Origin: a virus
DNA: 64,000 nucleotides
Reading direction: 5' to 3' (one strand)
IMG/VR virus record: IMGVR_UViG_3300009082_000016
Coordinates: 64,001 to 128,000 of that record
Part shown: positions 1 to 64,000 of the stretch, in pieces
Layout: each line of letters starts with the position of its first letter
Numbering within the stretch: position 1 is the stretch's first letter
Translations under genes and position numbers: made by a program
The notes under the pieces: model-generated
What the model was told of the DNA's origin: nothing
Seen by the model: only the letters and a program-made list of their open reading frames with translations
The model's database searches: none

Positions 1-3000
1 TCTTCGCCGAGAACCGCTGGGCGCCGAGCCGCTGCACCACGAACTGGACGTTCGCCAGGGCGCTGTCCTCGTACGGAGGCGTGATCGTGCTGCCCGTGAC
101 CCGGATGTAGTTCGGCGTGCTCGGGGAACCCAGGAAGAAGAAGAACGAGCTGTTGTTCTGGCCCAGGTAGGACAGGTTCCCCTGGGTCCCGTACGTCGTG
201 GGCTCCATGCCGCCGAGGCTCACGATACCGTTGCCCGTGATGGACGTGATCCGCTCTTGCGTCGAGATACCCAGGTACTGCAGCGGCCCATCGTCGATGT
301 CGACGGCGATGGGGCTCGTCCCGCCAGGGTCCAACACGGCGTTGAAAATCGTCTCGAGCTGGGTCCGAGTATACGGCACCGCTCCCGGCGTGGTGATGCT
401 GACGGTGAGCGTCGACCCGTTCTCGAAGGCGAAGTTGAACTCGTACGTGCCGGCCGCAGGCGTCCACGCCCCGCCACCACCACCGAAGTCGTGCAGGAAC
501 CAGATGTCCCGGCAGCCGGCCACAATCCGGTCGAAGAACTCGATGTTGTACTCGGGGTAGAAGTCCGGAAGGGCCAGCCACTGCTCACCAGGGACGAAGG
601 TCGAATCGAAGTACAGGCCGGTCGGCTTGAGCGTCTCGGGGTAGCCGGGCGTCTTGGTAGTCCAAAGACGAACGTCGGGAGCGAACAGCAGATCGCCGGC
701 CGCGTACCGAGTCGCCTCGCTGACCTCGAACAGGGTCGGGTCACGGAAGAAGGTACGACCAAGCCCGATCGACGGGCTGCCGATGCGGGCGATGGTGTTC
801 CGCTGCGGGAGCAGGTCGACCCACGGGAAGAGCTGCAGGTGCAGGTTTCCGAAGCTGGACGTGAGCTCGAGGATCGGCCATGCCTTGCCCGAGTTCGCGC
901 CGTTCTCGATCTGCACGAGGTCGTTCCAGGGCGAAATCCCGGAGCCCAGAGTCGCGATGTTGACGTCGAAGAACGTGATCGTCCTGGTGGTACGCGTCAC
1001 GTGGGTGCCGCCGGCGTCCAGGAAGAAGGTCGCCGTGCCGAAAGCCTCCAGCTTGCTGCTTTCCTCGGCCCCCTCATCCGAGTCGTGGTTCGCCACGCAC
1101 AGGTAGAGCGGTTCCAGATCGACGATGGTCGCCGGATCGGCGATCGATCCATCCGGCCGCATCGCGTAGAAATACGTGATCGGCAGGTACCTGTTGAGGT
1201 CGCTCAGCAGCTGCACGACATCCACCGCGAGCGCGAGATTGTACGGGCCCCCCGAGTTGAGCGTCTTTTCGACGTGTCCCCACGTCTTGCTGTACAGGCT
1301 CAACTCCAGGCGGTTCGCGCCGCTGGGCGTGAAGGTGTAGACGCCCGTGAACGGGAAGAGACCGACGATGCCGACCACGGCGTTGTAGCCGCGATGCTTG
1401 ATCCCGCTCCCGGCGTTCGAGAACTGGCTGCTCACCGCACCGAGCGGCTGGCCCAACGGGACCACCGAGCTGGTCGTGCCCGCCGTCGAATCGAGCAGGT
1501 TGGCCTCGGTCACGTCCATGAGCGGGAGGGTGACGGGCGTCTGCGGGGAGAAGATCTCGTAGGCCACCGTGCCCGGGGACTTGAGCCGGTCCTGCAACAG
1601 GATGACGGCCTTGCCCGGCCCGCTGGGGTCGGCGGCCACGACGTAGTCGTTCTTGTCCGGACCGCTCAGGATGCGGAGGATGTCGTCCTTCTTGACCCCG
1701 ACCTCTTCCATGTTCCGGCCGATGACCGTCGTGACGGCGTTGGAGCCGGAGACGGTCACGAGGTCAGGGCCGTCCGCCCGCAGCCGCTTCGGGTCGGAGA
1801 GGTCGACGTCCACGTCGTCCACGAGCAGCCACGACTCGCCGGTCGGGTAGGTGCTGCCGGCGTCGGGCAGCGGGTACAAACGGACTTCGGCCCGGTAGTT
1901 CGCCGGGTCGTTGTCGGTCCCCTGGTAGAACCCGTTGCGCCACTCGACGATGCGGTACATCTCGGGCGGGGTGCGCTGGATGACCAGCATGCTCCGTCCG
2001 TCCTCGATGCCGTCAACTGACGGGCGAACGATGCGAGCCGGCGTGGGGACCGGGAGCGGGTCGGGCAGGATGTCCCGCTCGGTCCAAAAAACAGCTTGGG
2101 AACCGGGGCCCCCCGCGGAAGTGAGCGCCACCATCTGGTAGCGCACCCACTGGCCGGCGATCAGGATCTCGAGGATATCCGAATGGGGCGATCCCCCTTC
2201 GGCATCCCGATGGCCGGGGGAAATGCGGATGTTCGACAGGTCCGAGACCTCACGCTGGATCGCGTTCAGTTGCACGCCGCGAGGCCGCAGCAGCGCATCC
2301 TTCACGATCGTGATCGCGTTCTCCTCGAGGAGGACGGTCTCGGGCGGGTTGATGCGGACCCAACCCGCGGGGTTGGGCCACGTCGCCACGCCACCGGCAA
2401 CGGCCGTGTCACCGGAAGCCAGCTCGTCCTCGTCCGACGCCACCTCGATGTCGGTCGACACCTGTTCCGCGTCGCCAAGGGTGTAGATGTCGGTCATCCC
2501 GCCAACGTGAATCTCGTCATCCTTGATTTCGACTTCGCTCCCGGCCGGGGGTTCGAGCAGGAACCCGCCCGGGACATCGGAAAGCGTGATGCGCCGGCGC
2601 CGGATCTCCCAGACGAGGCCCTGCATCACGTCGGGCAGGACCGACTCGTCGAGCTCCAGCCTGGCCGGAAGCGCCGTTCGAAGGACGCTCTTGATGCGCC
2701 CCTCTCCCATCACCGACGGCGTGGACGTGGTGTGGACGATCAGGTAGTAGTCCTCGGTGAGCACACCACTGCCGATGATGGAAACGTCGGACAGGGCGTC
2801 TCCCTCGAACAGGTTGGACTTGAGGTCCAGCGTGAACGCCGGCAGGGCATACCCCCCGACGCCGAACACCGAGGCCGGTCCGAAGTTCCCGCCGCGGATG
2901 ATGTCCCGCAGCATGTCGGGATCGCCCATCCCGACGACCTCGATACGCTTGATCCCACTCCCGAACTCGTTGGACAGGATGGCCTTGATGCCCCGGGCCA

Positions 3001-3739
3001 CGGAGAAGGAGAGCTGCGTGGGGTAGTTGCGGGCCCTCGAGAGGTAGCTGACAACCGTGTCGGCATCTTCGCCGCCCACGAACAGCTGCTTGTTCTCCAC
3101 GCCGATGGAGCGGGTGACAGACGGACAACGAGCCGACGTGCCAGGCGGGATCTTGCCCGCCGACCCCGGCGTCGTGGCGATGGTGTCGACGTCGAAGTAG
3201 TACTTCCCGTCCTCGTAGTTGAGCTGCATCTCCGCCGCCGAAATGCTCTGGGTTTCGGTCGGGACGAAGCGCATGCCGTTGGAGACGATGATGACGCTCT
3301 CCGGGCGGATGATCTCGGAGATGGGGGCCGTGTAGTAGAACCGGAACTTCCCGAAAGCCTTGCTGCCCTCGATGAGCGGGACGAACAGGGCGCCCATCAG
3401 GTCCTGGGCCGACTGCAAGGTGTGGATGCGCGGGTCCGCCTTCTGCCGGCTCCGCAGGAGCATGATCTCGCGGGCAACACCGAAGGCCAACGTCGAGAAC
3501 GGCTTGGCCACGGTGTCATCGATCACCCCGTCCGGGCGTACCCCGAGATCGGGGTGGACGTTTCGAAGGGTGTCCAAGGCGAACGACCGGATGTCCGTCT
3601 TGAAGAGGTCCGCCCCGAAGTACTGCAGGACGGGCTGGATGACCTCCGTGTCGGCCCGGCTCCCCGAAGACACGTCCCGAAGGGGATCCAACGCCGTCAG
3701 GCGCTCCCGGAGAAACTGCTCAAGATCCTTTCGAGGCAT
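1..3739 (-). CDS. Large baseplate wedge / baseplate J-like protein (>1240 aa, runs off the left window edge)
   Basis: Absent from the ORF track. Hand translation from ATG 3739 gives MPRKDLEQFLRERLTALDP...YYFDVDTIATTPGSAGKI...VENKQLFVGGEDADTVVSYLSRA...IEVVGMGDPDMLRDII, a J/gp6-like pattern. The same frame is open at the window edge; only the N-terminal ~290 codons and the edge were translated by hand. Confidence 0.7.
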   Translation of the reverse strand, partial: MPRKDLEQFLRERLTALDPLRDVSSGSRADTEVIQPVLQYFGADLFKTDIRSFALDTLRNVHPDLGVRPDGVIDDTVAKPFSTLAFGVAREIMLLRSRQKADPRIHTLQSAQDLMGALFVPLIEGSKAFGKFRFYYTAPISEIIRPESVIIVSNGMRFVPTETQSISAAEMQLNYEDGKYYFDVDTIATTPGSAGKIPPGTSARCPSVTRSIGVENKQLFVGGEDADTVVSYLSRARNYPTQLSFSVARGIKAILSNEFGSGIKRIEVVGMGDPDMLRDIIRGGNFGPASVFGVGGYALPAFTLDLKSNLFEGDALSDVSIIGSGVLTEDYYLIVHTTSTPSVMGEGRIKSVLRTALPARLELDESVLPDVMQGLVWEIRRRRITLSDVPGGFLLEPPAGSEVEIKDDEIHVGGMTDIYTLGDAEQVSTDIEVASDEDELASGDTAVAGGVATWPNPAGWVRINPPETVLLEENAITIVKDALLRPRGVQLNAIQREVSDLSNIRISPGHRDAEGGSPHSDILEILIAGQWVRYQMVALTSAGGPGSQAVFWTERDILPDPLPVPTPARIVRPSVDGIEDGRSMLVIQRTPPEMYRIVEWRNGFYQGTDNDPANYRAEVRLYPLPDAGSTYPTGESWLLVDDVDVDLSDPKRLRADGPDLVTVSGSNAVTTVIGRNMEEVGVKKDDILRILSGPDKNDYVVAADPSGPGKAVILLQDRLKSPGTVAYEIFSPQTPVTLPLMDVTEANLLDSTAGTTSSVVPLGQPLGAVSSQFSNAGSGIKHRGYNAVVGIVGLFPFTGVYTFTPSGANRLELSLYSKTWGHVEKTLNSGGPYNLALAVDVVQLLSDLNRYLPITYFYAMRPDGSIADPATIVDLEPLYLCVANHDSDEGAEESSKLEAFGTATFFLDAGGTHVTRTTRTITFFDVNIATLGSGISPWNDLVQIENGANSGKAWPILELTSSFGNLHLQLFPWVDLLPQRNTIARIGSPSIGLGRTFFRDPTLFEVSEATRYAAGDLLFAPDVRLWTTKTPGYPETLKPTGLYFDSTFVPGEQWLALPDFYPEYNIEFFDRIVAGCRDIWFLHDFGGGGGAWTPAAGTYEFNFAFENGSTLTVSITTPGAVPYTRTQLETIFNAVLDPGGTSPIAVDIDDGPLQYLGISTQERITSITGNGIVSLGGMEPTTYGTQGNLSYLGQNNSSFFFFLGSPSTPNYIRVTGSTITPPYEDSALANVQFVVQRLGAQRFSAK

Positions 3740-3742
3740 TTT

Positions 3743-4387
3743 TCACCCGCTCGGGACCGATGCTACACCGGACGCGGGCGTCCGGGCAATATCGTGTCCC
3801 GGCGGGCAGTAGTCGAGCAGTCCCTTTTCCCACAGCCGGTAGTGGATGGCGTTCACGGCGCGGTTCCGCAGCCGGCGTACCGCCTCGTGGGAGAGGCCCA
3901 GTTTCTGACCGACCTGACGGTAGGATCGACCTTTGAGGACGCTGTGGGCCACGATGATACGCAGCCGCTTGGGCATCTGGTCCAGGACCTCGCGCACCAC
4001 CCGGTCCCGCTCCAGCAGGAGAATCGGGCTGAGCGGCTCGAGCACCAGCGGCGACGGGTCGTACTCGAGGCTGTCGAGCGACACCATCTGCGGCTTGAAC
4101 TGGTGCTCCCCGGTGAGCCCAGTGCGAAGCAGACCGCGGCGGACGTGGAGCCAGATGTAGTAGCGGGCCCAGGTCATGAACATGGTCCTGCGGGACGAGT
4201 CGTAGCGCAAGGCGGCCCAGAAGGCGGCCAGCCGGGCCTGCTGCTCGGCGTCCTCGACCACGGTCCGGAAAGTGGAAGGTCGCAGACGCCGAACGATGAA
4301 CCGGGCGTAGTTCAGAATCTCGCGGTCGTGCTCCACCACCATGGACCACGCCTGTTTCTCGGTACGAAGCAGCTTCGTCTTCGTCAT
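3743..4387 (-). CDS. Phage sigma-70-family RNA polymerase sigma factor
   Basis: Region 2 (EDAEQQARLAAFWAALRYDSSRRTMFMTWARYYI) and region 4 HTH (LDQMPKRLRIIV...SYRQVGQKLGLSHEAVRRLRNRA). Confidence 0.85.
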   Translation of the reverse strand: MTKTKLLRTEKQAWSMVVEHDREILNYARFIVRRLRPSTFRTVVEDAEQQARLAAFWAALRYDSSRRTMFMTWARYYIWLHVRRGLLRTGLTGEHQFKPQMVSLDSLEYDPSPLVLEPLSPILLLERDRVVREVLDQMPKRLRIIVAHSVLKGRSYRQVGQKLGLSHEAVRRLRNRAVNAIHYRLWEKGLLDYCPPGHDIARTPASGVASVPSG

Positions 4388-4437
4388 GCCCCCGGATCGT
4401 CCTTCCGGGAGAGTTCTGCATGATGTTCTGGAGAAAG

Positions 4438-5088
4438 TCAAGCGGCCGTGTCCAGCGGGCTGACGCCCACCCGCGCCTTGGTCCCCGCCTGGCTCGTGAT
4501 CTCGATGTCGGCCGTGTAGCCGGTGCGGTCGGCGGACATCGAGATCTTCAGCAGCTTGGCGTTGAGCAGCTTTTCGGAGCTGGGGGAGTTGGTGTCAAGC
4601 GCCTGCCGGGCGATCATCTGCTTCGTCGTCTCCCGCACGGCGATCGCCAGCGCGGAGTTGTACGGCCCCTCGGCCGACGACGACCGCTTCACGATGCCCA
4701 GGCCCCCGCCGCCCCACTTCAGGCTGAACGGGTCGGTACCCGGCGTGGAAAGGAAGCACTTCAGCCAGTCCTGGACCAGCTTCTGCAGCCCCCGGGTGGT
4801 GGTGAGGAACTTGGTGAAGCCGAAGTAGCACTCGGCCTCCTTCGCGTCACCCATCTCCCGTCCCAGAACGGCAACGGTGCGGACCATGAACGGGTGCGGC
4901 AGATCGATTGCAACGACGTTGGAGCCGATCGCCGTCCAGGCGTAGCCCTGGTCGCCGTTGATCTCGACGGCAGAGACCTCGGCGGCCGACGGACCCGAGA
5001 TGTAGAAGCGGTGCGGCGGGCCCGGCACGTCGAGCATCTTCGCGATGGGCAGGATCTTGCGAAGGTGAATGACACGCAGGTCCATCAC
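4438..5088 (-). CDS. gp25/GpW-like baseplate wedge protein
   Basis: GLQKLVQDWLKCFLSTPGTDPFSLKWGGG resembles the gp25 family; lies two genes upstream of the J-like gene. Confidence 0.6.
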   Translation of the reverse strand: MMDLRVIHLRKILPIAKMLDVPGPPHRFYISGPSAAEVSAVEINGDQGYAWTAIGSNVVAIDLPHPFMVRTVAVLGREMGDAKEAECYFGFTKFLTTTRGLQKLVQDWLKCFLSTPGTDPFSLKWGGGGLGIVKRSSSAEGPYNSALAIAVRETTKQMIARQALDTNSPSSEKLLNAKLLKISMSADRTGYTADIEITSQAGTKARVGVSPLDTAA

Positions 5089-5399
5089 GGCACCTTCTCG
5101 GGAATCAGCTTCTGGGGGGTCACCGGCACCCTTTCGGGCGTCCGCAGGATGGGGGCACTCGGCCCCGCCGAGGCCGCGGGCCGGTTCACCCGGATCCGAG
5201 CCGCCGGCTTGATTTCGATGTCCCAGCCGTGCTTGATGGCCTCCACCTGAAGTTTGACCACGCTCTCCTCCAGCTGGCCCACCCGCACCTGGAGTTCGCC
5301 GTACTCGTGGTAGTCGACGGCCACCTTCGCGATCAGACCGACCAGCGTACCCAGGAGCAGGTACGGCTGGATCTGCTTCACCAGGTTCTTGATCATCAT
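5085..5399 (-). CDS. Small membrane protein (one TM helix plus coiled coil)
   Basis: YLLLGTLVGLIAKVAV hydrophobic stretch followed by heptads; 4-bp overlaps with both neighbours. Confidence 0.6.
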   Translation of the reverse strand: MMIKNLVKQIQPYLLLGTLVGLIAKVAVDYHEYGELQVRVGQLEESVVKLQVEAIKHGWDIEIKPAARIRVNRPAASAGPSAPILRTPERVPVTPQKLIPEKVP

Positions 5400-5680
5400 G
5401 TCGGGTTCTCCTCCTCGGAGGTCTCGAGCTGCTGGATCACCCGGTCGAACTCCGCCTTCACCGAATCGACCTCCTCGATGCGGGACGGCAGACCCTGCGG
5501 GTGTGGCCCGCGGATCTCGTCGATGCGATCCTGCAGGACCTGCCCAAAGGTCGTCGACGCCAGCGCCCGGACCTGCTCCTGCCCGTGGACAAACGAGTAC
5601 GAATCGGCCAGGGCCTTGAACAGATCGGTGTTGATGGCCTCCTGCCGATCATGCTCGTCACGGAGGGTCTCTTCGGCCAT
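5396..5680 (-). CDS. Hypothetical protein
   Basis: 94 aa, tightly packed in the operon. Confidence 0.65.
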   Translation of the reverse strand: MAEETLRDEHDRQEAINTDLFKALADSYSFVHGQEQVRALASTTFGQVLQDRIDEIRGPHPQGLPSRIEEVDSVKAEFDRVIQQLETSEEENPT

Positions 5681-8071
5681 CTAGTCCTGCATCCCCATCA
5701 CGATCCGTTCGATCGCATTGAGCCGGAGCACGAAGTCCTGGGCCAGGGTCGTCGCCTCTTCCGCCGTGATGCCGGTGTCGGTGGTCCGACGCGTGTCCTG
5801 GGAAAGCCCCCCGAGGTCCGCCACCTGGAGCTGCTTGTAGAAAGCGCCCAGGCCCAGCCGGCGTACGGCCCGCAGAACCGTCACGGTCGCAGGCGACTGG
5901 AACGGGTGGTTGTTGAACGTGTCGATGAAGCCACGGAGCTTGGCCAACGACGACGCCAGGGCCTGGCCACGTGCGATCAGCAGGTTGATGGCGCTCCCGT
6001 CCCGGGTGCGGTTCGCCTGCTCGATCGCCCGCTCGTAGGCGTCGACGTCGAACGTCGGCAGAGCAAACGACTGCAACATCGTCTCCCAAGCCGCACGGAC
6101 GGCGTTGAAGAATCGGGGGCCCAGGACGGGCTTGTTCACGTTGACAGCACCAGCCAGGCGGAGATACCCGTCGTGGACTTCGGACACGTAGCGCGTGATG
6201 CCGGTCTGGTCGACGATGAAGTCGCCAGGCCGCAGGCGCGAGCGGAACCCGTCCTTCTCCGTCGAGTTGCAGGTCCACTCGAAAGCCTGGGCGTGGTCCG
6301 CCGATCCGCTGAAGCCGATCTCGGCCATGAGGGCATCGTTGCCGGAAGAGATCTTGAGGTAGCTGGCGGTCGTCTTGTTCAGCGACTCGAGCGTCTCGGA
6401 CTGCTGGATGATGGTGAAGTCGAGAGCCGAGCCTCCCTCGTAGTGCCCGTGGGTCGCTCCGAGATCGACGTAGCGGAGGCCGCCACTGATCCGCCAATCG
6501 GTGCTCTCGAACCGGTACCAGCGATTCCCGAGATGAAGCGCCCACCCAACATGGTCCACCTTGCAGACGAGCGGTGGGGAAACGCTGAACGACCCCGGCC
6601 CGGTCCCAACATCCTGATCGACCACGAGCCTGTCGGACCTGACCTCCACGACCGTGGTCACCGTCGACGGGGCAATGATGCACTCGTCGCCGACCGACAC
6701 CGTGCTCAACTCGCCGTTGTCTGGGATGACCTCAGTGCCGGAAAGAGTGCAGAGGCCGAACGTCTTGGCAAACGCCACGCAGCTGAGGGTCGGGACGCCG
6801 GCGTAGGCATACTTGCCGGAGGCGATGACGTCTTCGGTGCCAACAAAGCGGGCGCCGGGGGCCACCGGGTTGAGGTCGGCCGCCAGGTCGGCCGCCGAGC
6901 GATAGTTGGTCGACACGTACACGTCCTGCGGGAAACACTGCTTGAGCCCGTCGTCCGAATACGAATGGAAACGCAACCAGCCGGACGGCCCTTCGACGGG
7001 GTAGGAGCAGGTGAGGCGTACGAACGTCAACTGCGTCGGCGCAAGCTCCACCGAAGCGACGCAGTTGGGCGGGCTCGCCGCGTTGATGGCATCCCGCAGG
7101 TCAACCGCCCGGATGCGCGAGCCGGCGAAACTGTGGATGAGGGTGACGTCCACGGCCACCCCCGGCATCACGTTGGTCGCCAGCCCCACGAGGTACTTGC
7201 CGGGGGCGAGCCCGTAGAAGTAGTAGTAGCCGTCGCTGTACGCGGGCGCGAAGTCGACCACCAGGCCGGGCATCGCATCCCGCTGGGCCGCGCCACTCAG
7301 GGTCTCCGTCTGGTACGTGATCTTCCGGCAGGCCTGCGACACCCGGTACGGACCCGAGTACCGCCCCAACCGGGTCGCCGGGACGCAGACGCCCTGCGGG
7401 GTGCCCAGCGTGTTGGGCAGCTCGAGCGGCGGGACGATAGACCGCTGGCGCAGGCGCACGTAGACGAGCGACGCCAGGACCGCGTCGATCATCTCCCGGC
7501 GCTTGTTCGGGTCGTTCTGCCACGACGCGTCGAGCGCCCAGTCGGCCAGCTTGTTTCCGAAGTACGCCATATCGATCGGCGGGATGGCCTCGAGCGACGT
7601 GTAGAAGTTCCGGCAGCCGGTGTCCGCTGCCAACAGCGTGCGCCACGACGCCGCCAGGATGCGGGCCGACTCCAGACCGATGTCGTAGTTCTCCTGGGCC
7701 GTACCCGACACGAGCAGCTCGGTGGCCAGAGCCCGGGTGCTCTTCTCCGCGGCGTGAAGCACCTCGGGCATCGACGTGACCGTCATCCGGCGCACGAACG
7801 TGGAGAGCTTCGTCACCTCGATGGGGTCAATCGACGGCACCGGCGCCGTCCGCAGCAGATCCAGCCCGGGGCCCGCGGTCGTGATGGAGTCAATCGAGCG
7901 GATCATCTGGCCCGTCGCGAGACGACCCAGAACGAACACGCCGTCCCGCTCGGTGCGGAAGTCGGTCAGGAGCAGCGAGCGCAGCTCGGCCCAGTGGTTG
8001 TCGGGCGTGTTGAGCGTCGCTCGAAATGCGGCAACCAGACGCTCAGTCGTCGCTGGGGTCGTCACCTGCAT
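5681..8071 (-). CDS. Putative virion structural protein (796 aa)
   Basis: Long ORF inside the baseplate module with a beta-rich middle; no catalytic motif recognised. Confidence 0.55.
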   Translation of the reverse strand: MQVTTPATTERLVAAFRATLNTPDNHWAELRSLLLTDFRTERDGVFVLGRLATGQMIRSIDSITTAGPGLDLLRTAPVPSIDPIEVTKLSTFVRRMTVTSMPEVLHAAEKSTRALATELLVSGTAQENYDIGLESARILAASWRTLLAADTGCRNFYTSLEAIPPIDMAYFGNKLADWALDASWQNDPNKRREMIDAVLASLVYVRLRQRSIVPPLELPNTLGTPQGVCVPATRLGRYSGPYRVSQACRKITYQTETLSGAAQRDAMPGLVVDFAPAYSDGYYYFYGLAPGKYLVGLATNVMPGVAVDVTLIHSFAGSRIRAVDLRDAINAASPPNCVASVELAPTQLTFVRLTCSYPVEGPSGWLRFHSYSDDGLKQCFPQDVYVSTNYRSAADLAADLNPVAPGARFVGTEDVIASGKYAYAGVPTLSCVAFAKTFGLCTLSGTEVIPDNGELSTVSVGDECIIAPSTVTTVVEVRSDRLVVDQDVGTGPGSFSVSPPLVCKVDHVGWALHLGNRWYRFESTDWRISGGLRYVDLGATHGHYEGGSALDFTIIQQSETLESLNKTTASYLKISSGNDALMAEIGFSGSADHAQAFEWTCNSTEKDGFRSRLRPGDFIVDQTGITRYVSEVHDGYLRLAGAVNVNKPVLGPRFFNAVRAAWETMLQSFALPTFDVDAYERAIEQANRTRDGSAINLLIARGQALASSLAKLRGFIDTFNNHPFQSPATVTVLRAVRRLGLGAFYKQLQVADLGGLSQDTRRTTDTGITAEEATTLAQDFVLRLNAIERIVMGMQD

Positions 8072-8444
8072 CCAGGACCGTTACCTCCGCCTGCTCGCAG
8101 GCCTTGATCCGCTGCAGCAGATCGTCCTTGCGGAGCTTGCGAATCTTAGCACGCATCTCCTCCGGGGAGGGAAGGTCCAGGATGTCGCAGAGGTCGGCGA
8201 AGCTCAGCAGCGTTCCACGCCAGATCTCGGCCGCCTCGCCGACGTCGAAGATCCAGCAATGTGCCAGCTCCGCCTGCTCCCGCAGCTGGCGGTCTTTCGA
8301 ATCGTGGTACAGGACGTAGTCGCGGATCTTGCGGTACATGAAGGCGGCGTAGGGGCGGTACGGCTCACGGCTCGAAACACTACCCCCCGCAGGTTGAAGC
8401 TCGTCAGGGAGCAACGACCACCGGGAATGTCCAACTGCTGACAC
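8043..8444 (-). CDS. Hypothetical protein
   Basis: Protein-like ORF filling the gap; start uncertain. Confidence 0.55.
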   Translation of the reverse strand: MSAVGHSRWSLLPDELQPAGGSVSSREPYRPYAAFMYRKIRDYVLYHDSKDRQLREQAELAHCWIFDVGEAAEIWRGTLLSFADLCDILDLPSPEEMRAKIRKLRKDDLLQRIKACEQAEVTVLDAGDDPSDD

Positions 8445-9303
8445 GGTCCGGCACCACCCTGAACGCCTTGTCCGTTCTCGTCACCACCACGTTCGCCGTC
8501 CCCGGCGTATTGCCGGTGAGGACCACCACCGAACCCGATCGCGACAGCGTGAGAATCGCCAGGTCGTCCGACTTGTAGTCGACGTAGATCCCGCCATCGG
8601 ACCAGTCGTTCCAGTCGCTCCCGATGACGTGCGGGGTCAGATTGAAGGGCACACCGACGTGGACGAGATACGGACCCGCCGGGTCGAACGTCACGTCCAC
8701 CGGAATCGGGTACACGAGGTCACCGAACAGCAGGCCCGCCCGCTCCGGGATCTTCACCCGCCGGCGCAGCTCCGCCCGGTCGGCCACCACGACCTCGTAC
8801 GTCCCGCCGCACATCGCGTCGAACAGGACCTTCCCATCGTCGTCCGACTGCGTTTCGATGATGCTCGCCACCAGCCCAGCGTAGTACACCCGCGGAGAGC
8901 CGTGGTATGGCACCAGCCGGATCATCGCGTTCGGGAGCGGCTTGCCGTCCTGCCCGTACAGGAAGCCCGACACCCGGCAGATCCCGGGCAGCGTGGAGTT
9001 CGCCACCTCGAAGATGTTCACGTCCATCAGGAAGTCGTTGTTGTCGGGAGCAGGCAGAGCGGGCTCGAAGACGGTGATCGAGAACGGGCTGGCGAACGAG
9101 CAGCCCGGCTTGTACGCCCTCACGTAGTAGACCACGCCGGCCGGCGACGCCGCGCCCGGCAGCAGCACGCTCACCTTCCCGAGAGCATCGGTGACGGCCT
9201 GCGTGATGAAGGTGTTGAGCGTATCGTAGAAGCGGACGGTGGCACCGACGACCGGGTCGTGCGCGATGGTCGTGTCCTTCAACGTGACGGAGACCAACTC
9301 CAT
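8404..9303 (-). CDS. Ig-like / carboxypeptidase-regulatory-like beta-sandwich virion protein
   Basis: PVVGATVRFY...VTDALGKV and VSGFLYGQDGKPLPNAMI...SDDDGKVLF repeats; C-terminal Big-2-like segment. Confidence 0.6.
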   Translation of the reverse strand: MELVSVTLKDTTIAHDPVVGATVRFYDTLNTFITQAVTDALGKVSVLLPGAASPAGVVYYVRAYKPGCSFASPFSITVFEPALPAPDNNDFLMDVNIFEVANSTLPGICRVSGFLYGQDGKPLPNAMIRLVPYHGSPRVYYAGLVASIIETQSDDDGKVLFDAMCGGTYEVVVADRAELRRRVKIPERAGLLFGDLVYPIPVDVTFDPAGPYLVHVGVPFNLTPHVIGSDWNDWSDGGIYVDYKSDDLAILTLSRSGSVVVLTGNTPGTANVVVTRTDKAFRVVPDRVSSWTFPVVVAP

Positions 9304-9346
9304 GTCGGGATTCTGCACCGAAGATCCTGCAGAGCGCAAGACCCAC

Positions 9347-9428
9347 CAAAAAAAGAAGGCGGGTCGTGGTCGCCTCCCCGGGATTTCTCTCCCGAGGAGG
9401 CGACCGAGAACCTACCGACGCGCCTTCT
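9347..9428 (-). terminator. Intrinsic terminator-like long hairpin with U tract
   Basis: Stem 9368-9405 sits inside an outer agaaggcg/cgccttct stem; on - strand it is followed by CTTTTTTT. Confidence 0.6.
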
Positions 9429-9850
9429 GGGAGGCTGCAACGCCTTTCCCGTACGCGTTCGACGGTCTCTCCGCGGGGGCTGGGCGACCCTGCCGCGGCA
9501 TCCGGCACCGACCCGGTGCCGAGTCCATGCCCTCAGGGATTTCCGTTCTCTCCTTGGGCCAAGCGGAGGACTGCCGCTACCCTCTGGCTGTCCCTGACCA
9601 GAGGTCTCATCCATACAGCACGAACCGGCGTGCGGGACCCCGGGTGGGAGGGTCCCGCACGCCGAATCGAAATCCACTCCCCCGGGAGGAAGGAAGGGAC
9701 CTCCCGGGGGAGCCGCTGCGAACAACGTCGGCTACGCTCCGACGGTGTTCTGACGAACGGGAGCCGGAAGACGGGGGCGGTTCGGGATAACCCTTGCCGT
9801 GCTCCCCCGTCGTTCCGGACTCCCTAGCCGAGCATGTGGTACCACACACC
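9350..9850 (-). ncRNA. Unassigned large structured non-coding RNA downstream of tmRNA
   Basis: Successive stems: perfect 15 bp 9626-9664, perfect 13 bp 9677-9712, plus 9503-9521, 9581-9604, 9720-9750 and 9759-9824; no credible CDS. Confidence 0.55.
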
Positions 9851-9856
9851 CGGCAC

Positions 9857-10253
<397 letters not shown>

Positions 10254-10276
10254 ACGAGCTACGGCTGACCGTAGCA

Positions 10277-10329
10277 TGGAGCTGCGCCGGGTGTCGAACC
10301 CGGGTACCCGCGGACGCGGGCACGCACCT
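10277..10329 (-). ncRNA. tRNA-like mini element (T arm, acceptor-like stem, CCA)
   Basis: CCGGG-TTCGACA-CCCGG T arm followed by CGCAGCTCCA; 5' AGGTGCG pairs 6/7; no D arm or anticodon loop. Confidence 0.4.
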
Positions 10330-10480
10330 ACCGCAGCGACTTGACGTGGTCGAGGGGGAGACGCGTCCTCATGAAGGGGCCGATCCGGACGACCACGAAG
10401 TCCGGACCGACTTCCTCCACGGTGCCCACCCGACCAGTGAGCACGCCCCCCACGACACGGACGAGTGCGCCAATCGTCAT
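10328..10480 (-). CDS. Stand-alone KOW-motif protein (NusG C-terminal-like)
   Basis: MTIGALVRVVGGVLTGRVGTVEEVGPDFVVVRIG, 50 aa; overlaps the upstream stop. Confidence 0.65.
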   Translation of the reverse strand: MTIGALVRVVGGVLTGRVGTVEEVGPDFVVVRIGPFMRTRLPLDHVKSLR

Positions 10481-10902
10481 GGCGGCAGCTCCGTCTCGCG
10501 CAGCGCCTGCGCCAGGATGCTCTTGAGCTGACGGAGCCGCTCGCCCAATCGCGGTGCGTGGGCGACCAACCACGCCCGGCAGCCGTCGGGCACCTTCTTT
10601 CGGCGCATCGCCTTCGCCAAGGCGACGTCGATGTCGACCTGGTGCCGCACGTCCACCAGCCCGAGCTGAATGTCGATCAGATCCGACGTCAGCCCGTCGG
10701 GCGCCAGGACCTTCGTCCTGACTTCCGTCCAGGCCACGCGGGCCCGGAGGTTGAGAACCGCCTGGGCAGCATCCTGCCGGCGCCTGTGCGCCGCCTCGAA
10801 AACCTCGAGGTCGGAGATGAAGGCGATCGCCATCGCCCTCTCCTCCTGTTCGACCACCCCCTGGAGACGGGTGATCTCCTCCCGCGCCTCTCGCAGCTTC
10901 AC
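10477..10902 (-). CDS. Hypothetical coiled-coil protein
   Basis: GTG start with GGAGGG SD; helical composition. Confidence 0.6.
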   Translation of the reverse strand: MKLREAREEITRLQGVVEQEERAMAIAFISDLEVFEAAHRRRQDAAQAVLNLRARVAWTEVRTKVLAPDGLTSDLIDIQLGLVDVRHQVDIDVALAKAMRRKKVPDGCRAWLVAHAPRLGERLRQLKSILAQALRETELPP

Positions 10903-11258
10903 GGTGCCCTCCAGTCCTGGGACCACTCCCCGTCGGGGTGGTCCCACCCGTCGCAGCGGGCTGCGACGAGGTTGCGCGGCAGCAGCTGCCCACCGCCGCG
11001 CCTGATGTCCTCGGCCATGACCTCGAACAGGTCGTGGCCGAGAACGACGAACCCGTCGACGCCGGAGGCATCGGTGCCGACGGGTTCAATGTCGGGCGGG
11101 AGGCCAACGACCTCGAGCCGCGGCTCTTGGTCACCGGCCTCCTTCGCGGCGAGCGCGGCGGCAACAGCCGCCATCTCGCCCGCCGCGAAGCCCGCCCGAC
11201 CGGCCCTCCGGCCGTGGATCCGGACCTCAGGGTCCGGCCACGGCACCTTACCTCGCAT
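10899..11258 (-). CDS. Hypothetical protein
   Basis: ATG with AAAGGAGG SD. Confidence 0.6.
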   Translation of the reverse strand: MRGKVPWPDPEVRIHGRRAGRAGFAAGEMAAVAAALAAKEAGDQEPRLEVVGLPPDIEPVGTDASGVDGFVVLGHDLFEVMAEDIRRGGGQLLPRNLVAARCDGWDHPDGEWSQDWRAP

Positions 11259-11294
11259 CTTCCCTCCTTTCGCGGTGAGGGTTGCGTAGCCCAC

Positions 11295-11460
11295 CGCCTC
11301 GGGTTCCCGACCTATCCCGTTTTCCAGCAGACCATCAGATCCAGGCGCTCCGATGGTGGCTGGGGTACCTAAGAGTCACCCTTGCTGAGGGTGCTACCAA
11401 CCCTGGCCCCAGGTTGGCTTCAGTCGGGAATCCGAGGCGAGGGGCTCTCGCCTGTGGGGA
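11295..11460. ncRNA. Structured intergenic element (multibranch)
   Basis: 17-bp closing stem 11295-11311/11423-11439 (one non-Watson-Crick pair) enclosing three hairpins. Confidence 0.45.
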
Positions 11461-11463
11461 TTG

Positions 11464-11703
11464 CTAGAGGCGGGAGGGCCGCAGCACGAACGTGCGGCCC
11501 TGGAACAGAACCTCGAAACCGGCCCGGGGGGCCGGGTGGATCTCGTCGGCCTCGGACGCCGACAGACCCACCGCCTCCAGAGCGGTCTCGAGGTCGCGGG
11601 CACGGACCGTCACTCCCCCGGCGGGGCCCGTCACCCGCCAGGGTCCCCACGTCGAGCCAGCATCCAGCCGGCCCTCCGTGGATCGAATCCTCAGTCCCTC
11701 CAT
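11464..11703 (-). CDS. Hypothetical protein
   Basis: 79 aa, GGAGG SD. Confidence 0.5.
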   Translation of the reverse strand: MEGLRIRSTEGRLDAGSTWGPWRVTGPAGGVTVRARDLETALEAVGLSASEADEIHPAPRAGFEVLFQGRTFVLRPSRL

Positions 11704-11782
11704 GGGACCTCCCCTCCTGCCGCCTGTTGGTGAACCCGCACGGTGGTCAGGCGCAGGGAAACGCGCCGTGCGGGGGGGGCTA

Positions 11783-12079
11783 CTAGTCGATCACCCGCAC
11801 ATAGCGGGTATTCCGGCTGCACTCCTGCAGCCAGATCTGGTAGCCCTCGTCGTCGTCCTGGTCCGGAGACCAGGACGGAACCGAAACGAGCCCGAAGACC
11901 GTCTCTCGACGGCCATCGGGCCGGACCCGGGTCGACTCGACATCGACCCGGGTCCAAGGGAACGACGGGGGCCATCCCCGCTCGTTCCCTCGAACGACCT
12001 CGATCTCCTCCAGGACCGTGCCGGTCCTGGAGAAGACCCTCTTCGCCCAACTCTTGTTGGGCTCGAACTGGTGTGCCAC
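11783..12079 (-). CDS. Hypothetical protein
   Basis: GTG start with GGAGG SD, (M)AHQFEPNKSWAK. Confidence 0.5.
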   Translation of the reverse strand: MAHQFEPNKSWAKRVFSRTGTVLEEIEVVRGNERGWPPSFPWTRVDVESTRVRPDGRRETVFGLVSVPSWSPDQDDDEGYQIWLQECSRNTRYVRVID

Positions 12080-12188
12080 CGCGCACCTCCTTCCCCAGGC
12101 CACCACCCCGGGGGAACGTGAACTCGCGCCTGCTGGTGTTGCAGGCTTTGGTCCCCCCTCCCAGCGCAAGCCAGGAGGGGGCGGGCCG

Positions 12189-12494
12189 TCAGAGGGAGCG
12201 GGCGATTTCTCGCCACTCCCTCGCAGCCTCGAAGAACCGGAGGGACGCCTCGTCGGGCGTCTCCCCGGTTCCCCAAAAGAACCCGCTCCAGAGGGCGGGG
12301 TCGAGGGCCGCCGCCGAGGCCCTCGTGTACCACTGTTCCGCCTCAAGCGCCTGGGCGGCGGAACAGTGCCACGCCGCCAGCGCCTCGGCGGCGCTCTCGG
12401 CCGCCTCGACCGCGTGGTCGATGCAGCGCGACATCCACTCGCCGGGGCTCACCCCGGCGAGCAGCAACCACGCACCGTTAGGAAGGCCGTCCAT
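12189..12494 (-). CDS. Hypothetical protein
   Basis: ATG with AAAGGAGG SD. Confidence 0.55.
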   Translation of the reverse strand: MDGLPNGAWLLLAGVSPGEWMSRCIDHAVEAAESAAEALAAWHCSAAQALEAEQWYTRASAAALDPALWSGFFWGTGETPDEASLRFFEAAREWREIARSL

Positions 12495-12504
12495 GACGAC
12501 CTCC

Positions 12505-12791
12505 TTTCTTGGCCCTTGCCATCGGGCCTCGAGCGAAAACTCCCCGTTGGCGGCGGGGAGGTTTGGAGGCTGCTAAGTCACCGGGGACGTCAACCCCGAC
12601 GACCGCGACCTCCCTACTCCGGATTTTGCTGGTTCTCAGCCAGGTGCCAGAGGGTTCACCTGCCTCGGGATTGACGCACCCGAGGGACGCGGCCTGACAT
12701 GAAGGGGGCGGGGCGCACGCCCTTTCTGCACCCCTTTGGGGGGGCTCCATGTCGACCCTTGCGGCTGGCGAGGGTCTCTCGCCTGTGGGGA
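12505..12791 (-). ncRNA. Structured leader or ncRNA with predicted kissing loops
   Basis: Hairpins 12582-12598 and 12663-12685 have complementary loops (CGTCAA/TTGACG); several further stems. Confidence 0.5.
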
Positions 12792-12832
12792 GGTAGAAAA
12801 GAAGGCCGAGAAACAACCGGCCTTCTTTTCTA

Positions 12833-12867
12833 CATCTACCTTATAGCAGAGCAGATCTTGCTTTTTT
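12833..12867 (-). promoter_or_regulatory. Putative phage promoter, class A (AAAAAAG-N16-ATAAG-N4-ATG)
   Basis: AT-rich patch; same architecture at 26316-26349. Confidence 0.5.
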
Positions 12868-12924
12868 CACGTCTGCGCGGTGGAATGGGGGCGCTTCCGA
12901 CGGAGCTCGGAGAAGGAGGAAACG

Positions 12925-13452
12925 ATGAAGAAGTGGTTGCTCGGGATCGTGGCCCTCGGGTTGCTGACCGGCTGCCCGAGGCCGTACGTCGCCGCCCAGC
13001 GGACCATCCTCAACGCCGTGGATGCGCTGCACATCGCCGACGAGGCGATCGTGGCCGCGTACCCCTCGGTGGAGGGGACGGACGAAGAGCGGGTGGCGTG
13101 GCTGACGAAGGCGGTCTGCGCCCTCCGCATCAGCCGGGACACGCTCCAGATTGGCTGGGACGTGACGTTCTACTGGGCGGAGGACGACAAGGTCTGCACC
13201 AAGGACGGGGAGGTGGTTCCACCGGAAACGGAAGGTGCCGTCTGCGTCGCCGGCGATCGATCGTGGCAGGACTGGGTGATGATCTCGGTGCCCGTCGTCC
13301 TCCACGCTGTCCAGTTGCTCAAGGACTTCGGGGTGAACATCCCGGACACCATCCTCACCATTCTGCAGGGGCTGGCGTCCGCCGGAGAGTTCGAGGCAGA
13401 ACCGTTCGACGAGGACTTCAACGCCTGCGTCGAGGCACTGGGAGAGGGGTGA
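12925..13452 (+). CDS. Lipoprotein
   Basis: AGGAGG SD; signal peptide and lipobox MKKWLLGIVALGLLTGC. Confidence 0.8.
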   Translation: MKKWLLGIVALGLLTGCPRPYVAAQRTILNAVDALHIADEAIVAAYPSVEGTDEERVAWLTKAVCALRISRDTLQIGWDVTFYWAEDDKVCTKDGEVVPPETEGAVCVAGDRSWQDWVMISVPVVLHAVQLLKDFGVNIPDTILTILQGLASAGEFEAEPFDEDFNACVEALGEG

Positions 13453-13455
13453 GCC

Positions 13456-13641
13456 ATGAAGGTCGCCGAACTGATCATCGGCTTGGTGCCGACCGTCCTG
13501 AAGGACATCCTGGAGTGGATCAACGGCCGTGACTCGGTCTACGACTACACCGAGTTCGCCAAGCGCGTCGGCGGGAAGTTCAAGTCCGAGATCCTGCTCG
13601 AGCGCGAGAAGAACCGCGTCAAGAACAAGCCGAACGGCTGA
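13456..13641 (+). CDS. Small hypothetical protein
   Basis: 61 aa, co-oriented directly after the lipoprotein. Confidence 0.65.
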   Translation: MKVAELIIGLVPTVLKDILEWINGRDSVYDYTEFAKRVGGKFKSEILLEREKNRVKNKPNG

Positions 13642-13678
13642 CCCCCCTATTTGCGTTGGAAGACGACGTCCAAACCCG

Positions 13679-13709
13679 CCTGCTACGCTACGCCTCGTAG
13701 CGTAGCAGG
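13679..13709. terminator. Perfect hairpin between convergent genes
   Basis: cctgctacgctacg-cct-cgtagcgtagcagg (14-bp stem); no U tract. Confidence 0.5.
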
Positions 13710-13751
13710 GGCCTCCAGGAAGTCCGGTCGCAGTTACTCGGTAGATGAACG

Positions 13752-13967
13752 TCAGGGGATGCAGCAGGTCAGCCGCTGGGCGACCGGGCACCGCTGGTCC
13801 AAGAACACGGGCTCACCCCACACGAGGTAGTACGGCCGGCCACTCGCGTCGGCCTTCCGGATGCCCTCGAGCTTCTCGGTGATCATGCTGGCGATGGTCT
13901 CCCCCACACGCACCGTGCCGAGGTTGGCTTCCGGTTTCCTGAGCAGATCGCTGTTCATCGGTGCCAC
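13752..13967 (-). CDS. Hypothetical protein
   Basis: 71 aa, AGGAG SD. Confidence 0.45.
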   Translation of the reverse strand: MAPMNSDLLRKPEANLGTVRVGETIASMITEKLEGIRKADASGRPYYLVWGEPVFLDQRCPVAQRLTCCIP

Positions 13968-14047
13968 CAGTCTCCTTCGCCAAGTCGGCGAAGTGCCCTT
14001 CTACCAGTTCGCTCGGCAGACGGCAACACCACCACGGGCCTCGAACG

Positions 14048-14695
14048 TCACGCCGCCCTCCCGTACCGCTCGTCCAACCAGACCGCCGCCTCCTTCGAAG
14101 ACGGTTCGATGAGCGTATCGGTCCGGACGACCGGAAGGCTGTGCCGCAGCTCCTTCTCGGTGACCTCGCAGTCGAGCAGCGAGCAACCGTAGTTGAGCAG
14201 CTTCGTCGACAGGGCGTAGGGGTCGAGCAGGCGCCCCTGGTAGCGCCACTCCATCTCCAGGTCAGAGCGGTAGGCGCCGGACTCGTAGTGCGCCCGCTCC
14301 GCGGGGTTGGTGAGGTAGTCCCAGGAGAAGCTGAGCTCGCCGGTCTTGTCCGCCTGGATGAGGTGATCGATCTCGTGGACGCAGATTCGCATCTGGCCCC
14401 AAAGGCTGTAGTCCTCGTGCGGCTCGCCCGGCGTGAACGGAGCATAGATTCCACGGAACGGCATGAGCGGGACGGTCGTCGTGTAGTGCTGCAGGAACTC
14501 CTCCCGGGAGAGGATGCCCATCGCATTGAGCACGTCGGCGACGAACTTCATCTCCTTGGAGTTGTGCTTGTCGATCAGGCGCACGGTGTGCCGGGAGCAC
14601 ATGTAGTCCCAGAACTCGCGCACGTCCTCGGGCGTGGGGTTGACCGGGTAGATCAGCCGGCGGGCCATCGGATAGCGAATGAGCAGCTTCTTCAC
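14048..14695 (-). CDS. Zincin-like HExxH metallopeptidase domain protein
   Basis: CVHEIDHLIQ with downstream RAHYESGAY. Confidence 0.6.
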   Translation of the reverse strand: MKKLLIRYPMARRLIYPVNPTPEDVREFWDYMCSRHTVRLIDKHNSKEMKFVADVLNAMGILSREEFLQHYTTTVPLMPFRGIYAPFTPGEPHEDYSLWGQMRICVHEIDHLIQADKTGELSFSWDYLTNPAERAHYESGAYRSDLEMEWRYQGRLLDPYALSTKLLNYGCSLLDCEVTEKELRHSLPVVRTDTLIEPSSKEAAVWLDERYGRAA

Positions 14696-14955
14696 GGTAC
14701 ACCTTCAGGGCAGCCGGCGCCCTCGACGCACGTACAGCCGGCCGGAACACCCAGCTCCACGTCCTCGGGCATCCAGCAGCAGGTCCAGTCGATCATCTGC
14801 CCGCCCAGCTCCTCGCAGTCCAAGAACGTCCGCCACCGCTGATCGCTGCCGCAGATCTGCGCCCGGTTGTTGAAACACCGGGTCTCGGCTGGCGTGCAAT
14901 CGTCCGGCATCGGGCAACCGGACAACAGGAGCACCAGCACCAGAAAAGTCCGCAT
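14692..14955 (-). CDS. Cys-rich lipoprotein
   Basis: MRTFLVLVLLLSGC lipobox; CTPAETRC...QICGSDQRW repeat of the kind common in myxobacterial proteins. Confidence 0.7.
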   Translation of the reverse strand: MRTFLVLVLLLSGCPMPDDCTPAETRCFNNRAQICGSDQRWRTFLDCEELGGQMIDWTCCWMPEDVELGVPAGCTCVEGAGCPEGVP

Positions 14956-14958
14956 GGC

Positions 14959-15405
14959 TCACCTCCCCTTGCGCTGCGCCTGCTTCACGACCTCCCGCGC
15001 GACCGACCAGGTCAGCGGGTCGGCCAGGGCCCCCCGGAAGTCGAACAGCGCCTCCGCCGCTTCCTTCTCCCGAACTTCGTTCCGCCCCTTCTCGATGAGC
15101 GCGGACTCCTCCGGGGCCAGGCGCTCCAGGATCTCCAGGAACTCGCCGACGTGGACCCGCTCTTCCTTGGCGATGTCCCGGAAGATGTCGGCGACCGTCT
15201 CGTTGTCGGTCGCGGCCGCCACGGCGTCGTAGAAGTGAGCCGCTTCCTCCTCGGCAGCGATCGCCTGCCGGGTGGAGCTGATCAGCTCTTCCGTCGAGAG
15301 CTTGTGGTCCGGCTGCAACCCGGGGAACGGGGTGATGAACTCGGCGGCCGTCTTCTCCGTCGTCTCGACGACCGACCTCTGCAACTCGCCCCACAGCTTG
15401 CCCAT
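14959..15405 (-). CDS. Ferritin-like / rubrerythrin-family di-iron protein
   Basis: AIAAEEEAAHFY...IFRDIAKEERVHVGEF (ExxH). Confidence 0.85.
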   Translation of the reverse strand: MGKLWGELQRSVVETTEKTAAEFITPFPGLQPDHKLSTEELISSTRQAIAAEEEAAHFYDAVAAATDNETVADIFRDIAKEERVHVGEFLEILERLAPEESALIEKGRNEVREKEAAEALFDFRGALADPLTWSVAREVVKQAQRKGR

Positions 15406-15413
15406 GGTGCCTC

Positions 15414-18400
15414 CTAGCCGTTCCGAATCCGGTAGGCCAGCAACTCCTGCTGGTACGCCTGGATCAGAACGCGCCTGCGGCCGCGCACGTCCAACCGCGC
15501 CCGTGCCGCCGTATCCGTCTCGTTGATCCCCAACAGCTTCGCCGTGTCTGCCGGCGCCAGACCGAACAGGTCGGAATACGGCCCGAAGGAGTGGGAGTGG
15601 AATCCCATCACGCCCTTCACGATCGTCCCGTCGCCCTTCAGCTCCAGGTCCTTCGAGCCGAACATGTCGAACAGCGTGGCAATCGGGCGCCAGGTGTACT
15701 CGTCGGCGAACAGGGCCGCGCTGTAACCCTCGCTGCGGATCTTGGCGTAGGTGTGGGACAGGAAATCAACCGAGCCTTGGACCGTCGCGCCGTGCATGAT
15801 GCTCCCGATCACCTCGGGCGACGCCTCGCTCTCCTCGTCGGGATTCGCTTCGGACACGGCCGGGTAGCCCTGCTGCAGCGCCGCGGCGTCAGGCAGGGCG
15901 CCGTCCGACATCACGGAAATCGGGTCGGTGATCGCACCGACGCCCAGGAGCGGCATGTACACCCCGCCACCGACGCGCCCGTTGAGCCAGATGGCAGGAA
16001 ACCATGGCGGGCGAACGATGTCCTCGACCGCGAAGTCGACCGTCGACGCGCCATCCGACACGTCCTCGATGAACGCGTAGGCGTTGAGCGTCACCTTCAC
16101 GTCCGGGCTCCCGACGTAGCTCACCACGTCCGCGCCGAACTCTCGGGCGGGGTGCTCGGTGCCGATCAGGTCGCTGCGGATGGTGGCGGCCGGCAGCCGC
16201 TGCCCGTTCGGGTAGACACCGTAGAGAGGCAGAGCACGCGGTCGGGCGTTGCGAGGCTGCAGGGAAGACCTGCGCCGGGACAACGCGGACAGACGCTCGT
16301 TGAGTGCCGCGAGGGAAGCCCGCGCTTCAGGCGTATTGGCCGCGAGAGCCACCCTCAGCTGCTGGGTGACCTCTGTCGTCTGCTGACCGATGGACCGAAT
16401 CTCCCGGTCGACATCAACCGAATGCACCGTGGCCGGCGTGTACTGGTCGGTGACGTCCCGGACCTCCTTGATCGGACCGCCCCAAGGTCCCTGGGCACCC
16501 ACCACGGGCGGGTTGTCGGCGAACGCCGCGACCACCCACTGCTTGTCCGTGATCTGCTCGCCACGGACCGTGCGCTCGACCGTCTGGGGACCCGTGAACA
16601 GGCTGGCGATCACGCCACCCAGCGCACCAACCGCGCCGGCGGTCGCCGCCGTCATCTCATCGCGGGTCTCCTGGGTGACGACCACCGGCTCCTGACCCGG
16701 TCCGTGGACGTAGGACTCGTTCGGCTGCCGCTCCGGCGGGGTCCGGTCCATCCTTTCCCCCACCTCGTCGTGGACGAGGTCGAATCCGGCAACCGCGCCG
16801 CGGACCGCATTTCCCAGCGGGTCCCAGGTTGCGACCTGCTGCTTGACGTAGCGGTACAACTGCCGGCGACGACGCGCCTCCTGGACGTCTTGCCCGAAGA
16901 ACTCCACCGATTCCCGATGGTCGCGGGCGTAGGACAGCGTCATCGTCGTGCCGCACTGCCCCGACGCATCCATCGTGTGCGCCACGGTCTCGACGATCCC
17001 CAGGAAATGGACGCCGGTACGACCCTGCAGCAGGTCCAGGATCTCGCCCTTGAACGGCGGCGGCTCGCCCGTCGTCTCCTGGGTGAGCTGGTTGAGCGCC
17101 CGCTCGCCGTACTGGAGGATGAGCTCGTTGTTGCGTGTCTCGATGTACGACGGGGGGGCGCTGAGCACCAGCCCCGGGTAGCCCGGCACCAGATAGGGGT
17201 TGAACTTGCACTGCAGCTGCAACGTCCGGGCAGCGAAGCGGGTCTTGAAGAACAGGTAGTTGGTCACCCGTTGGAAGTAGTCGAGCGCCTGCCCGTTCAC
17301 CGTCTCGTTCTCCCGGCCGGCGCGGAGGATGTTCTTCCCGATGGTCATCTCCCGGTCGGACATCGTCTGGAAGAAGGGGACGATACCCGTGTAGATCTCG
17401 TGGGCCATCAGGTCGGACGAGATGTGCGCGTCGCCCTGGGCGAAGCTGCCACCCGAACGGCGGATGATGGGGCGGTCCCGCAGCAGCCCCGAGGCCATCG
17501 GCGTGAAGTACCAGTTGTCAAAAAAGGGCACCGAGCCCAGGAACGCCGAGTAGCCCTTGATCATCAGCCGCGTCGGTTCGGCGAAGAAGTTGCGGCTGAA
17601 CGACACGCTCGAGTACTGGTCAGGGAACACGACGTTGCAGCGCGGCGGCGGGCAGAACCAGATGTCGGGACGGAACAGCTGCGTGTAGAGGAAAGCCGGC
17701 TCACCGACATCGACATCGGGCCTGCGTGCCGACGACCCGTACGCCTCCCCCAGAATGAGGTCGCAGAGCTTGACGATCTCCTTGAGGTAGTCGTAGGGCT
17801 TCGAAGCGGTGGGGTCGGAACTTCCGAGGATGCTCCGCCCGGAACTTCCCTTGTAGGCCAGCAGCGCCAGGTTGAGCGTGACGTGCCCTTGACGCTCGCC
17901 CCGGTCCCGGAGCGCCTGCCGCAAGGACGTACCCAGCTGTTCCGCCCGGCGGAAGATGGCTCGCGTCTCCTCAAAGTACAGGGCGTTGATCCGCACGGTG
18001 TAGCCCTGCTCCGACAACGGGCTCCCCGCCCCCACTCGGGCGATCAGATCCTCCGTGGCCTTCTTCAGCACCCGGATGGGGCCGCGAACATTGATGGCCG
18101 CCACCTCCGGTTCCGCACCTTCGGACTCCGCGCACCAACCCATCATCTTCGCGTAGTCCCCGGAGGGCGGCCGATACGACGGCGTCGACAACGGGTACAC
18201 CGAGTAGAAGGTGTACTGCATCAGGGCCTGCATGAGCGTGCGGAAGTTGAACTGCCTGGGCAGTCCGCGGATGCTGGTCCGCCACAGCGAGCCGAAACCC
18301 TGGCTGGCCATCAACCGGACGGGTGTCGAGTCCCCGGGCGGGATGCCCATCTGCTGCAGGAGGCGCAGCCGCAGCTCGGCCATCGCGGCAAACGGGTTGG

Positions 18401-19097
18401 GCGACGTGATGACCTGTGCCCCCCCGAGCCTGCGATGGTAGACGCCGAACACCTCCTCCATCAGGTGCATGATGCCGGCCAGGTACGACGTGTTCACCTG
18501 ACCAGTCGACGGGTCCCGGGTGACCAGCTGCGGGAACGAGCTCGGCGGCTTGGTCAGCTTGTCGTACAGGGCGCCTGTCTCACCGCCCAGGAGGTCGTAG
18601 AACGCGCCCGTCGCGTGCCCTTCAAACGTGGGCATGCGCGTCGGCGCGAACAGCCCCCCTGACCGATCGTGAATCACCGAGTCCCAGTAGTTCGACAGGT
18701 CCTGGCACTGCAGAACGACGCCGCGGTTGGACTCGTTCTTGGTGTAGGACAACCCCATGACCTCGCCGACGAACAGGAGTCGGTAGCGGGTGTACTCGGC
18801 CGGGACATCGGGGACAACAACGTCCTCCTCCCCCTCGATCACCGGCGTTTCGTACGAGGTGTTGACCGCCTCGATCTGCGAGCTGCCGGGGACGCCCACC
18901 ACGTAGTCGGGGTTGGCCGTGTCGCAGTAGAAGACGTGGATCAGCGTCCGGGGCAGGATCATGAACGCCAGGGGGCTCGGGACGATCTGGATGGACGCAG
19001 AAGCCGGGCTGTCCCGCTGCATGGAGACAGCGATGCTGACGATGGGAAGCTCGACGCCCTCGGCGAAGAACTTGAGATGGAGCTTGTCCGCCCTCAC
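15414..19097 (-). CDS. Putative baseplate hub-like structural protein (1227 aa)
   Basis: N-terminal hub-like beta pattern (LFVGEVMGLSY...VVLQCQD), FNPYLVPGYPG and LGIVETVAHTM; downstream of the tape measure-like gene. Confidence 0.55.
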   Translation of the reverse strand: MRADKLHLKFFAEGVELPIVSIAVSMQRDSPASASIQIVPSPLAFMILPRTLIHVFYCDTANPDYVVGVPGSSQIEAVNTSYETPVIEGEEDVVVPDVPAEYTRYRLLFVGEVMGLSYTKNESNRGVVLQCQDLSNYWDSVIHDRSGGLFAPTRMPTFEGHATGAFYDLLGGETGALYDKLTKPPSSFPQLVTRDPSTGQVNTSYLAGIMHLMEEVFGVYHRRLGGAQVITSPNPFAAMAELRLRLLQQMGIPPGDSTPVRLMASQGFGSLWRTSIRGLPRQFNFRTLMQALMQYTFYSVYPLSTPSYRPPSGDYAKMMGWCAESEGAEPEVAAINVRGPIRVLKKATEDLIARVGAGSPLSEQGYTVRINALYFEETRAIFRRAEQLGTSLRQALRDRGERQGHVTLNLALLAYKGSSGRSILGSSDPTASKPYDYLKEIVKLCDLILGEAYGSSARRPDVDVGEPAFLYTQLFRPDIWFCPPPRCNVVFPDQYSSVSFSRNFFAEPTRLMIKGYSAFLGSVPFFDNWYFTPMASGLLRDRPIIRRSGGSFAQGDAHISSDLMAHEIYTGIVPFFQTMSDREMTIGKNILRAGRENETVNGQALDYFQRVTNYLFFKTRFAARTLQLQCKFNPYLVPGYPGLVLSAPPSYIETRNNELILQYGERALNQLTQETTGEPPPFKGEILDLLQGRTGVHFLGIVETVAHTMDASGQCGTTMTLSYARDHRESVEFFGQDVQEARRRRQLYRYVKQQVATWDPLGNAVRGAVAGFDLVHDEVGERMDRTPPERQPNESYVHGPGQEPVVVTQETRDEMTAATAGAVGALGGVIASLFTGPQTVERTVRGEQITDKQWVVAAFADNPPVVGAQGPWGGPIKEVRDVTDQYTPATVHSVDVDREIRSIGQQTTEVTQQLRVALAANTPEARASLAALNERLSALSRRRSSLQPRNARPRALPLYGVYPNGQRLPAATIRSDLIGTEHPAREFGADVVSYVGSPDVKVTLNAYAFIEDVSDGASTVDFAVEDIVRPPWFPAIWLNGRVGGGVYMPLLGVGAITDPISVMSDGALPDAAALQQGYPAVSEANPDEESEASPEVIGSIMHGATVQGSVDFLSHTYAKIRSEGYSAALFADEYTWRPIATLFDMFGSKDLELKGDGTIVKGVMGFHSHSFGPYSDLFGLAPADTAKLLGINETDTAARARLDVRGRRRVLIQAYQQELLAYRIRNG

Positions 19098-19445
19098 CTA
19101 CACTCCCGGAGGGGGCGGCAGTTCTGCCCCATCCGGGCCAACGATACTCTTTCCCCGCGGAAGAGCCAAGCCGGTGGTCGCCTCGCGGTAGGCGATCTGG
19201 ATCTCCTCGTAGAGGTCCACCTCGTCCTTCTTCGCCGGCCGCCACGGGTAGCGCATCGGCATGTGGTAGTCGCCATCCGGGAACGACATGTTCATCCGCA
19301 TCGCCGGCCCCTTCTCGGACTTCACCAGCTCGTTGCTGACGAAGCACATGCCCTTCAGCAGGTAGTTGGCCTTCTCGGGGTATTCCTGGACGACCCCGAT
19401 CATCCGGCGGCCTTCGGCGATCACGATGATGGTCTTGGACATCAA
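19098..19445 (-). CDS. Hypothetical protein
   Basis: 115 aa, AGGAGG SD, own putative promoter. Confidence 0.65.
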   Translation of the reverse strand: MMSKTIIVIAEGRRMIGVVQEYPEKANYLLKGMCFVSNELVKSEKGPAMRMNMSFPDGDYHMPMRYPWRPAKKDEVDLYEEIQIAYREATTGLALPRGKSIVGPDGAELPPPPGV

Positions 19446-19460
19446 GCACCTCCTACGGCA

Positions 19461-19490
19461 CCCTCTATCCGGGTTGCAGTCGTATGTCTA
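19461..19490 (-). promoter_or_regulatory. Putative promoter, class B (TAGACA-N15-GATAGAGGG)
   Basis: Same motif and spacing at 36042-36071 and 38481-38510. Confidence 0.55.
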
Positions 19491-19493
19491 CGG

Positions 19494-20735
19494 TCAGATG
19501 GAGGTCGGGAGACGGCTCGGGTCGATGGTGCCGGTGGTGACGGTCGATCCATGGGACGGCGGACCGCCCGGCGCCGACTCGAACGTCGACCCGGTGTCGG
19601 GCGGCAGGTCTTCCGGCAGGTGTGACACCCCGGGGTAGGACGACTCGGTCGGCAGGTCTTCGGGAAGGCGGCTGACGTTGATGGCCTCCGCCGCCTGACC
19701 GCCGTCGAGCACGTCCGGATCGTGCTTCTGGGTCTGCGGAGATTCCGTCGGGCGCAGGACGTACTCGTCCGTGTTGTCGTAGATCTTGCTGCGAAGTGGC
19801 AGGATCCGGTCCCGCATCCAGCCGGACGGACTCGCCGCCCGCTGGGTCTCACCCACGGCCCCGTACATCATGAACTGGTCGAGCGAGATCAGCTGGGGCT
19901 GGAAGGACTCGCTCGGCGGGATGTCGCCCGACATCGCCGCCTTCAGCAGCACGCCCAGCTTGTCGATCGACTTCAGGCCCATCCGCTCCCGCTCGTAGCG
20001 GATCTTGTTCAGCTGGTTGTTCTGGGCCCCCTTGTACTGGTCCAGGAATCCCTGGCGCTCGTCCTCCGTCATCTGCGCCAGTTGCTCGTACGCCTGCGGA
20101 TCGGCCAGGTCGATCACCTGCCGGTTGACCGGGAAGTCGAGCGAGTACGAGCAGAGCATCTCGAGCGACGTGACCAGCAGCGTCATGCTGAACGGCACGA
20201 GGTTGGGGACGTCCGACGTCTGGCTCGGCTGGTAGGAGATGGGGTAGCCCTCGAGCAGCACGCCGTCGTAGTACAAGTACAGCCGGGCGCCAGCTTCGGC
20301 CAGCTTCGTGCCGCGAATCAGCTCGTTGTAGTTCTTCCACATCTCCTCGGACCACGGGAAGTCCGGGGTATGCAGCAGGCCCCCGTTGAGCTGCGCCTGG
20401 ATCGGGTGCTGCCCGAAGAAGAAGACGTACGTCTCCCCGAAAGTCGGGACGACCTGGAACTTCTCCGTGCAGCTGAAGGAGAGCGCCTGGATGAGGTAGT
20501 TGGCATAGGACGCGCTGAGCGGCTGTCCGTCCATCCCCGCCCCGCTGGTGTTGTGGAACGGAAGGAGATTCCCGCTCTCGTTGACGACCCGCATGTACGA
20601 GTAGGTCGGCTCGCGGATCTCGATGCCACGAAGGGGACGGCGCACGGCCACGTCCACCGGCGCGTCCTGGACCTCCCCCAGGATCATCCGCTGGTTGATG
20701 GTGAAGGGATCGGTTTCGGCTTCCAGAAAAACCAC
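19494..20735 (-). CDS. Putative tail/baseplate protein (tube-initiator-like)
   Basis: Lies between tape measure-like and hub-like genes; EKFQVVPTFGETYVFFFG beta-rich N domain. Confidence 0.5.
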   Translation of the reverse strand: MVFLEAETDPFTINQRMILGEVQDAPVDVAVRRPLRGIEIREPTYSYMRVVNESGNLLPFHNTSGAGMDGQPLSASYANYLIQALSFSCTEKFQVVPTFGETYVFFFGQHPIQAQLNGGLLHTPDFPWSEEMWKNYNELIRGTKLAEAGARLYLYYDGVLLEGYPISYQPSQTSDVPNLVPFSMTLLVTSLEMLCSYSLDFPVNRQVIDLADPQAYEQLAQMTEDERQGFLDQYKGAQNNQLNKIRYERERMGLKSIDKLGVLLKAAMSGDIPPSESFQPQLISLDQFMMYGAVGETQRAASPSGWMRDRILPLRSKIYDNTDEYVLRPTESPQTQKHDPDVLDGGQAAEAINVSRLPEDLPTESSYPGVSHLPEDLPPDTGSTFESAPGGPPSHGSTVTTGTIDPSRLPTSI

Positions 20736-20743
20736 GGCCCCTC

Positions 20744-21004
20744 CTAGAACACCAGGCTCGTGCGGGCCAGGATGTCACGCAGCTTGCGCGGCGTGTCCGG
20801 GCGCTCGTAGCCGCGGCCCGTGTACAGCGAGAACAGGAACGCCTTGCCCATGTTGACGCTCACGTCGTCCACCGAGTACAGGTCGCGCAGGATGAGCGAG
20901 TGCATCCGCCGGTCGGACCCGAGGTAGCGCACGCGCTGCTCGATACGGCCCGTGAGCACGTCCGCCGGCGGGGCACCGGCCGGGATCAATCCGAAGTCGG
21001 CCAT
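20744..21004 (-). CDS. Hypothetical protein (tail module)
   Basis: 86 aa, overlaps the tape measure-like stop. Confidence 0.6.
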   Translation of the reverse strand: MADFGLIPAGAPPADVLTGRIEQRVRYLGSDRRMHSLILRDLYSVDDVSVNMGKAFLFSLYTGRGYERPDTPRKLRDILARTSLVF

Positions 21005-24000
21005 CAGCCGGCACCTCCTGAAGCCGCAGCGCCGCCCCCGCCCCCGCTGCGGCGGAGCACGGCCATGCCCAGCCCGCCGCTGCCGCCACCCGACGCGGTC
21101 CCCTGGGCGCCACCGGTCTCCGCAGATGAACCGGGCGTGGTGGGCGTTTTTCCACCAGTACCCCCGGTGGGCACTGCGGCAGCGGCCGCACCGGGAACGG
21201 TGACTTTCGTGAGGTCAATCTCCCAGGTGATCGCGCCAATGGCGTTGGCAATGTCCGTGGGCAACTGCTGCTGCGCCTGGGTCGCCTTGCTCTCCTGCTG
21301 CCGGACCCCCGAGGCGAAGCGGCCGTAGATGTCGCCGACCTGCCGCCCGAGAGCCCCCTGATCGAGCCCCTTGCCGGTCTCGAGGTACTTCCGGACATCG
21401 ACCCCGGATCCACCAAGTCCCGCTTCCTGGGCTGCCGTGGTGAGAGCTTCGACGCTGGCCCCCTGCAGACCGCTGACATCCCGGACCCTGCCGATGACGT
21501 CGAGCAGGGCCTTCCGACGCGCATCCGTACTCCCACGGCCGGCACGCTGGAGGCGGCGCAGGCTGTTACCCGCCCCCTCGACCGCGGCGAGGGCGTCGGT
21601 ATAGCCAACCGCCGACAGGGCGCCGAGCCGGCGCTGGTGTTCCTTCGGGTCGGAGCCGGCATAGACGTTGGCAACGAGCTCGCCGACACGGCCGGGATCG
21701 ATCGTATCCCCCGCCAGGCCGGAAAGGGTGCCGACCAGATTCCCGAGAGCGGGATCGCTTTTCGCGAGCTCCTTGAGCTTGTCGACCTGCTCCGGGCTCG
21801 CACCGAACATCGTCTTGGTGGCCTTCGAGACGTCCTGCCAACCGATGACAGCATTCCCCCGGCCGATCATCAGCGTGGCGTTGAGCGCCTCGCGGACACC
21901 GTCATCCCCACCACGGTTCAAAGCCTCCTGGATGGGACCCTGTTCCATGATCTCGTCGACCTGGGCCCGGCTGAGCCCCTTCCCCTCAAGGGCCGCCAGG
22001 AAGATGCCGCGAGAATCCGCCCCAGGTTGCACAGCACTCTTTCCCGCCGAGAGCAGATCGTCGGCACTCTTGCCGAACAAGGCACCACCCTTCTGCTCCG
22101 TGAGCTCCATCATCTTCCCGGAGAGGTCGGACGTCGCACGCAGGAAGCCGCGGATCTTCGACATCTCCCACGAGACGACGTCCTTGCCCTTGCCCTCCGT
22201 CCGGAACATGCCGCGGAGCGCCTGGTCGTAGGCGTCACCGCCCTGGCCCATGAGCGGCCCGCCCTTCAGAAGCTCCTGGTAGGAGAACGCGCCGATGCCG
22301 AGCTCACCAGGCTTGAGCCAACCCTTCTCGATCGCCTCGCGCTCTTCCGGCTTGAGCACCTTCCCCATCGCGAGCTCGGCGGCCTGCTGGTAGACCTGAC
22401 CCGAAATCTGGTTCCGCGTGACCTTCGTCAGATCGTAGCCGCGCTCCGCCATGGTCGTCTGGAGGTTCTGAACGATGCCCTGCATCTCCGCCTGGGTGAC
22501 TTCCACCTTCCGACCCAGGATGCTGAACTCCTGCGTTCCCGTCCACAGCTCGGAAATGCCCTTGGCTGCGGAGTAACCTTCGCTCTCCACGTTGTACGTC
22601 CCTGAACGAATGTCCGTGGCAATCTGCTCGGCGCGTCTCTGCATGAACGAGGCGTGCCGCTCCGCGCTCGCCGTCGTCTCGTCGACAGCGCCCGCGATCG
22701 GCCGCAGCCACTGCGACATGGCCCCGCCCCGCATCGCGTTCGCCTGCCGCAGCATGGCATCGTGCCGTTCGGACGAAACGCCGGTGGCGTGGGCCTGCGC
22801 TTCCAGCTCCTTGGCCTTGCGGAAGGTTTCCGTGACCTGGGAGGGGATCTCGCCGATGAGCTGACCACCCCAGTTCGAGGTCAGGGACGACAGCCCCGTG
22901 TACACGGCTTTGGCCTGCTGTTCGAGACGATGCTGCTCGTGCCACGGCAACTTCTCGAGCTGCTTCTGGGCTTCCGTGATAGCGGCGTTGACATCACCCG
23001 TCGCCCCGACGATGTACGAACCGGCATTGAGCATCCGGGCCTGGGTCTGAAGCGTCGCAATCTGGTTGGGGTCCGTGATTCCAGGAGCCACCGGCCCGGA
23101 GAAAGTGGAAAGACCCGGCCCGGCCCCCGCGCCCGCAGCCTGGTAGCGGCTCATGATGCCCTGGATCTGCTTCGACGAGCCGGGCCGGAACATCATGTCC
23201 TGCAGCGGGGCCGCAAGCCACGAGTCCGCCGCATCCACGGCGGCGCCCATCCGCTCCATCATCAGCTGCTCGAACGACTTCTGGACCTGCTCGCCCTTCT
23301 GCTCGAGCTTCTGGACCCAGCCCTGCACCCGCTCCTGGAACCCGCGCATGAACTGCGGGCCGCCGGCCTGCATGTTGCGGGCAAAGTTGGAGGACGCCTG
23401 CCGGGCGCGAATGTTGTTCGCCTGCTCTTCGATGCGGATGGTGTCGATGTTCTGGATCATCTCCGCATACGGCGCGACCTGCTCGGCGTTCATGCCCGTG
23501 AGCCGCCCCAACGTGATGCGCCCACGGCTGCTGGTCACGTCGTCGATGCCCCGCTCCTGGAGGACGTTGCGGTACATCAACATCTCGGCGTACGGCTCGG
23601 CCTGCATCATGTTGGAGGCGAGCTTGCCGCGGTTCGCAACCCAGTTGGCCTGACCGTACTGCCCCGCCCGGCGGGAGGCCTGACGCTGCAGCTCACCCAT
23701 CGAGAGCGTGCCGCCACGCAGCCCGGCCATCATCTCCTGATCGACGCCGCCCGTCGTCGGGTCAAGCATCGCCGCCGTGAGCCAGGCGCCGCGGCTGCTG
23801 TGCCGCATGCGCTGCGACATCTGCCCCAGGAACTGCGAGCCCATCGCCTGGATGCCGCCCTGCTCAGGGGACATGCCCGTCGCCTGGAACACGTCCTCGG
23901 GGTTGAGGATGCCGAGGTTGTAGGCCGTGCCCATCGTGCGCTGCATCATCAGGGACGCGCCCATCGCCTGGGGGGCGCGGATGCCGGCCTGCATCATGCC

Positions 24001-24744
24001 GGGCAGCGCCTGCTGCATGCCCTGCATCACCGCCTGCGGGCTCATCCCCGTGCCGTAGGCGACGCCCTGGACCTGCGACAGCGCGTTCGCGCCGGCCTGC
24101 CCGAAGAGGCCCATGCCGCGCACCTGCTGCATGAGCGCCATCGACTCCTGCAGCGACGTGCCGAGCGTCTGCGTGACCGTCTTCACCGCCTGGAGCAGCT
24201 CGGTGAACTTCTGCTTGAAGTCGCTGACCGTGCGCGTCGCCTGGAACGCGCCCATCTGCGTGCCGGCGCCGATGATCTGCGACAGCTCGCCCATCGTCGC
24301 CTGCGGCATGACCTGCTGCTGCTTGACCTGCTGGAAGATGGCCTCGCGCTCCTGGAAGCCGAAGCCCTGGCCCATCGGGCCGCCGCCGCCCGGGAAGGCG
24401 ATCTGCCCGATCGCCCCCATCACGTTCGCCCGGTTCATCGCGCCCTGGGTGATGGCACCGAGAATCGGGGTCTGCGGGGAGATGAGCGAGCCGAGGACGG
24501 CGGGGCCCATCTGCTGCGCTGCCTGCAACCCGGCGGGCGTCTGCGGGCCGTACATCAGGCCCTGCATCAACGTCGGCCAGATCGGCGGGGGTGCCATGTT
24601 CTGCTGCCCCATCATGGCCAGCTGCATGATCTGGGCGGAGCTCATCACGGTCGGTGGCGTTCCCACGTCGGCTATCCTAGCACCGAACGGCGGCAAAGAA
24701 GAAGGGGCCCTCACCAGGGTCCTCCCTTCCCACGAACCGGGCAC
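21004..24744 (-). CDS. Tape measure-like protein (true start may be ~24645-24666)
   Basis: 1246 aa, A/G/Q/M-rich, helical; upstream of hub/baseplate genes. Confidence 0.65.
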   Translation of the reverse strand: MPGSWEGRTLVRAPSSLPPFGARIADVGTPPTVMSSAQIMQLAMMGQQNMAPPPIWPTLMQGLMYGPQTPAGLQAAQQMGPAVLGSLISPQTPILGAITQGAMNRANVMGAIGQIAFPGGGGPMGQGFGFQEREAIFQQVKQQQVMPQATMGELSQIIGAGTQMGAFQATRTVSDFKQKFTELLQAVKTVTQTLGTSLQESMALMQQVRGMGLFGQAGANALSQVQGVAYGTGMSPQAVMQGMQQALPGMMQAGIRAPQAMGASLMMQRTMGTAYNLGILNPEDVFQATGMSPEQGGIQAMGSQFLGQMSQRMRHSSRGAWLTAAMLDPTTGGVDQEMMAGLRGGTLSMGELQRQASRRAGQYGQANWVANRGKLASNMMQAEPYAEMLMYRNVLQERGIDDVTSSRGRITLGRLTGMNAEQVAPYAEMIQNIDTIRIEEQANNIRARQASSNFARNMQAGGPQFMRGFQERVQGWVQKLEQKGEQVQKSFEQLMMERMGAAVDAADSWLAAPLQDMMFRPGSSKQIQGIMSRYQAAGAGAGPGLSTFSGPVAPGITDPNQIATLQTQARMLNAGSYIVGATGDVNAAITEAQKQLEKLPWHEQHRLEQQAKAVYTGLSSLTSNWGGQLIGEIPSQVTETFRKAKELEAQAHATGVSSERHDAMLRQANAMRGGAMSQWLRPIAGAVDETTASAERHASFMQRRAEQIATDIRSGTYNVESEGYSAAKGISELWTGTQEFSILGRKVEVTQAEMQGIVQNLQTTMAERGYDLTKVTRNQISGQVYQQAAELAMGKVLKPEEREAIEKGWLKPGELGIGAFSYQELLKGGPLMGQGGDAYDQALRGMFRTEGKGKDVVSWEMSKIRGFLRATSDLSGKMMELTEQKGGALFGKSADDLLSAGKSAVQPGADSRGIFLAALEGKGLSRAQVDEIMEQGPIQEALNRGGDDGVREALNATLMIGRGNAVIGWQDVSKATKTMFGASPEQVDKLKELAKSDPALGNLVGTLSGLAGDTIDPGRVGELVANVYAGSDPKEHQRRLGALSAVGYTDALAAVEGAGNSLRRLQRAGRGSTDARRKALLDVIGRVRDVSGLQGASVEALTTAAQEAGLGGSGVDVRKYLETGKGLDQGALGRQVGDIYGRFASGVRQQESKATQAQQQLPTDIANAIGAITWEIDLTKVTVPGAAAAAVPTGGTGGKTPTTPGSSAETGGAQGTASGGGSGGLGMAVLRRSGGGGGAAASGGAG

Positions 24745-24829
24745 GCTCGACCGCGAGTCCCCGGGCGACTATGTCGCCGGCTTCCGCTTCACGGAACGCC
24801 TCAGAACGACGGGGACGGTCGGTAGACGA

Positions 24830-25210
24830 CTAGAGGCTGGCGCCCGAGAGCATGTCGGTCACCTCGGCCGGCAGGCCGGCGTGGCGGCCGACCTCCAAAA
24901 GGAAGTCGGGGTCCACGCCCTCGAAGAGGGCGTGGATCTTGTCGAGGCGGGGAGCCGAGAACGGGGCGGGCGGCCTCGGCCGCTGCCAGCCGCCCTCGAC
25001 GGCCCGCTTGTCGTCGAGGTTGTAGTACGCCACGTCCCGGGCGTGCTTGGCGGCGGCGATGACCGCCTTTGAGAAGAGCTTCATGCCCTCCTCGACGCGG
25101 TCGGCGTTGTCACGGGCCGACTCGATGGTCCGGAGGGCCAGCTTCTGGCCCTCCTCGGTGTCCCAGCGGACGACGGCGGTGGTGGGGGTGGGGGTGTTCT
25201 TGTTGGCCAT
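24830..25210 (-). CDS. Hypothetical protein
   Basis: MANKNTPTP start; helical. Confidence 0.6.
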   Translation of the reverse strand: MANKNTPTPTTAVVRWDTEEGQKLALRTIESARDNADRVEEGMKLFSKAVIAAAKHARDVAYYNLDDKRAVEGGWQRPRPPAPFSAPRLDKIHALFEGVDPDFLLEVGRHAGLPAEVTDMLSGASL

Positions 25211-25546
25211 GGTACTCTCACCTGCCACGGTGACGCGCCCAGAAATCGGGCTATGTCCACCGCGCATGGCCCACGTCAGCGGCATCGAACCGCCACGCCT
25301 CCGCTTCACGAAGGCGCCCGGACTCGGTACGTGGATTGGATGGGAACGATCAGCCCTTCGCGGGCGGAGCGTGGTCGCAGCCCCAGCAGTCGCTGGACGG
25401 GTAGCAGCCCCAGGGGCATGAGGGGCCGGCGGGCTCGGGGTAGAAACGGGCTTCGTCAGCCCGCTCCATCTCCTCCTTCTCCGCCAACTCCTGCTCTTCC
25501 GCCTGGTCGGCGGCGAGCTGATCGAGGCACTCTCGGCAGACGCACA

Positions 25547-25813
25547 TCAGTTCACCTCCTCGGGCCGGCGCACGGGAGAGACGATGTCGGGCGGGTTGAG
25601 GGCGGCGGCGAGAGAAGCATTCTCAACCATCACGAGCTGCGCCTTCAGCTCCTGCTCGACCTTCTCGAGCTCGAGAAGCCGCTTGTAGCCCAGACTTTGC
25701 TGCTCGAGCGTGAGCCGACCCGCAAGGCGCTTGAGCAAGGTCTCGAGACTGTCGATCGCCCCACGGGCAGAACGGATCCGTACCCGGAGGATGTCCTTCG
25801 TGGAATACATCAC
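25547..25813 (-). CDS. Hypothetical coiled-coil protein
   Basis: Overlapping start/stop packing. Confidence 0.55.
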   Translation of the reverse strand: MMYSTKDILRVRIRSARGAIDSLETLLKRLAGRLTLEQQSLGYKRLLELEKVEQELKAQLVMVENASLAAALNPPDIVSPVRRPEEVN

Positions 25814-26262
25814 AGCACCTTCCAGCCGAAGGCTCGCGCCCGGCCAATCTGGTCGTCCGTAGACCAGTGTGTCAGGAGCGTTAGGATGGGACGACCATCG
25901 TCGTGGTCGAAGATGCCGACGACATGGCTTGCCGGTTCACCACCGACCAGCCGCTTTGCCTCGTACTCACGAAGCTTGGCCACGATGGCCTGCGAGTACG
26001 AGCCGGGGTGCTGGTCGAGCACCACGCAGATCTGGACCTCGAGCCCGTGGTCGTTCCAGCAGTCGAAGAACGGGGCCAGGAACTCGACCCCGCCGATCTC
26101 CTCGATGGTCTCGAGCGTCTCCTTCGCCCAGGACCTGGACGGATCGCCCTTTCGGGCCCAGTTCTCCAAGGCCTTCCGGATGCCGTCGGCGTCCGTCTTG
26201 CCCTGGGCGTCGGGCTCCCGGGGGACGGGAGCGGGAGGGGGGACGAGCTGCAGGTGCGCCAT
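25810..26262 (-). CDS. Hypothetical protein
   Basis: AAGGAG SD; downstream of a class A promoter. Confidence 0.6.
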   Translation of the reverse strand: MAHLQLVPPPAPVPREPDAQGKTDADGIRKALENWARKGDPSRSWAKETLETIEEIGGVEFLAPFFDCWNDHGLEVQICVVLDQHPGSYSQAIVAKLREYEAKRLVGGEPASHVVGIFDHDDGRPILTLLTHWSTDDQIGRARAFGWKVL

Positions 26263-26315
26263 GGCGTAGCTCCTTCACCAACAGGGGAAAGGGAGCAGCA
26301 ATCCCCTCCTGTTGG

Positions 26316-26349
26316 CATAGTTCTTATGCCCGTTCGAGCGGTCTTTTTT
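26316..26349 (-). promoter_or_regulatory. Putative phage promoter, class A (AAAAAAG-N15-ATAAG-N4-ATG)
   Basis: Matches 12833-12867. Confidence 0.5.
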
Positions 26350-26420
26350 GCAGCTATTTTGGCTGAAAAAGACGAGGCTGCCGCCGACGTCGGATGAGCC
26401 TTCCCCCAGGAGCCTCCGGG

Positions 26421-26651
26421 CTACGCGGCAGCGGCTTCGAGCGTCTCCATCCGGTTCCGGACCTGCCGGTACCGGCGGCTCAGCTCCTTCCGCTCCGCGT
26501 TGAGCCGCTCCAGCTCCCCATCAATCTCGCCCATGGGGGCGACGTTGATGACGTCGTGAGCCAGGTCGATGATCCGCAGGAATCCCTGCCGGATCTCTTC
26601 CAGCTCACCACCCAGCCGTCGCAGCTCGCTCTGTCGCTCCATGGTGCCCAC
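26421..26651 (-). CDS. Hypothetical coiled-coil protein
   Basis: AGGAGG SD. Confidence 0.6.
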   Translation of the reverse strand: MGTMERQSELRRLGGELEEIRQGFLRIIDLAHDVINVAPMGEIDGELERLNAERKELSRRYRQVRNRMETLEAAAA

Positions 26652-26669
26652 GGCACCCTCCTAATGTTC

Positions 26670-26697
26670 AGTGTACGTGCGAGTGGGAGGATGTCAA
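26670..26697 (-). promoter_or_regulatory. Host sigma-70-type promoter
   Basis: TTGACA-N16-TACACT in intergenic DNA. Confidence 0.55.
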
Positions 26698-26710
26698 CTG
26701 GAACGTGCAG

Positions 26711-27094
26711 TTAGGTGGCAGGCTCTTCGGAGGCGGGTTCATCCTTCGCCCCCTTCCCCTTCTTCTTGCCTGCCTTTTCGGCCGGCTCGGGAAGGGGGGT
26801 CACAACAGCCTCCGACTTCTTGACCGCGGGCTTCACGACCGACCACCCGCTGAGCTCGTGCTGGGCGTGCTCCAGGAAGGCGATCAGCGCCTCGATGTCG
26901 TTGAGCACCTCCTGGATGATGTTCGGGTCGGCTGCCTCCTGAAGATGCTCCTTCACGTGGAAGGAGATGTCGCTCCAGACGGCGTGCGCGTTCTTCAGGC
27001 GGTCGAGCGCGTTGAGCACCGACTGGATGTCCTTGGCTTCGGCCGCCGTCTGCTGCAGGCGCCGAATGTGCTCGAAGTAGATGTTGGGTTGCAT
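26711..27094 (-). CDS. Hypothetical protein
   Basis: 127 aa, helical with a low-complexity tail. Confidence 0.6.
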   Translation of the reverse strand: MQPNIYFEHIRRLQQTAAEAKDIQSVLNALDRLKNAHAVWSDISFHVKEHLQEAADPNIIQEVLNDIEALIAFLEHAQHELSGWSVVKPAVKKSEAVVTPLPEPAEKAGKKKGKGAKDEPASEEPAT

Positions 27095-27097
27095 GTC

Positions 27098-27682
27098 CTA
27101 CTCCTCCCGGGTCGCCTTGCGCGTCCGGGCCTTCACCTGATCGAACGACAACCGCTCGGGGCCGAAACCCAGCACGCGCTTCTCGTAGGTGTACATGTAC
27201 TTGGGGATGAGAAGCAACCGCTCGGCGAACAGGTAGCCGTAGTGCGTCAGCCGCCACATCCCCTTCATCTCCTCGCTCGGCTCGGCCTCCCGGGACTGCG
27301 GCTCGATCAGCTTCCAGGCCCAGTTGCACGATCCGCCGAGACGCGCCCGCAGCTTCTGCTTCTCCGTCAAGCCCGGCAAGGTCATCACGTAGTCGGGCAG
27401 GTTGACCCATGCGTACTCGGACGCACCGCTCTTGTCGTGGTCATCGTGCAGGCCTTCGCAGATGGAGGCGAAGTTCCAACGGGCGCCGTTGCGCTGGATG
27501 GAGACGGAGCCGTCGATCACGCGCAGGGCAGCTTTGCCCTTCTCGATCAGCGCGTCGTTGATCTCCGCCCGGATGGCGTTGACCTCGGGCGTCTCGAACG
27601 GGTTGGGAGCGACCAGCGTGAGAGTCCGCATCTTGGGCTCCCACAGGGGGAACAGGTCCGCCGGCTCCGGCTCGAAAGTCAC
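27098..27682 (-). CDS. Hypothetical protein
   Basis: GTG start with GGAGG SD. Confidence 0.55.
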   Translation of the reverse strand: MTFEPEPADLFPLWEPKMRTLTLVAPNPFETPEVNAIRAEINDALIEKGKAALRVIDGSVSIQRNGARWNFASICEGLHDDHDKSGASEYAWVNLPDYVMTLPGLTEKQKLRARLGGSCNWAWKLIEPQSREAEPSEEMKGMWRLTHYGYLFAERLLLIPKYMYTYEKRVLGFGPERLSFDQVKARTRKATREE

Positions 27683-27719
27683 GGCGCCTCCCGCTTGCAG
27701 CCCTGGCACCTGTCGGCCA

Positions 27720-27995
27720 TCAGTTCTTCTCCCTGCTCCCCTTACTGGGGAAGCCCGCCACCTCCGGCTTCAACACGATCTCGTACGCGATGTTGTTCGG
27801 ATCTCCGGTCTCCTTGAACTCGATCGACTCGCACTTCAGGCGGCGGAACGGACTGGGCGCCTGGTCGACCATCTCCGCCTCTCCGTAGTGGCCGCAGTCG
27901 GAGCAGGAGACGTGCTTCGCCGTGCCCATCACCCACAGGACATGGCCGGAGCCGCACGCCGGGCAGGTGGGGTACTTCACCGGCCCTTGCCCCAC
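27720..27995 (-). CDS. Zinc-ribbon protein
   Basis: CPACGS...CSDCGH. Confidence 0.6.
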   Translation of the reverse strand: MGQGPVKYPTCPACGSGHVLWVMGTAKHVSCSDCGHYGEAEMVDQAPSPFRRLKCESIEFKETGDPNNIAYEIVLKPEVAGFPSKGSREKN

Positions 27996-28228
27996 TTCCT
28001 AATCGTGTTGACGCTCATCAGGTAGAGACCCCGGTCCACGCTCAGCACCACCCGCTCCCCCTTCGAGTTGATGGTGACGAGCTCGTACTGGATCTCGCCC
28101 TTCCCCTTCGGGGTGATCCGGAAACGGCCGGGGTTGTCCGGGTCCGGGATCGACTCGTGCTCGACCCACGCCCGGGCTTCGACGATCGGCCCCAACGAGC
28201 CCTCGTCCGGTTTCCCGCTGATGATCAT
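27977..28228 (-). CDS. Hypothetical protein
   Basis: 83 aa, tightly packed. Confidence 0.55.
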   Translation of the reverse strand: MIISGKPDEGSLGPIVEARAWVEHESIPDPDNPGRFRITPKGKGEIQYELVTINSKGERVVLSVDRGLYLMSVNTIRKWGKGR

Positions 28229-28572
28229 CCCTTCTTCTCCAGCTTGTCGATCTCCAGACTCACCACCTTCTCCGGCTCATCGAGCGACTTCTCCAGCTCT
28301 GCGCCAACCTCCTGCAAGTAGCCGGCCAGACGGCGCAGGCGGAGCAGACCGCGCCGCGCTTCGTAGAAGCTCCCACTGGCCGGCACCAGGTACCCGTCCC
28401 GGATGATGGAGATCACCGTGTCGAGATCGAACTCGAACGGGACTTCGCTGTAGCCGAGGTAGCCCTCCATCAGAGCGTACAGCTCGGGGCTGAGTGGGTC
28501 ACGCTCGCCCTGCGCGTTCGCCCGCCAGCTGACCAGCTTCTGAACGAACGCGAATGCCTGCTCACGGGTCAC
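28225..28572 (-). CDS. Hypothetical protein
   Basis: GTG overlapping the upstream stop. Confidence 0.55.
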   Translation of the reverse strand: MTREQAFAFVQKLVSWRANAQGERDPLSPELYALMEGYLGYSEVPFEFDLDTVISIIRDGYLVPASGSFYEARRGLLRLRRLAGYLQEVGAELEKSLDEPEKVVSLEIDKLEKKG

Positions 28573-28793
28573 AGGCCTTCCCCCTCGCGGAACTTCCACT
28601 GCTCGTCTTCGTAGTACCACTCCAGCCAGCGGCCGGAGTCCAGGAAGAAGATCGTCACCCGCTCGTCGTCGACCGGCTCTTTCAGCTTCCGCATGGTGCC
28701 GGCCTCGGTGATCGCAACATCGAAATCGATCACGTCCTTGGAGGCGTGCGGGGTATCCGAGAACGGGTGCCACCGGGTCACGTTGAAGTTCAT
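28569..28793 (-). CDS. Hypothetical protein
   Basis: 74 aa, tightly packed. Confidence 0.55.
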   Translation of the reverse strand: MNFNVTRWHPFSDTPHASKDVIDFDVAITEAGTMRKLKEPVDDERVTIFFLDSGRWLEWYYEDEQWKFREGEGL

Positions 28794-28797
28794 CGCC

Positions 28798-29163
28798 CTA
28801 CTCCCGAATCCACTGCCGGGCGATCTCGCAGAGGGCGATGAACACGGCGTCCTTGTCCCGCTCCAGCTCGCCGAGGTCGGCGTACGGCACGAGGTCCGGG
28901 TGGACCTTCTTCTCCCGGTCGTACTTCTCGCCGTACACCCAGCCCATTGCGAAGTACGACTGCATCCAGCTGCCGTGCAGCTCTTCGGGCGACTTCGACC
29001 GCTGCTCGCCGCACTGCCGCTCGATGACCTTGATGAACTGGTCCTTGAACGGCTGCTCCCGGTCCCGCCAAGCCGACGGGATGACGGGAGCGTGCGCTGC
29101 GATTGCCGCCAGCCGGGCCGCCTCGTAGACGAAGATCGCCCGCTCGACCATCACGTCGCCCAT
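28798..29163 (-). CDS. RyR-domain protein
   Basis: SPEELHGSWM...GWVYGEKYDREKKVHPDLVPYADL...RDKD. Confidence 0.85.
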   Translation of the reverse strand: MGDVMVERAIFVYEAARLAAIAAHAPVIPSAWRDREQPFKDQFIKVIERQCGEQRSKSPEELHGSWMQSYFAMGWVYGEKYDREKKVHPDLVPYADLGELERDKDAVFIALCEIARQWIRE

Positions 29164-29166
29164 CGA

Positions 29167-29601
29167 CTAATCCTTCCCCATCAGCCAAAGGATGGCCATG
29201 GGGTCCTTGCACTTCACGGAGAGGTAGGAGGAGTAGACCAAGCCGCTCCGCAGGTGCTTCTTGGCAAACTCCATCAGCTTCCTCCGGGCCACGGTACCCC
29301 CGAAGTGGCCCCGCTTCAGGCAGTCAACCGAGCAGAAGTTGAGGGAGATGCCCGTGGGGATGTTGCCGAGCCGCTTGACCATGGCCTCCATCTTCTTCGT
29401 GCTTTGCTTGAGCTTCCTCAACACCTCCTTGGTGTCCTTGGAGCTAATGAGGTAGATGGTCTCACAGTGAGGACGCTCAGCCACGACGTGGAGGGAGACC
29501 GAGAGATCCGGGTCCCACTTGAACTCCCGGCCGCAACCGTCGCACTTCGGATTCTCCGTGAGCGTCTTCTTGTTCTCCGGCTTCTTGCTCTTCACGGTCA
29601 T
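29167..29601 (-). CDS. Hypothetical Zn-binding protein
   Basis: CDGC...FCSVDC. Confidence 0.55.
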   Translation of the reverse strand: MTVKSKKPENKKTLTENPKCDGCGREFKWDPDLSVSLHVVAERPHCETIYLISSKDTKEVLRKLKQSTKKMEAMVKRLGNIPTGISLNFCSVDCLKRGHFGGTVARRKLMEFAKKHLRSGLVYSSYLSVKCKDPMAILWLMGKD

Positions 29602-29604
29602 CGG

Positions 29605-30177
29605 CTACTCCCCCTTCACCCCGAAGAACTCGCCCAGCCGGCTGAGCACGTCCTTCAGATCCACGATGACCTCCTGCACCGACTCGTCGATCTCGATCTC
29701 CTGCGCCGGCGGCGTGCCCATGCCCTGCGCCTGCGCCAGCAGGGCGAGCTGCTGGAAGCGGGGCGCCAACGACTGGAAGCGGGGCGCCAACGACAGCTTC
29801 GCCTTCACCCGCTGGGTGGCATCGATCATGTAGCCGCCCTTGAGCCGGCTCACGACCGCCAGCCGCTTGTTGCTGTTGTCGAGATTGCCGATGATGCGGC
29901 TCGACGCGAACGGCTCCCGGGACTCGAACTCGCTCAGCAGGTGCGCCAGCATGTTCAGCATCTCGACGCCGCTGCGGGCGACGAACTTGCAGAACCGTAC
30001 GGTAGGTCCTTCGACCATCGGCACCGTCTCGGCGTCGGGCGTCGTCTGCACCACGCCCATCGGCTGCGGCGCTCCCGGCATCTCGACGTCGATCACCCAG
30101 CCGTTCTCGACCTCGCGCACCAGCAGCGTGGTGCTTGGCCCCATGTCCGATCCGATCCCTCTCATCATGGCTCGCAT
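29605..30177 (-). CDS. Hypothetical protein with internal duplication
   Basis: VREVENGWVID / VSRLKGGYMID; exact 21-nt tandem repeat at 29752-29793. Confidence 0.6.
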   Translation of the reverse strand: MRAMMRGIGSDMGPSTTLLVREVENGWVIDVEMPGAPQPMGVVQTTPDAETVPMVEGPTVRFCKFVARSGVEMLNMLAHLLSEFESREPFASSRIIGNLDNSNKRLAVVSRLKGGYMIDATQRVKAKLSLAPRFQSLAPRFQQLALLAQAQGMGTPPAQEIEIDESVQEVIVDLKDVLSRLGEFFGVKGE

Positions 30178-30193
30178 GTTCCTTCCTCCCTTC

Positions 30194-31102
30194 CTACTTC
30201 CAGAGCTCCGGGACGATGATCTGCTGCATCGCCTTGTTGATCGCCTCGGCCACCTTCTGGTAACGGGACGTGTACGGCTTCTCCGCCTTCTTGGCCTTCC
30301 CCACGCCCCACCGACCGAAGCTCGTGTTGGCGAACAGCTTGGCCAGCCGTCTCAGGTGATCCAGATTCTCCAGCGGAATGAAGAAGCCACGGGCGGCGGT
30401 GTCCAGCAGCTGCTCAGCCTTCCGCGGACTGTTCTGCCACATCCCCCAGAACAAGGCCCTGGCCGCCGCCACCGAGGGGTTCACCATGTTCGTGTCGTCG
30501 TCCCAGCCGTCGGGGTACAGGTAGGTGCCGATGGTGGCTCCGCCCATCATCGGCCGCTTGAAGGTGATCTCCTTCCTGAGCTCCTCGCGGAAGAAGTCGA
30601 TCTGCACCTTCTGGGCGATGGGGTTCTCACCGAGCTTGGAGAAGAGCAGGGCGATGGCCTTCGCCTTCTCCCAGTTCTTGCCGACCTTGGGGCACTGACC
30701 GTTGGGCGGGGTGCAGACGTCGCGCAGGGAGAAGAAGTCGATGACCTTCTTGTTGTCCCCGAGGTAGAGAACCCCATTCGTGGAGTCGACATTCAGGCCG
30801 GTGAGCTCCTGGAGCGGGTGCCCCAGAAGGTCGAAGTAGGAACCCGCGGGCATCGCGTTCATCGTGGCGTAAAGCAGCTTGTGCAGCCGGCCGCTCGTGA
30901 ACGTCCACTGCAGCAGACCGTAGGTCACCGCCGTGCCGTCGTAGGCGACGAAGGTGTCGTAGTCGCCCCCCTCGGGCTTGGCGATGGCTGCCACGATGAT
31001 GTCGAACCCGGTCGGGTTGGCCGGCAGAACGTACGGGACCGTGCCCTTGATGTACGGGCCCGACCAGCTGCCGAACTTCGCCCACTTCACGATGCTGCCC
31101 AT
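30194..31102 (-). CDS. Lysozyme-fold peptidoglycan hydrolase (endolysin or virion lysin candidate)
   Basis: EGGDYDTFVAYDGTAVTYGLLQW motif (catalytic E...D...G-x-x-Q). Confidence 0.65.
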   Translation of the reverse strand: MGSIVKWAKFGSWSGPYIKGTVPYVLPANPTGFDIIVAAIAKPEGGDYDTFVAYDGTAVTYGLLQWTFTSGRLHKLLYATMNAMPAGSYFDLLGHPLQELTGLNVDSTNGVLYLGDNKKVIDFFSLRDVCTPPNGQCPKVGKNWEKAKAIALLFSKLGENPIAQKVQIDFFREELRKEITFKRPMMGGATIGTYLYPDGWDDDTNMVNPSVAAARALFWGMWQNSPRKAEQLLDTAARGFFIPLENLDHLRRLAKLFANTSFGRWGVGKAKKAEKPYTSRYQKVAEAINKAMQQIIVPELWK

Positions 31103-31150
31103 CTCACACCTCCAACACGGGCCCCAGATCCTGGGGCGCTGTGTTCACGC

Positions 31151-31771
31151 TCAGTTCCCCTTGTTCCAGCCGGAGGCGGTCGAGCCGGAGCGCATGCTCC
31201 GCACCGCGCAGGACGAACTGGCGATGCCCTTCGAGAGGCTGACACCGTCATGGGCGAAGCTCAACACCTGCGCGTTCGGATCGATCGCGAGGTTCTGGAG
31301 CGTCATCTGCGCCTCCATGCCGGCGGCGAGGTAGAGGAACTTCCAGGAGTAGACCTGCTCCTGGTTGGCGATCATCCCCTTCAGCTGATCGAGCTGGTAC
31401 TCCCTCGACGCGTTCTCGAAGCCGTCGGTGAGGATGACGAGGATGACCTGCTCCGGCCGCTCGGGCTCGGGCATAGCGGCGAGCTTCACGCCCAGCTCGG
31501 TGATCGTCTTGCCGACGGCGTCGTACAGCGCCGTGGTCCCCCGCGGGAGGTACGTCTTGTCGTCGAGGGGCTTCACGTCCTTGACCGGGACGTCGCGGAA
31601 GATGACCTGGTACTCGTGGTCGAACTGGACGAGCGTCATCGCCGCCTCGCCCGGCGCCTTCTTCTGGTCGTCGACGAACGCGTTGAAGCCCCCGATGGCC
31701 TCCTTGACCATGGCCTCCATCGAGCCGGAGCGATCGAGCACGAACACGATGTGGCACGAGTTCTTCTTCAC
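31151..31771 (-). CDS. von Willebrand factor A domain protein
   Basis: VFVLDRSGSM MIDAS, RGTTALYDA, ILTDGFENAS. Confidence 0.92.
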   Translation of the reverse strand: MKKNSCHIVFVLDRSGSMEAMVKEAIGGFNAFVDDQKKAPGEAAMTLVQFDHEYQVIFRDVPVKDVKPLDDKTYLPRGTTALYDAVGKTITELGVKLAAMPEPERPEQVILVILTDGFENASREYQLDQLKGMIANQEQVYSWKFLYLAAGMEAQMTLQNLAIDPNAQVLSFAHDGVSLSKGIASSSCAVRSMRSGSTASGWNKGN

Positions 31772-31776
31772 GACTA

Positions 31777-32070
31777 CTAACCCTCCTTCTTCTCCTCAGG
31801 ATAGAGATTCAACTTCTCGATCGCCTTCACGCTGCCGCAGTACTGGCCGTTGAAATAGCACCTGTCACCGACGACCTCGAACTTGCACTCCGGGATGCAC
31901 GTCGGACCCTCGGCGTCCAGCATGTCCCGTTCCTCCTGCGTGAGCTTCCACCAGAGCTCAGCGCCCTCGGCGATGATGGGGTCCTCGAGACGGGAGCCGA
32001 ACTCGTTGTGCCGGCGCACCTCTCGGAGCGCCTCCTCCAGCTCACGGTACCGGGTCAGTTCCGGGCTCAC
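31777..32070 (-). CDS. Hypothetical protein
   Basis: GTG overlapping the upstream stop. Confidence 0.5.
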   Translation of the reverse strand: MSPELTRYRELEEALREVRRHNEFGSRLEDPIIAEGAELWWKLTQEERDMLDAEGPTCIPECKFEVVGDRCYFNGQYCGSVKAIEKLNLYPEEKKEG

Positions 32071-32678
32071 TCGGGCTTGTTCTCCTCCGGCGGACCATCC
32101 TGACGATCCACCCACTCCTGCTCGGGATCGGGCTCCGGCTCGTCGTTCTCCTCCTCCGGGTTCTGCTGCCGGTTCAACCCGCAGGACGCCTCCCTGACGA
32201 CCTTCTTGAGCTCCTGCCCGACGGCCATGAACTTCTCCACCAGCTTGAGCTTCTCGCTCGCGTGGATGACCCGCTCCTGGATGGTGGACAGCGGGCAGCC
32301 GAAGTCCAGCATCGTGAGGACCACCTGGTCGAGCTGGTTGTTCAGCATCTTCTGCACGAAGACGCAAGGCTGACGCGGGAGCCAGGTGAAGCCGCCGGCG
32401 TCGCGCTCCTTGTGCGACTGGATGATGTCGAGCTCCTCCAGAATCTCCACCGGCGGGAGCTCGGCCGCCTTCATCTCGTCCAGGCACAGGGAGTCCGGAT
32501 GCACGAGCCACGCCTCGGGGCGATTCCTGCGGTAGGTGTCGACCGCCGACTCCCAGGTCTGGTCCTTGTCCTTCATCTGCCAGAGCATCGTATCCCTGTT
32601 GTCGCTCCAGATCCGGGCCCAGATCGTTCCCTTGTTGTCTTCCACGAACGACAGCTTCGACAACTCGTCGTACTTCAT
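32067..32678 (-). CDS. Hypothetical protein
   Basis: 203 aa, AAAGGA SD. Confidence 0.6.
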   Translation of the reverse strand: MKYDELSKLSFVEDNKGTIWARIWSDNRDTMLWQMKDKDQTWESAVDTYRRNRPEAWLVHPDSLCLDEMKAAELPPVEILEELDIIQSHKERDAGGFTWLPRQPCVFVQKMLNNQLDQVVLTMLDFGCPLSTIQERVIHASEKLKLVEKFMAVGQELKKVVREASCGLNRQQNPEEENDEPEPDPEQEWVDRQDGPPEENKPE

Positions 32679-32691
32679 GTTGATGTCCTTT

Positions 32692-33417
32692 CTACGCCCG
32701 CAGCAGGCTGCGGAAGTAGTGCTCGAGCGCCGTACCCTTCGCCAGGTCGCGGGCCAGATCGTCCGCGAAGATGTACGCCGCCTCCTTGTTGTTCACCATC
32801 ACAGCCTTCCAGAACCGGTCCTCGGCGCCCTGTTCGCCCTGCAGGACGGACTCGACCCGCGGGGCCATGTTCAGGCGCAGCACGCGATAGAGCACGTCGG
32901 CCGCCTCGGGGGCGGTGATCGTGTCCGCGAACGTCTTGTCGTCCGCCACCCGACGCATCATCACCCTGCGAAGCTGGTTGTACCGCCAACCCAGGTGGGC
33001 ACCGATCGAATCGTACGTCCCGGGGTAGGTGTGGTTGTCGACCATGAGCCGGCGCGGAAACTGCCGGTTGCAGTTCACGCAGACCACCCACTGCTCGGGG
33101 CGACGTCGAGGGCCCGTCGACGGAATCTTCGTGAAGGACCGGGTGGGGGGCAGGAAGACCTCGTTGCAGTACGGGCAGGTCTTCATCAGCTCGTCGATAT
33201 TCTTGCGGACGATGCCCGTCTGATCGGGCAGGGACGCCGAGCCGGTGAGCCAGAGGAAGGACCGGACGAACACGTTGATCTGGTTGTCCGGTTTCTCGTA
33301 GCGCCAGATCTCCAGCATGAACGGGGCCCGCTCCTTCTTGAACTTGGCGAGCGGGCGCTGGACGATCTTGCTACCTTCGTAGGTCTGGACCCACTCCTGG
33401 CTCGGCGTATCAGTCAC
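32692..33417 (-). CDS. Hypothetical Zn-finger-containing protein
   Basis: CPYC...CVNC. Confidence 0.6.
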   Translation of the reverse strand: MTDTPSQEWVQTYEGSKIVQRPLAKFKKERAPFMLEIWRYEKPDNQINVFVRSFLWLTGSASLPDQTGIVRKNIDELMKTCPYCNEVFLPPTRSFTKIPSTGPRRRPEQWVVCVNCNRQFPRRLMVDNHTYPGTYDSIGAHLGWRYNQLRRVMMRRVADDKTFADTITAPEAADVLYRVLRLNMAPRVESVLQGEQGAEDRFWKAVMVNNKEAAYIFADDLARDLAKGTALEHYFRSLLRA

Positions 33418-34271
33418 TTCCGCTTCTCCGGGTTCTCCAGCATCTCGCGGGTGATCTCACCCGTCTTCGACATGTCGATGCCGGGCACGTAGCAGGCGCC
33501 CTCGGGGTTGAACAGCACGACCTTGGTCACGCGCCCGTACGGGTCGAGCGGCACACGCCACTTCCCGTCGTCCCCCTGCGTCATGCCGTGCCGCTGGCGA
33601 TACATCTCCCGCGCCTTCTCGGTCGCCAGCCGGTTGGCCTCCTCGAGGTCGGAAGCCGAACGCTGCAGCAGGTCGACCTCCTTGTGGATGTCCCGCCTCG
33701 GCGCTTCGGGCCGCGGCGGCATCTTTGCCTCGGGCTTCCAGGCCACCCGCCAGACGTGCTTCACCTTCCCGTCGGTGTCGTCGACGAAGTAGACCTTCGC
33801 CACGTCGAGCGCCCGGCCCGACGCCAGCAGGCCTTCGACCACGTCCTTCCACGGGAGGGTGCCCTTGGGCAACCCGTAGACGATCTGCTCGCCCGAGTCG
33901 ACCGCCTCGACCATGAACACGTTCATCACGTCGTCGAAGCCGGGGCAGGGGACGACCTCATGCCCGTCGAGCGCCTTGGGATCTTCCTCCGGCGGGCCGG
34001 GGCGCTGGTAGCCCTTGAGCGCCTCCAGCAGGTGCGACGGGTGGAACACGGACAGCCGCCAGGTGAAGGTCGGCCGACCGTTGCGCCCCATCGTGATCTG
34101 CTTGGCGATCTCGAGGCCGCCCATCGCGCCGCGGCGGATGAACTTCACCCAGTCCGTCTTCGGCTTGGGGAATCCCAGGATCACGGCCATCTGGTTGTCG
34201 GCCGTGTGGCCTGTGATCCGCATCAGCAGCCCGAGGGACTGCAGCTGCTGGGGCGTGATCTGCGCCTTCAT
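33414..34271 (-). CDS. Hypothetical protein
   Basis: MKAQITP start with GGAGG SD. Confidence 0.6.
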   Translation of the reverse strand: MKAQITPQQLQSLGLLMRITGHTADNQMAVILGFPKPKTDWVKFIRRGAMGGLEIAKQITMGRNGRPTFTWRLSVFHPSHLLEALKGYQRPGPPEEDPKALDGHEVVPCPGFDDVMNVFMVEAVDSGEQIVYGLPKGTLPWKDVVEGLLASGRALDVAKVYFVDDTDGKVKHVWRVAWKPEAKMPPRPEAPRRDIHKEVDLLQRSASDLEEANRLATEKAREMYRQRHGMTQGDDGKWRVPLDPYGRVTKVVLFNPEGACYVPGIDMSKTGEITREMLENPEKRK

Positions 34272-34489
34272 CAGTTCCTCCAGGTGTCGTTCGGAATCAG
34301 CGGAAACTCTCCGTAGGACCCAGGATAGTGGGCCCCGTTCGGGTTCTCCGTGAGCAGAGCGAGCACCATCTTCCGCCGGTAGGGAGGCCAGACCCGCATG
34401 AGCATCCGGCGCCACCACGGAAGCTGTTTGACCATGTCGCCCAACAGGCACTGCACCAGGTTCTCGTAGCCCTTGGGGATGCCCAACAT
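34271..34489 (-). CDS. Hypothetical protein
   Basis: 72 aa; 1-bp overlaps with both neighbours. Confidence 0.5.
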   Translation of the reverse strand: MLGIPKGYENLVQCLLGDMVKQLPWWRRMLMRVWPPYRRKMVLALLTENPNGAHYPGSYGEFPLIPNDTWRN

Positions 34490-35010
34490 CAGTCGCTCCC
34501 TTCCAGCCGGATGGCGGCAGTGACTTCGCCGATGCTACCCCCGCGCCGCGGGCCGGCGCAGAGGAAGAGGGTGCCCTCCTCCAACTCCGCGTCCGCCACC
34601 ACCTCCCAGCCGAACGTCGTGCGCCCGTCCACGAGCCCACCCTCTCCCGGCCTGGGCAGCATGAGCAGCTCACACAGCTCGGCCTTCGAGTGGCAGAGGA
34701 AGTGGGTCGGGAACAGGCCGCTGCGATCGTAGAACGCCATCGCCACCATCAGCGCGTCGCGCCGGTTGGGGGCGGCGATGTGGCCCATGCCGAACCCCTG
34801 CCCGCCTGTGCGGATGCGCTCGAGCAGGTTGTCGCTGGGCAACGAGGGCATCGGCTCGAGCGGCGTGTCGTTCTCGATGCCGGTGCGGTGGACCTTCACC
34901 CTGCCGGGCTCGATCGAGATCCCGAACACCCCCTTCAGCTCCATCGCCCAGCGCACGATCACAAGGGCGTCGTCGATGCCGCGGTAGGGAACGTGGTCGC
35001 TGGTCGCCAC
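34489..35010 (-). CDS. Hypothetical protein
   Basis: 173 aa, GGGGAG SD. Confidence 0.55.
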   Translation of the reverse strand: MATSDHVPYRGIDDALVIVRWAMELKGVFGISIEPGRVKVHRTGIENDTPLEPMPSLPSDNLLERIRTGGQGFGMGHIAAPNRRDALMVAMAFYDRSGLFPTHFLCHSKAELCELLMLPRPGEGGLVDGRTTFGWEVVADAELEEGTLFLCAGPRRGGSIGEVTAAIRLEGSD

Positions 35011-35020
35011 GGCTCCCCCC

Positions 35021-35305
35021 CTAGCGCGGGCGAACCGGGATGGGCTTCCCCACGAACCTGCCCGGCTTCAGGCTGAACACCATCGGCTTGCGCCCCATAC
35101 CCGGCCGCGGGTAGACGTAGGTGAACAGCTTGCGCTGCTTCACCATCTTCTTCACGTGCCGGCGGATCTTCTCCCGGCCGTACGGGGTGTTCATGCCCAG
35201 GTCCTCGGCGAGACCGATCGTCGTTCGCGTCCGACCGGCGCCCAGGGCCTTGACGATCATCTCGTCGTTCACGATGCGGGGAGTCCGCACCTGCTTCTTC
35301 TTCAC
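35021..35305 (-). CDS. Basic winged-helix-like DNA-binding protein
   Basis: TTIGLAEDLG...IRRHVKKMVKQRKL...GRKPMVF pattern. Confidence 0.5.
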   Translation of the reverse strand: MKKKQVRTPRIVNDEMIVKALGAGRTRTTIGLAEDLGMNTPYGREKIRRHVKKMVKQRKLFTYVYPRPGMGRKPMVFSLKPGRFVGKPIPVRPR

Positions 35306-35697
35306 GCGGCACTCTCCTCGCCGACCATCGGCGCGTCATGGAAAATCTGCACCTTGGGGATCTCCTCGTCGACGAACAGGATGTCGTTCTCCTGCAAGAA
35401 CAGGTAGCCCTCGCCGACTTCCGCCTGCATGGCCTTCTGGGTGGCGGTGACCTCGTGGATGCGGACCACCTGGACCACGTCGCCCTCGGAGACGTCGTGC
35501 GGGATGACACGGTTCTTCCGGGTCATCCCGTAGCCCGTCGACACGATGACGGCGTAGTCCTCCGCCTGGATGTAGGTCTTCTGCGGCAGGTAGAGGGATC
35601 CCACCTTGTCGATGCGCGGGACCAGCTTCACCAGGATCCACTTCCCCAGCGCCCTCACGGGCGGGGCGTGGATGACGCTCGGGATGCGGCTGTCCAT
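35302..35697 (-). CDS. groES: Co-chaperonin GroES family protein
   Basis: VRALGKWILVK...GSLYLP...AVIVSTGYG...VSEGDVV...YLFLQENDIL. Confidence 0.85.
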   Translation of the reverse strand: MDSRIPSVIHAPPVRALGKWILVKLVPRIDKVGSLYLPQKTYIQAEDYAVIVSTGYGMTRKNRVIPHDVSEGDVVQVVRIHEVTATQKAMQAEVGEGYLFLQENDILFVDEEIPKVQIFHDAPMVGEESAA

Positions 35698-36021
35698 CTA
35701 CCGACCCTTCAACTTCGCCGGGATGCCGGGGTTGGGCCGGGGCGCGTCCGAGGGCGACTCGGTGCCGGGCACCGGAACCTGCCCGGGCTCCAGCAGGTCG
35801 GGCGCCACGCGCCGGATGAACTCCGTCTCCAGCTCCTTCGGCAACGTGCCGAACGCGGAGCCGCCGCTCTGCGCCTTCTCGACCCGGCTCTTGGAGATGA
35901 CGATCACCCGCCTGAGCGCCGGCACGAGCCCCAGCGTCGCGATCTGATCGCCCTCCTGGTCGTCCGAGACCGTGGCGTAGAACACTTTCACGTCGAACAG
36001 CTTCCCGAGCTTCATGGCCAT
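35698..36021 (-). CDS. Hypothetical protein
   Basis: AAAGGAGG SD; downstream of a class B promoter. Confidence 0.6.
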   Translation of the reverse strand: MAMKLGKLFDVKVFYATVSDDQEGDQIATLGLVPALRRVIVISKSRVEKAQSGGSAFGTLPKELETEFIRRVAPDLLEPGQVPVPGTESPSDAPRPNPGIPAKLKGR

Positions 36022-36041
36022 CGTGGGCCTCCTTTCGATCG

Positions 36042-36071
36042 CCCTCTATCGGGGTCGCATCGAAATGTCAC
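36042..36071 (-). promoter_or_regulatory. Putative promoter, class B (GTGACA-N15-GATAGAGGG)
   Basis: Recurrent motif with fixed spacing. Confidence 0.55.
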
Positions 36072-36472
36072 TCGTCGTCGTCGGCGCTCGGCCCGAACCC
36101 GTCCTCGTCCACGTCCGTCTCGTCGGGCTCCGGGTCGGCGGGCGCCCCGCCCCGACTGCCAGCCGCCGCCATGGCCCGATCGACGTAGGTCGCCTCGGGC
36201 GGGGAGGCGGGCTCGGGATCGGCGACCGACCCGTCCGGCTCGGGGGCCAGCCCGTCCAGGACGCGGTCGAAACCGGGCGGGACGCCCTGCCCGTCCAGCC
36301 TGGCCGGCTGCTGAAGGACACCGCCGACCGCCGCCCAGACGGCGTCGAACGACTCCTTGGTGAGCTGGGCCTCGATGATGCCCCCGCTGTCCAGCTTCAG
36401 GAAGGCCACGTGGACCACGTTGCCCGTCGCCACGTCCCGGTGAACACCCAGTTCGACGACCTCGAGTCGCAT
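36068..36472 (-). CDS. Hypothetical protein with acidic tail
   Basis: MRLEVVELG start, GGAGG SD. Confidence 0.55.
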   Translation of the reverse strand: MRLEVVELGVHRDVATGNVVHVAFLKLDSGGIIEAQLTKESFDAVWAAVGGVLQQPARLDGQGVPPGFDRVLDGLAPEPDGSVADPEPASPPEATYVDRAMAAAGSRGGAPADPEPDETDVDEDGFGPSADDDE

Positions 36473-36474
36473 CC

Positions 36475-36801
36475 CTACCTCCCCGGCCTCGGACGGGCCG
36501 AATCCTCGAACCGCTTCTCCAGCACGATCCGGATCTGCTTCAGTTCGGAGGCGATGACCTGCGCGGCCTGCTCCAGGGGCGTGGCCTCCGGCGTCTCCGG
36601 CTTCGGCAACTCCGGCGTGGCCGTCTCCGTCTCCACGAGCCCGAACGCCTCCTCCAGCTTGGCCATGCACTCCCCGAACGTCTTCAGCGTCTTGCGGACG
36701 TTGTCCCGGGTGTCCGTGCTGAACAAGACCCGCACCTGGGCGTACGAACGTCGCAACTCCTCGAGGGCTTCCTCAGCCTTCGTCGGGTCCTTCACCACCA
36801 T
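36475..36801 (-). CDS. Hypothetical protein
   Basis: MVVKDPT start, GAGGAGG SD. Confidence 0.55.
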   Translation of the reverse strand: MVVKDPTKAEEALEELRRSYAQVRVLFSTDTRDNVRKTLKTFGECMAKLEEAFGLVETETATPELPKPETPEATPLEQAAQVIASELKQIRIVLEKRFEDSARPRPGR

Positions 36802-37330
36802 CAGCGTCCTCCTCATCCGCCACCGAGCAGCGGGCCACGACGCAGTCGCCAAGTTCCTTCATGACCACGGCGACGCTCTCCACCAGCTCGGGGCTTCCCG
36901 GCTCGACGACCTTGAGCTGGATCAGGCGTTCGGCAAGGCCGACGCCCACGCGCTCGATGAGGTCGTCAAGTTCAATCATCTCGGGGGCGACAGGCTCCTC
37001 ATCTCCCCCCAGGCAGTACTGCAGAACACCAGAGGCCATGCGGCCGACCACGCGGGCGGTCACCATCCGCATCTGCTCTTCCTCGTCCGGGTCCACGATG
37101 CCCCAGCGAGCGAGGAAAAAACCAAGCTCATCCCCCATTTTCACGCTGAAGAACTGCAGGAGGTCCTGGGTGAGCTTGGACACCCTGTCCTCCAGCGTCA
37201 GGCCTTCGGACGCCACTCCCAGCAGCTGGTCCCGGTAGCCCTGCCAGGTGCAGACCTGGCACCGGCAGACCTCCATCCCAACCAGGATGGCACTGGAGAA
37301 GCAGCGGGGGCAGACGTTCGGGATGCTCAG
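36773..37330 (-). CDS. Hypothetical protein with N-terminal Zn ribbon (start uncertain)
   Basis: CPRC...CQVC followed by a helical domain. Confidence 0.45.
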   Translation of the reverse strand: MSIPNVCPRCFSSAILVGMEVCRCQVCTWQGYRDQLLGVASEGLTLEDRVSKLTQDLLQFFSVKMGDELGFFLARWGIVDPDEEEQMRMVTARVVGRMASGVLQYCLGGDEEPVAPEMIELDDLIERVGVGLAERLIQLKVVEPGSPELVESVAVVMKELGDCVVARCSVADEEDADGGEGPDEG

Positions 37331-37704
37331 GTCGTCCGCTTGGCCAAGGCCTCCGCGTACTGCCGGCTCTGGAAGAGCGACGACCGCACAGGGGCGACCT
37401 TCACCGGCCCCATCTTGTACAGGAGCTCCAGGCGTTCCCGGGTCTTCTCGTCCTTCCGCTTCCGGTCCGACCCCAGCGACGGGTTCCGGGCTTCCATCCA
37501 CTCCTGGAACGTGTTCGCCGCCTGCCGTCCCGTCGAGTCGTAGTGCGACTCCACCCCCACCAACACCTGCAGGAGCTTCGCCTCGTTCCGGGCCTCCTGC
37601 ACCGCGAGAAGAATCCGCCATGCCGCACCATCCCTCAGCGGAGGCAGTCGGGGGGTCCTGTCGAAGAAGAGGTTGGCCAGGACCCACCCGGCCCGCGTCC
37701 GCAT
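37327..37704 (-). CDS. Hypothetical protein, possibly the +1 frameshift extension of the upstream gene
   Basis: No clear SD; lies in the +1 frame of CCC TTT TGA at 37712-37720. Confidence 0.55.
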   Translation of the reverse strand: MRTRAGWVLANLFFDRTPRLPPLRDGAAWRILLAVQEARNEAKLLQVLVGVESHYDSTGRQAANTFQEWMEARNPSLGSDRKRKDEKTRERLELLYKMGPVKVAPVRSSLFQSRQYAEALAKRTT

Positions 37705-37711
37705 CCACCGA

Positions 37712-38479
37712 TCAAAAGGGCGCGTCGGCCCCGTACGTCGCCCTCCGGATACGACCCTGGAACCAGAGGACGTTGATGTAGATGTCCCAGAGCATGACCC
37801 AGCTCATCTTCGCCATCTTGACGCACTCGGCGAAGATCTTCTTCCGGGCCTCGTAGTCGCAGTCGCCCGCCGGCAGCTCGGGGAACACCTTGTCCCCGAT
37901 CCGCACGACGCTCGCCGCCACGGTCAGCAGCGCCAGCGTCAGGTCGGAGTTGTTGGTGCCGGAGTACTTGCCCGCCTGGTACTCGCGGATGATCAGCTCG
38001 TCGTCGACGTGCGTCGACCGGAACTCGACCACCGGGCGCCCCTTCTCCTGCGGGCCCCAGATGTAGACCTTCTGCCGCCACTCCCCGCGCAGGATGTAGT
38101 CGGTGAAGTCGAGCTCGACCGGGTCGCAGCGGGCCTCGATCTTCTTCCGCCGGTCTTCCGAATCGAGGTAGGACATCCGCCGGGCGAACTCCACGTCCTT
38201 GATGCCGTAGGGGTTCTCCCGGATCGAGTCCTGCAAGCTGGCAAACGCATCCTTCTTCGACGGAAGGATGTCGTCCTTCTCCTCGGGCGACGTTTCGGGC
38301 GGGACGGGCGGGGGCGCTTCGGTGGACTGCGCCGCCTGCGCCGCCATCGCCTCGATGGCCTGCGCCTTCTCGGGCGAGATCACTCGCCCGCCAACAGGTC
38401 CCACCTTCTCCATCCCCATGGGGGGCATGCCGGGCTGCCTTCGGGTCGGGTCGCTCATGTCGGATTCTCCTTCCGACAT
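37712..38479 (-). CDS. Putative tail/baseplate assembly chaperone-like protein
   Basis: 255 aa; VVEFRS...LALLTVAASVVRIGD pattern; shifty stop; class B promoter upstream. Confidence 0.4.
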   Translation of the reverse strand: MSEGESDMSDPTRRQPGMPPMGMEKVGPVGGRVISPEKAQAIEAMAAQAAQSTEAPPPVPPETSPEEKDDILPSKKDAFASLQDSIRENPYGIKDVEFARRMSYLDSEDRRKKIEARCDPVELDFTDYILRGEWRQKVYIWGPQEKGRPVVEFRSTHVDDELIIREYQAGKYSGTNNSDLTLALLTVAASVVRIGDKVFPELPAGDCDYEARKKIFAECVKMAKMSWVMLWDIYINVLWFQGRIRRATYGADAPF

Positions 38480-38480
38480 G

Positions 38481-38510
38481 CCCCCTATCCGGGATGGTCC
38501 GAAACGTCAA
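38481..38510 (-). promoter_or_regulatory. Putative promoter, class B (TTGACG-N15-GATAGGGGG)
   Basis: Recurrent motif with fixed spacing. Confidence 0.55.
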
Positions 38511-38719
38511 CTGACCTTCGTACGCAGGACCCCCGCGAGCAGGCTGAACAGGAGCAACGTGCCCCACACCTGCCAGAACGTGAGCGCCGGACCGCCCAGC
38601 ACGCTGACCCCGATCCAGTTCCAGAGCAGCCACACAGGCAGTACCAGAACGAGGCTGAGACCAAACGTAAGCGCGACCAGTCCCAGCACGATACCGAGAA
38701 CCGCGCGGATGAGTATCAC
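38507..38719 (-). CDS. Small membrane protein
   Basis: Two hydrophobic segments; LTFWQVWG motif. Confidence 0.65.
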   Translation of the reverse strand: MILIRAVLGIVLGLVALTFGLSLVLVLPVWLLWNWIGVSVLGGPALTFWQVWGTLLLFSLLAGVLRTKVS

Positions 38720-38728
38720 GTTTTCCTC

Positions 38729-39700
38729 CTAGACGTCGATCAGCCGCCCCTTCGGCGGCGGCTCGTCCTTCTTTGACTTCTTCGGCTCGTCGGGCTCATC
38801 AGGGTCAGCCAGCAGCATCTTCTTCGCAAAGTCGATGCTGTCAAGCGGCGCCTTCTTCGGCACCGCCGCGGCCTTCACGACCTTCATCACGGCCTTGGTC
38901 GACAGGGACTCCGACGACAGCGAGACCCAGACCTTGTACATCGCCTCGACATTGGGGTCATCGTAGTTGTCGAGATTCACGCCGTCCTCCAAGCACGCCT
39001 TGACGAACTCGTCCATCTGGTTCTGGCCCAGAACCCCGCCCTTCTTCTGCGTGACCTTGGCCTTGACCGGACCCGCCGTCTGCAACACCGCGTTCACCAC
39101 GTCGGACGGCACCAGGATGGGGTCGTCCTTGATCGCCCCCCAGATGTTCAGCATCGCGAGTTTCTGGCTCGTGGAGTACAGCTGGAGCTTGATCCCGTTC
39201 TCCTTGCAGAAGCCGGCGAACGTGGTGCTGTCCTGCTGCCCGGTGACCGCCTCGATGACCGATTTCGCGCTGGCAGAGGGCATCTTGTACTTGGCTGCGT
39301 GCTTCAGGTAGATGTCCCGCATCCAGGTGGGCAACTCGCCGACGCCTAGCATGCTGGCGACCGTCGTGGGGAGGTCCGTCGCAGCCGCCCGGGCTTGATC
39401 CCAGTTGATCAGCTCCTCCAGGCACAGCGTCACCAGGGGCGGGCGCTGACTCGGCGCTATCCACTGCTTCCAGAACTCGGCCTCCGTCAGCACAATGGAC
39501 TCCCGCTTCTTGGCCGCGGTCAGCTTCGCGGCGCCCGGCTTGCGCCCCACGATGAGCAGGCTCGAGGTCGACCGCGGCTTGTCGTCCAGGTACGAGTCAT
39601 GGAGCTTCAGGAACCTGCCCATCATCTCGCGGGGGAAGATGAGCGTGCCGGTGATGCAGACGCTTCGCCCCGAGAGGGCCGTGATGGCTTGCCCGGGCAT
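38729..39700 (-). CDS. BRCT-domain protein
   Basis: LSGRSVCITGTL...LLIVGRKPGAAKLTAAKK...VLTEAEFW (LigA-type BRCT). Confidence 0.8.
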   Translation of the reverse strand: MPGQAITALSGRSVCITGTLIFPREMMGRFLKLHDSYLDDKPRSTSSLLIVGRKPGAAKLTAAKKRESIVLTEAEFWKQWIAPSQRPPLVTLCLEELINWDQARAAATDLPTTVASMLGVGELPTWMRDIYLKHAAKYKMPSASAKSVIEAVTGQQDSTTFAGFCKENGIKLQLYSTSQKLAMLNIWGAIKDDPILVPSDVVNAVLQTAGPVKAKVTQKKGGVLGQNQMDEFVKACLEDGVNLDNYDDPNVEAMYKVWVSLSSESLSTKAVMKVVKAAAVPKKAPLDSIDFAKKMLLADPDEPDEPKKSKKDEPPPKGRLIDV

Positions 39701-39969
39701 TTCTTCCTCCTTTCTTTCAGGGCGTCGATGGCCCGTGTGCAGAGGTAGTTGCGACAGATGGACGGCCGCTTGTTCCTGGGAAGAAGGCAGCCGCCCTCAC
39801 GAAGGAACAGGCACTCGGGCCTGTTCCAAGCCTCCTCGATCGTGCCCGTCCAACCCGCCTCGGTCTGCTCGCGCAGCTTCCGGCCGTACTCGAGGATGTC
39901 CTCCTTGAACAGGAAGACCCACTCGTCGTGCTTGCAGCACTCGCCGCAGCGGAATGGGCAGACCGGCAT
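39622..39969 (-). CDS. YkgJ-like Cys-cluster (Zn/Fe-chelating) protein
   Basis: CPFRCGECC...CLFL...GC...RPSICRNYLC. Confidence 0.7.
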   Translation of the reverse strand: MPVCPFRCGECCKHDEWVFLFKEDILEYGRKLREQTEAGWTGTIEEAWNRPECLFLREGGCLLPRNKRPSICRNYLCTRAIDALKERRKKCPGKPSRPSRGEASASPARSSSPAR

Positions 39970-39982
39970 CGGTACCGAAACC

Positions 39983-40492
39983 CTAGCGGTCGGACGATAG
40001 CAAGTCGGTGACGGTGATCTGTACGAACAGGTACTTGCGGGGGTCCGTCTCTCCCGACACCCAGCAGATCATCGTCTTCGCCCGCTGCTGGCAGAGGAAG
40101 TTGTCCGCGTCCGGCACGGCTACAGTGCCGACGTTCATCGGACTGCGCCGGATGGCCTTGAGCATCTCGATGCCCACGAAGTCGGCGGCCAACTCCCCCT
40201 CGGGCGACTCCGGTCCCGCCTGCGTGGCCTTTCCGACCTGACGCCAGTGGCCGCTGCGGAAAACCGCGCTGGAGGACATGAAAGTCTCCGGACCGCTCCG
40301 GCTCGTCGTCAGGAGCACGCCCGAAGCGACGGCCTCCACCGGCGCCGGGCACGTCGGGCAGACCTCGCACACCGGGCACGCCGGGCAGGTCGGGCACTCC
40401 GGGCAGGTCTCGCACACCTTCTCGGGCGGGCAATCCTTCGAGCAACCCGCGAACGTCACGAGCAGCACGAACAGCACCATGAATCGCGTCAT
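39983..40492 (-). CDS. Lipoprotein with CPxC repeats
   Basis: FAGC lipobox; CETCPECPTCPACPVCEVCPTCP. Confidence 0.75.
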   Translation of the reverse strand: MTRFMVLFVLLVTFAGCSKDCPPEKVCETCPECPTCPACPVCEVCPTCPAPVEAVASGVLLTTSRSGPETFMSSSAVFRSGHWRQVGKATQAGPESPEGELAADFVGIEMLKAIRRSPMNVGTVAVPDADNFLCQQRAKTMICWVSGETDPRKYLFVQITVTDLLSSDR

Positions 40493-40510
40493 TTTTTCCT
40501 CCTCCCAGCC

Positions 40511-40951
40511 CTACGCGGGCTCCGGGGCTGCCTTCGACTCCGGCAGACTGTAGCCGACGAACTTGATCTGTGTCTCGGAGAACTCGAGCTCCACGAACGT
40601 CCGGCCGGCGTTCTTGCCCAGCCAGTCCTTGCAGGTCAGAAGGCTGAGCCGCTCGGCGAAGTCGTCGCCACCCACAAGCTCGCGGGCGGTCCCGTGCCAA
40701 TCGGCATCCTTCTTCGGGTCCGTGCCTTGCGCTTGCGCGACGAACGAGCGGGCGTTCTTCTTGTCCTTCGTCTCCGGGTCTTCGAGCAGCCGCGGCTCGC
40801 CCGACGACATCAGGTAGATGCCATCGTCGTGGACCAGGAACAGCCCCGGCTTCCCCTTCTTCTCGCCGTACCCGCAGCGGTGCTTCTTCGACTTCTCGGC
40901 GTGCTCGATCAGCTTCTGGACCTGGGCGCGGTAGAACTTCAGGATGCTCAT
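40511..40951 (-). CDS. DUF3085-like protein
   Basis: LFLVHDDGIYLMS...AQGTDP...W...VGGDDFAE. Confidence 0.8.
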   Translation of the reverse strand: MSILKFYRAQVQKLIEHAEKSKKHRCGYGEKKGKPGLFLVHDDGIYLMSSGEPRLLEDPETKDKKNARSFVAQAQGTDPKKDADWHGTARELVGGDDFAERLSLLTCKDWLGKNAGRTFVELEFSETQIKFVGYSLPESKAAPEPA

Positions 40952-41057
40952 CCCTTCTCCTCCTTCTTCTGCTGCTCACGGGACATCGTGATGAACCGGG
41001 ACATCACCCGCTTCGCCGCCTCGTACAGCGGCTTGGACATGGCCTTGAGGACGATCT

Positions 41058-41255
41058 TCACGGCGTCACCACAGCCCTGGCATGGCAGTAGGCGCACGTC
41101 CAGGTGTTGCCGGCGTCAGGGCCGTGAACCGTCTCGAGGCACTCGTTCCCGCTCTCCAGGTAGTTGCCCGCGGCGTCCACGGTCCATTCGTGCAGCTCGT
41201 GGACGACCGTCCGGAACTTGTCGTGGTCGGGGTTGTTGGGGCAGACGGCCTTCAT
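41058..41255 (-). CDS. Small Zn-binding protein
   Basis: CPNNPDH...WTCAYC. Confidence 0.55.
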   Translation of the reverse strand: MKAVCPNNPDHDKFRTVVHELHEWTVDAAGNYLESGNECLETVHGPDAGNTWTCAYCHARAVVTP

Positions 41256-41797
41256 CAGTTCACCCCATCCGGATTGTTCTTCTTGGTTACGTCCGTCAGC
41301 TCCGCCAGCTTCGCCGCCTTCGCCGCCTCGAACAGCGTCTGGCCGATCGTCTTCAGCCGCGACGACTGGTCGTAGAGGTCGACCAGCACCTCGTGGACGT
41401 GGGCGATCAGATCGTGCATCAACACCGGGCCGTGGATGCGGACCATCGTGCGGACCAGGGTGAGCGCGAAGCTGAGCATGCGATCGGGATTCGCCTCCAG
41501 CAGGGAGAGCGCCCACTGCTCGACCTTCGGCTCGCCCAGGAACATGGTGAGCACCATCCCGTACTCCTTCCGGTTCATCGATTCGAGCATCCACGGCGGT
41601 GCCATCGCCATGCTCACGATCGAGATACCGCCGTTGGCGTCCAGGAACTGCTGGGTCGCTGCCTTCTCGGCGTCCGGAAGATCTCTCAGCTGCTTGATGA
41701 CCGAATCGAGCCGCACGTTGTTGTCCAACAACGTGCCCAACAGCTGGACGAGGAGGATCCGCGCCCGCTCCGACAGCTGCTTCATCTCATCGCCCAC
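41255..41797 (-). CDS. Hypothetical protein
   Basis: 180 aa, helical. Confidence 0.6.
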   Translation of the reverse strand: MGDEMKQLSERARILLVQLLGTLLDNNVRLDSVIKQLRDLPDAEKAATQQFLDANGGISIVSMAMAPPWMLESMNRKEYGMVLTMFLGEPKVEQWALSLLEANPDRMLSFALTLVRTMVRIHGPVLMHDLIAHVHEVLVDLYDQSSRLKTIGQTLFEAAKAAKLAELTDVTKKNNPDGVN

Positions 41798-41983
41798 CAG
41801 GGTTCCCCTTTCCGGGCTGTTTGGGCCCGAGGTTGAGAATACGGATGCGCGGGAAGTCCGAAAGCGGTCCGGGAGACGGGAAGATTCCCAGCAGGCGCAT
41901 GTCGTCCAGCAGCTGAAAGCAGTCCTTCAGCCGCAGCGGGAAGCGGTGTTCGTCCACCACGAGTACCAGGCGTGTTCTGCTCA

Positions 41984-42316
41984 TCACGTTCCGCCTTCGA
42001 AGACATGGTAGACCAGCATGGACGGCATCCCCAACAGCGGACCGATGTTCGGATCCGACGGGGTGAAGAACGTGCCGATGTACCGGCCGAGCTCGTAGTC
42101 GACCTTCCACCCGGTCCCCACGACCCGGAACGTCCGCTTCTCCCTGAGAGGATGCGGCTCGCCGGCGGCATCGAGAGGGATGAGCGCCCAGAGGCACGCC
42201 TCGCCGGTCACGAAGCTGACCGTCAGCGGGTCCGCCCCCCTGGGCATCTCGATCTGGCACAGGCCCCGGTCATCCGGCGAAGGCCTGAGCGGGTACTTCC
42301 AGACCGCATTCTTCAT
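41984..42316 (-). CDS. Conserved phage protein
   Basis: VWKYPL...IEMPRGA...LWAL...FRVVGTG...YIGT...LVYHVFE, a pattern recurrent in phage proteins. Confidence 0.7.
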   Translation of the reverse strand: MKNAVWKYPLRPSPDDRGLCQIEMPRGADPLTVSFVTGEACLWALIPLDAAGEPHPLREKRTFRVVGTGWKVDYELGRYIGTFFTPSDPNIGPLLGMPSMLVYHVFEGGT

Positions 42317-42502
42317 CTGTCACCTCCTCCTTGGCTGGTAGCTGCAGGAGCTCAGCAGTACTAACACCAGCGTCAGCATCTTCGTCACGGCCCACCGTCC
42401 CTTCCCCGGTCGCAGCCCAGCAGCCTGTACTCCATCGCCGCGTTGCACTCCGGACACTCGGCGCACTTGCAGATCTCCGGTGCCGTTCCCTGCGCCTCCC
42501 AA

Positions 42503-42817
42503 TCACAGCTTCTTCCCCTTCGGCGGGGTGACCTTCCCGCCCAGCGCCTCGATGATCTGCTGCGACCGCACGCGCAACCACCGCAGGCACACCGCGCGTG
42601 CCCCGCGCATGGTGCGCCGGAAGCCGCCAGGCCCGCCCGCGATGTCGAAGTGGAACGTCTCCGGCTGCCCGGTCGACGGAACCCCGCGCAGGCGCGTGAT
42701 CTTGGCAAGCCACTCCGTATCGCGGGGCCACGGCCGGCGCGGGAAGACCAGTTCGAGCCGGGAGCGCCACGGCTTCCCGTCGTCATCCAGGTCGTCCTTC
42801 CAACGGAGGGTGCTCAC
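42503..42817 (-). CDS. Hypothetical protein
   Basis: 104 aa, tightly packed. Confidence 0.5.
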   Translation of the reverse strand: MSTLRWKDDLDDDGKPWRSRLELVFPRRPWPRDTEWLAKITRLRGVPSTGQPETFHFDIAGGPGGFRRTMRGARAVCLRWLRVRSQQIIEALGGKVTPPKGKKL

Positions 42818-43233
42818 GATCGCTCCTTCACCACGTCCGCGATCATCATCACGAAGTTCGCCACGTCGGCGGCCTCCTCGATGACATCCGCGGCGAGCCG
42901 GCGGATCCTGTCCCCCGAGCAGAAGTCCCTCTTCGCCATCCAGCTGTCCAGCGCATTTCGCAGCTCAACCAGCTCCTCGTGCGCCCGGCCCAGCAGCCAC
43001 CACGTGCTGCAAGTCTTCCAGCCGCCCTTCTCGTTGTTCTCGCGGAGCTTCCGCTCCATGATCTTCGCGAACTCGAGCACCTCGGGGCGCAGCGCGTCTT
43101 CGACCCAACAGCCGTCGGCGGACTCCTCCTCCTGCCACCGCTTCGTATTCTCCCGGATGTCGGAGACGATCCTGGCGGCCTCAGAGTCGGCGTACTCCAG
43201 CTTCGGGTAGTCGAACACCACCAGTACCTTCAT
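42814..43233 (-). CDS. MazG-like / all-alpha NTP pyrophosphohydrolase family protein
   Basis: AHEELVEL...VIEEAADVANFVMMIAD. Confidence 0.65.
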   Translation of the reverse strand: MKVLVVFDYPKLEYADSEAARIVSDIRENTKRWQEEESADGCWVEDALRPEVLEFAKIMERKLRENNEKGGWKTCSTWWLLGRAHEELVELRNALDSWMAKRDFCSGDRIRRLAADVIEEAADVANFVMMIADVVKERS

Positions 43234-43598
43234 CGCTTCCTCCTCACGACAAGAGCCGCCGCAGCTGCTCCTGCGCCTCTTCGATCAGCTTCCGCGCACC
43301 ATCGAGCAATGCCTGCGGGGCGCTCAGCTCCACGAAGCGGGCAAGACGTCCCTCCCGCACCTCCAGCAGCCAACGCCACCGCTCTTCGAAAGTCTCGCAC
43401 GAGGGCTCGCACTGCTTGAGGCAGTCCAGGCACGGACCAGGGCAGGGGCCGGCCCGGTCGAGGTAGTCGTAACCAACCTCGCTGGTCTTCATGCTGGCTT
43501 CCGCTTCCGCCAACGGGTCACGACCCAGTCCGCGGCCAGAAAGATGGTGAACAGGGCACCGAACCCCAGGGCGGTCAGCACACGGACCTGCGATGTCG

Positions 43599-44093
43599 TC
43601 ATCCCACGGGCTCCTTCACCAAGATCGCACCGTTCCAGTCGCCTGACGGGTAGTGGTACGGTCCGATCTGCACCGGGTGGCCACCGAGGAGCACCACGTC
43701 ACCCTCGCGCAGGAACGGAGAATCGTGGTGATCTGCTCGCGCCTGGTCGCCTTCCTGCTTCCCCGCCTCGGGCTCCACGCCCCTGGCGTGGCCCTCCAAC
43801 ACCTCAACGCGGGCGGCGAGGTCCGTGACGCGCTTCGCCATGCGGTCAACCTCGGCCGTCGCGTTCGCACACAACGCCTCGTGGCGCTCCACCTCTGCGG
43901 CGAGCGGCGAACCGGAGACGATGGTGGCAAACGGGCAGTCCTCGCCGTGCTTGTGCCAGCAGTTCGGTGGCGCCTCCAGGTCACCAGTCAGCACAAACAC
44001 CATTCCGCAATAGGAGTACCCGCTGCGCTTGCTGTCGCTCCCCGCCGGGCACCCCGCGTGACACTTGCCGTTCTCATCGGCCTTCCAGGTCAT
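43599..44093 (-). CDS. Hypothetical protein
   Basis: MTWKAD start, GAGGAG SD. Confidence 0.5.
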   Translation of the reverse strand: MTWKADENGKCHAGCPAGSDSKRSGYSYCGMVFVLTGDLEAPPNCWHKHGEDCPFATIVSGSPLAAEVERHEALCANATAEVDRMAKRVTDLAARVEVLEGHARGVEPEAGKQEGDQARADHHDSPFLREGDVVLLGGHPVQIGPYHYPSGDWNGAILVKEPVG

Positions 44094-44309
44094 CTCCTCT
44101 CCTCGCTTTCCCCGCATCCTCGCCACTCCAGGCGCACGACGGGTCGAACGGCCACCTCCTTGAGGTTCCTGATCTTGTCGTTGCCGTAGGGCCGCCGGCA
44201 GCTTCCCCTTCGGCACCGTCATCTGCCGGGCGCCGCGAGAAGTGCAGGTGGAAGTCCCAGCCCCATGCACCCTCCACGCGCCCCGGATCCTCGCCCCAAC
44301 GCCAGCGCA

Positions 44310-44882
44310 TCACTTCCTCCCGCGTCGGAGCAGCTCGATCAGGATGCCCGCGATGTTCCAGGCGTCGTCTCCGCCCCGGTGGTGCGTACCCTCCAGCGGC
44401 AGGCCCAGGCGCTTGAGCGCCTCGTCCATTCCGACTTCCCGGTCCCACCCGAGCATCAGCGCACACAGGTTCTTCACGTTGATGTGCCGGGGGCCGAACG
44501 GATACTCCGCCCCCCACTTCGACTTGGCCTTGGTATGCCACGTCTGCTTGTCGAACATCTTGCGGTCGTAGTCACCGTAGCTGGCCCAGGTGATGTTCTT
44601 CGATCCGAGCGCACGCAGGTCGTTGCAGACGGCAGCGAACGGGCCACCATCGCGGTCGAGCAGCTCCTGCGTCAGCGTCGTCAGCTTCGTGCAGAACGGA
44701 CTGACCTTCGACACGACAGGCTTGACGAGGTAGGTGCCGTGTACCTCCGGCTTCAGGTCTGACGTACGCAGGACGCAGAACCCGACCTCGATGATCTCGC
44801 TCTCCTGACCGGACGGTGGATCACCCTCCCAGCAGGTGGATTCCACGTCCACGACCAGCACCCGGTTCAGCTTGATCGGCAT
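44310..44882 (-). CDS. DEDDh 3'-5' exonuclease (ERI-1/KapD-like)
   Basis: VVDVESTCW...EIIEVG, FCTKLT, WASYGDYD, HHRGGDDA. Confidence 0.9.
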   Translation of the reverse strand: MPIKLNRVLVVDVESTCWEGDPPSGQESEIIEVGFCVLRTSDLKPEVHGTYLVKPVVSKVSPFCTKLTTLTQELLDRDGGPFAAVCNDLRALGSKNITWASYGDYDRKMFDKQTWHTKAKSKWGAEYPFGPRHINVKNLCALMLGWDREVGMDEALKRLGLPLEGTHHRGGDDAWNIAGILIELLRRGRK

Positions 44883-45122
44883 CAGAACTCCATCACCTGC
44901 TCCAGCACGCGATCGACAGCTCGTCCAGGGTGTTCGCCATCCGCCGCAGGTCCTTCGACGAGAGGACACAGCCGAGACCCTGGTCCAGGGCCAGGTGCCC
45001 GTCGGTCAACTCGCCGCGGACGTCACCGATGAACGCCTTCGCCTTCTCCCGGCTGTCCGCCACGACGTAGTCCAGGAAGAGTTCGTCGTCGCTCGAATCC
45101 GCCGAGACCACGAGGTACTTCT

Positions 45123-45461
45123 TCACCGATCCTCCAGGAAACCCCAATAGAAGCGGGGCCAGTGCTGGAACGTCAGCGTCCCCCGCTTGCCATCCGAGCG
45201 CCGGCGCACAACGACGTAGGGGGCCATGAACCCCTCGACCTCGAAATCGCGCTGCATCTCGGTGACGTCCCAGACCTGGTCGTGCTCCTTCTCGAGCGCC
45301 TCCCGCTGGGCCTGCTTCGCGTTGATCTCGTCGACCGCCTTCATCCGGGCGTCCTCCGAGGTGTCCTGCCCCGTGCTGACGGGGTCCGGGTTGAAGTTGA
45401 TGACCTCCACGTTGGGGCCGAACACCTTCTTCAGCTGTTCTCCGAGCTTGCTGTTGTTCAT
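45123..45461 (-). CDS. Conserved phage hypothetical protein
   Basis: DFEVEGFMAPYVVVRRRSDGKRGTLTFQHWPRFY. Confidence 0.6.
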   Translation of the reverse strand: MNNSKLGEQLKKVFGPNVEVINFNPDPVSTGQDTSEDARMKAVDEINAKQAQREALEKEHDQVWDVTEMQRDFEVEGFMAPYVVVRRRSDGKRGTLTFQHWPRFYWGFLEDR

Positions 45462-45787
45462 CCCTTCCTCCCTTGGGGGGTGCCGGTGTGGCGCCCCTTC
45501 AACGACGCGAAGTACTTGCCTGCCTTGTTGACCGCCGTCTCCAAGTGCCGACATGCTCTCTCCCCCCAGCGAATCCGCTCCGCCAGGCGCTCCTTTCGCG
45601 GCACCTCCACGTCGGACCAGGGCGGCAGCGTGTTCAGGGCCTTCTGCGCCCGGATGCCGTCCAGCACGCCGACCGCCTGATCGGCCATCTCCTGCAGGAT
45701 CAGCCGTAGGAAAACGAGGTCGGTTTCGGGGGAAGTCGGAAGAGGCAGCTCCGCAATGTTGGGGGGGTCATCGTCGTCCCGCATCAC
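45458..45787 (-). CDS. Hypothetical protein
   Basis: Tightly packed, 4-bp overlaps. Confidence 0.5.
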   Translation of the reverse strand: MMRDDDDPPNIAELPLPTSPETDLVFLRLILQEMADQAVGVLDGIRAQKALNTLPPWSDVEVPRKERLAERIRWGERACRHLETAVNKAGKYFASLKGRHTGTPQGRKG

Positions 45788-46285
45788 GTCTCCTCGTCCA
45801 GGGGCAGGATGGCGTAGTTGGCCACGAAGGCCACTTCCCGTTTCGCTCGCTCGAGCTGCTGGATCACCTTGGACTGGGCCTTCATGAACATGATCCGATG
45901 GTTGCTCTCGACGACTTCCACCGTCTCCAGGTACCAGGTGTGGTCCATGCGACCAACGGCGATCTCCACCCGCCGCTTCCGGCCGCGCATCAACCCGCCT
46001 TCACCTTCCGGTGGGACTTCTTGACACCACCCTTCGGCTTCACCGGAATCCTGGCCACGTGTCGGAAACGCTTGTAGCTCGTCTCGATACGCCACCGCGT
46101 CCTTGTCCCGACCTTCCCGTAGGGCTGGAGCGGGTCGGGAACGACGCACGACGCCTCGCCATGGTCGGCATCCTCTTCACCAGACCCACTCGCACCCCAG
46201 CAGAACGCCTTGAGCGGCACGCCGTTGTACCAGTGCTTCTTGCGCCCGCATACGGGGCAAGGACCGATCACGTCGTCGTACTTCT

Positions 46286-46507
46286 TCATCCCGTCTCCTT
46301 CTTGCCCTTCTCCTGGAACGCACCGACCGTGCCGGCGTGGTTGCATTCCTGGCAGATGATGCCGGACTTGTCGTCCCACTCGACCTCGTGGAACTCATCC
46401 GCCCCGTCGTCGTGGAAGTTGAACCACGCCACGCCGCGGATACGGAAGTACTTCTCCTGCCCGCATTCGGGGCAGCGGATTCCTGCCAGGCAGTTGGTGT
46501 TCGGCAT
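46286..46507 (-). CDS. Zinc-ribbon protein
   Basis: CPECGQ...CQECNH. Confidence 0.6.
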   Translation of the reverse strand: MPNTNCLAGIRCPECGQEKYFRIRGVAWFNFHDDGADEFHEVEWDDKSGIICQECNHAGTVGAFQEKGKKETG

Positions 46508-46638
46508 CAGCCCTCCTCCACGCTAGAACCGCCATCCATTGCGGACGCAGTTTTCAAGATGCTTCACCTGCGCGTTGAGGATCTCCACGCGGGCAGACAG
46601 ACACAACACGCCGACCCCCAGCAGGATGACGGCCAGCG

Positions 46639-47247
46639 TCACGGCTTGCCCTCCACCGGGAACAGCGCGTCAGTCGCATCCGGCCACGTCTGATCGCACA
46701 CCTTGCGCGGCGTGTTCCATGCACACTGGTCGCCCTCACCGTAGATGCTCGTTCCGTTCGAGGCACGTTCGCAGCAATAGAGAACGCGGGCTTCGTCGAG
46801 CTCACGCATCGTGGCCTTGCACTTCGTCTCCCACTCCATCGAGGCGTTCGACCTGAGAACGCAGAGTTGCCGCGATTGCGAAAGATCGGCTTCCGCCTTC
46901 TGACGCAGCGTTTCTTCGATGCACAGTTTCTCGTGATCTTCTCTGAGCGATGCGGACAACTCGTCGCGCTCACGCTCGGCCTTCTCGGCGCGGGCAGTGG
47001 CGGCGTGGTACTCGTTGCGGAACGTGTCCCTGTAGCTCCGCATCTCGTCCCTCTCGGCAAACGCACCGAGCGCCTCTTGCTCGATGCCGGCGAGCCGCGA
47101 CACCTCGGCACGGAGGGCTTCGCAGGTGTCACACAGGTCCGCCACCGACACTGGCAACACCGCACCGCCAGCGCCTAGCGCGTTGCACGACACGTTGCCC
47201 ATCATGTTGCGGGCTGCTCGCACGAGTTCTTTCGTCAGCGTGGTCAC
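46639..47247 (-). CDS. Coiled-coil hypothetical protein
   Basis: ATARAEKAERERDEL heptads. Confidence 0.55.
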   Translation of the reverse strand: MTTLTKELVRAARNMMGNVSCNALGAGGAVLPVSVADLCDTCEALRAEVSRLAGIEQEALGAFAERDEMRSYRDTFRNEYHAATARAEKAERERDELSASLREDHEKLCIEETLRQKAEADLSQSRQLCVLRSNASMEWETKCKATMRELDEARVLYCCERASNGTSIYGEGDQCAWNTPRKVCDQTWPDATDALFPVEGKP

Positions 47248-48337
47248 CAGTCCATCTCCTCTTCCATCTCCACGACCTCCTCCACGATCTCTTCCTCGTC
47301 GTCCTCGATTCTGGTCCAACCGTATGCGTACACAGGCCACCCGCTGAAGAACACCCAGGTCATGAACTCGCCATTCCACGCGCCGGCCACGCTCGTCACC
47401 ATACCAAGCCACGTCAGCACCCAGAACGACACCGATCTTGCCAGCGCACTACCGAAGACCCAAGTCGGCAGCGTCATCGGGCCACCCGCAACTGCTTGCA
47501 GTCCGCCGCGCTCTCTGCCGCATCTTTGTCCCCGAACATTGCATTGTAGTTCAGCCAGTCGCAGTAGTGATCCTTCCACGTTGCGATGTTCGGATCGACC
47601 AGAACGCAGACAGGGCATGTCGCCCAGCCAGCCTCCCCGCTCCATTCGTGACCGCACGCACGGCAGCGATACCGCGCAGCCATTTTCACTTCGCCACCTT
47701 GGTTCGTTCCTTCGTCAGCGCGGTCATCGGCCCTACCCCTTCTCTCCCAGGTCCCGCCGGATGACAATCCGCTCCAGCCGATGGCAGGGCTTGCAGCGGA
47801 CGTAGTACGCCCGCCCCACGAGCGTCTTCCGCTTGTACTCGCAGCTCAGGCACCACTTCGTGCCCGTGAGCAGGACGCAGTCGCCGGTGTCCTTGAACAG
47901 CGGGCACTTCGTCGAGCAGTGCCGGTCACCCAGCGTCCGGATCCGAACCCCGTCGATCAGCCGGTTCCGCGCTCTCGTCGAGGGAGATCTCCCCATACTG
48001 GAGCGCGAGGAAATGGTAGTCGCACGACCGGCAGAACGCCCCCCTCTCGGTGATGTACGTTTCATGTCCCGTCTCCCTTCGATGCTGAGCGGCATCTTCC
48101 TTCGCGTCCCGCAGGCTGCCGAAGTCAGTGCCCATCAGACCTCGGACCCCACGCCGCCCTGGCGCTTCGACCCGGACTCAGGCACGACCACGGTCTGCAA
48201 CTGCGGCTCCGGCGGCACGGGGAGCCTTCCCGTACCGCCACATCGCGGGCAGACCGTCATCGACAGGACATCGTCACCCGACTCGTCCTCCAGCTTCCCT
48301 GCCCCGTCACAGATGTCGCAAGTCACCCAGTACTGGC

Positions 48338-48856
48338 TCACGGTTCCCTCCTGCAGGCCCTCTCGGCCTTGGCATTCTGGATCGCACGCTCCCACCCCCG
48401 GCGCCGGCCGATGTGCGGCGGGTCCGCGTAGTACCCCAGCTTCTCCTCCTTCGCCGTGAGCAACGCCCACTCCGCGTAGCGCGGATCGCCCTTCCCGATC
48501 ATCAGCTCCTTGCGGTGAAGGATGCTGGGGTTCTCCTGGGCCTCGCGGTGGAACTTCTTCCTCCCCGTCGCCAGGTTGTAGATCGTCGAGTGCAACAGGG
48601 CCGGGTGGGAGTGGTCGACAAACCGCGGGTACCACAGGAAGCTGACGATCGGCTGGTGCAGGTGGATCTTCAGCACGTTCCAAGGCGGGCTTGGCTCGGG
48701 CAGCGCCAGCTTCAACGCCCCCGTCACGTAGAACCGCAACTCGGTGGGCAGCCGCGGGATCGACAGCCGGTGGACGTAGAGCGCGTTGCCCGTGCTCTTC
48801 CCCACCTCGGACCGCCGGGATGCGGCCCGGAGGGCAGCCAGGTCGAGGTGTGCCAT
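48338..48856 (-). CDS. Stand-alone domain resembling part of DNA phosphorothioation-associated putative methyltransferases
   Basis: VGK...ALYVH...VSFLWYPRF...HPAL...NPSILHRKE...EEKLG...IG...W; no SAM-binding motif. Confidence 0.7.
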   Translation of the reverse strand: MAHLDLAALRAASRRSEVGKSTGNALYVHRLSIPRLPTELRFYVTGALKLALPEPSPPWNVLKIHLHQPIVSFLWYPRFVDHSHPALLHSTIYNLATGRKKFHREAQENPSILHRKELMIGKGDPRYAEWALLTAKEEKLGYYADPPHIGRRRGWERAIQNAKAERACRREP

Positions 48857-48859
48857 CCG

Positions 48860-49258
48860 CTACTTCTCCGGAAGCTCGAGCCAGCGATGGCAGTGGTTCT
48901 CGACCCAGGTCTCAAACAGGTACCGTTGTGGATCGTCCACCCCGGGCCAGCCCCACGAGGTGATCTCGGCCAGCCGCTTCTCGAGCGACTGGATCTCGTT
49001 CGAGTGCCGGGACATCTCGAGGTGGAAGAACCGGGTCAGCACCTGCCGCTGACCGTTCTCCTGCATTGAGTCCAACCGCTTCAGGTCGTCCACGATGCCC
49101 ACGATGTCCCGCCGATGGGCGCGGATCTGGTGGCGGCACAGCCAGTACTCCAACGCCCGCGGGATCCAATCGGCCATCGTCTGGTCCAGCGGGACACGCC
49201 CGGCAGCCTCACGGACCAGCTCAGCGTAGCGAATCGTCTTCCGTGGCTTCGTGCTCAC
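48860..49258 (-). CDS. Hypothetical protein
   Basis: 132 aa, tightly packed. Confidence 0.55.
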   Translation of the reverse strand: MSTKPRKTIRYAELVREAAGRVPLDQTMADWIPRALEYWLCRHQIRAHRRDIVGIVDDLKRLDSMQENGQRQVLTRFFHLEMSRHSNEIQSLEKRLAEITSWGWPGVDDPQRYLFETWVENHCHRWLELPEK

Positions 49259-50082
49259 TTCACCTTCTCCGTTTCCTCCCCCGTCTCCTTTTCCGTCGCC
49301 TTCAACCGCTCGCGGGCCAGCTCGCGCATCCTGTTCGACAGCGCCCCCTGGTCCGGCGTCGACACCTCATAGGGCAGCCAGTCGCGCTCGATGCGCTTGC
49401 GGAACGACGACCACGTCTCCCGCGTGTACCAGTTGCGCCCCAGCGCCCAGATGCCACCCGGCAGCGTGGTCGTCGGCGTGCTGCCCAGATCGAGGCTGCC
49501 GGCGATGCCAAGCACCACATCGATCGACGCGGCACGCATCTTCACCAGCGTGGTGTCGAGGCAGTGGATCTCCGGGTCGTGGGCTTCGCACTGCTCGGGC
49601 GTCGCCCGCACGTAGTACGCCCGGCACGACGTCGGGCGGGCCTCGTAGATCGAGCACTTCCCATCCTGGAGGAACAGGCAGGGCACCCGCCGCTCGTACC
49701 ACTCGGTGTGCGACACCTTCGCCTGCTCGTCGTGCCGTTGCCGGCACTGCTCCAGGAAGTCGCGCTTGAGCAGGTTGTGGTAGTCCAGGTACGCCGTGGC
49801 GATCAGCGCGTCGAGCGGGGAGACCACCACGGGGATGGTGCAGCAGCTGCCCGTGTGGCAGTCCTTGCAGGCCGGCTTGATGCCCTCCTTCTCGGCCGCT
49901 TCGAGAATCTTCGCGACCAGCTCATCGACGCCCTCGAGCATCACGATCGCCATGGACATCATCTTCCGGAAGGTGAGCGGCCCGCTCTTCCGGACTTCCT
50001 GGACCCCCTTCCGGACGGTCTTGTCCATCCGCTCGAGCTCCTCCTTGGCAATCGCGTCGAGAGTTGCTTGCTCCAATCCCAT
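49255..50082 (-). CDS. YkgJ-family Cys-cluster protein
   Basis: CKDCHTGSCC...PCLFLQDGKCSIYEARPTSCRAY. Confidence 0.85.
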   Translation of the reverse strand: MGLEQATLDAIAKEELERMDKTVRKGVQEVRKSGPLTFRKMMSMAIVMLEGVDELVAKILEAAEKEGIKPACKDCHTGSCCTIPVVVSPLDALIATAYLDYHNLLKRDFLEQCRQRHDEQAKVSHTEWYERRVPCLFLQDGKCSIYEARPTSCRAYYVRATPEQCEAHDPEIHCLDTTLVKMRAASIDVVLGIAGSLDLGSTPTTTLPGGIWALGRNWYTRETWSSFRKRIERDWLPYEVSTPDQGALSNRMRELARERLKATEKETGEETEKVK

Positions 50083-50705
50083 CCCGAAAACCTCCTCTTG
50101 GTCTGCTCCACCCGCGGATACCATGGCTCTACCACTTCTTCCGGGGATCGGCCTTGAGGCCCGTCATCCCGAAGATTCCGTGGGCCTGCACCGTTTGCGG
50201 ACACCAGCGGGTACTGCCCGGTGCCCCAATCGAATCGATCTGCTGGGTGTGGAGCACCCAATGCTGTTCCAGACGCTCGGCGGACACCGTAGTTCTGCAT
50301 CGCACACAGCAACACGGCCGCATCAAGGTAACCGGCGTCAACAGCTGATGCAACCCGGCGTTGTAGAACTCCTGACTGGAGTGCCGAAGTTCCTTGTCGA
50401 TCCCGTCCGACAGGCCCTTTCTTGCCGCCGCCAACGACGCCTCCCCGTCGTCTCTCCCCCCCGTGCGAGCTCCGGAAGTCAGCCCACTTCTTCTTGCCGC
50501 CCAGACGGACAGCAGCTGCAGTCTTCCTACCGCTCGACGCGCAACGACGGCATAGCGACCAGCCCTGCTAAACCTGGTCGCCTCGCGACAGCACCACTCC
50601 ACGGCCGACACGGACCCGTAAACCGTTTCCACCATCGTGTCCGCCGACAGCTGCTGGGTCACCTGCACCAGTCCGTCCTCCCTGGCTTCCTCCGGAGTCA
50701 TGCTC

Positions 50706-51068
50706 TCACCAGGGCTTCCCGGAGCGGCACACCTTCCTTCTATCCCACGGGCGCATGCCGGGCAAGAACTCGGCCCAGGCCACCCGCGGCGGCGCCACGT
50801 GCTTCATGTCGAATGGCGCCTTGCCGATGCGCCGGTCGACCTGCCGCAGGATGCGGGCGATCGTCTCGCGGCTGACGCCCACCATCCGCGCCACCCGACT
50901 CGCCGTCAAGCCGAACATGTAGACGGTGCGGAACACGAACTGCTCCCGCGGCGGCATCGAACAGAGCGCGGCGCAGAGCCCCACCTGGAACTCGAGGGGC
51001 ATGTTCTGGACCCACGGGGCGAGGGAACCACGCCGGCCGCGCTGCTTGGCGCCAAACATGTTCGTCAT
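50706..51068 (-). CDS. Sigma-70 region 4-like HTH protein
   Basis: ALCSMPPREQFVF...GLTASRVARMVGVSRETI. Confidence 0.7.
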   Translation of the reverse strand: MTNMFGAKQRGRRGSLAPWVQNMPLEFQVGLCAALCSMPPREQFVFRTVYMFGLTASRVARMVGVSRETIARILRQVDRRIGKAPFDMKHVAPPRVAWAEFLPGMRPWDRRKVCRSGKPW

Positions 51069-51430
51069 CCTCCACCTGCCAGCTTCTTCCCCTCTTCGCA
51101 GTCGCAGAGGATGTCGTTGGAGATGTGCCCCGTGTCGAGGCACTTCTCGCACTCCATGATCAGGAACTCCTTCCGGCCCCTCACGTCGGCGAGGTAGTCG
51201 GTGACCGCGTCCAGGAAGTTGGTCAGCCCCTCCATGCAGTCGTCATCGTCCTTGCTGAACTGGATCAGCTCCGGCCCCGGCGTCCCGTACTCCACGCCCC
51301 GGGCCATCTGGGCGCGGCGGAACCGGCCCGATAGCTCCAGCAGGCAGAGCCGCTGCTTCTTCCAGAGCTCAGGGTCGAGCTTCTTGAGAATGTCCTCGAT
51401 GGTCGCGAATCCAAGATCTCCACAAGCCAT
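51065..51430 (-). CDS. Hypothetical protein with C-terminal CxxC/CxC
   Basis: AAAGGAG SD; first gene after the RNA array. Confidence 0.65.
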   Translation of the reverse strand: MACGDLGFATIEDILKKLDPELWKKQRLCLLELSGRFRRAQMARGVEYGTPGPELIQFSKDDDDCMEGLTNFLDAVTDYLADVRGRKEFLIMECEKCLDTGHISNDILCDCEEGKKLAGGG

Positions 51431-51448
51431 GTGCTTCTCCTTTCCTAT

Positions 51449-51892
51449 GGTGGCTTCCAGCAGGGACCGGCCGAAGCCGATCCCTGCGACCTGGTGGCGT
51501 CAGTCAGAGGCTAGTCCGATTCCTGTCGCAGCTAGCCGTAACGATCCAGGGCATGCCGGAGTCCCACGTCAGCGGGCCCCTGCTGGAAACCACCTTCTGG
51601 ATCACAGGAGGGACCGGCCGAAGCCGATCCCGCATCCGAGACGCTAACCTTGCTAGCACGGCCACGCCTAAACGTGACTAGTGGAGCCCGTACCAGCCTT
51701 GCCGGAGTCCCACGTCAGCGGGCCCCTCCTGTGATCCAGAACGTCCCCTCCCCGAGGGACCGGCCGAGGTCTAAACCACGGTCGGTCCCGCGGGCTTGCC
51801 GGAACTAGGCGGGCCACACCTGCCCTTGCCTTGTTGAGGCCTTCCCCGAGATGCCGGAGTCCCGCATCAGCGGGCCCCTCGGGGAGGGGACG
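51449..51892 (-). ncRNA. Tandem array of three structured RNA cassettes (candidate guide RNAs, 5-nt-periodic variable cores)
   Basis: Units 51449-51594, 51595-51741, 51742-51892. Each has a unit-specific 17-18 bp closing stem, a shared 5' scaffold GGGGCCCGCTGAYGYGGGACTCCGGCA and a shared 3' hairpin ending GGCCGGTCCC (UUCG loop in two units). Confidence 0.85.
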
Positions 51893-51897
51893 TCGAT

Positions 51898-52530
51898 CTA
51901 CGCGGCCTCTTCCAGGATCCTGTTGAGCCGGTTCCGGATCCGCGTGAGCGCGGTGCGAAGCACGGGCAGCACCGTTCCCAGGAGCTCGGCCGCCCTGCGG
52001 TTGTTCTCGTACTTGTTGAGCAGGCCCTCGATGTCGTCGATGATCTCCCGGAGAAGGAGGGTGCCGGTGTTCCGCCTGCGGAGCCGTTCCACCGTGTGCT
52101 GGTAGGACTTCTTGCTCGTGGCCGAGGTCCGAACCGACACATTGCCGGTGACGACAATCTGGACCTTCTTGATCTTCACGACCCAGGCATAGCCCCGGGC
52201 CATGAGCCGCGCTTCCTGCTTCCACTGCTTCTCGGCCGCCTCGCTCCGGTTGGCCGTGAAGCCGACGGAGAGGTTCTCCTTCACCCACGCGGGGACGGGC
52301 TCACCATCGAATCGGCCGTCGCGCCAGGCCGCCACGATGTGGTCGGTCTCGACGGATCCGTTCGCCTGGGTGTTCAACCAGTCGATCGCCCTTCCGTAGA
52401 GCATAGCCTGCGCGTCGGTGTACACCGGCGTCCGTGACTGGTAACCGACGAGCGTCGCCCCTTCCGGCAGCTGGCCCGGCTGAACGACGTCCTCCTCGTA
52501 GCTGATGATCTCCTTCTTCTCCTGGGCCAT
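51898..52530 (-). CDS. Partner protein of the Cas7-like gene (210 aa)
   Basis: Start overlaps the Cas7-like stop (TGATG); stop is 5 nt before the array; HIVAAWRD...EAAEKQWKQEARLMAR helical motif. Confidence 0.65.
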   Translation of the reverse strand: MAQEKKEIISYEEDVVQPGQLPEGATLVGYQSRTPVYTDAQAMLYGRAIDWLNTQANGSVETDHIVAAWRDGRFDGEPVPAWVKENLSVGFTANRSEAAEKQWKQEARLMARGYAWVVKIKKVQIVVTGNVSVRTSATSKKSYQHTVERLRRRNTGTLLLREIIDDIEGLLNKYENNRRAAELLGTVLPVLRTALTRIRNRLNRILEEAA

Positions 52531-53198
52531 CAGCCTTCCTTCACCAGGCGCTTCGCTCCGGCGATCGTGAAAACGCCGTTGGCCTCGTGGCATCCCCGTC
52601 CCGGGCGCCCCTGACCCAACCCGATGAACTGGCCGGCATGCTGCACGATGCTCGCCAGGAGATCGAGGCTGACGACGTCCGGCTTGTGGATGACCGTCAC
52701 CCTCGTGTACCACGGCGGATTGAAGTGTGGACGGTACACGGTGGCGGGGAAGTGGGTGCGCGTCTCCTCCTTCTTGTCCTTGTTCCCACGGAACACGATG
52801 TCCTTGCTGCACATCTCGATGTCCTCACAGATGATCGGGTACACCCCACTCGGCACGCGAAACAGCCGGATGTTCTCGGCCGGAAGGTGGAGGATCTCCG
52901 TCGCCGCCTGGACGAAGCATCCATGGAACGCACCCGAAGGGATCCCGAACGGGTGCTTCTTGTCCCCCGTCAGATGCAGGCAGCCCTTCGCCTCATCCTT
53001 CGGGTCCAGCTTGGCCGGCTTGGGAGGGTAGGGCTCTCCCTTGCCGCGCTCGCTCATCGCACGCATGAAATCGGCCAGGGCTGCCCGCGGCTTCCCCGGA
53101 ATGAAAGGGGCCTCTCCCACGAGATCGAAGGCGGTATACCAGAGCTCGAGGGGCTTCAACTTGATCTCCACCTCTTCGGCCTGCATCTTCTTCGTCAT
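52530..53198 (-). CDS. Stand-alone Cas7/RAMP-like RNA-binding protein (222 aa)
   Basis: FDLVGEAPF (RAMP beta1), FGIPSGAFHGCFVQAA (IPxxxxKG-like helix), YRPHFNPPW, and C-terminal Gly-rich loop AGQFIGLGQGRPG...NGVF. Confidence 0.7.
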   Translation of the reverse strand: MTKKMQAEEVEIKLKPLELWYTAFDLVGEAPFIPGKPRAALADFMRAMSERGKGEPYPPKPAKLDPKDEAKGCLHLTGDKKHPFGIPSGAFHGCFVQAATEILHLPAENIRLFRVPSGVYPIICEDIEMCSKDIVFRGNKDKKEETRTHFPATVYRPHFNPPWYTRVTVIHKPDVVSLDLLASIVQHAGQFIGLGQGRPGRGCHEANGVFTIAGAKRLVKEG

Positions 53199-53206
53199 GT
53201 CCTCTC

Positions 53207-53491
53207 CTAGTCTTCGAGGTTGGCGATCCAGACGAGGCCATCCTCGAAGTGCTGCTCCCTCGCGATGCGGCAGATCTCCTGCCACACATCCTCGGGAATG
53301 CTGTCACGGTCCGACCCCTCTTCGTGGTCGAACGTAATGAACACGTCGCTGTACTCGCCTGGGACTTCGCCCTTCCGGTGCCACGTCGCGATCGGCTTGC
53401 CGGAGTTGAGCCAGTCCATGAAGTCCTTGCGCTGGTACCACTCGGAGGCGTCGATGCGGAGCACCCGCCCGACATACTTGAACACGGCCAT
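53207..53491 (-). CDS. Hypothetical protein
   Basis: MAVFKY start. Confidence 0.55.
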   Translation of the reverse strand: MAVFKYVGRVLRIDASEWYQRKDFMDWLNSGKPIATWHRKGEVPGEYSDVFITFDHEEGSDRDSIPEDVWQEICRIAREQHFEDGLVWIANLED

Positions 53492-53708
53492 CAGCGATCC
53501 TTCCCGTAGTACTCGAGGCACTCCTTGCACCGCAGGAACCCGGCATCGTCATCCTCCGGGTCGCCCTCGAGCACCGCGCCTCCCTGATCGATCTGGAAGG
53601 CACCGCAGACCGTGTCCTGGTCGTTGGACCCCTCGAACTCGCAGTCCTTGCCGCCGGCGCCGCAGTGCTTCCCCTCGAACCGGATGGTCCGCTTGGTCTC
53701 AATCTCCA

Positions 53709-54077
53709 TTAGCCCTCCTCATGCCACACCACCTTGATGCGGTATGTGGTCCCCTCAGGGGTCTCTGCCTCCAGGAAGGAAGGCCACCCATCGAGGGGCA
53801 CGGACTCGAAAATGAGCCGGCCGTCCAAGCTGATCTCGAAGGAGCCCCAGTAGTTGTGCTGACCCGAGCAGAGTTTGACGGACACGAAGGCCCCATCGTC
53901 CAACCTGACCGCCGGAGCCTCCCGGGTATCATCGTAGTACGCCCGGGTGCTCCCGTCCCTGGGGGCCGGACCCTTCCGCACCCCCTTCAGGTTCTCCGGG
54001 AACACGATGTCGATCAGCTTCTTCCAGGAACTCGGCAGGACAATCTCACCCCGAACGGGCTGGGTCTTCTTGCCCAT
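53709..54077 (-). CDS. Hypothetical protein
   Basis: GGAGG SD, tightly packed. Confidence 0.55.
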   Translation of the reverse strand: MGKKTQPVRGEIVLPSSWKKLIDIVFPENLKGVRKGPAPRDGSTRAYYDDTREAPAVRLDDGAFVSVKLCSGQHNYWGSFEISLDGRLIFESVPLDGWPSFLEAETPEGTTYRIKVVWHEEG

Positions 54078-54736
54078 CAGCCCTCCTCCGCGTCGTCGTG
54101 GATGAAACCGGAGCCGGCCGCCATCCCCAGCGTCACGTGGGCGCCGGAGTCGACCATCGCCCGCATCGCCTGGCCGAGCTCGAAGCTGCGGCGCACGTTG
54201 GCCTTCGCCTTCTCCCGGTCAGGGCCGGGGGAGTGGAACGCGAGCCGGATGTCGACCTCGCCGCTCGTACAGCGAGCACAACAGGCGGGCATCTTCAGCG
54301 TCGGCTCCGGGATGACGTCCAGCAGGAACCAGACGTCGTCCAGGCCCATCCCGTTGAACCCCGCCATGATCAGGGACGAGCCGATGCACTTGAGCTGCGA
54401 CTCGCGGTCAGCCGGGGGGATCGGCGCGGGCTCGGTCCTGTCGACCTTCTTGCCCATCATCTCCTCGAAGTAGCTGTCGGCCATCGCGGCGCCCATCGCC
54501 ACGTTGTCCACCAGCTTCTGCTTCCCCTCGGCGATCGCCGCGGCGGCCTCGCTCTCCAGCTCCACCTCGCGCTCCGCACCGGCACCGTAGAGCACCACGG
54601 TGATCCCGGCGTCCGCCAGGACGCCCTCCCACCGGAGTCCGTCCCTGATGCCTTTCCGCTGGAAGTCGAAGCCACACAGGGCGGCGTGCTCCAGGATCGA
54701 CATCGCCCCCTGCGTCGGGTCCTTCTTCTCCACCAT
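54077..54736 (-). CDS. Hypothetical protein
   Basis: 219 aa, tightly packed. Confidence 0.6.
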   Translation of the reverse strand: MVEKKDPTQGAMSILEHAALCGFDFQRKGIRDGLRWEGVLADAGITVVLYGAGAEREVELESEAAAAIAEGKQKLVDNVAMGAAMADSYFEEMMGKKVDRTEPAPIPPADRESQLKCIGSSLIMAGFNGMGLDDVWFLLDVIPEPTLKMPACCARCTSGEVDIRLAFHSPGPDREKAKANVRRSFELGQAMRAMVDSGAHVTLGMAAGSGFIHDDAEEG

Positions 54737-54938
54737 CAGCCCTCCTCGAACAGCGCCGCGACGTCATCGTGCGCGTTCCGGTCCAGGATCACCTGCTTCC
54801 GGGTCTGCTCTTCGACACGGAGCCGGTAGCCGTAGCCTCCTGCGGCCTCCGCCAGGCTGGCGAAGTCCCGGCAGAGCCCACGAGGCTCTTCCTTCGGCAG
54901 CCACAGGACGAACGTGTGCTTCCACAGCTTCTTCGCCA

Positions 54939-55538
54939 TCAGCCTACCCCCCCTGGCACTACGAAAGTCGGATCGAACAGGGCCAGGTACAGGAACACAG
55001 CGTCCACGATCGGTGCCGCTGTCTTCGGTTCGCGGATGTACCACTCCCAGCCGCAGTAGCCGAGGACGCACAAGCACCCTTCGGCCAGGTCCTTCTTCTC
55101 CAGGTACTCGCTGAACGCGAAGTACTTGCGGTCGATCTCGCCGGTGCGGTTGCTGATCACCCGCACGAGCAGGCCCTCCCAGTGGTCGTGGGTTCCATGC
55201 TCGGACAGCTCGATCACCGCAACGCGGTTGTTGTCCATGGGGATGAAGCCCTGCGGCCCGATCCACATGACGCACCCGGGCCACGGGAACGCCTCCCGCG
55301 TGAACCGCTGGCGTGAGCCTTCGGGTTCCCTCACGGCCCCCTTCTTCTCCTTCACGACCCCCTTCTTCTCCTTCACGAGGTACGACAAGGCCCCGCACTC
55401 GGGGCACTCGCAGGCAGGCACTTCCCCGCCGGGCTCGGTGCGCTGCTCGAGATCGGGGATGACGGCGTTCGCGGGGACATTGAACACCTTGCCACAGTCG
55501 GCGCACTCCGCCCGCTCCGGCTTCTTCTCCTTGCCCAT
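54939..55538 (-). CDS. Hypothetical protein with N-terminal Zn ribbon
   Basis: CADC...CPEC; VKEKKG tandem duplication. Confidence 0.6.
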   Translation of the reverse strand: MGKEKKPERAECADCGKVFNVPANAVIPDLEQRTEPGGEVPACECPECGALSYLVKEKKGVVKEKKGAVREPEGSRQRFTREAFPWPGCVMWIGPQGFIPMDNNRVAVIELSEHGTHDHWEGLLVRVISNRTGEIDRKYFAFSEYLEKKDLAEGCLCVLGYCGWEWYIREPKTAAPIVDAVFLYLALFDPTFVVPGGVG

Positions 55539-56002
55539 CAGCGCACCCCGATCACGGTGAGCAGGCCGAGATCGTCCATGAGGGCAGCCAAGCCCCAGGC
55601 ACTGTCATCGTCGGGCCCGTCCCCGCAGGTCCTCTCCCCCACGAACAGCAGCTGCTGGGACTTGTCGTCCGGGTCGTCCCGGCGAACCATGTCCCGGTAG
55701 TCGCCGTTGGCCCACATGTCGACGAACCGGTCCACGAGCTTGGGCGGCATCTGCTTCACCTTCTCCCGAACTTCCTCCAGCTCATCTGCTTCGGACTTCG
55801 GCCCGATACCGAGAGTCACGTAGCACCGGGCGGCGGAGCTGCTCGTGGCCTTCCCCCACTGGACCAGGAACTCCTTGAACTTCTCCGTCGAACCTCCCAG
55901 GTGCATCCGGAGCTCGGTGTAGAGCTTCTTCGCCTGACGGATCTTCACCCTATGCAGCTTGGCCGGGCCCTTGAGCAGGAACCCGCACAGGTCAGCTCCC
56001 AT
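55538..56002 (-). CDS. Hypothetical protein
   Basis: MGADLCG start, AAGGAG SD. Confidence 0.6.
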   Translation of the reverse strand: MGADLCGFLLKGPAKLHRVKIRQAKKLYTELRMHLGGSTEKFKEFLVQWGKATSSSAARCYVTLGIGPKSEADELEEVREKVKQMPPKLVDRFVDMWANGDYRDMVRRDDPDDKSQQLLFVGERTCGDGPDDDSAWGLAALMDDLGLLTVIGVR

Positions 56003-56003
56003 C

Positions 56004-56438
56004 TCAGTTCTCCTTCCTGCCGAATGCGGCGGTTGCAATCAGGATACCGGTCCCGATCTCGCGGACCTGCATCTGCCAGTGGCCGCGGCCCCACTTCTCC
56101 TTGGCCCGGCCGCGGGCGCCTGCCCAGGCGTGGGCCAGGACCTGGTGGGCCAGGCCGAGACGCCCCTTGTACCGGACGTCCCTCTCATCGATGGCCCAGT
56201 ACTCGATGATGGGCCCGCCGATCGCCTCCTTCAGCGAACAGAGGAAGGGCCCGTAGGTCTCCCCCGGCATCGACCAGAACGCCTCCGCCCCCACGGGCTC
56301 GAGGTCGATGCGCCGCTCCTGCTGCTCCTTCTGCGCGATTTCCGCCCGCTGCGGGCAGGGCACGCTCGGATCCTGCGGCGGGGCGCACTTGTACTGCCCG
56401 TTGTACGGGCAGCCGCTGCACTGCTCCCGCGCTGTCAT
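56004..56438 (-). CDS. Hypothetical protein
   Basis: Cys-rich N-terminus. Confidence 0.5.
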   Translation of the reverse strand: MTAREQCSGCPYNGQYKCAPPQDPSVPCPQRAEIAQKEQQERRIDLEPVGAEAFWSMPGETYGPFLCSLKEAIGGPIIEYWAIDERDVRYKGRLGLAHQVLAHAWAGARGRAKEKWGRGHWQMQVREIGTGILIATAAFGRKEN

Positions 56439-56670
56439 CAACCGCCGGCCTCGTCGATGCCGAAGCGGCATCCGCACTCGCAGGTGTAGAGGTCGATGTT
56501 CGTCTCGTAGTCGTACGAGCTGTAGCGGTACTCGCCACATTCGAGGAAGCCGGCCCTGAACGTCTTCCTCTTCGCCTTGGCGGCAGTATCCGAGTTGTCA
56601 TCGGGGACCACCATCCGCCAGCTTCGCTGCGTGATGTTCACCCTGCAACGGGGGCAATAGACAGGCTTCT

Positions 56671-57003
56671 TCATGCCGTGCCCTCTCCTTCCTCGGAATC
56701 GACGTTCTCATCATCGCCGGATTGGAACGGACGGTAGGGGTACAACGGGCAGGCCGGGCTGGTGCAGAGCCGGATCTCGGACCGCACCCAGCACACGCAC
56801 TCCAAGCAGAACGCCTTCATCGCCGCCGTGCGGCTCTCGCCGGACATCGCCCGGGCGTAGTTGTTCACGGCGGAAGGTGCCCGCTTCTCCAACTCCAGGA
56901 TGCGGTCCTGAACCTTCGGGTGGTCCAGCATGTTCTCCCGCTTCCTGACGCTGCGTCCCTTCTCGGCCAGCGCCTTCCGTGCAGCCTCGAGTGACTTGCT
57001 CAT
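56671..57003 (-). CDS. Cys-cluster conserved phage protein
   Basis: AMKAFCLEC...IRLCTSPACPLYPYR. Confidence 0.65.
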   Translation of the reverse strand: MSKSLEAARKALAEKGRSVRKRENMLDHPKVQDRILELEKRAPSAVNNYARAMSGESRTAAMKAFCLECVCWVRSEIRLCTSPACPLYPYRPFQSGDDENVDSEEGEGTA

Positions 57004-59027
57004 AGGTCGATCAGCCTTCCTTTCTTCGGCGGCGGCTCCTGCTCGTGCTCGGGCTCATCCTGCTCGAAACTCGGGCCATAGTCGATTGCAACGAAGTCCG
57101 CTTTCACCCCTTGCACCTCGAGCGAACCCGAGATCTTGCCGGGTGGCACATAGTTCGGGGGGAAGTACTCCGCCGGCACGGCCGTCTTCTTGAAGATCTC
57201 CTTGTTGATCGCCGACGTGATCGTGTCCTTGGGCGGCACCACGAACGTCGAGAACGCCTTCTCCTTCAAGACGTCGAAACCGTTCAGAACGCTCGCGTCG
57301 TACCAATCGGCCAAGCTCTGTGAGTACATCCACAACTTGTTATCCCCGCGGTTGAGGCGCACTTCGCGATCGTCGCCGGGGGCTGAAGGCACCCAGTCCA
57401 ACGCGGGCTTCCACACCCACGGCTTGGCCCCCAGCACCCAGCTCCAGCCCGACGACGTGCCCCCCGCATCACCGGGGAACGGGTTGCTCGGGTTCACGCC
57501 GCCCCCCAGCCACCCCTTCGCATACGACTGCACCATCTGGAAGAAGGTGCCGCCGATGTCGAACTCCGCCAACCACTTCTCGAGCACGCCCTTCGGGATG
57601 GCAGCGTAGTTGCTGATACCTGGGCCGAGGTTGTTCACCACCAGTCGGCACCAGTTCAGGAACTTGACGGGGTGAATGTCCATCCGGTACACGTCCCGGA
57701 ACATCGCCCAGTAGAAGAGCGTCAAGACCCGGCGGTCGACGAAGACGGAAGACAACTTCATCACCCCTTCCACGACGTAGGAAACGGCGACCTCGTACGG
57801 CCCGTCGATCTTCACCTTTGGCCGGCGATGGAACGCCACGTTGTCGTAGCCGTCGTAGTCTTGCGTGCAGTCGTACCACTCGGTATGCAAAGACGCACCG
57901 CTCTCCACCGCCTTTGCCACTTCGCCCTTCCACTTGAGCCAGCGATCGATCAGCTCCGGAACCGAGAACCCGGTGACCAGCAGGGACTCGGTGTCCACCG
58001 ACTGCACCGAGTAGGTGATCAGGTCCATCAAGTCGACGGGCGTCGGGACGTCCGGCATCCCAAGCAGGTACTGGCAACGCTGCCAGAGCTCGTAGTGGCG
58101 CAGGCTGATGTTCCAGGTGTACTCGCGGATGTGCCCCAGCGAGTCCCGCCACCGGTACTCCAGGTTGTAGGTGCCCTCACCCAAGGGGGTGGGCTTGGCC
58201 AACAGGATGTGCGTCAGGAACAAACTGCCCGCGACTTCATCCACGTCGTCGGAGTCGCTGGTCCTCCACTCGTCGTAGACACTACGCAGCCACGAGAACG
58301 ACAGGTCCCGACTTCCCATGCCGCACGTCTGGCAATACTCGATCAGCGCGTAGACGAACTCGGGCTCGGGGGTGTTCGTGGCCCCGGACGACTTCACCCG
58401 GTTGTAGAAGGGCGCCACCTTCGGTGTCACCCACCCCACCGATGTGCCCGTCTTCTTGTGCTGGAACGCATTCCACAGCCCTAACAGCGAGTTCTTGGGC
58501 AGGTCACCCAGGCCGGTCATCCCACGGGAGACCGACTCCTTGACGAACTCGTCCACCAGCTGCTCCAGGTTCTCCGGGATCGTGCCGCCGAGCGCCTTCA
58601 TCATCGCCATCCGACCGGAGGTGATCGACTGCCAGAAGGCCTTCTTCGGGTTGTCGTCGATCGCGCCCCAGTCGGCGTCCGTCTGGTCACCGAGATTGAC
58701 GACCTCGTCCAGCTCCTCCATCGTCGGCAGGATCTTGCACTTCGAGTCGAGCCACAGGTGGAGATAGCTGATCTCAGTCCCAGACCCGGACATATCTGCC
58801 GTGTGGGTCAGCTGGTTCAGGACCGAGAGCGTGAACATCGGCCACTTCGCCTCGTACAAGCGGCACTCGACACGGCCGTAGGCGATCTTGCCATCGGGGA
58901 AGTGGACATGCGCCTCCTTCCCCGAGTTGAAGTAGGAGGCGAAGCGTGTGTCGAGCTTCTCGACCGAACGGCCCTCCTCCTTCATCTTGAGCAGGAGGGC
59001 CTGAAACTTGGACAACTCCAGGCCCAT
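57000..59027 (-). CDS. Large multidomain hypothetical protein (675 aa)
   Basis: AAAGGAGG SD; shares its C-terminal motif with the BRCT protein. Confidence 0.7.
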   Translation of the reverse strand: MGLELSKFQALLLKMKEEGRSVEKLDTRFASYFNSGKEAHVHFPDGKIAYGRVECRLYEAKWPMFTLSVLNQLTHTADMSGSGTEISYLHLWLDSKCKILPTMEELDEVVNLGDQTDADWGAIDDNPKKAFWQSITSGRMAMMKALGGTIPENLEQLVDEFVKESVSRGMTGLGDLPKNSLLGLWNAFQHKKTGTSVGWVTPKVAPFYNRVKSSGATNTPEPEFVYALIEYCQTCGMGSRDLSFSWLRSVYDEWRTSDSDDVDEVAGSLFLTHILLAKPTPLGEGTYNLEYRWRDSLGHIREYTWNISLRHYELWQRCQYLLGMPDVPTPVDLMDLITYSVQSVDTESLLVTGFSVPELIDRWLKWKGEVAKAVESGASLHTEWYDCTQDYDGYDNVAFHRRPKVKIDGPYEVAVSYVVEGVMKLSSVFVDRRVLTLFYWAMFRDVYRMDIHPVKFLNWCRLVVNNLGPGISNYAAIPKGVLEKWLAEFDIGGTFFQMVQSYAKGWLGGGVNPSNPFPGDAGGTSSGWSWVLGAKPWVWKPALDWVPSAPGDDREVRLNRGDNKLWMYSQSLADWYDASVLNGFDVLKEKAFSTFVVPPKDTITSAINKEIFKKTAVPAEYFPPNYVPPGKISGSLEVQGVKADFVAIDYGPSFEQDEPEHEQEPPPKKGRLIDL

Positions 59028-59039
59028 CGGCCCTCCTTT

Positions 59040-59654
59040 CTACATGCGCCTCCGGTCTTCCTGCATCGTGAGAGGCAGCACGGACACCCGTCCCTGGACG
59101 CGGGACCTGGTCTCCTCCGGCGGCCAGACCATCCAGGCGTAGGTCGTTGCGTCCGTGCCATGGAACTTGAAGCTGGGCCGGTTGGGCAGCACGTACAGGT
59201 CGGGCGGGTGCTCCCGTAGCAACGCGTTCCGTTGCAGACCCTCGAGGAAACCGACACGCAACAGGAGGGCGATCCACTCCGCCCGCTTGAACAGCATCTC
59301 CAGGATGCGCTGGGCCTGCCGGTACGGCGGGTTGGTGATGGCCACGTCGAACACCTGGAGAAACAACTGGCTCACCGCCAGGCTGCCGCATACGTCGGCG
59401 ACGAGCAGGCGGTCGCAGGGCGCCTTAGCCAGATCGTCCCGGTGGCTGGGATCGATCTCCACCGCGGTCCAGTGGATGGGGTCCTTCCGGACTTCGTTGA
59501 CCGCCCGGATGATCGCCCCCTTGCCGGCGCACGGCTCGAGCCATGCGCCCCCCGGCAGCTGCGGCACCGCCTCGAGCAGTCGGTGAACACACCATGCCGG
59601 CGTCTCGTAGAAGTCGTGCTCGTCCCGCTCCCTGCCCCTACCCGTCGCGGACAT
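59040..59654 (-). CDS. SAM-dependent DNA amino-methyltransferase (orphan)
   Basis: DFYETP, LEPCAGKGAI (motif I), ITNPPY (motif IV). Confidence 0.85.
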   Translation of the reverse strand: MSATGRGRERDEHDFYETPAWCVHRLLEAVPQLPGGAWLEPCAGKGAIIRAVNEVRKDPIHWTAVEIDPSHRDDLAKAPCDRLLVADVCGSLAVSQLFLQVFDVAITNPPYRQAQRILEMLFKRAEWIALLLRVGFLEGLQRNALLREHPPDLYVLPNRPSFKFHGTDATTYAWMVWPPEETRSRVQGRVSVLPLTMQEDRRRM

Positions 59655-59666
59655 CCGTCACCTCCA

Positions 59667-60065
59667 TCAGACCTTGCCCCGCATCGCCACCCCGAGGAAC
59701 TCGAGGGCCCGACGCAGCTGGAACCCGGACGCGTCCAGCCACGCCCGCTGGAACACGGTGAGTTGCTGGTTGCCCGCCACCTTGCCGGACAGGAACGCGC
59801 GGAAGTCCGTCTCCACGCCCGTGAGGGCCTCGTGGAAACCGGCCGCCTCGTCCAGCACCTCCTTCTGCCGGGCCAGCTCATCCTTCGTCGGCGGCTCGCC
59901 GGGGGGCAGGACCAGACGGGTGCCCAACAGGTCGTCGGTCACCACCTGGCGCATCGGGGAGTCGGACGGCAGCGGCGGGGGCGTCGGCTTGCGCTGTGCC
60001 TTCGCCCTCTTCGCCTTCTTCCCGCCCTGCATCTCCTTCTCGAGGTCATCGTATTCGTCAGCCAT
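59667..60065 (-). CDS. Hypothetical protein
   Basis: 132 aa. Confidence 0.55.
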   Translation of the reverse strand: MADEYDDLEKEMQGGKKAKRAKAQRKPTPPPLPSDSPMRQVVTDDLLGTRLVLPPGEPPTKDELARQKEVLDEAAGFHEALTGVETDFRAFLSGKVAGNQQLTVFQRAWLDASGFQLRRALEFLGVAMRGKV

Positions 60066-60579
60066 GTCGTTTTCGCGCCTCCATCAGCGCCTTCACTGCC
60101 AGCTTGCGGACGGACTCGAGCTCCGACCGCTTCGGAGGCCGCTTGCCCGTCACGCAGGCGATGAGGTCGCGCAGCGCCAGCTCGCCATCCCTCCGGCTTG
60201 CCTGCACCAGCACGCGTACTTCGCCGCTCGGGTCGGCATAAAGGTTGGCCCCCGAGGCGAGCATCTCGAGCCCGCCCTCGGGGTGCCACCGCGTCTGCAT
60301 GCCCGCCTTCTGGGCGGCACGCTCGATCTCAGAGAGGGTCATCGGGTTCCTGCGAGCGGTCGAGATCGCCCATCTGCGAGGCAATCTCTTCCCACATCGA
60401 ATACTGCGTGCTGTCGATCTCGTCGTCCCGGACAGCATCGAGTGTCAGGCCCTCGTGACTGCAACCGACGTGGACCTGGTCCTTCCCGCCCTCGCCGAGG
60501 CCTTCGACGATCACCTTCACGCTGTTGCGAGGAGAGGCGCCGAGCGGCTCCCCGTCGACGAGGACCTTCAACCGCACCA

Positions 60580-61500
60580 TCAGAGCTTCCTCCCGGCGAA
60601 CGACTCCCGGCCTGGCCACTTCTGAACCTTCGGGTAGAGCCGCGGGGCCTTCTTCGACAGCGGCTCCTGCCACACCAGGACCGGCAGCTGGGACCTGCCC
60701 AGCATGCCGACCCACAGCTCGCTCAGAACGTCCAGCGGCAGTACCGCCCGATCCGTCGACGCCCCGGTCTCGGGGTAGTTCGCCGCGGCGAGCGCCGTCT
60801 CGGGCGACGGCGCCACCACCACCTCGGCCATCATCCCCTTCGGTGACCGGGAGATCACCAGCCACTTCGGCGGCGCCTTCTCCGTCTGCGCCTTCTCCTC
60901 GGCCAAAGCGTCCGCGATGATCTTGTCGTACGCCTTCTTCTGGGCATCCGGCGTCGTCGCCGCCGCGACCATCAGCCCCTTGGCGTAGATGATCATGTTG
61001 GTCGACGACGTCAGCGGCCAGCAGTCGTGGACCCCGCGGTGCAGGAGCCGGTTCAGGACTTCCAACTTCCAGGCCGCGGACTCTTCACACAACGTGAGCA
61101 GCTTGTAGGTCGCCCCGATCCCGACCGTGCAGGCCGGGTCCAGGTTCTCGAAGAACCCGATCGCGTCACGGAACCGCTGCCCGTTGTTCCCAATGCGCCC
61201 CAGGAAACGGTCGAAGACCTCGCTCTCCCAGGTGTACGGATTGAGCGTCGGACCCAGGACCGAAAACGCGACGCGGCCGACTGCCAGGGTCCACATGACG
61301 GACTCGTCCCCCCGGCCCAGCTTGATCTCGCGGTCCTCTTCGTTCAACAGGGTGCCGTAGACCGACGCCCGACGCCGCGGGTCCGCGTGCAGAAGCGAAG
61401 GGAAGTAGCCCGCGCTCGCAATGCCGTACGGCCGGCGCACGAGCTGCTGGATGAAGGCCTCCACGAACTTGGGGTCCTGGACGTCGTCGAAGGTGCTCAT
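60580..61500 (-). CDS. Hypothetical protein
   Basis: MSTFDD start overlapping the upstream stop. Confidence 0.6.
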   Translation of the reverse strand: MSTFDDVQDPKFVEAFIQQLVRRPYGIASAGYFPSLLHADPRRRASVYGTLLNEEDREIKLGRGDESVMWTLAVGRVAFSVLGPTLNPYTWESEVFDRFLGRIGNNGQRFRDAIGFFENLDPACTVGIGATYKLLTLCEESAAWKLEVLNRLLHRGVHDCWPLTSSTNMIIYAKGLMVAAATTPDAQKKAYDKIIADALAEEKAQTEKAPPKWLVISRSPKGMMAEVVVAPSPETALAAANYPETGASTDRAVLPLDVLSELWVGMLGRSQLPVLVWQEPLSKKAPRLYPKVQKWPGRESFAGRKL

Positions 61501-61898
61501 CAGTGTTCCCCGGGGAGGAGGACGACCCAGACGGGCTCCCCACCGACCTCGCCCGGCTCGACCCAGAGCTTGATCTCCGGCAGATCGAAGTCGACGAAGT
61601 CGAACTTCTGCGTGACCACGGGCTTCTTGTCGCTGTCGGGGATGCAGGTCAGCAGCGCCGACTTGTTGGCCTTCACCTTCAGCTCCCAGACCTGGAAGTC
61701 CCGACACATCTCGTCCGCGGCCGCGGCCTTCTCGACCTGGCTGGCGATGGCGTTGATCAGCCAGAAGGCGCCATTCTTCCCGCCCTTCTCGGCGACGTAG
61801 TGCGCCCCGTCCGTGAGCACGACCTTGGGGAACAGCGGGCGCAGGCTGTAGTAGGCCTCCGTCCCGCAGAAGCCGTCGAGCGTCCTTTGGTCGATCAT
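61500..61898 (-). CDS. DUF6876-like protein
   Basis: FCGTEAYY...LTDGAHYVAE...FWLINAI...FQVWEL...DFDLPEIKLW...LLPGEH. Confidence 0.7.
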   Translation of the reverse strand: MIDQRTLDGFCGTEAYYSLRPLFPKVVLTDGAHYVAEKGGKNGAFWLINAIASQVEKAAAADEMCRDFQVWELKVKANKSALLTCIPDSDKKPVVTQKFDFVDFDLPEIKLWVEPGEVGGEPVWVVLLPGEH

Positions 61899-62614
61899 TC
61901 TGGTCCTCCTGCCTCCGGAGCCAGGCTTCCCGGCTCCTGGATGAACTGCCAGAGCAGCTCGCTGCAGACGACGATATCCGCGTCGCTGCCCTGGGGAAAG
62001 ACGTGGTAGCTCATGTTGCCCTGCCGGTCGGACCGCCACTCCATCCTGTCAAACAGCGGGTTGCCACCCCGATGCCGCAGGAAGTTGCGGTCGCCAGGGC
62101 CCAGGTGCATCCCCATGTTGTAGTCGAACCTGAGCCCGTTCGGCGTCCAGTCGGGCGTCGCCAGCCAACCTCGTCCAGGCACGTGGAACGACACCCGGAT
62201 GTTGAAGTACGTGGCCGGCGCGGACGAGTTGAAGTCGATGCACATCGCGTCGGGGATTTCGGCGTCGACCGGCGGGCAGCCCTGGCCCTTCAGCTCATCC
62301 AGCTTGTCCTCCGCTTGGCGCAGATCCCGCGAGCATCCATCCAGGTTGGCCTCGATGACGACGGTGGACCGCCGGCACTCGATGACGTCGTTCAGCGCCC
62401 GGAGATGGGCCGCCTTCAACTCTTCGACGCGCGTCTCGGCGACCGAACGCGCCGGCCGGCACTCGACAAACTGATCCCGGTACCGCTCCTTCTCCTGCGC
62501 GATCCGGGTCATGTCGCTGGAGACGAATCCCAACGCCACGCAGGTCAGCATCAGGCCGGAGCCGAAAAGCACGAGCGCCACGAACAGGATGTTGCGCTTC
62601 GTCTTGTCGATCAT
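61895..62614 (-). CDS. Membrane-anchored coiled-coil protein
   Basis: N-terminal TM helix followed by a Cys-containing coiled coil. Confidence 0.6.
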   Translation of the reverse strand: MIDKTKRNILFVALVLFGSGLMLTCVALGFVSSDMTRIAQEKERYRDQFVECRPARSVAETRVEELKAAHLRALNDVIECRRSTVVIEANLDGCSRDLRQAEDKLDELKGQGCPPVDAEIPDAMCIDFNSSAPATYFNIRVSFHVPGRGWLATPDWTPNGLRFDYNMGMHLGPGDRNFLRHRGGNPLFDRMEWRSDRQGNMSYHVFPQGSDADIVVCSELLWQFIQEPGSLAPEAGGPE

Positions 62615-62766
62615 GCGGGGTTGCGGAACACGCGCTTGCAGTCCGCACAGAGGAAGCGGTTGCGGGGCAGCGCCACCTCAACCCGCTTCCACTGCTTCTT
62701 CTGCGTTGCCTTCTGGATCGGCTTCCGCTCGGAGATGTTCTTGCTGCTACAGAACGGACATTTCAT
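62611..62766 (-). CDS. Small Zn-ribbon protein (51 aa, not in ORF track)
   Basis: MKCPFCSSKN...FLCADCKRVF, GGAG SD. Confidence 0.6.
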   Translation of the reverse strand: MKCPFCSSKNISERKPIQKATQKKQWKRVEVALPRNRFLCADCKRVFRNPA

Positions 62767-63014
62767 CGTCTGCTCCTCCTACTCGGTCGCATAGGCGTGT
62801 ACCAGCCGGCCGGCGCTGAACTGGAACACGACGAACATTCCCGGCCACGCCTCTTCGGGCTGCCAGGGCTTGCCTTCGCTGCCCACGGCAGCGCGATGCC
62901 GCTCGACATCATCGTTCTGGATGACGATATGCTCGCCGAGGCAGCCATGTGGGTGCTCCGTCAGGAACGGGATGTCCGCCCGCCGGAGCATCTCCATTAG
63001 CAGCTCACGATCGG

Positions 63015-63467
63015 TCATTCGTCCTCCAACTGGTACTCGCCGGGCGCCAGGCCAAGCATCCCGAAACGCTGCCAGAGCAGATCCAGGATGAGCTTGGCCG
63101 ACAAGACGGCCATCTTCTTGGTGGCTTCGGACATCTCTCCCCAGGTGGGGATCGTCCTGTTCCCACACTCGCTGCAGGCAACCACGTTGGCGGAATGGAC
63201 CAGAGCCGCGAACGTCTCGATGTGGGGCCAGTTGAACTCGACACTGTTGAACCGTCGCTCCCAGTAGGTCGCTGCCTCGTCCTCGATCTGCGGCTGGCTC
63301 CTGTCCTTCTCGGCCTGATCGAAGATGGCGGCCTCTTCCGACTTCACACGGAACTCGTACCGGTCGTCCGGCAACGGCGTCATCTCGAACCAGCAGCTGC
63401 GCCACAGGAGGTACTCGCACACGGCCCGGGCTCTCCGGGCCCCGACGATCACCTTGGTTCCTTCCAT
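63015..63467 (-). CDS. Hypothetical protein
   Basis: MEGTKV start overlapping the upstream stop. Confidence 0.5.
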   Translation of the reverse strand: MEGTKVIVGARRARAVCEYLLWRSCWFEMTPLPDDRYEFRVKSEEAAIFDQAEKDRSQPQIEDEAATYWERRFNSVEFNWPHIETFAALVHSANVVACSECGNRTIPTWGEMSEATKKMAVLSAKLILDLLWQRFGMLGLAPGEYQLEDE

Positions 63468-63982
63468 CAGCTCTTCAACCACCTTCCCTTGGAATCCCGG
63501 GGCCACTTCTTCATCTCCTCCCGCAGGGAGGACCGCTCGGCCTCCGTCATCGGGTAAAGCTGGCTCGACGAGATCCACGGCACGAGCGACTTCGGCCGCT
63601 TCAGCTCCCCCGTCCGGGTGTTGAAGAACGGCGGGCCTGGGTAGAGCTCAAGGTTGTGGTGGTTGTGCAACTCCACCGGCACGAGTATCTCGAGGTCTTC
63701 CTCGAACACCGGCCGCTCCACCGACCGCATCGCCGGCCGCACCAGCCAGATCGGGACCGCCTTGAGACCGCGGAACGAACGGCCTTCACCGTAGTAGGTA
63801 CTCACGCCCTCCCAGCGGACGCTGGCGCCCGTCACCGCGGCCCGGTAGTACAGGCTCTCCAGAAGCGGGACGCGCTTGATGGTGCGCTGATCCTTGTTTC
63901 GGTTCCCATCAACAGGCTGGTACTCGATCTCGATCCGGCCCCGGACCAGGACCACGTCACCGATTCGGAACTTCGGCTGCAT
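63467..63982 (-). CDS. Hypothetical protein
   Basis: MQPKFRIGDVV start, AAGGAGG SD. Confidence 0.6.
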   Translation of the reverse strand: MQPKFRIGDVVLVRGRIEIEYQPVDGNRNKDQRTIKRVPLLESLYYRAAVTGASVRWEGVSTYYGEGRSFRGLKAVPIWLVRPAMRSVERPVFEEDLEILVPVELHNHHNLELYPGPPFFNTRTGELKRPKSLVPWISSSQLYPMTEAERSSLREEMKKWPRDSKGRWLKS

Positions 63983-64000
63983 CAGACCTCCTTCCCTCAA

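What the first reader, a model, noticed from the sequence alone, without database searches (positions are those of the whole stretch)
51449..53198. Candidate phage RNA-guided system: stand-alone Cas7/RAMP-like gene, coupled partner gene and tandem non-CRISPR guide-like RNA array
Seen: on the - strand a 222-aa gene (53198-52530) overlaps the start of a 210-aa gene (52530-51898). Five nt after that stop begin three abutting 146-151-nt cassettes, each with a constant scaffold and a different ~65-70-nt core. Established: the first protein shows the motif order of RAMP/Cas7 backbone proteins (beta1 xGxxP, IPxxA helix, C-terminal Gly-rich loop), which polymerise along guide RNAs. No cas1/cas2, Cas5/6/8 or nuclease gene and no repeat-spacer CRISPR was recognised in the window. 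Inference: a minimal programmable ribonucleoprotein, probably a binder or silencer rather than a cutter, used against competing phages or host genes. From memory it resembles recently reported viral Cas7-related systems with GGY-NN repeat RNAs (VIPR-type); I cannot verify that here.
Basis: partly seen in the sequence, partly recalled or inferred. Interest (0 to 1): 0.95.

Follow-up and report, generated by a model that had tools for sequence, protein, structure and literature searches.

The report
Divergent phage VIPR RNA-guided silencing locus
An uncultured 173-kb phage carries a divergent copy of the recently described VIPR system, made of a small Cas7-like protein, a partner protein and three guide RNAs written in a 5-letter repeat code; here each guide sits inside its own private RNA stem, a layout not seen in 84 related loci.

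Summary

- **Partner gene.** It overlaps vipr by one base. It is a remote member of the accessory family (phrog_15946) that follows Vipr genes in other phages (E 2e-6, the only such hit in the genome).
- **Cassettes.** Each of the three has four parts:
  - a private 13-15-bp closing stem, with 10 of 13 aligned pairs compensatory;
  - an invariant 5' hairpin;
  - a 13-14-unit pentamer tract (G 73%, G 54%, Y 71%, N, N) in phase with that hairpin;
  - a conserved 3' hairpin.
- **Family link.** 74 of 80 homologous viral loci carry GGYNN arrays on the gene strand.

So this is a VIPR locus, published as preprints in 2026, and not a new class. It differs from the described systems in its stem-enclosed cassettes, its degenerate GGY motif, and the loss of three base-reading residues (SUSP1 H17, D177, W178).

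No target, no self-target and no close relative was found. The scan's first readers had noted this same stretch in other windows.

The parts
52530..53198 (-). vipr: 222-aa minimal RAMP/Cas7-like protein. It has an RRM core, a thumb beta-hairpin at about residues 127-159 and a G-loop at 193-208.
51898..52530 (-). vap-like accessory gene, 210 aa, start overlapping the vipr stop by 1 nt (TGATG). It is a remote member of the phrog_15946 family and ends in a long helical hairpin (residues 152-210).
   Evidence: A profile of 51 ORFs that follow vipr in other viral loci hits only this ORF among the 1091 ORFs of the phage, E 1.9e-6. 42 of 43 aligned members match phrog_15946; this protein itself does not reach E 0.001. 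Model pLDDT 79. No informative fold match.
51743..51891 (-). vrRNA cassette 1. Closing-stem arms 51891-51879 and 51755-51743 (13 bp); 5' hairpin 51878-51856; pentamer tract 51855-51791 (13 units); extended 3' hairpin 51789-51756.
   Evidence: (P 2.9e-6).
51595..51741 (-). vrRNA cassette 2. Closing-stem arms 51741-51727 and 51609-51595 (15 bp); 5' hairpin 51726-51704; pentamer tract 51703-51634 (14 units); 3' hairpin with UUCG loop 51631-51610.
   Evidence: (P 1.2e-5).
51449..51594 (-). vrRNA cassette 3. Closing-stem arms 51594-51581 and 51462-51449 (14 bp); 5' hairpin 51580-51558; pentamer tract 51557-51488 (14 units, of which the first 9 keep G1); 3' hairpin with UUCG loop 51484-51463.
   Evidence: (P 8.7e-4).

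Best explanation
This is a VIPR (Viral Interference Programmable Repeat) locus of an uncultured 173-kb tailed phage, laid out as vipr, vap and three vrRNA genes.

Shown here:
- The 222-aa protein is a Vipr-family RAMP.
- The partner is a remote homologue of the accessory gene that follows Vipr genes elsewhere.
- Each RNA cassette carries a 13-14-unit pentamer tract with a degenerate G-g-Y-N-N consensus. The tract starts at an invariant GGC(A) directly after a conserved 5' hairpin and ends at a conserved 3' hairpin.
- The whole cassette is closed by a private 13-15-bp stem.

Inferred from the SUSP1 work (bioRxiv 10.64898/2026.04.26.720920 and .720927):
- The locus is transcribed as part of a long - strand operon.
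- Each cassette folds on its own. The private stem keeps neighbouring cassettes from mispairing and probably marks where a double-strand-specific RNase frees the unit.
- One Vipr protomer binds each pentamer. It buries the G-g-Y bases and exposes the 13-14 NN dinucleotides.
- These NN pairs bind a double-stranded DNA target while skipping every third target base, and the bound filament blocks transcription.
- Neither protein has a recognisable nuclease, so silencing is more likely than cutting.
- The likely targets are competing phages, satellites or prophages in the unknown host.
For: Protein:
- The profile of 54 homologues hits the PDB 36pp_D SUSP1 Vipr protein at E 4.4e-16 over 181 of 212 positions.
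- The same profile finds the SUSP1 gene KT454805 28474-29061(-) at E 6e-21.
- A profile built without the query hits only this ORF in the genome, E 9e-37.
- The thumb Arg (SUSP1 R138 = R156 here) and the G-loop Arg (R179 = R198) are conserved.

Family link to arrays:
- 74 of 80 homologous viral loci have (GGYNN)>=4 tracts on the gene strand, usually 0.5-1.5 kb downstream of the gene.
- The G-loop-G relatives L089-L091 also have them.

Partner: vap-family profile E 1.9e-6, the only significant hit in the phage.

RNA:
- Per-position composition over 41 units is G 0.73, G 0.54, Y 0.71, then near-uniform N N. G1 is 0.89 in the first nine units of each tract.
- The phase is set by the scaffold in all three cassettes.
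- Unit numbers of 13-14 fall within the published 9-16.
- The cores alone are no more stable than shuffles (z -1.2, -0.4, +0.2), as expected of a single-stranded guide tract.
- Scaffold and stems are supported by covariation.

Context:
- The phage genome is complete, with terminal repeats.
- There is no Cas1 and no CRISPR array.
- No guide matches the phage's own genome beyond shuffled controls. The preprint reports the same for its systems.
Against: - Only 12 of 41 units are strict GGY. The genome-wide pentamer score of the tracts (37, 36, 33) lies only just above the background tail (maximum elsewhere 35) when phase and position are not fixed.
- Three SUSP1 base-reading residues are replaced: H17 to G35, D177 to Q196, W178 to G197. 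The Y-pocket residues E71/M72 become G/A. The code or its strictness may therefore differ.
- The cassettes (146-149 nt) are longer than the published vrRNAs (about 100 nt or less).
- No target with 80% or more NN match was found. The collection searches could only use exact 16-22-base seeds.
- There are no expression or binding data.
- The vap relationship is weak (E 2e-6) and its function is unknown.
- No promoter or terminator was predicted, so the transcription unit is assumed.
Confidence: 0.85

Rival explanations
1. A decaying or retired VIPR locus. The protein has lost its base-reading residues, the GGY motif has drifted, and the RNAs no longer guide anything.
For: Only 12 of 41 units are strict GGY. 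The H17, D177 and W178 equivalents are lost. No target was found. The closest homologue is only 35% identical.
Against: Both ORFs are intact and translationally coupled. The 27-nt 5' scaffold differs at only two transitions, one in the loop and one turning G-C into G-U. Three different closing stems are each perfectly paired. The pentamer phase is kept relative to the scaffold in all three cassettes. These are signs of continuing selection.
Confidence: 0.07
2. A Vipr-derived RNP with a different output. It might target RNA, follow a different skip rule, or act as a decoy or sponge that interferes with a rival's VIPR or a host's class 1 CRISPR complex, rather than silencing DNA.
For: The recognition residues are altered and the motif is relaxed. 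The cassette has an unusual 5' hairpin and closing stem not seen in 130 tracts of 84 related loci. The third preprint reports solo vrRNAs used as redirecting decoys.
Against: The locus layout is the same as in canonical VIPR. The thumb Arg and G-loop Arg are conserved. The tracts have the usual number of units, and the NN positions are near-uniform in composition, as expected of guides. Nothing positive points to RNA targeting.
Confidence: 0.05
3. The cassettes are structured RNAs unrelated to Vipr (tRNA-like, ribozyme, or processing or regulatory elements of the operon) that lie next to it by chance.
For: Each cassette folds into a multi-branch structure with z -3.9 to -6.7. They sit inside an operon directly before the next gene's ribosome-binding site.
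Against: There is no Rfam family at a meaningful score, hammerhead and other ribozymes included, and no tRNA or tmRNA. The cores have no excess structure but do have the pentamer periodicity typical of vrRNAs, in the position where 74 of 80 homologous loci keep their arrays.
Confidence: 0.03

Closest known systems
VIPR systems, reference Escherichia phage SUSP1 (type II): Vipr, Vap1 and vrRNAs. Sources: bioRxiv 10.64898/2026.04.26.720920, 10.64898/2026.04.26.720927 and 10.64898/2026.10.15.759431; PDB 36pp.
   Same: - A small stand-alone RAMP of about 200 aa, followed by one accessory gene and then an array of three guide RNAs on the same strand.
- Guides built of 9-16 pentamers with a conserved triplet and a variable NN.
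- A conserved structured 3' end.
- Phage-encoded, with no cas genes, no CRISPR array and no self-target.
   Different: - Vipr-family homologues found here are at most 35% identical. The SUSP1 protein is reached only through the family profile.
- The SUSP1 residues H17, D177 and W178 are G, Q and G here.
- The triplet is G 0.73 / G 0.54 / Y 0.71 here, against 0.83 / 0.97 / T 0.93 in two SUSP1 tracts.
- The tail is a simple hairpin, with no pseudoknot shown.
- Each unit also has a conserved 5' hairpin and a private closing stem.
- The accessory gene is not Vap1: the SUSP1 vap1 does not match the profile, E 0.1.
Uncultured and cultured phage loci pairing phrog_4652 (Vipr) with phrog_15946 (accessory): IMG/VR loci L009-L091, plus the Vipr gene alone in Gordonia, Mycobacterium, Escherichia and Salmonella phages, where it is annotated hypothetical.
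   Same: Same protein family, same accessory family, and same order of gene, accessory gene and downstream pentamer array.
   Different: - Those loci have strict GGY runs, some of them hundreds of bases of near-continuous, phase-shifted repeats (L014, L089-L091).
- None of 130 tracts has flanking inverted repeats longer than 9 nt, the same as the non-cognate control.
- The accessory protein here is 45 aa or more longer and does not reach the PHROG threshold.
Class 1 CRISPR-Cas backbone proteins (Csm3, Cmr4, type VII Cas7, Cas7-11 domains).
   Different: No second RAMP, no Cas1, Cas2, Cas5, Cas6, Cas8 or Cas10, and no repeat-spacer array. The guide is a pentamer code, not a contiguous spacer.

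Membership tests
VIPR system | Sequence-family link to an experimentally characterised Vipr. | tested here: met
   The profile of 54 homologues hits PDB 36pp_D 'SUSP1 Vipr protein' at E 4.4e-16 and the KT454805 gene at E 6e-21. A profile without the query hits this ORF at 9e-37. The link runs through the family profile; a direct phmmer search found nothing.
VIPR system | Minimal locus of vipr plus one accessory (vap) gene, with no cas genes and no CRISPR array. | tested here: met
   Overlapping two-gene unit. The accessory-family profile scores E 1.9e-6 and is the unique hit. No Cas1. No repeat-spacer array in the 64 kb. No second Vipr or RAMP hit.
VIPR system | vrRNA with 9-16 tandem pentamers, GGY/NN or a related consensus. 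| tested here: met
   There are 13-14 units per cassette with composition G 0.73, G 0.54, Y 0.71, N, N. Period-5 power is the highest in the window. Anchored P is 3e-6 to 9e-4. The motif is degenerate: the strict (GGYNN)>=4 rule of the preprint would not call these tracts.
VIPR system | A conserved structured tail 3' of the repeat tract. | tested here: met
   A 9-bp hairpin with UUCG loop in cassettes 2 and 3, and an extended hairpin with the same 3' half in cassette 1. A pseudoknot as in SUSP1 was not shown.
VIPR system | vrRNAs are expressed and co-purify with Vipr; a filament forms with one protomer per repeat. | not testable with these tools
   This needs sRNA-seq, pull-down and EM.
VIPR system | Natural targets that match the NN code with a 1-nt skip (>= 80% NN match), and none in the element's own genome. 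| tested here: inconclusive
   The own genome shows no match above shuffled controls at skips 0-2; at skip 3 only the array's match to itself stands out. Exact 16-22-base seeds in IMG/VR and one in JGI metagenomes gave only chance-level extensions, best 21 of 28. No mismatch-tolerant search of a collection was possible and the host is unknown.
VIPR type I-VII assignment | Position in the Vipr tree, vap family and array architecture as defined in the preprint's supplement. | not testable with these tools
   No supplementary files are held. The vap here is not SUSP1 Vap1. The array is neither hammerhead-interspersed nor a continuous staggered array.
CRISPR-Cas (class 1) | A repeat-spacer array together with adaptation and effector cas genes. 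| tested here: not met
   No Cas1 in the genome and no CRISPR-like array in the window. Only the Cas7-like fold is shared.

The most novel reading that the evidence does not exclude
This locus represents an undescribed VIPR variant, in two respects.

- The Vipr has lost the His/Asp pair that reads G1 and the Trp that stacks on G2. It would read a relaxed code (mainly G1 and Y3), possibly with a different pairing or skip geometry.
- Guide maturation would rely on a private closing stem around every vrRNA. This would be a further array architecture beside the simple, staggered, hammerhead-interspersed and single-guide ones named in the preprint.
Probability: 0.35. Interest if true: 0.65.

Novelty: new variant of a known kind. 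Interest (0 to 1): 0.55.

Why it matters
VIPR is a months-old class of RNA-guided DNA binders that uses a non-contiguous code, and only the SUSP1 and P. fulva clade has been dissected.

This member comes from a phage that brings its own RNA polymerase. It keeps the overall layout but loosens the GGY motif, swaps three of the residues that read it, and wraps every guide in its own stem. That makes it a natural experiment on three questions:
- which contacts are needed to decode the repeat;
- how guides are cut out of an operon without ribozymes;
- whether the code can vary.

It also shows that a strict YNNGG search would miss such loci, so VIPR diversity in metagenomic phages is probably under-counted.

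Tried and rejected
- **Known RNA families.** An Rfam E-value scan of 51000-52200 gave only a partial hairpin match (BASRCII26, 21 bits against a cut-off of 218) and no ribozyme. ARAGORN found no tRNA or tmRNA. I read the conserved CUGAYG as a possible hammerhead core and rejected it: it is the loop of the 5' hairpin, and there is no GAAA box.
- **Pfam, NCBIfam, PADLOC.** Nothing for either protein.
- **Word-based homologue search.** It found only the proteins themselves.
- **Scaffold search.** There were no matches in IMG/VR. The 24 matches in GTDB genomes are all coding sequence (a PLMWDSG or PLMRDSG motif, mostly in actinomycetes) with no cassette around them, so they are chance.
- **Relaxed GGY explained by the G-loop Trp-to-Gly change.** Not supported. 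L089 and L090 also have Gly there yet carry strict GGYNN arrays. Only this protein also lacks the His and Asp/Glu.
- **Closing stems as a family trait.** Not found in 130 tracts of 84 loci; the longest flank inverted repeat was 9 nt or less, equal to the control.
- **Targets.** None in the phage itself and none by exact seeds.
- **Vap function.** Foldseek gave nothing below E 0.3. VIA-align matched only the generic C-terminal helical hairpin. The ESM Atlas gave nothing usable.
- **Relatives of a virus record.** They cannot be drawn, so the host stays unknown.
Full report
**What is in the sequence.** On the - strand a 222-aa ORF (53198-52530) ends in TGA. The A of that TGA starts the ATG of a 210-aa ORF (52530-51898). 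Six bases after the second stop, three abutting cassettes begin: 51891-51743, 51741-51595 and 51594-51449. The next gene's ribosome-binding site and ATG (51430) follow 18 nt later. No sigma-70-like promoter or intrinsic terminator is predicted on this strand between 50.9 and 54.2 kb. The neighbours are small, tightly packed - strand ORFs without database matches. The locus therefore looks like part of a long operon. The window is bases 64001-128000 of a complete 172,723-bp IMG/VR phage genome with direct terminal repeats.

**Anatomy of a cassette.** All three cassettes share the same plan.

- *Closing stem.* It is 13, 15 and 14 bp long and its sequence is private to each cassette. In a 13-pair alignment every cell is paired and 10 pairs change on both sides. 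None of 500 shuffles reaches this, and sliding the partner by 1-3 columns drops pairing to 36-56%. Cognate arms pair at -26 to -29 kcal/mol; non-cognate arms pair at -0.1 to -6.6.
- *5' hairpin.* It is 23 nt long: 9 bp, one bulged A and a UGAY loop. It is invariant except for a loop transition and one G-C to G-U change.
- *Variable tract.* It is 65-70 nt long and begins with an invariant GGC(A).
- *3' hairpin.* It has 9 bp and a UUCG loop in cassettes 2 and 3. Cassette 1 has a longer version with the same 3' half.

The scaffold occurs only these three times in the phage. It has no match in IMG/VR. Its 24 matches in GTDB genomes are coding-sequence coincidences. No Rfam family, tRNA or tmRNA explains the cassettes.

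**The tract carries a pentamer code.** Read in fives from the invariant GGC, the 41 units have this composition:

| Position | Composition |
|---|---|
| 1 | G 0.73 (0.89 in the first nine units of each tract) |
| 2 | G 0.54 |
| 3 | pyrimidine 0.71 |
| 4-5 | near-uniform |

- The period-5 G signal of the cores is the strongest of 25,574 windows on both strands of the 64 kb.
- With position and phase fixed by the scaffold, the GGY-type scores have genome-wide empirical P of 2.9e-6, 1.2e-5 and 8.7e-4.
- Without that anchoring the scores (37, 36, 33) only just exceed the background tail, where the maximum elsewhere is 35. The case therefore rests on the shared phase, not on the raw score.
- The cores have no excess secondary structure (z -1.2, -0.4, +0.2). 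This fits a single-stranded tract.

**The first protein is a Vipr.**

- An exhaustive HMMER search found 54 homologues of about 200 aa at 24-35% identity. The word-indexed search had found none.
- With that alignment AlphaFold gives a confident model (pLDDT 91.8, pTM 0.85). It has a beta-alpha-beta core, a long beta-hairpin (127-159) with a flexible tip, and a C-terminal glycine-rich loop.
- The family profile hits the solved 'SUSP1 Vipr protein' (PDB 36pp_D) at E 4.4e-16.
- In the SUSP1 genome (KT454805) it picks the 195-aa gene at 28474-29061(-) at E 6e-21. That gene is followed by a 146-aa gene and GGT-NN arrays.
- A profile built without the query finds this ORF alone among the 1091 ORFs of the phage (E 9e-37).

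**Homologues carry arrays.** A sub-alignment retrieved 80 viral loci out of at least 584. In 74 of them, (GGYNN)>=4 tracts lie on the gene strand: 408 tracts against 2 antisense. Most lie 0-1.5 kb downstream of the gene. Four loci chosen for a G-loop like the query's were also retrieved. Three of them have long strict arrays.

**The second protein is a remote vap.** In 81 of the 84 loci an ORF follows vipr directly, usually 150-170 aa long. Of 57 distinct ones, 51 form one family, which is phrog_15946, of unknown function. A profile of that family hits only the 210-aa ORF in the whole phage (E 1.9e-6, profile positions 14-140 of 157). The SUSP1 Vap1 does not match it, so this is a different accessory family from the characterised type II one. 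The model (pLDDT 79) shows a mixed alpha/beta middle part and a long C-terminal helical hairpin. Fold searches match only that generic hairpin. No nuclease or helicase domain is recognisable, and no function can be assigned.

**What is known, and how this locus compares.** Three bioRxiv preprints from 2026 describe VIPR.

- Vipr is a minimal RAMP, mostly phage-encoded and paired with one vap gene.
- vrRNAs of about 100 nt carry 9-16 YNNGG repeats followed by a conserved tail.
- One Vipr protomer binds each repeat, burying GGY and presenting NN.
- Targets are double-stranded DNA read with one skipped base per unit, and the result is transcriptional silencing of competing phages and satellites.
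- Seven types exist, with simple, staggered, hammerhead-interspersed or single-guide arrays and 'related' repeat consensus forms.

The present locus meets every defining feature that sequence analysis can test (see the membership table). It is therefore a member of a known kind, not a new class.

**What differs.**

1. *Architecture.* The main text of the discovery preprint does not contain the word 'stem'. In 130 tracts from the 84 related loci, the longest inverted repeat between flanks is 9 nt, the same as the non-cognate control. Stem-enclosed cassettes with a conserved 5' hairpin are at least uncommon. The supplementary figures could not be read, so an overlap with a described type cannot be excluded.
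2. *Motif.* Only 12 of 41 units are strict GGY. The preprint's rule of four or more YNNGG units would not call these tracts.
3. *Protein.* Aligned through the profile, SUSP1 H17 and D177 (which read G1) are G35 and Q196 here. W178 (which stacks on G2) is G197, and E71/M72 of the pyrimidine pocket are G/A. R138, R179 and probably K33 are kept. Among nine proteins compared, only this one lacks all of His/Asn, Asp/Glu and Trp at these three positions. I tested whether the Trp-to-Gly change alone explains the loose motif, and it does not: L089 and L090 have Gly there with strict GGY arrays. Why G1 stays the best-kept base while both of its SUSP1-type readers are gone is unexplained.

**How it most likely works.**

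- *Shown:* the parts and their arrangement.
- *Inferred from homology:* Vipr polymerises on the tract, starting beside the 5' hairpin and ending at the 3' hairpin. The 13-14 exposed NN pairs (26-28 bases of information) bind a DNA target with a gapped register and block transcription.
- *Inferred from anatomy:* the array sits inside an operon and has no ribozymes. The private stems would therefore keep each unit folding on its own and offer a double-stranded cutting site for release. Their different sequences prevent cross-pairing between neighbours.

**Targets.** At skips of 0-2 bases no guide matches the phage's own genome better than NN-order-shuffled controls; at skip 3 the only better match is the array aligning to itself. 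Collection scans accept only exact patterns. Seeds of 16-22 specified bases from the three guides returned 0, 2, 7 and 12 IMG/VR loci and 1 metagenome locus. All had chance-level extension, the best being 21 of 28. This is a weak test. The host is unknown, and relatives cannot be drawn for a virus record.

**Verdict.** The locus is a divergent VIPR system: a new variant of a kind published in 2026. Its value lies in the variant features and in showing that strict-motif searches miss such loci. Confidence that it is a VIPR-family locus is high (about 0.85 for the full working model). The mechanism of guide release, the exact code and the targets remain open.

Noticed in passing
window 9857-10253: An earlier first-reader note claims a phage-encoded tmRNA here. 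ARAGORN run over the whole window reported no tRNA or tmRNA gene.
   Followed up: partly
window 55327-55368 and 29752-29793: There are two tandem 21-nt duplications, one exact (29752-29793) and one 90% identical. The first-listed pair (55327-55368) lies inside the - strand ORF 54939-55538, where it encodes a repeated KEKKG-V/A-V heptad.
   Followed up: no
phage records such as MN234179 (Gordonia phage Pipp) 32465-33088 and NC_031262 (Mycobacterium phage Brocalys) 32903-33478: Vipr-family genes occur in 157 cultured phage records (Escherichia 77, Mycobacterium 29, Salmonella 17, Gordonia 8 and others). Every record listed annotates the gene as a hypothetical protein.
   Followed up: partly
L014:3655-6313 (IMGVR_UViG_3300037606_000121): About 2.7 kb downstream of a Vipr gene is almost entirely GGYNN repeats: 33 tracts in three blocks, broken every 30-90 nt by 4-nt phase steps. 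This is probably the 'staggered' array type on a very large scale.
   Followed up: no
window 48860-56038, - strand: A run of at least a dozen small, tightly spaced or overlapping - strand ORFs surrounds the locus. The seven of them scanned had no significant PHROG match, and the two also scanned against Pfam had none there. No promoter or terminator was predicted on that strand in the 3.3 kb examined.
   Followed up: partly
cassette scaffolds, e.g. window 51704-51726 and 51610-51631: The 3' half of the 5' hairpin (GGGACUCCGGC) resembles the 5' half of the 3' hairpin (GGGAUCGGC). Both can pair with GCCGGUCCC, so an alternative long-range pairing that loops out the tract is conceivable. This was not tested.
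   Followed up: no

Follow-up and report, generated by a model that had tools for sequence, protein, structure and literature searches.

The locus described here lies in a viral genome of 172,723 bp (172.7 kb) with direct terminal repeats, of which bases 64001-128000 were analysed as one stretch of 64 kb (the window); the G+C content is 66%. Three head-to-tail units of about 147 nt each are located on the minus strand at 51893-51449, between two minus-strand genes (Table 1). They are preceded by the vipr-like gene P0001 and the partner gene P0002, the ATG of which overlaps the vipr stop codon (ATGA), suggesting translational coupling. The start codon of the downstream gene P0003 is located 19 nt past unit 3, so the array is placed inside an operon. 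P0003 is followed by a gene coding for a protein with sigma-70 region 4 (Pfam E 6e-7), and the array looks to be enclosed in an early or regulatory operon. No promoter-like or terminator-like sites were found in 50900-53600.

Table 1. Coordinates of the array locus, of the elements of its three units and of features found at the loci of distant homologues.
Feature	Sequence	Positions	Strand	Description	Basis
vipr-like gene P0001	window	52533-53198	-	222 aa; minimal single-RRM RAMP	
Partner gene P0002	window	51901-52530	-	210 aa; vap position	translation
vrRNA-like unit 1	window	51741-51893	-		fold, pentamer readout
Unit 1, P1 5' arm	window	51893-51879	-		
Unit 1, P2	window	51878-51856	-		
Unit 1, core	window	51855-51791	-		
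Unit 1, P3	window	51790-51756	-	extended	
Unit 1, P1 3' arm	window	51755-51741	-		
vrRNA-like unit 2	window	51596-51740	-		fold, pentamer readout
Unit 2, P1 5' arm	window	51740-51727	-		
Unit 2, P2	window	51726-51704	-		
Unit 2, core	window	51703-51632	-		
Unit 2, P3	window	51631-51610	-	UUCG loop	
Unit 2, P1 3' arm	window	51609-51596	-		
vrRNA-like unit 3	window	51449-51594	-		fold, pentamer readout
Unit 3, P1 5' arm	window	51594-51581	-		
Unit 3, P2	window	51580-51558	-		
Unit 3, core	window	51557-51485	-		
Unit 3, P3	window	51484-51463	-		
Unit 3, P1 3' arm	window	51462-51449	-		
Downstream gene P0003	window	51068-51430	-	121 aa; Cys-rich C-terminus (CEKC...CDC), no family	gene calls on identical contig L018
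Gene after P0003	window	50709-51071	-	121 aa; sigma-70 region 4	Pfam
Cy-LDV1 tract	L006	4618-4815		BK059895.1 about 31266-31463	
Cy-LDV1 tract	L006	5420-5575		BK059895.1 about 30506-30661	
PLHxxFxWDD partner gene	L010	2830-3348			
PLHxxFxWDD partner gene	L012	3711-4304			
PLHxxFxWDD partner gene	L006	4828-5409			
PLHxxFxWDD partner gene	L007	3972-4646			

The other contigs that include P0001 have 100% identity across the locus. Close relatives of the array or of P0001 were found neither by scaffold pattern in viral contigs, nor by peptide patterns, blastn against phages or a word-indexed protein search. There are no CRISPR-type direct-repeat arrays and no cas genes near the locus, PADLOC gives no match, and TRF calls no tandem repeats in the array. 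A 675-aa ORF of the genome has no match among phages or in Pfam.

Every unit is composed of five elements: the 5' arm of the closing stem P1, P2, the core starting from GGC, P3 and the 3' arm of P1. P2 is a 23-nt 5' hairpin, identical in units 2 and 3 and different in unit 1 by a loop base and the replacement of a G-U pair with G-C. P3 is a 22-nt hairpin with a UUCG loop, also identical in units 2 and 3, while unit 1 has an extended 35-nt hairpin with the same ending, GGCCGGUCCC. The cores enclosed by these hairpins are 65-73 nt long. The predicted RNA folds have energies of -92.8 kcal/mol (z -4.7) for unit 1, -87.9 kcal/mol (z -7.1) for unit 2 and -82.8 kcal/mol (z -5.8) for unit 3.

The arms of P1 (about 14-19 bp) are unique to each unit and covary: 12 of the 15 aligned pairs are changed on both sides and pairing is kept at 100%, compared with 38-56% in slid controls. 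G-U pairs occur in P1 only when the minus strand is read, as the plus strand would have C-A in their place, and therefore the functional form is the minus-strand RNA. Rfam gave no family at E up to 10 across 50500-52900, and ARAGORN found no tRNA or tmRNA. The CUGAYG stretch in P2 (CUGA(Y)G(Y)) can be read as a part of a hammerhead, but this reading was rejected since A9 and the GAAA core are missing and there is no Rfam match.

According to the initial annotation, the cores carry a hidden five-base period of degenerate GGY-NN pentamers. With the scaffold GGC at 51855, 51703 and 51557 taken as the starting points on the minus strand, we reproduced the pentamer strings and their counts exactly: 11/13 pentamers begin with G in unit 1, 10/14 in unit 2 and 9/14 in unit 3 (30/41 in total), and strict GGY accounts for 12 of the 41 (29%). 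The observed rhythm is real: dinucleotide-preserving shuffling, done 5000 times with the scaffold GGC kept fixed, gave 15.4 G-led pentamers on average (sd 2.6) and never as many as 30; p = 0.0002 once all phases and periods 3-8 are taken into account. Autocorrelation has the same period, G-G pairs being enriched over expectation about 1.5-fold at lags 5, 10 and 15 and reduced to 0.45-0.66 of it at lags 2-3, 7-8 and 12-13. No phase bias is seen in the cores at periods 2-4 and 6-9.

The pentamer positions differ strongly in composition. G is found at positions 1-5 in 30, 22, 4, 4 and 10 of the 41 pentamers, respectively, and position 3 is occupied by C in 22 and by T in 7; G1 is conserved at 73%, and positions 4-5 are near-random. 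Unit 3 had been described as losing phase after nine pentamers, which is correct (the nine are all G-led), and unit 2 likewise drops phase, after 12. The in-phase pentamers, 13 in unit 1, 12 in unit 2 and nine in unit 3, have G1 at 88%, G2 at 50% and Y3 at 79%, corresponding to a G-N-Y motif. G is also rarer at the first displayed position, N4, than in strict tracts (4/41 versus 56/173, p 0.003), and position 3 is depleted in G to the same extent (4/41). We speculate that G avoidance at positions 3-4 helps to keep the register when the triplet is weak.

Within the window, 10 or more phased G per 13 pentamers are reached in only 0.18% of 65-nt minus-strand segments, and no period-5 peak of the minus-strand track is higher than those of the three cores. 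Across all 172.7 kb of the genome, their ranks are 1st, 3rd and 5th, and single chance peaks of similar height are present. A lone peak would therefore be unremarkable; what is remarkable is that three such peaks lie side by side in a common phase, which the scaffold sets in all three units. The cores of units 1 and 2 are 53% identical in register and about 25% identical at other shifts, indicating that they are paralogues, and the three units therefore cannot be counted as independent. Outside the array, the period-5 "G" track peaks highest at 8438-8500 (plus strand), which is a G-poor stretch and not a pentamer array; a few phased G in such a stretch inflate the normalised power, so this statistic has to be read together with the G count.

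The P0001 product was modelled by AF2 with pLDDT 91.8, using an alignment of its homologues as input. The model includes a thumb in the form of a long beta-hairpin (residues about 127-159) and a G-loop (about 193-203) with GLGQGRP at 193-199. The top matches found by Foldseek and VIA-align are Csm3, Cmr4/6, type VII Cas7 and gRAMP domains (Z about 10-12.8), and the top 26 structural matches are all RAMPs. The only family matched by the P0001 sequence is phrog_4652, of unknown function, with no Pfam or PADLOC family found; an exhaustive HMMER search has added 54 distant relatives with 21-35% identity. In class 1 CRISPR systems, the Cas7 backbone has one protomer per RNA repeat length and displaces bases periodically. 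P0001 has the RRM, G-loop and thumb fold in common with this backbone (Csm3, Cmr4 or Cas7 on crRNA). It differs in that the period is 5 nt rather than 6, the repeat is marked by sequence, there is a single RRM and the gene is phage-borne. Compared with CRISPR-Cas type III, the locus has neither CRISPR repeats nor a cas operon.

A closer counterpart is VIPR (Viral Interference Programmable Repeat), a CRISPR-like phage silencing system described in 2026 (bioRxiv 10.64898/2026.04.26.720920 and.720927). According to the text of these preprints, it consists of Vipr, which is a minimal RAMP, a vap partner gene and vrRNAs in which 9-16 YNNGG repeats precede an invariant 3' tail; the NN dinucleotides are read against dsDNA with one skipped base, and the targets are competing phages and satellites (2026.04.26.720920,.720927). 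Natural VIPR systems are described there as having no self-target (bioRxiv preprints). In the text of the SUSP1 structure preprint, one protomer is bound per repeat, G1 is contacted by H17 and D177, G2 by R138 and W178, and Y3 is held by a pocket including R179, with the D177A variant being inactive. The same body of text gives 5-6 subunits per turn and a pitch of 66-72 Å for SUSP1 filaments (structure preprints) and states that perturbation of GGY abolishes silencing in SUSP1 (VIPR preprints).

The profile built from P0001 and 53 homologues matches SUSP1 Vipr with E 2e-18 in a genome search and 3e-21 in hmmsearch. The match is located at 28498-29064 of phage SUSP1, in the ORF ALH47069.1, and direct blastp of P0001 against this protein gives 27% identity over 48 aa (E 7e-5). 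ALH47069.1 has H17, K33, E71, M72, R138, C173, D177, W178 and R179 at the numbering of the structure preprint, and the four published vrRNAs sit in its flanks. The profile match, the residue numbering and the vrRNA flanks together indicate that P0001 is a Vipr homologue and, therefore, that the array is a vrRNA array.

The type II VIPR of SUSP1 (ALH47069.1, vap1 and four vrRNAs; 2026.04.26.720920,.720927 and 2026.10.15.759431) has the same vipr-partner-array gene order on the same strand. Both proteins are minimal RAMPs of about 200 aa, and both arrays have a 5-nt repeat (9-13 in phase here, 9-16 published) with a structured invariant 3' element after it. This element is a hairpin here and a pseudoknot in SUSP1. 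Unlike in SUSP1, our units also include a conserved hairpin on the 5' side and are each closed by a stem of 14-19 bp specific to the unit, and P0002 is unrelated to the SUSP1 partner. The motif differs as well: G1, G2 and Y3 are conserved at 82, 98 and 100% in SUSP1 and at 88, 50 and 79% here, so it is G2 rather than G1 that is loose in our array. The degenerate pentamers of SUSP1 (L017, KT454805.2 27500-29510) lose G1 (TGT, AGT), with G2 present in 49/50 and Y3 in 50/50. As SUSP1 loosens G1 and this array G2, the two have opposite relaxation patterns.

The G-loops of the two proteins, DWR in SUSP1 and QGR in P0001, are also different. P0001 keeps R156 (equivalent to R138), R198 (R179) and R51 (about K33), but has Q196 for D177, G197 for W178 and G35 for H17, the N-terminal part of the alignment being uncertain. 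The family G-loop consensus is G[IV]G[ED]WRP, compared with GLGQGRP in P0001, and Q at the acidic position is unique to P0001 among the 54 family members. W is absent from the G-loop in 26 of the 54 members, some of which have strict tracts, so W178 is not a family-wide requirement. Loss of W178 as the cause of the loose G2 was therefore rejected, since W-less family members still have strict GGY. There is a mismatch between the protein and its array: the residues that contact G1 in SUSP1 are altered in P0001, although G1 is the best kept base of the array.

Departures from GGY have been described before. The preprint texts list the non-canonical repeats NNNGG, YNNNG and NNNNG (methods of bioRxiv 2026.04.26.720920) and GAC/NN, CAC/NN, WGT/NN and TGH/NN (bioRxiv 10.64898/2026.10.21.760802); like our array, these are, as described there, pentamer arrays adjoining Vipr-like folds in which the fixed triplet departs from GGY. 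Our array is compatible with such related-consensus classes, but it is looser than any of the motifs named there. A G-N-Y motif with a free middle base is absent from the motifs named in the preprint text, although the figures and tables may already list it. The array architectures described in the text of the VIPR preprint are tandem type II, staggered/overlapping, hammerhead-interspersed and single vrRNA, and here too tandem guides need to be separated from one transcript. In contrast to the hammerhead-interspersed arrays, there is no hammerhead in our array, and its units are bounded by long unit-specific stems. The words "stem" and "RNase" have no occurrences in the text of the VIPR preprint.

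Contigs encoding distant homologues with about 24-33% identity (L005, L006, L007, L010 and L012-14, where L006 is Cyanophage Cy-LDV1, BK059895) were scanned for period-5 G power. In all of them, the strongest peaks are located in same-strand intergenic DNA adjoining the homologue gene. These tracts are strict GGY-NN, extend up to about 250 nt and represent five independent loci; those of L005, L006 and L010 are long uninterrupted runs without closing stems. Given the Cas7 fold and these homologue-linked GGY-NN tracts, we dropped TRAP-like ring wrapping, a G-quadruplex, a decayed microsatellite and a Y-RNA as candidates for our array.

Cyanophage Cy-LDV1 contains an unannotated VIPR, in which the hypothetical protein Cy-LDV1_g34 is the Vipr homologue (tblastn E 1e-4). 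Its two strict GGC-NN tracts are located in the gaps flanking g33, near cI, an excisionase and a Bet/Exo module. In L010, a 65-aa gene has been called (2004-2201) wholly within a GGC-NN pentamer tract; this call is almost certainly spurious, so pentamer tracts can be mis-annotated as ORFs.

P0002 does not belong to any Pfam, PHROG or PADLOC family and has no homologue among 5.8 billion proteins. It has a helical C-terminus, and its single-sequence AF2 model (pLDDT 47) is unusable. In four unrelated contigs, the Vipr homologue is followed by a member of another partner family with the motif PLHxxFxWDD..AA..YRLxQAR. This family probably corresponds to a published vap family, and P0002 has no relationship with it (hhalign probability 0.2%).

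The initial annotation had proposed that the displayed dinucleotides form a gapped target code. Target scans were made with exact IUPAC gapped patterns of 9-10 consecutive dinucleotides with a 1-nt skip, mismatches being disallowed. No matches were found in viral contigs (five patterns) or metagenome contigs (two patterns), and seven exact matches of an 18-base sub-pattern in a genome collection all fail when extended (0-3 of 8). Within the genome of the phage itself, the best NN match with skips of 0-2 is 67-78%, the same as in shuffled-order controls, and there is no self-target of at least 80%, which agrees with the lack of self-targets in the published systems. As matching was exact only and natural matches are usually 80-100%, these scans neither support nor weaken the gapped code. 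Units 1 and 2 have 7 of 12 bases in common at each NN position and therefore would address related sites.

Natural variation was found in one soil-metagenome run (X2), where the reference form coexists with a second allele of unit 1. All six differences of this allele are within 51770-51839; the remaining 770 nt of the contig have none, and no change is seen in units 2 and 3 or in the flanking genes. The clustering is significant (6/8 differences in 153/2301 nt, P = 2e-6). Core changes affect pentamer positions 2, 4, 5 and 2, leaving G1 and Y3 intact, and the apical stem of P3 has a compensatory double change from U-A to C-G. The numbers are small and the differences may constitute one recombination tract; still, such a pattern would be expected if the guide diversifies and its scaffold is constrained.

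Overall, we consider this to be, quite probably, a VIPR locus of an environmental phage, composed of the Vipr P0001, an orphan partner P0002 in the vap position and three minus-strand vrRNAs. The earlier proposal that each protomer takes one pentamer, grips a G-led triplet and displays the last two bases corresponds in its outline to the published VIPR mechanism, and the Cas7 fold, the SUSP1 profile link and the five GGY-NN loci speak for it. The triplet part has to be modified: conservation applies to G1 and Y3 and not to a whole triplet, and the residues reading G1 and G2 in SUSP1 are changed. P0001 may nevertheless grip a G-led triplet, and its binding of the array RNAs, reading with a 1-nt skip and role in silencing are predicted by analogy with SUSP1.

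By homology with the SUSP1 complex, each phased tract of 45-65 nt would be covered by a Vipr polymer with one protomer for every pentamer. Each protomer would hold bases 1-3 (in this array, in effect, G1 and Y3) and present bases 4-5. The presented dinucleotides would read dsDNA with one skipped base between them, and the outcome would be silencing of a competing mobile element. The unit-specific closing stems could be processing or insulation elements: a double-strand-specific RNase, e.g., RNase III, may cut each guide from the operon transcript at the stem, and the stems may also keep neighbouring units from mispairing. An intact closing stem would join both ends of a filament of about 13 protomers. 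With 5-6 subunits per turn and the 66-72 Å pitch, such a filament would part its ends by well over 100 Å, so the stem is presumably removed or opened. If left intact, the GC-rich closing stem is hard to reconcile with an extended helical filament.

More tentatively, the locus may represent a distinct VIPR subtype, which we regard as a possibility still on the doubtful side. In such a subtype only G1 and Y3 would be fixed, the G-loop would be of the Q-G-R type, the free position 2 would perhaps take part in specificity, G would be excluded at positions 3-4 to maintain the register and guides would be released from stem cassettes by a double-strand RNase of the host, a route that has not been described for VIPR. 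The initial annotation left a choice between a divergent subtype and a decaying array, and the conserved scaffold, the covarying stems, the G avoidance at positions 3-4 and the compensatory allele favour the former. Decay would mean that a canonical GGY-NN VIPR has drifted, so that the RNAs may fold but no longer load Vipr or guide it. It could account for the low share of strict GGY (29%), for the loss of phase after 12 pentamers in unit 2 and nine in unit 3 and for a G-loop that lacks the acidic and aromatic consensus residues, Q196 being unique among the 54. It is unlikely, as the vipr ORF is intact and has a confident fold, the P2 hairpin is conserved across units, the closing stems are fully compensated and the natural allele preserves pairing via a double change. 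Besides, drift at 66% GC should add G at positions 3-5, yet only 4/41 are found at each of positions 3 and 4, at N4 significantly below strict arrays, and non-canonical or degenerate pentamer motifs are reported in the preprint text for working VIPR clades.

The RNAs might also bind Vipr in another role, as decoys or redirectors of a rival VIPR or as regulators of the downstream genes. "Solo" vrRNAs of satellites and phages are reported to redirect a foreign VIPR, the array is directly upstream of P0003 and the sigma-70 region 4 protein in one operon, and its motif is poorly suited to the contacts of the phage's own Vipr. We find this improbable because the array occupies the canonical place straight after vipr and the partner gene, as in SUSP1, and there is no sign of a second Vipr in the genome, where phrog_4652 matches once. 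That the period is a by-product of G+C richness, base pairing or an old pentanucleotide microsatellite is hardly credible. Single 60-nt segments of similar period-5 power do occur elsewhere in the 172.7-kb genome, and the common ancestry of units 1 and 2 makes the samples dependent. Chance would nevertheless have to produce a count reached by no shuffle, one scaffold-set phase in all three units, information as unequal as 73% at G1 against near-random positions 4-5, and the same rhythm beside distant homologues of P0001 in unrelated contigs.

Systems of this kind have been known since April 2026, and, as far as the preprint text goes, what is new here is that the motif is relaxed to G-N-Y, that the G-loop is altered and that the cassettes are closed by stems. 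The class is only months old, and its rules come so far almost wholly from one clade (SUSP1, P. fulva). A natural register with only G1 and Y3 fixed, together with the altered residues at the G1/G2 contacts and the stem-closed cassettes, shows how much of the GGY grip is needed. The system also shows how the register can be set and suggests a third route to guide excision, ribozymes and staggered arrays being the other two. In annotation, loci of this type would escape searches for strict YNNGG but are found by testing for phase next to a Vipr-like gene.

The locus is present in freshwater-sediment, soil and wetland metagenomes of several studies. Two wetland metatranscriptome assemblies contain pieces of vipr and the partner gene and not the array; DNA contigs break at the repeats too, so this gap carries no weight. 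For the same reason, the ends of the RNA contigs X10 and X11 at 51882 and 51884, close to where unit 1 begins, were discounted as a processing site. A G>T substitution at 51930, near the 3' end of the partner gene, is common to two wetland RNA-library assemblies and a soil DNA run and is a common strain variant.
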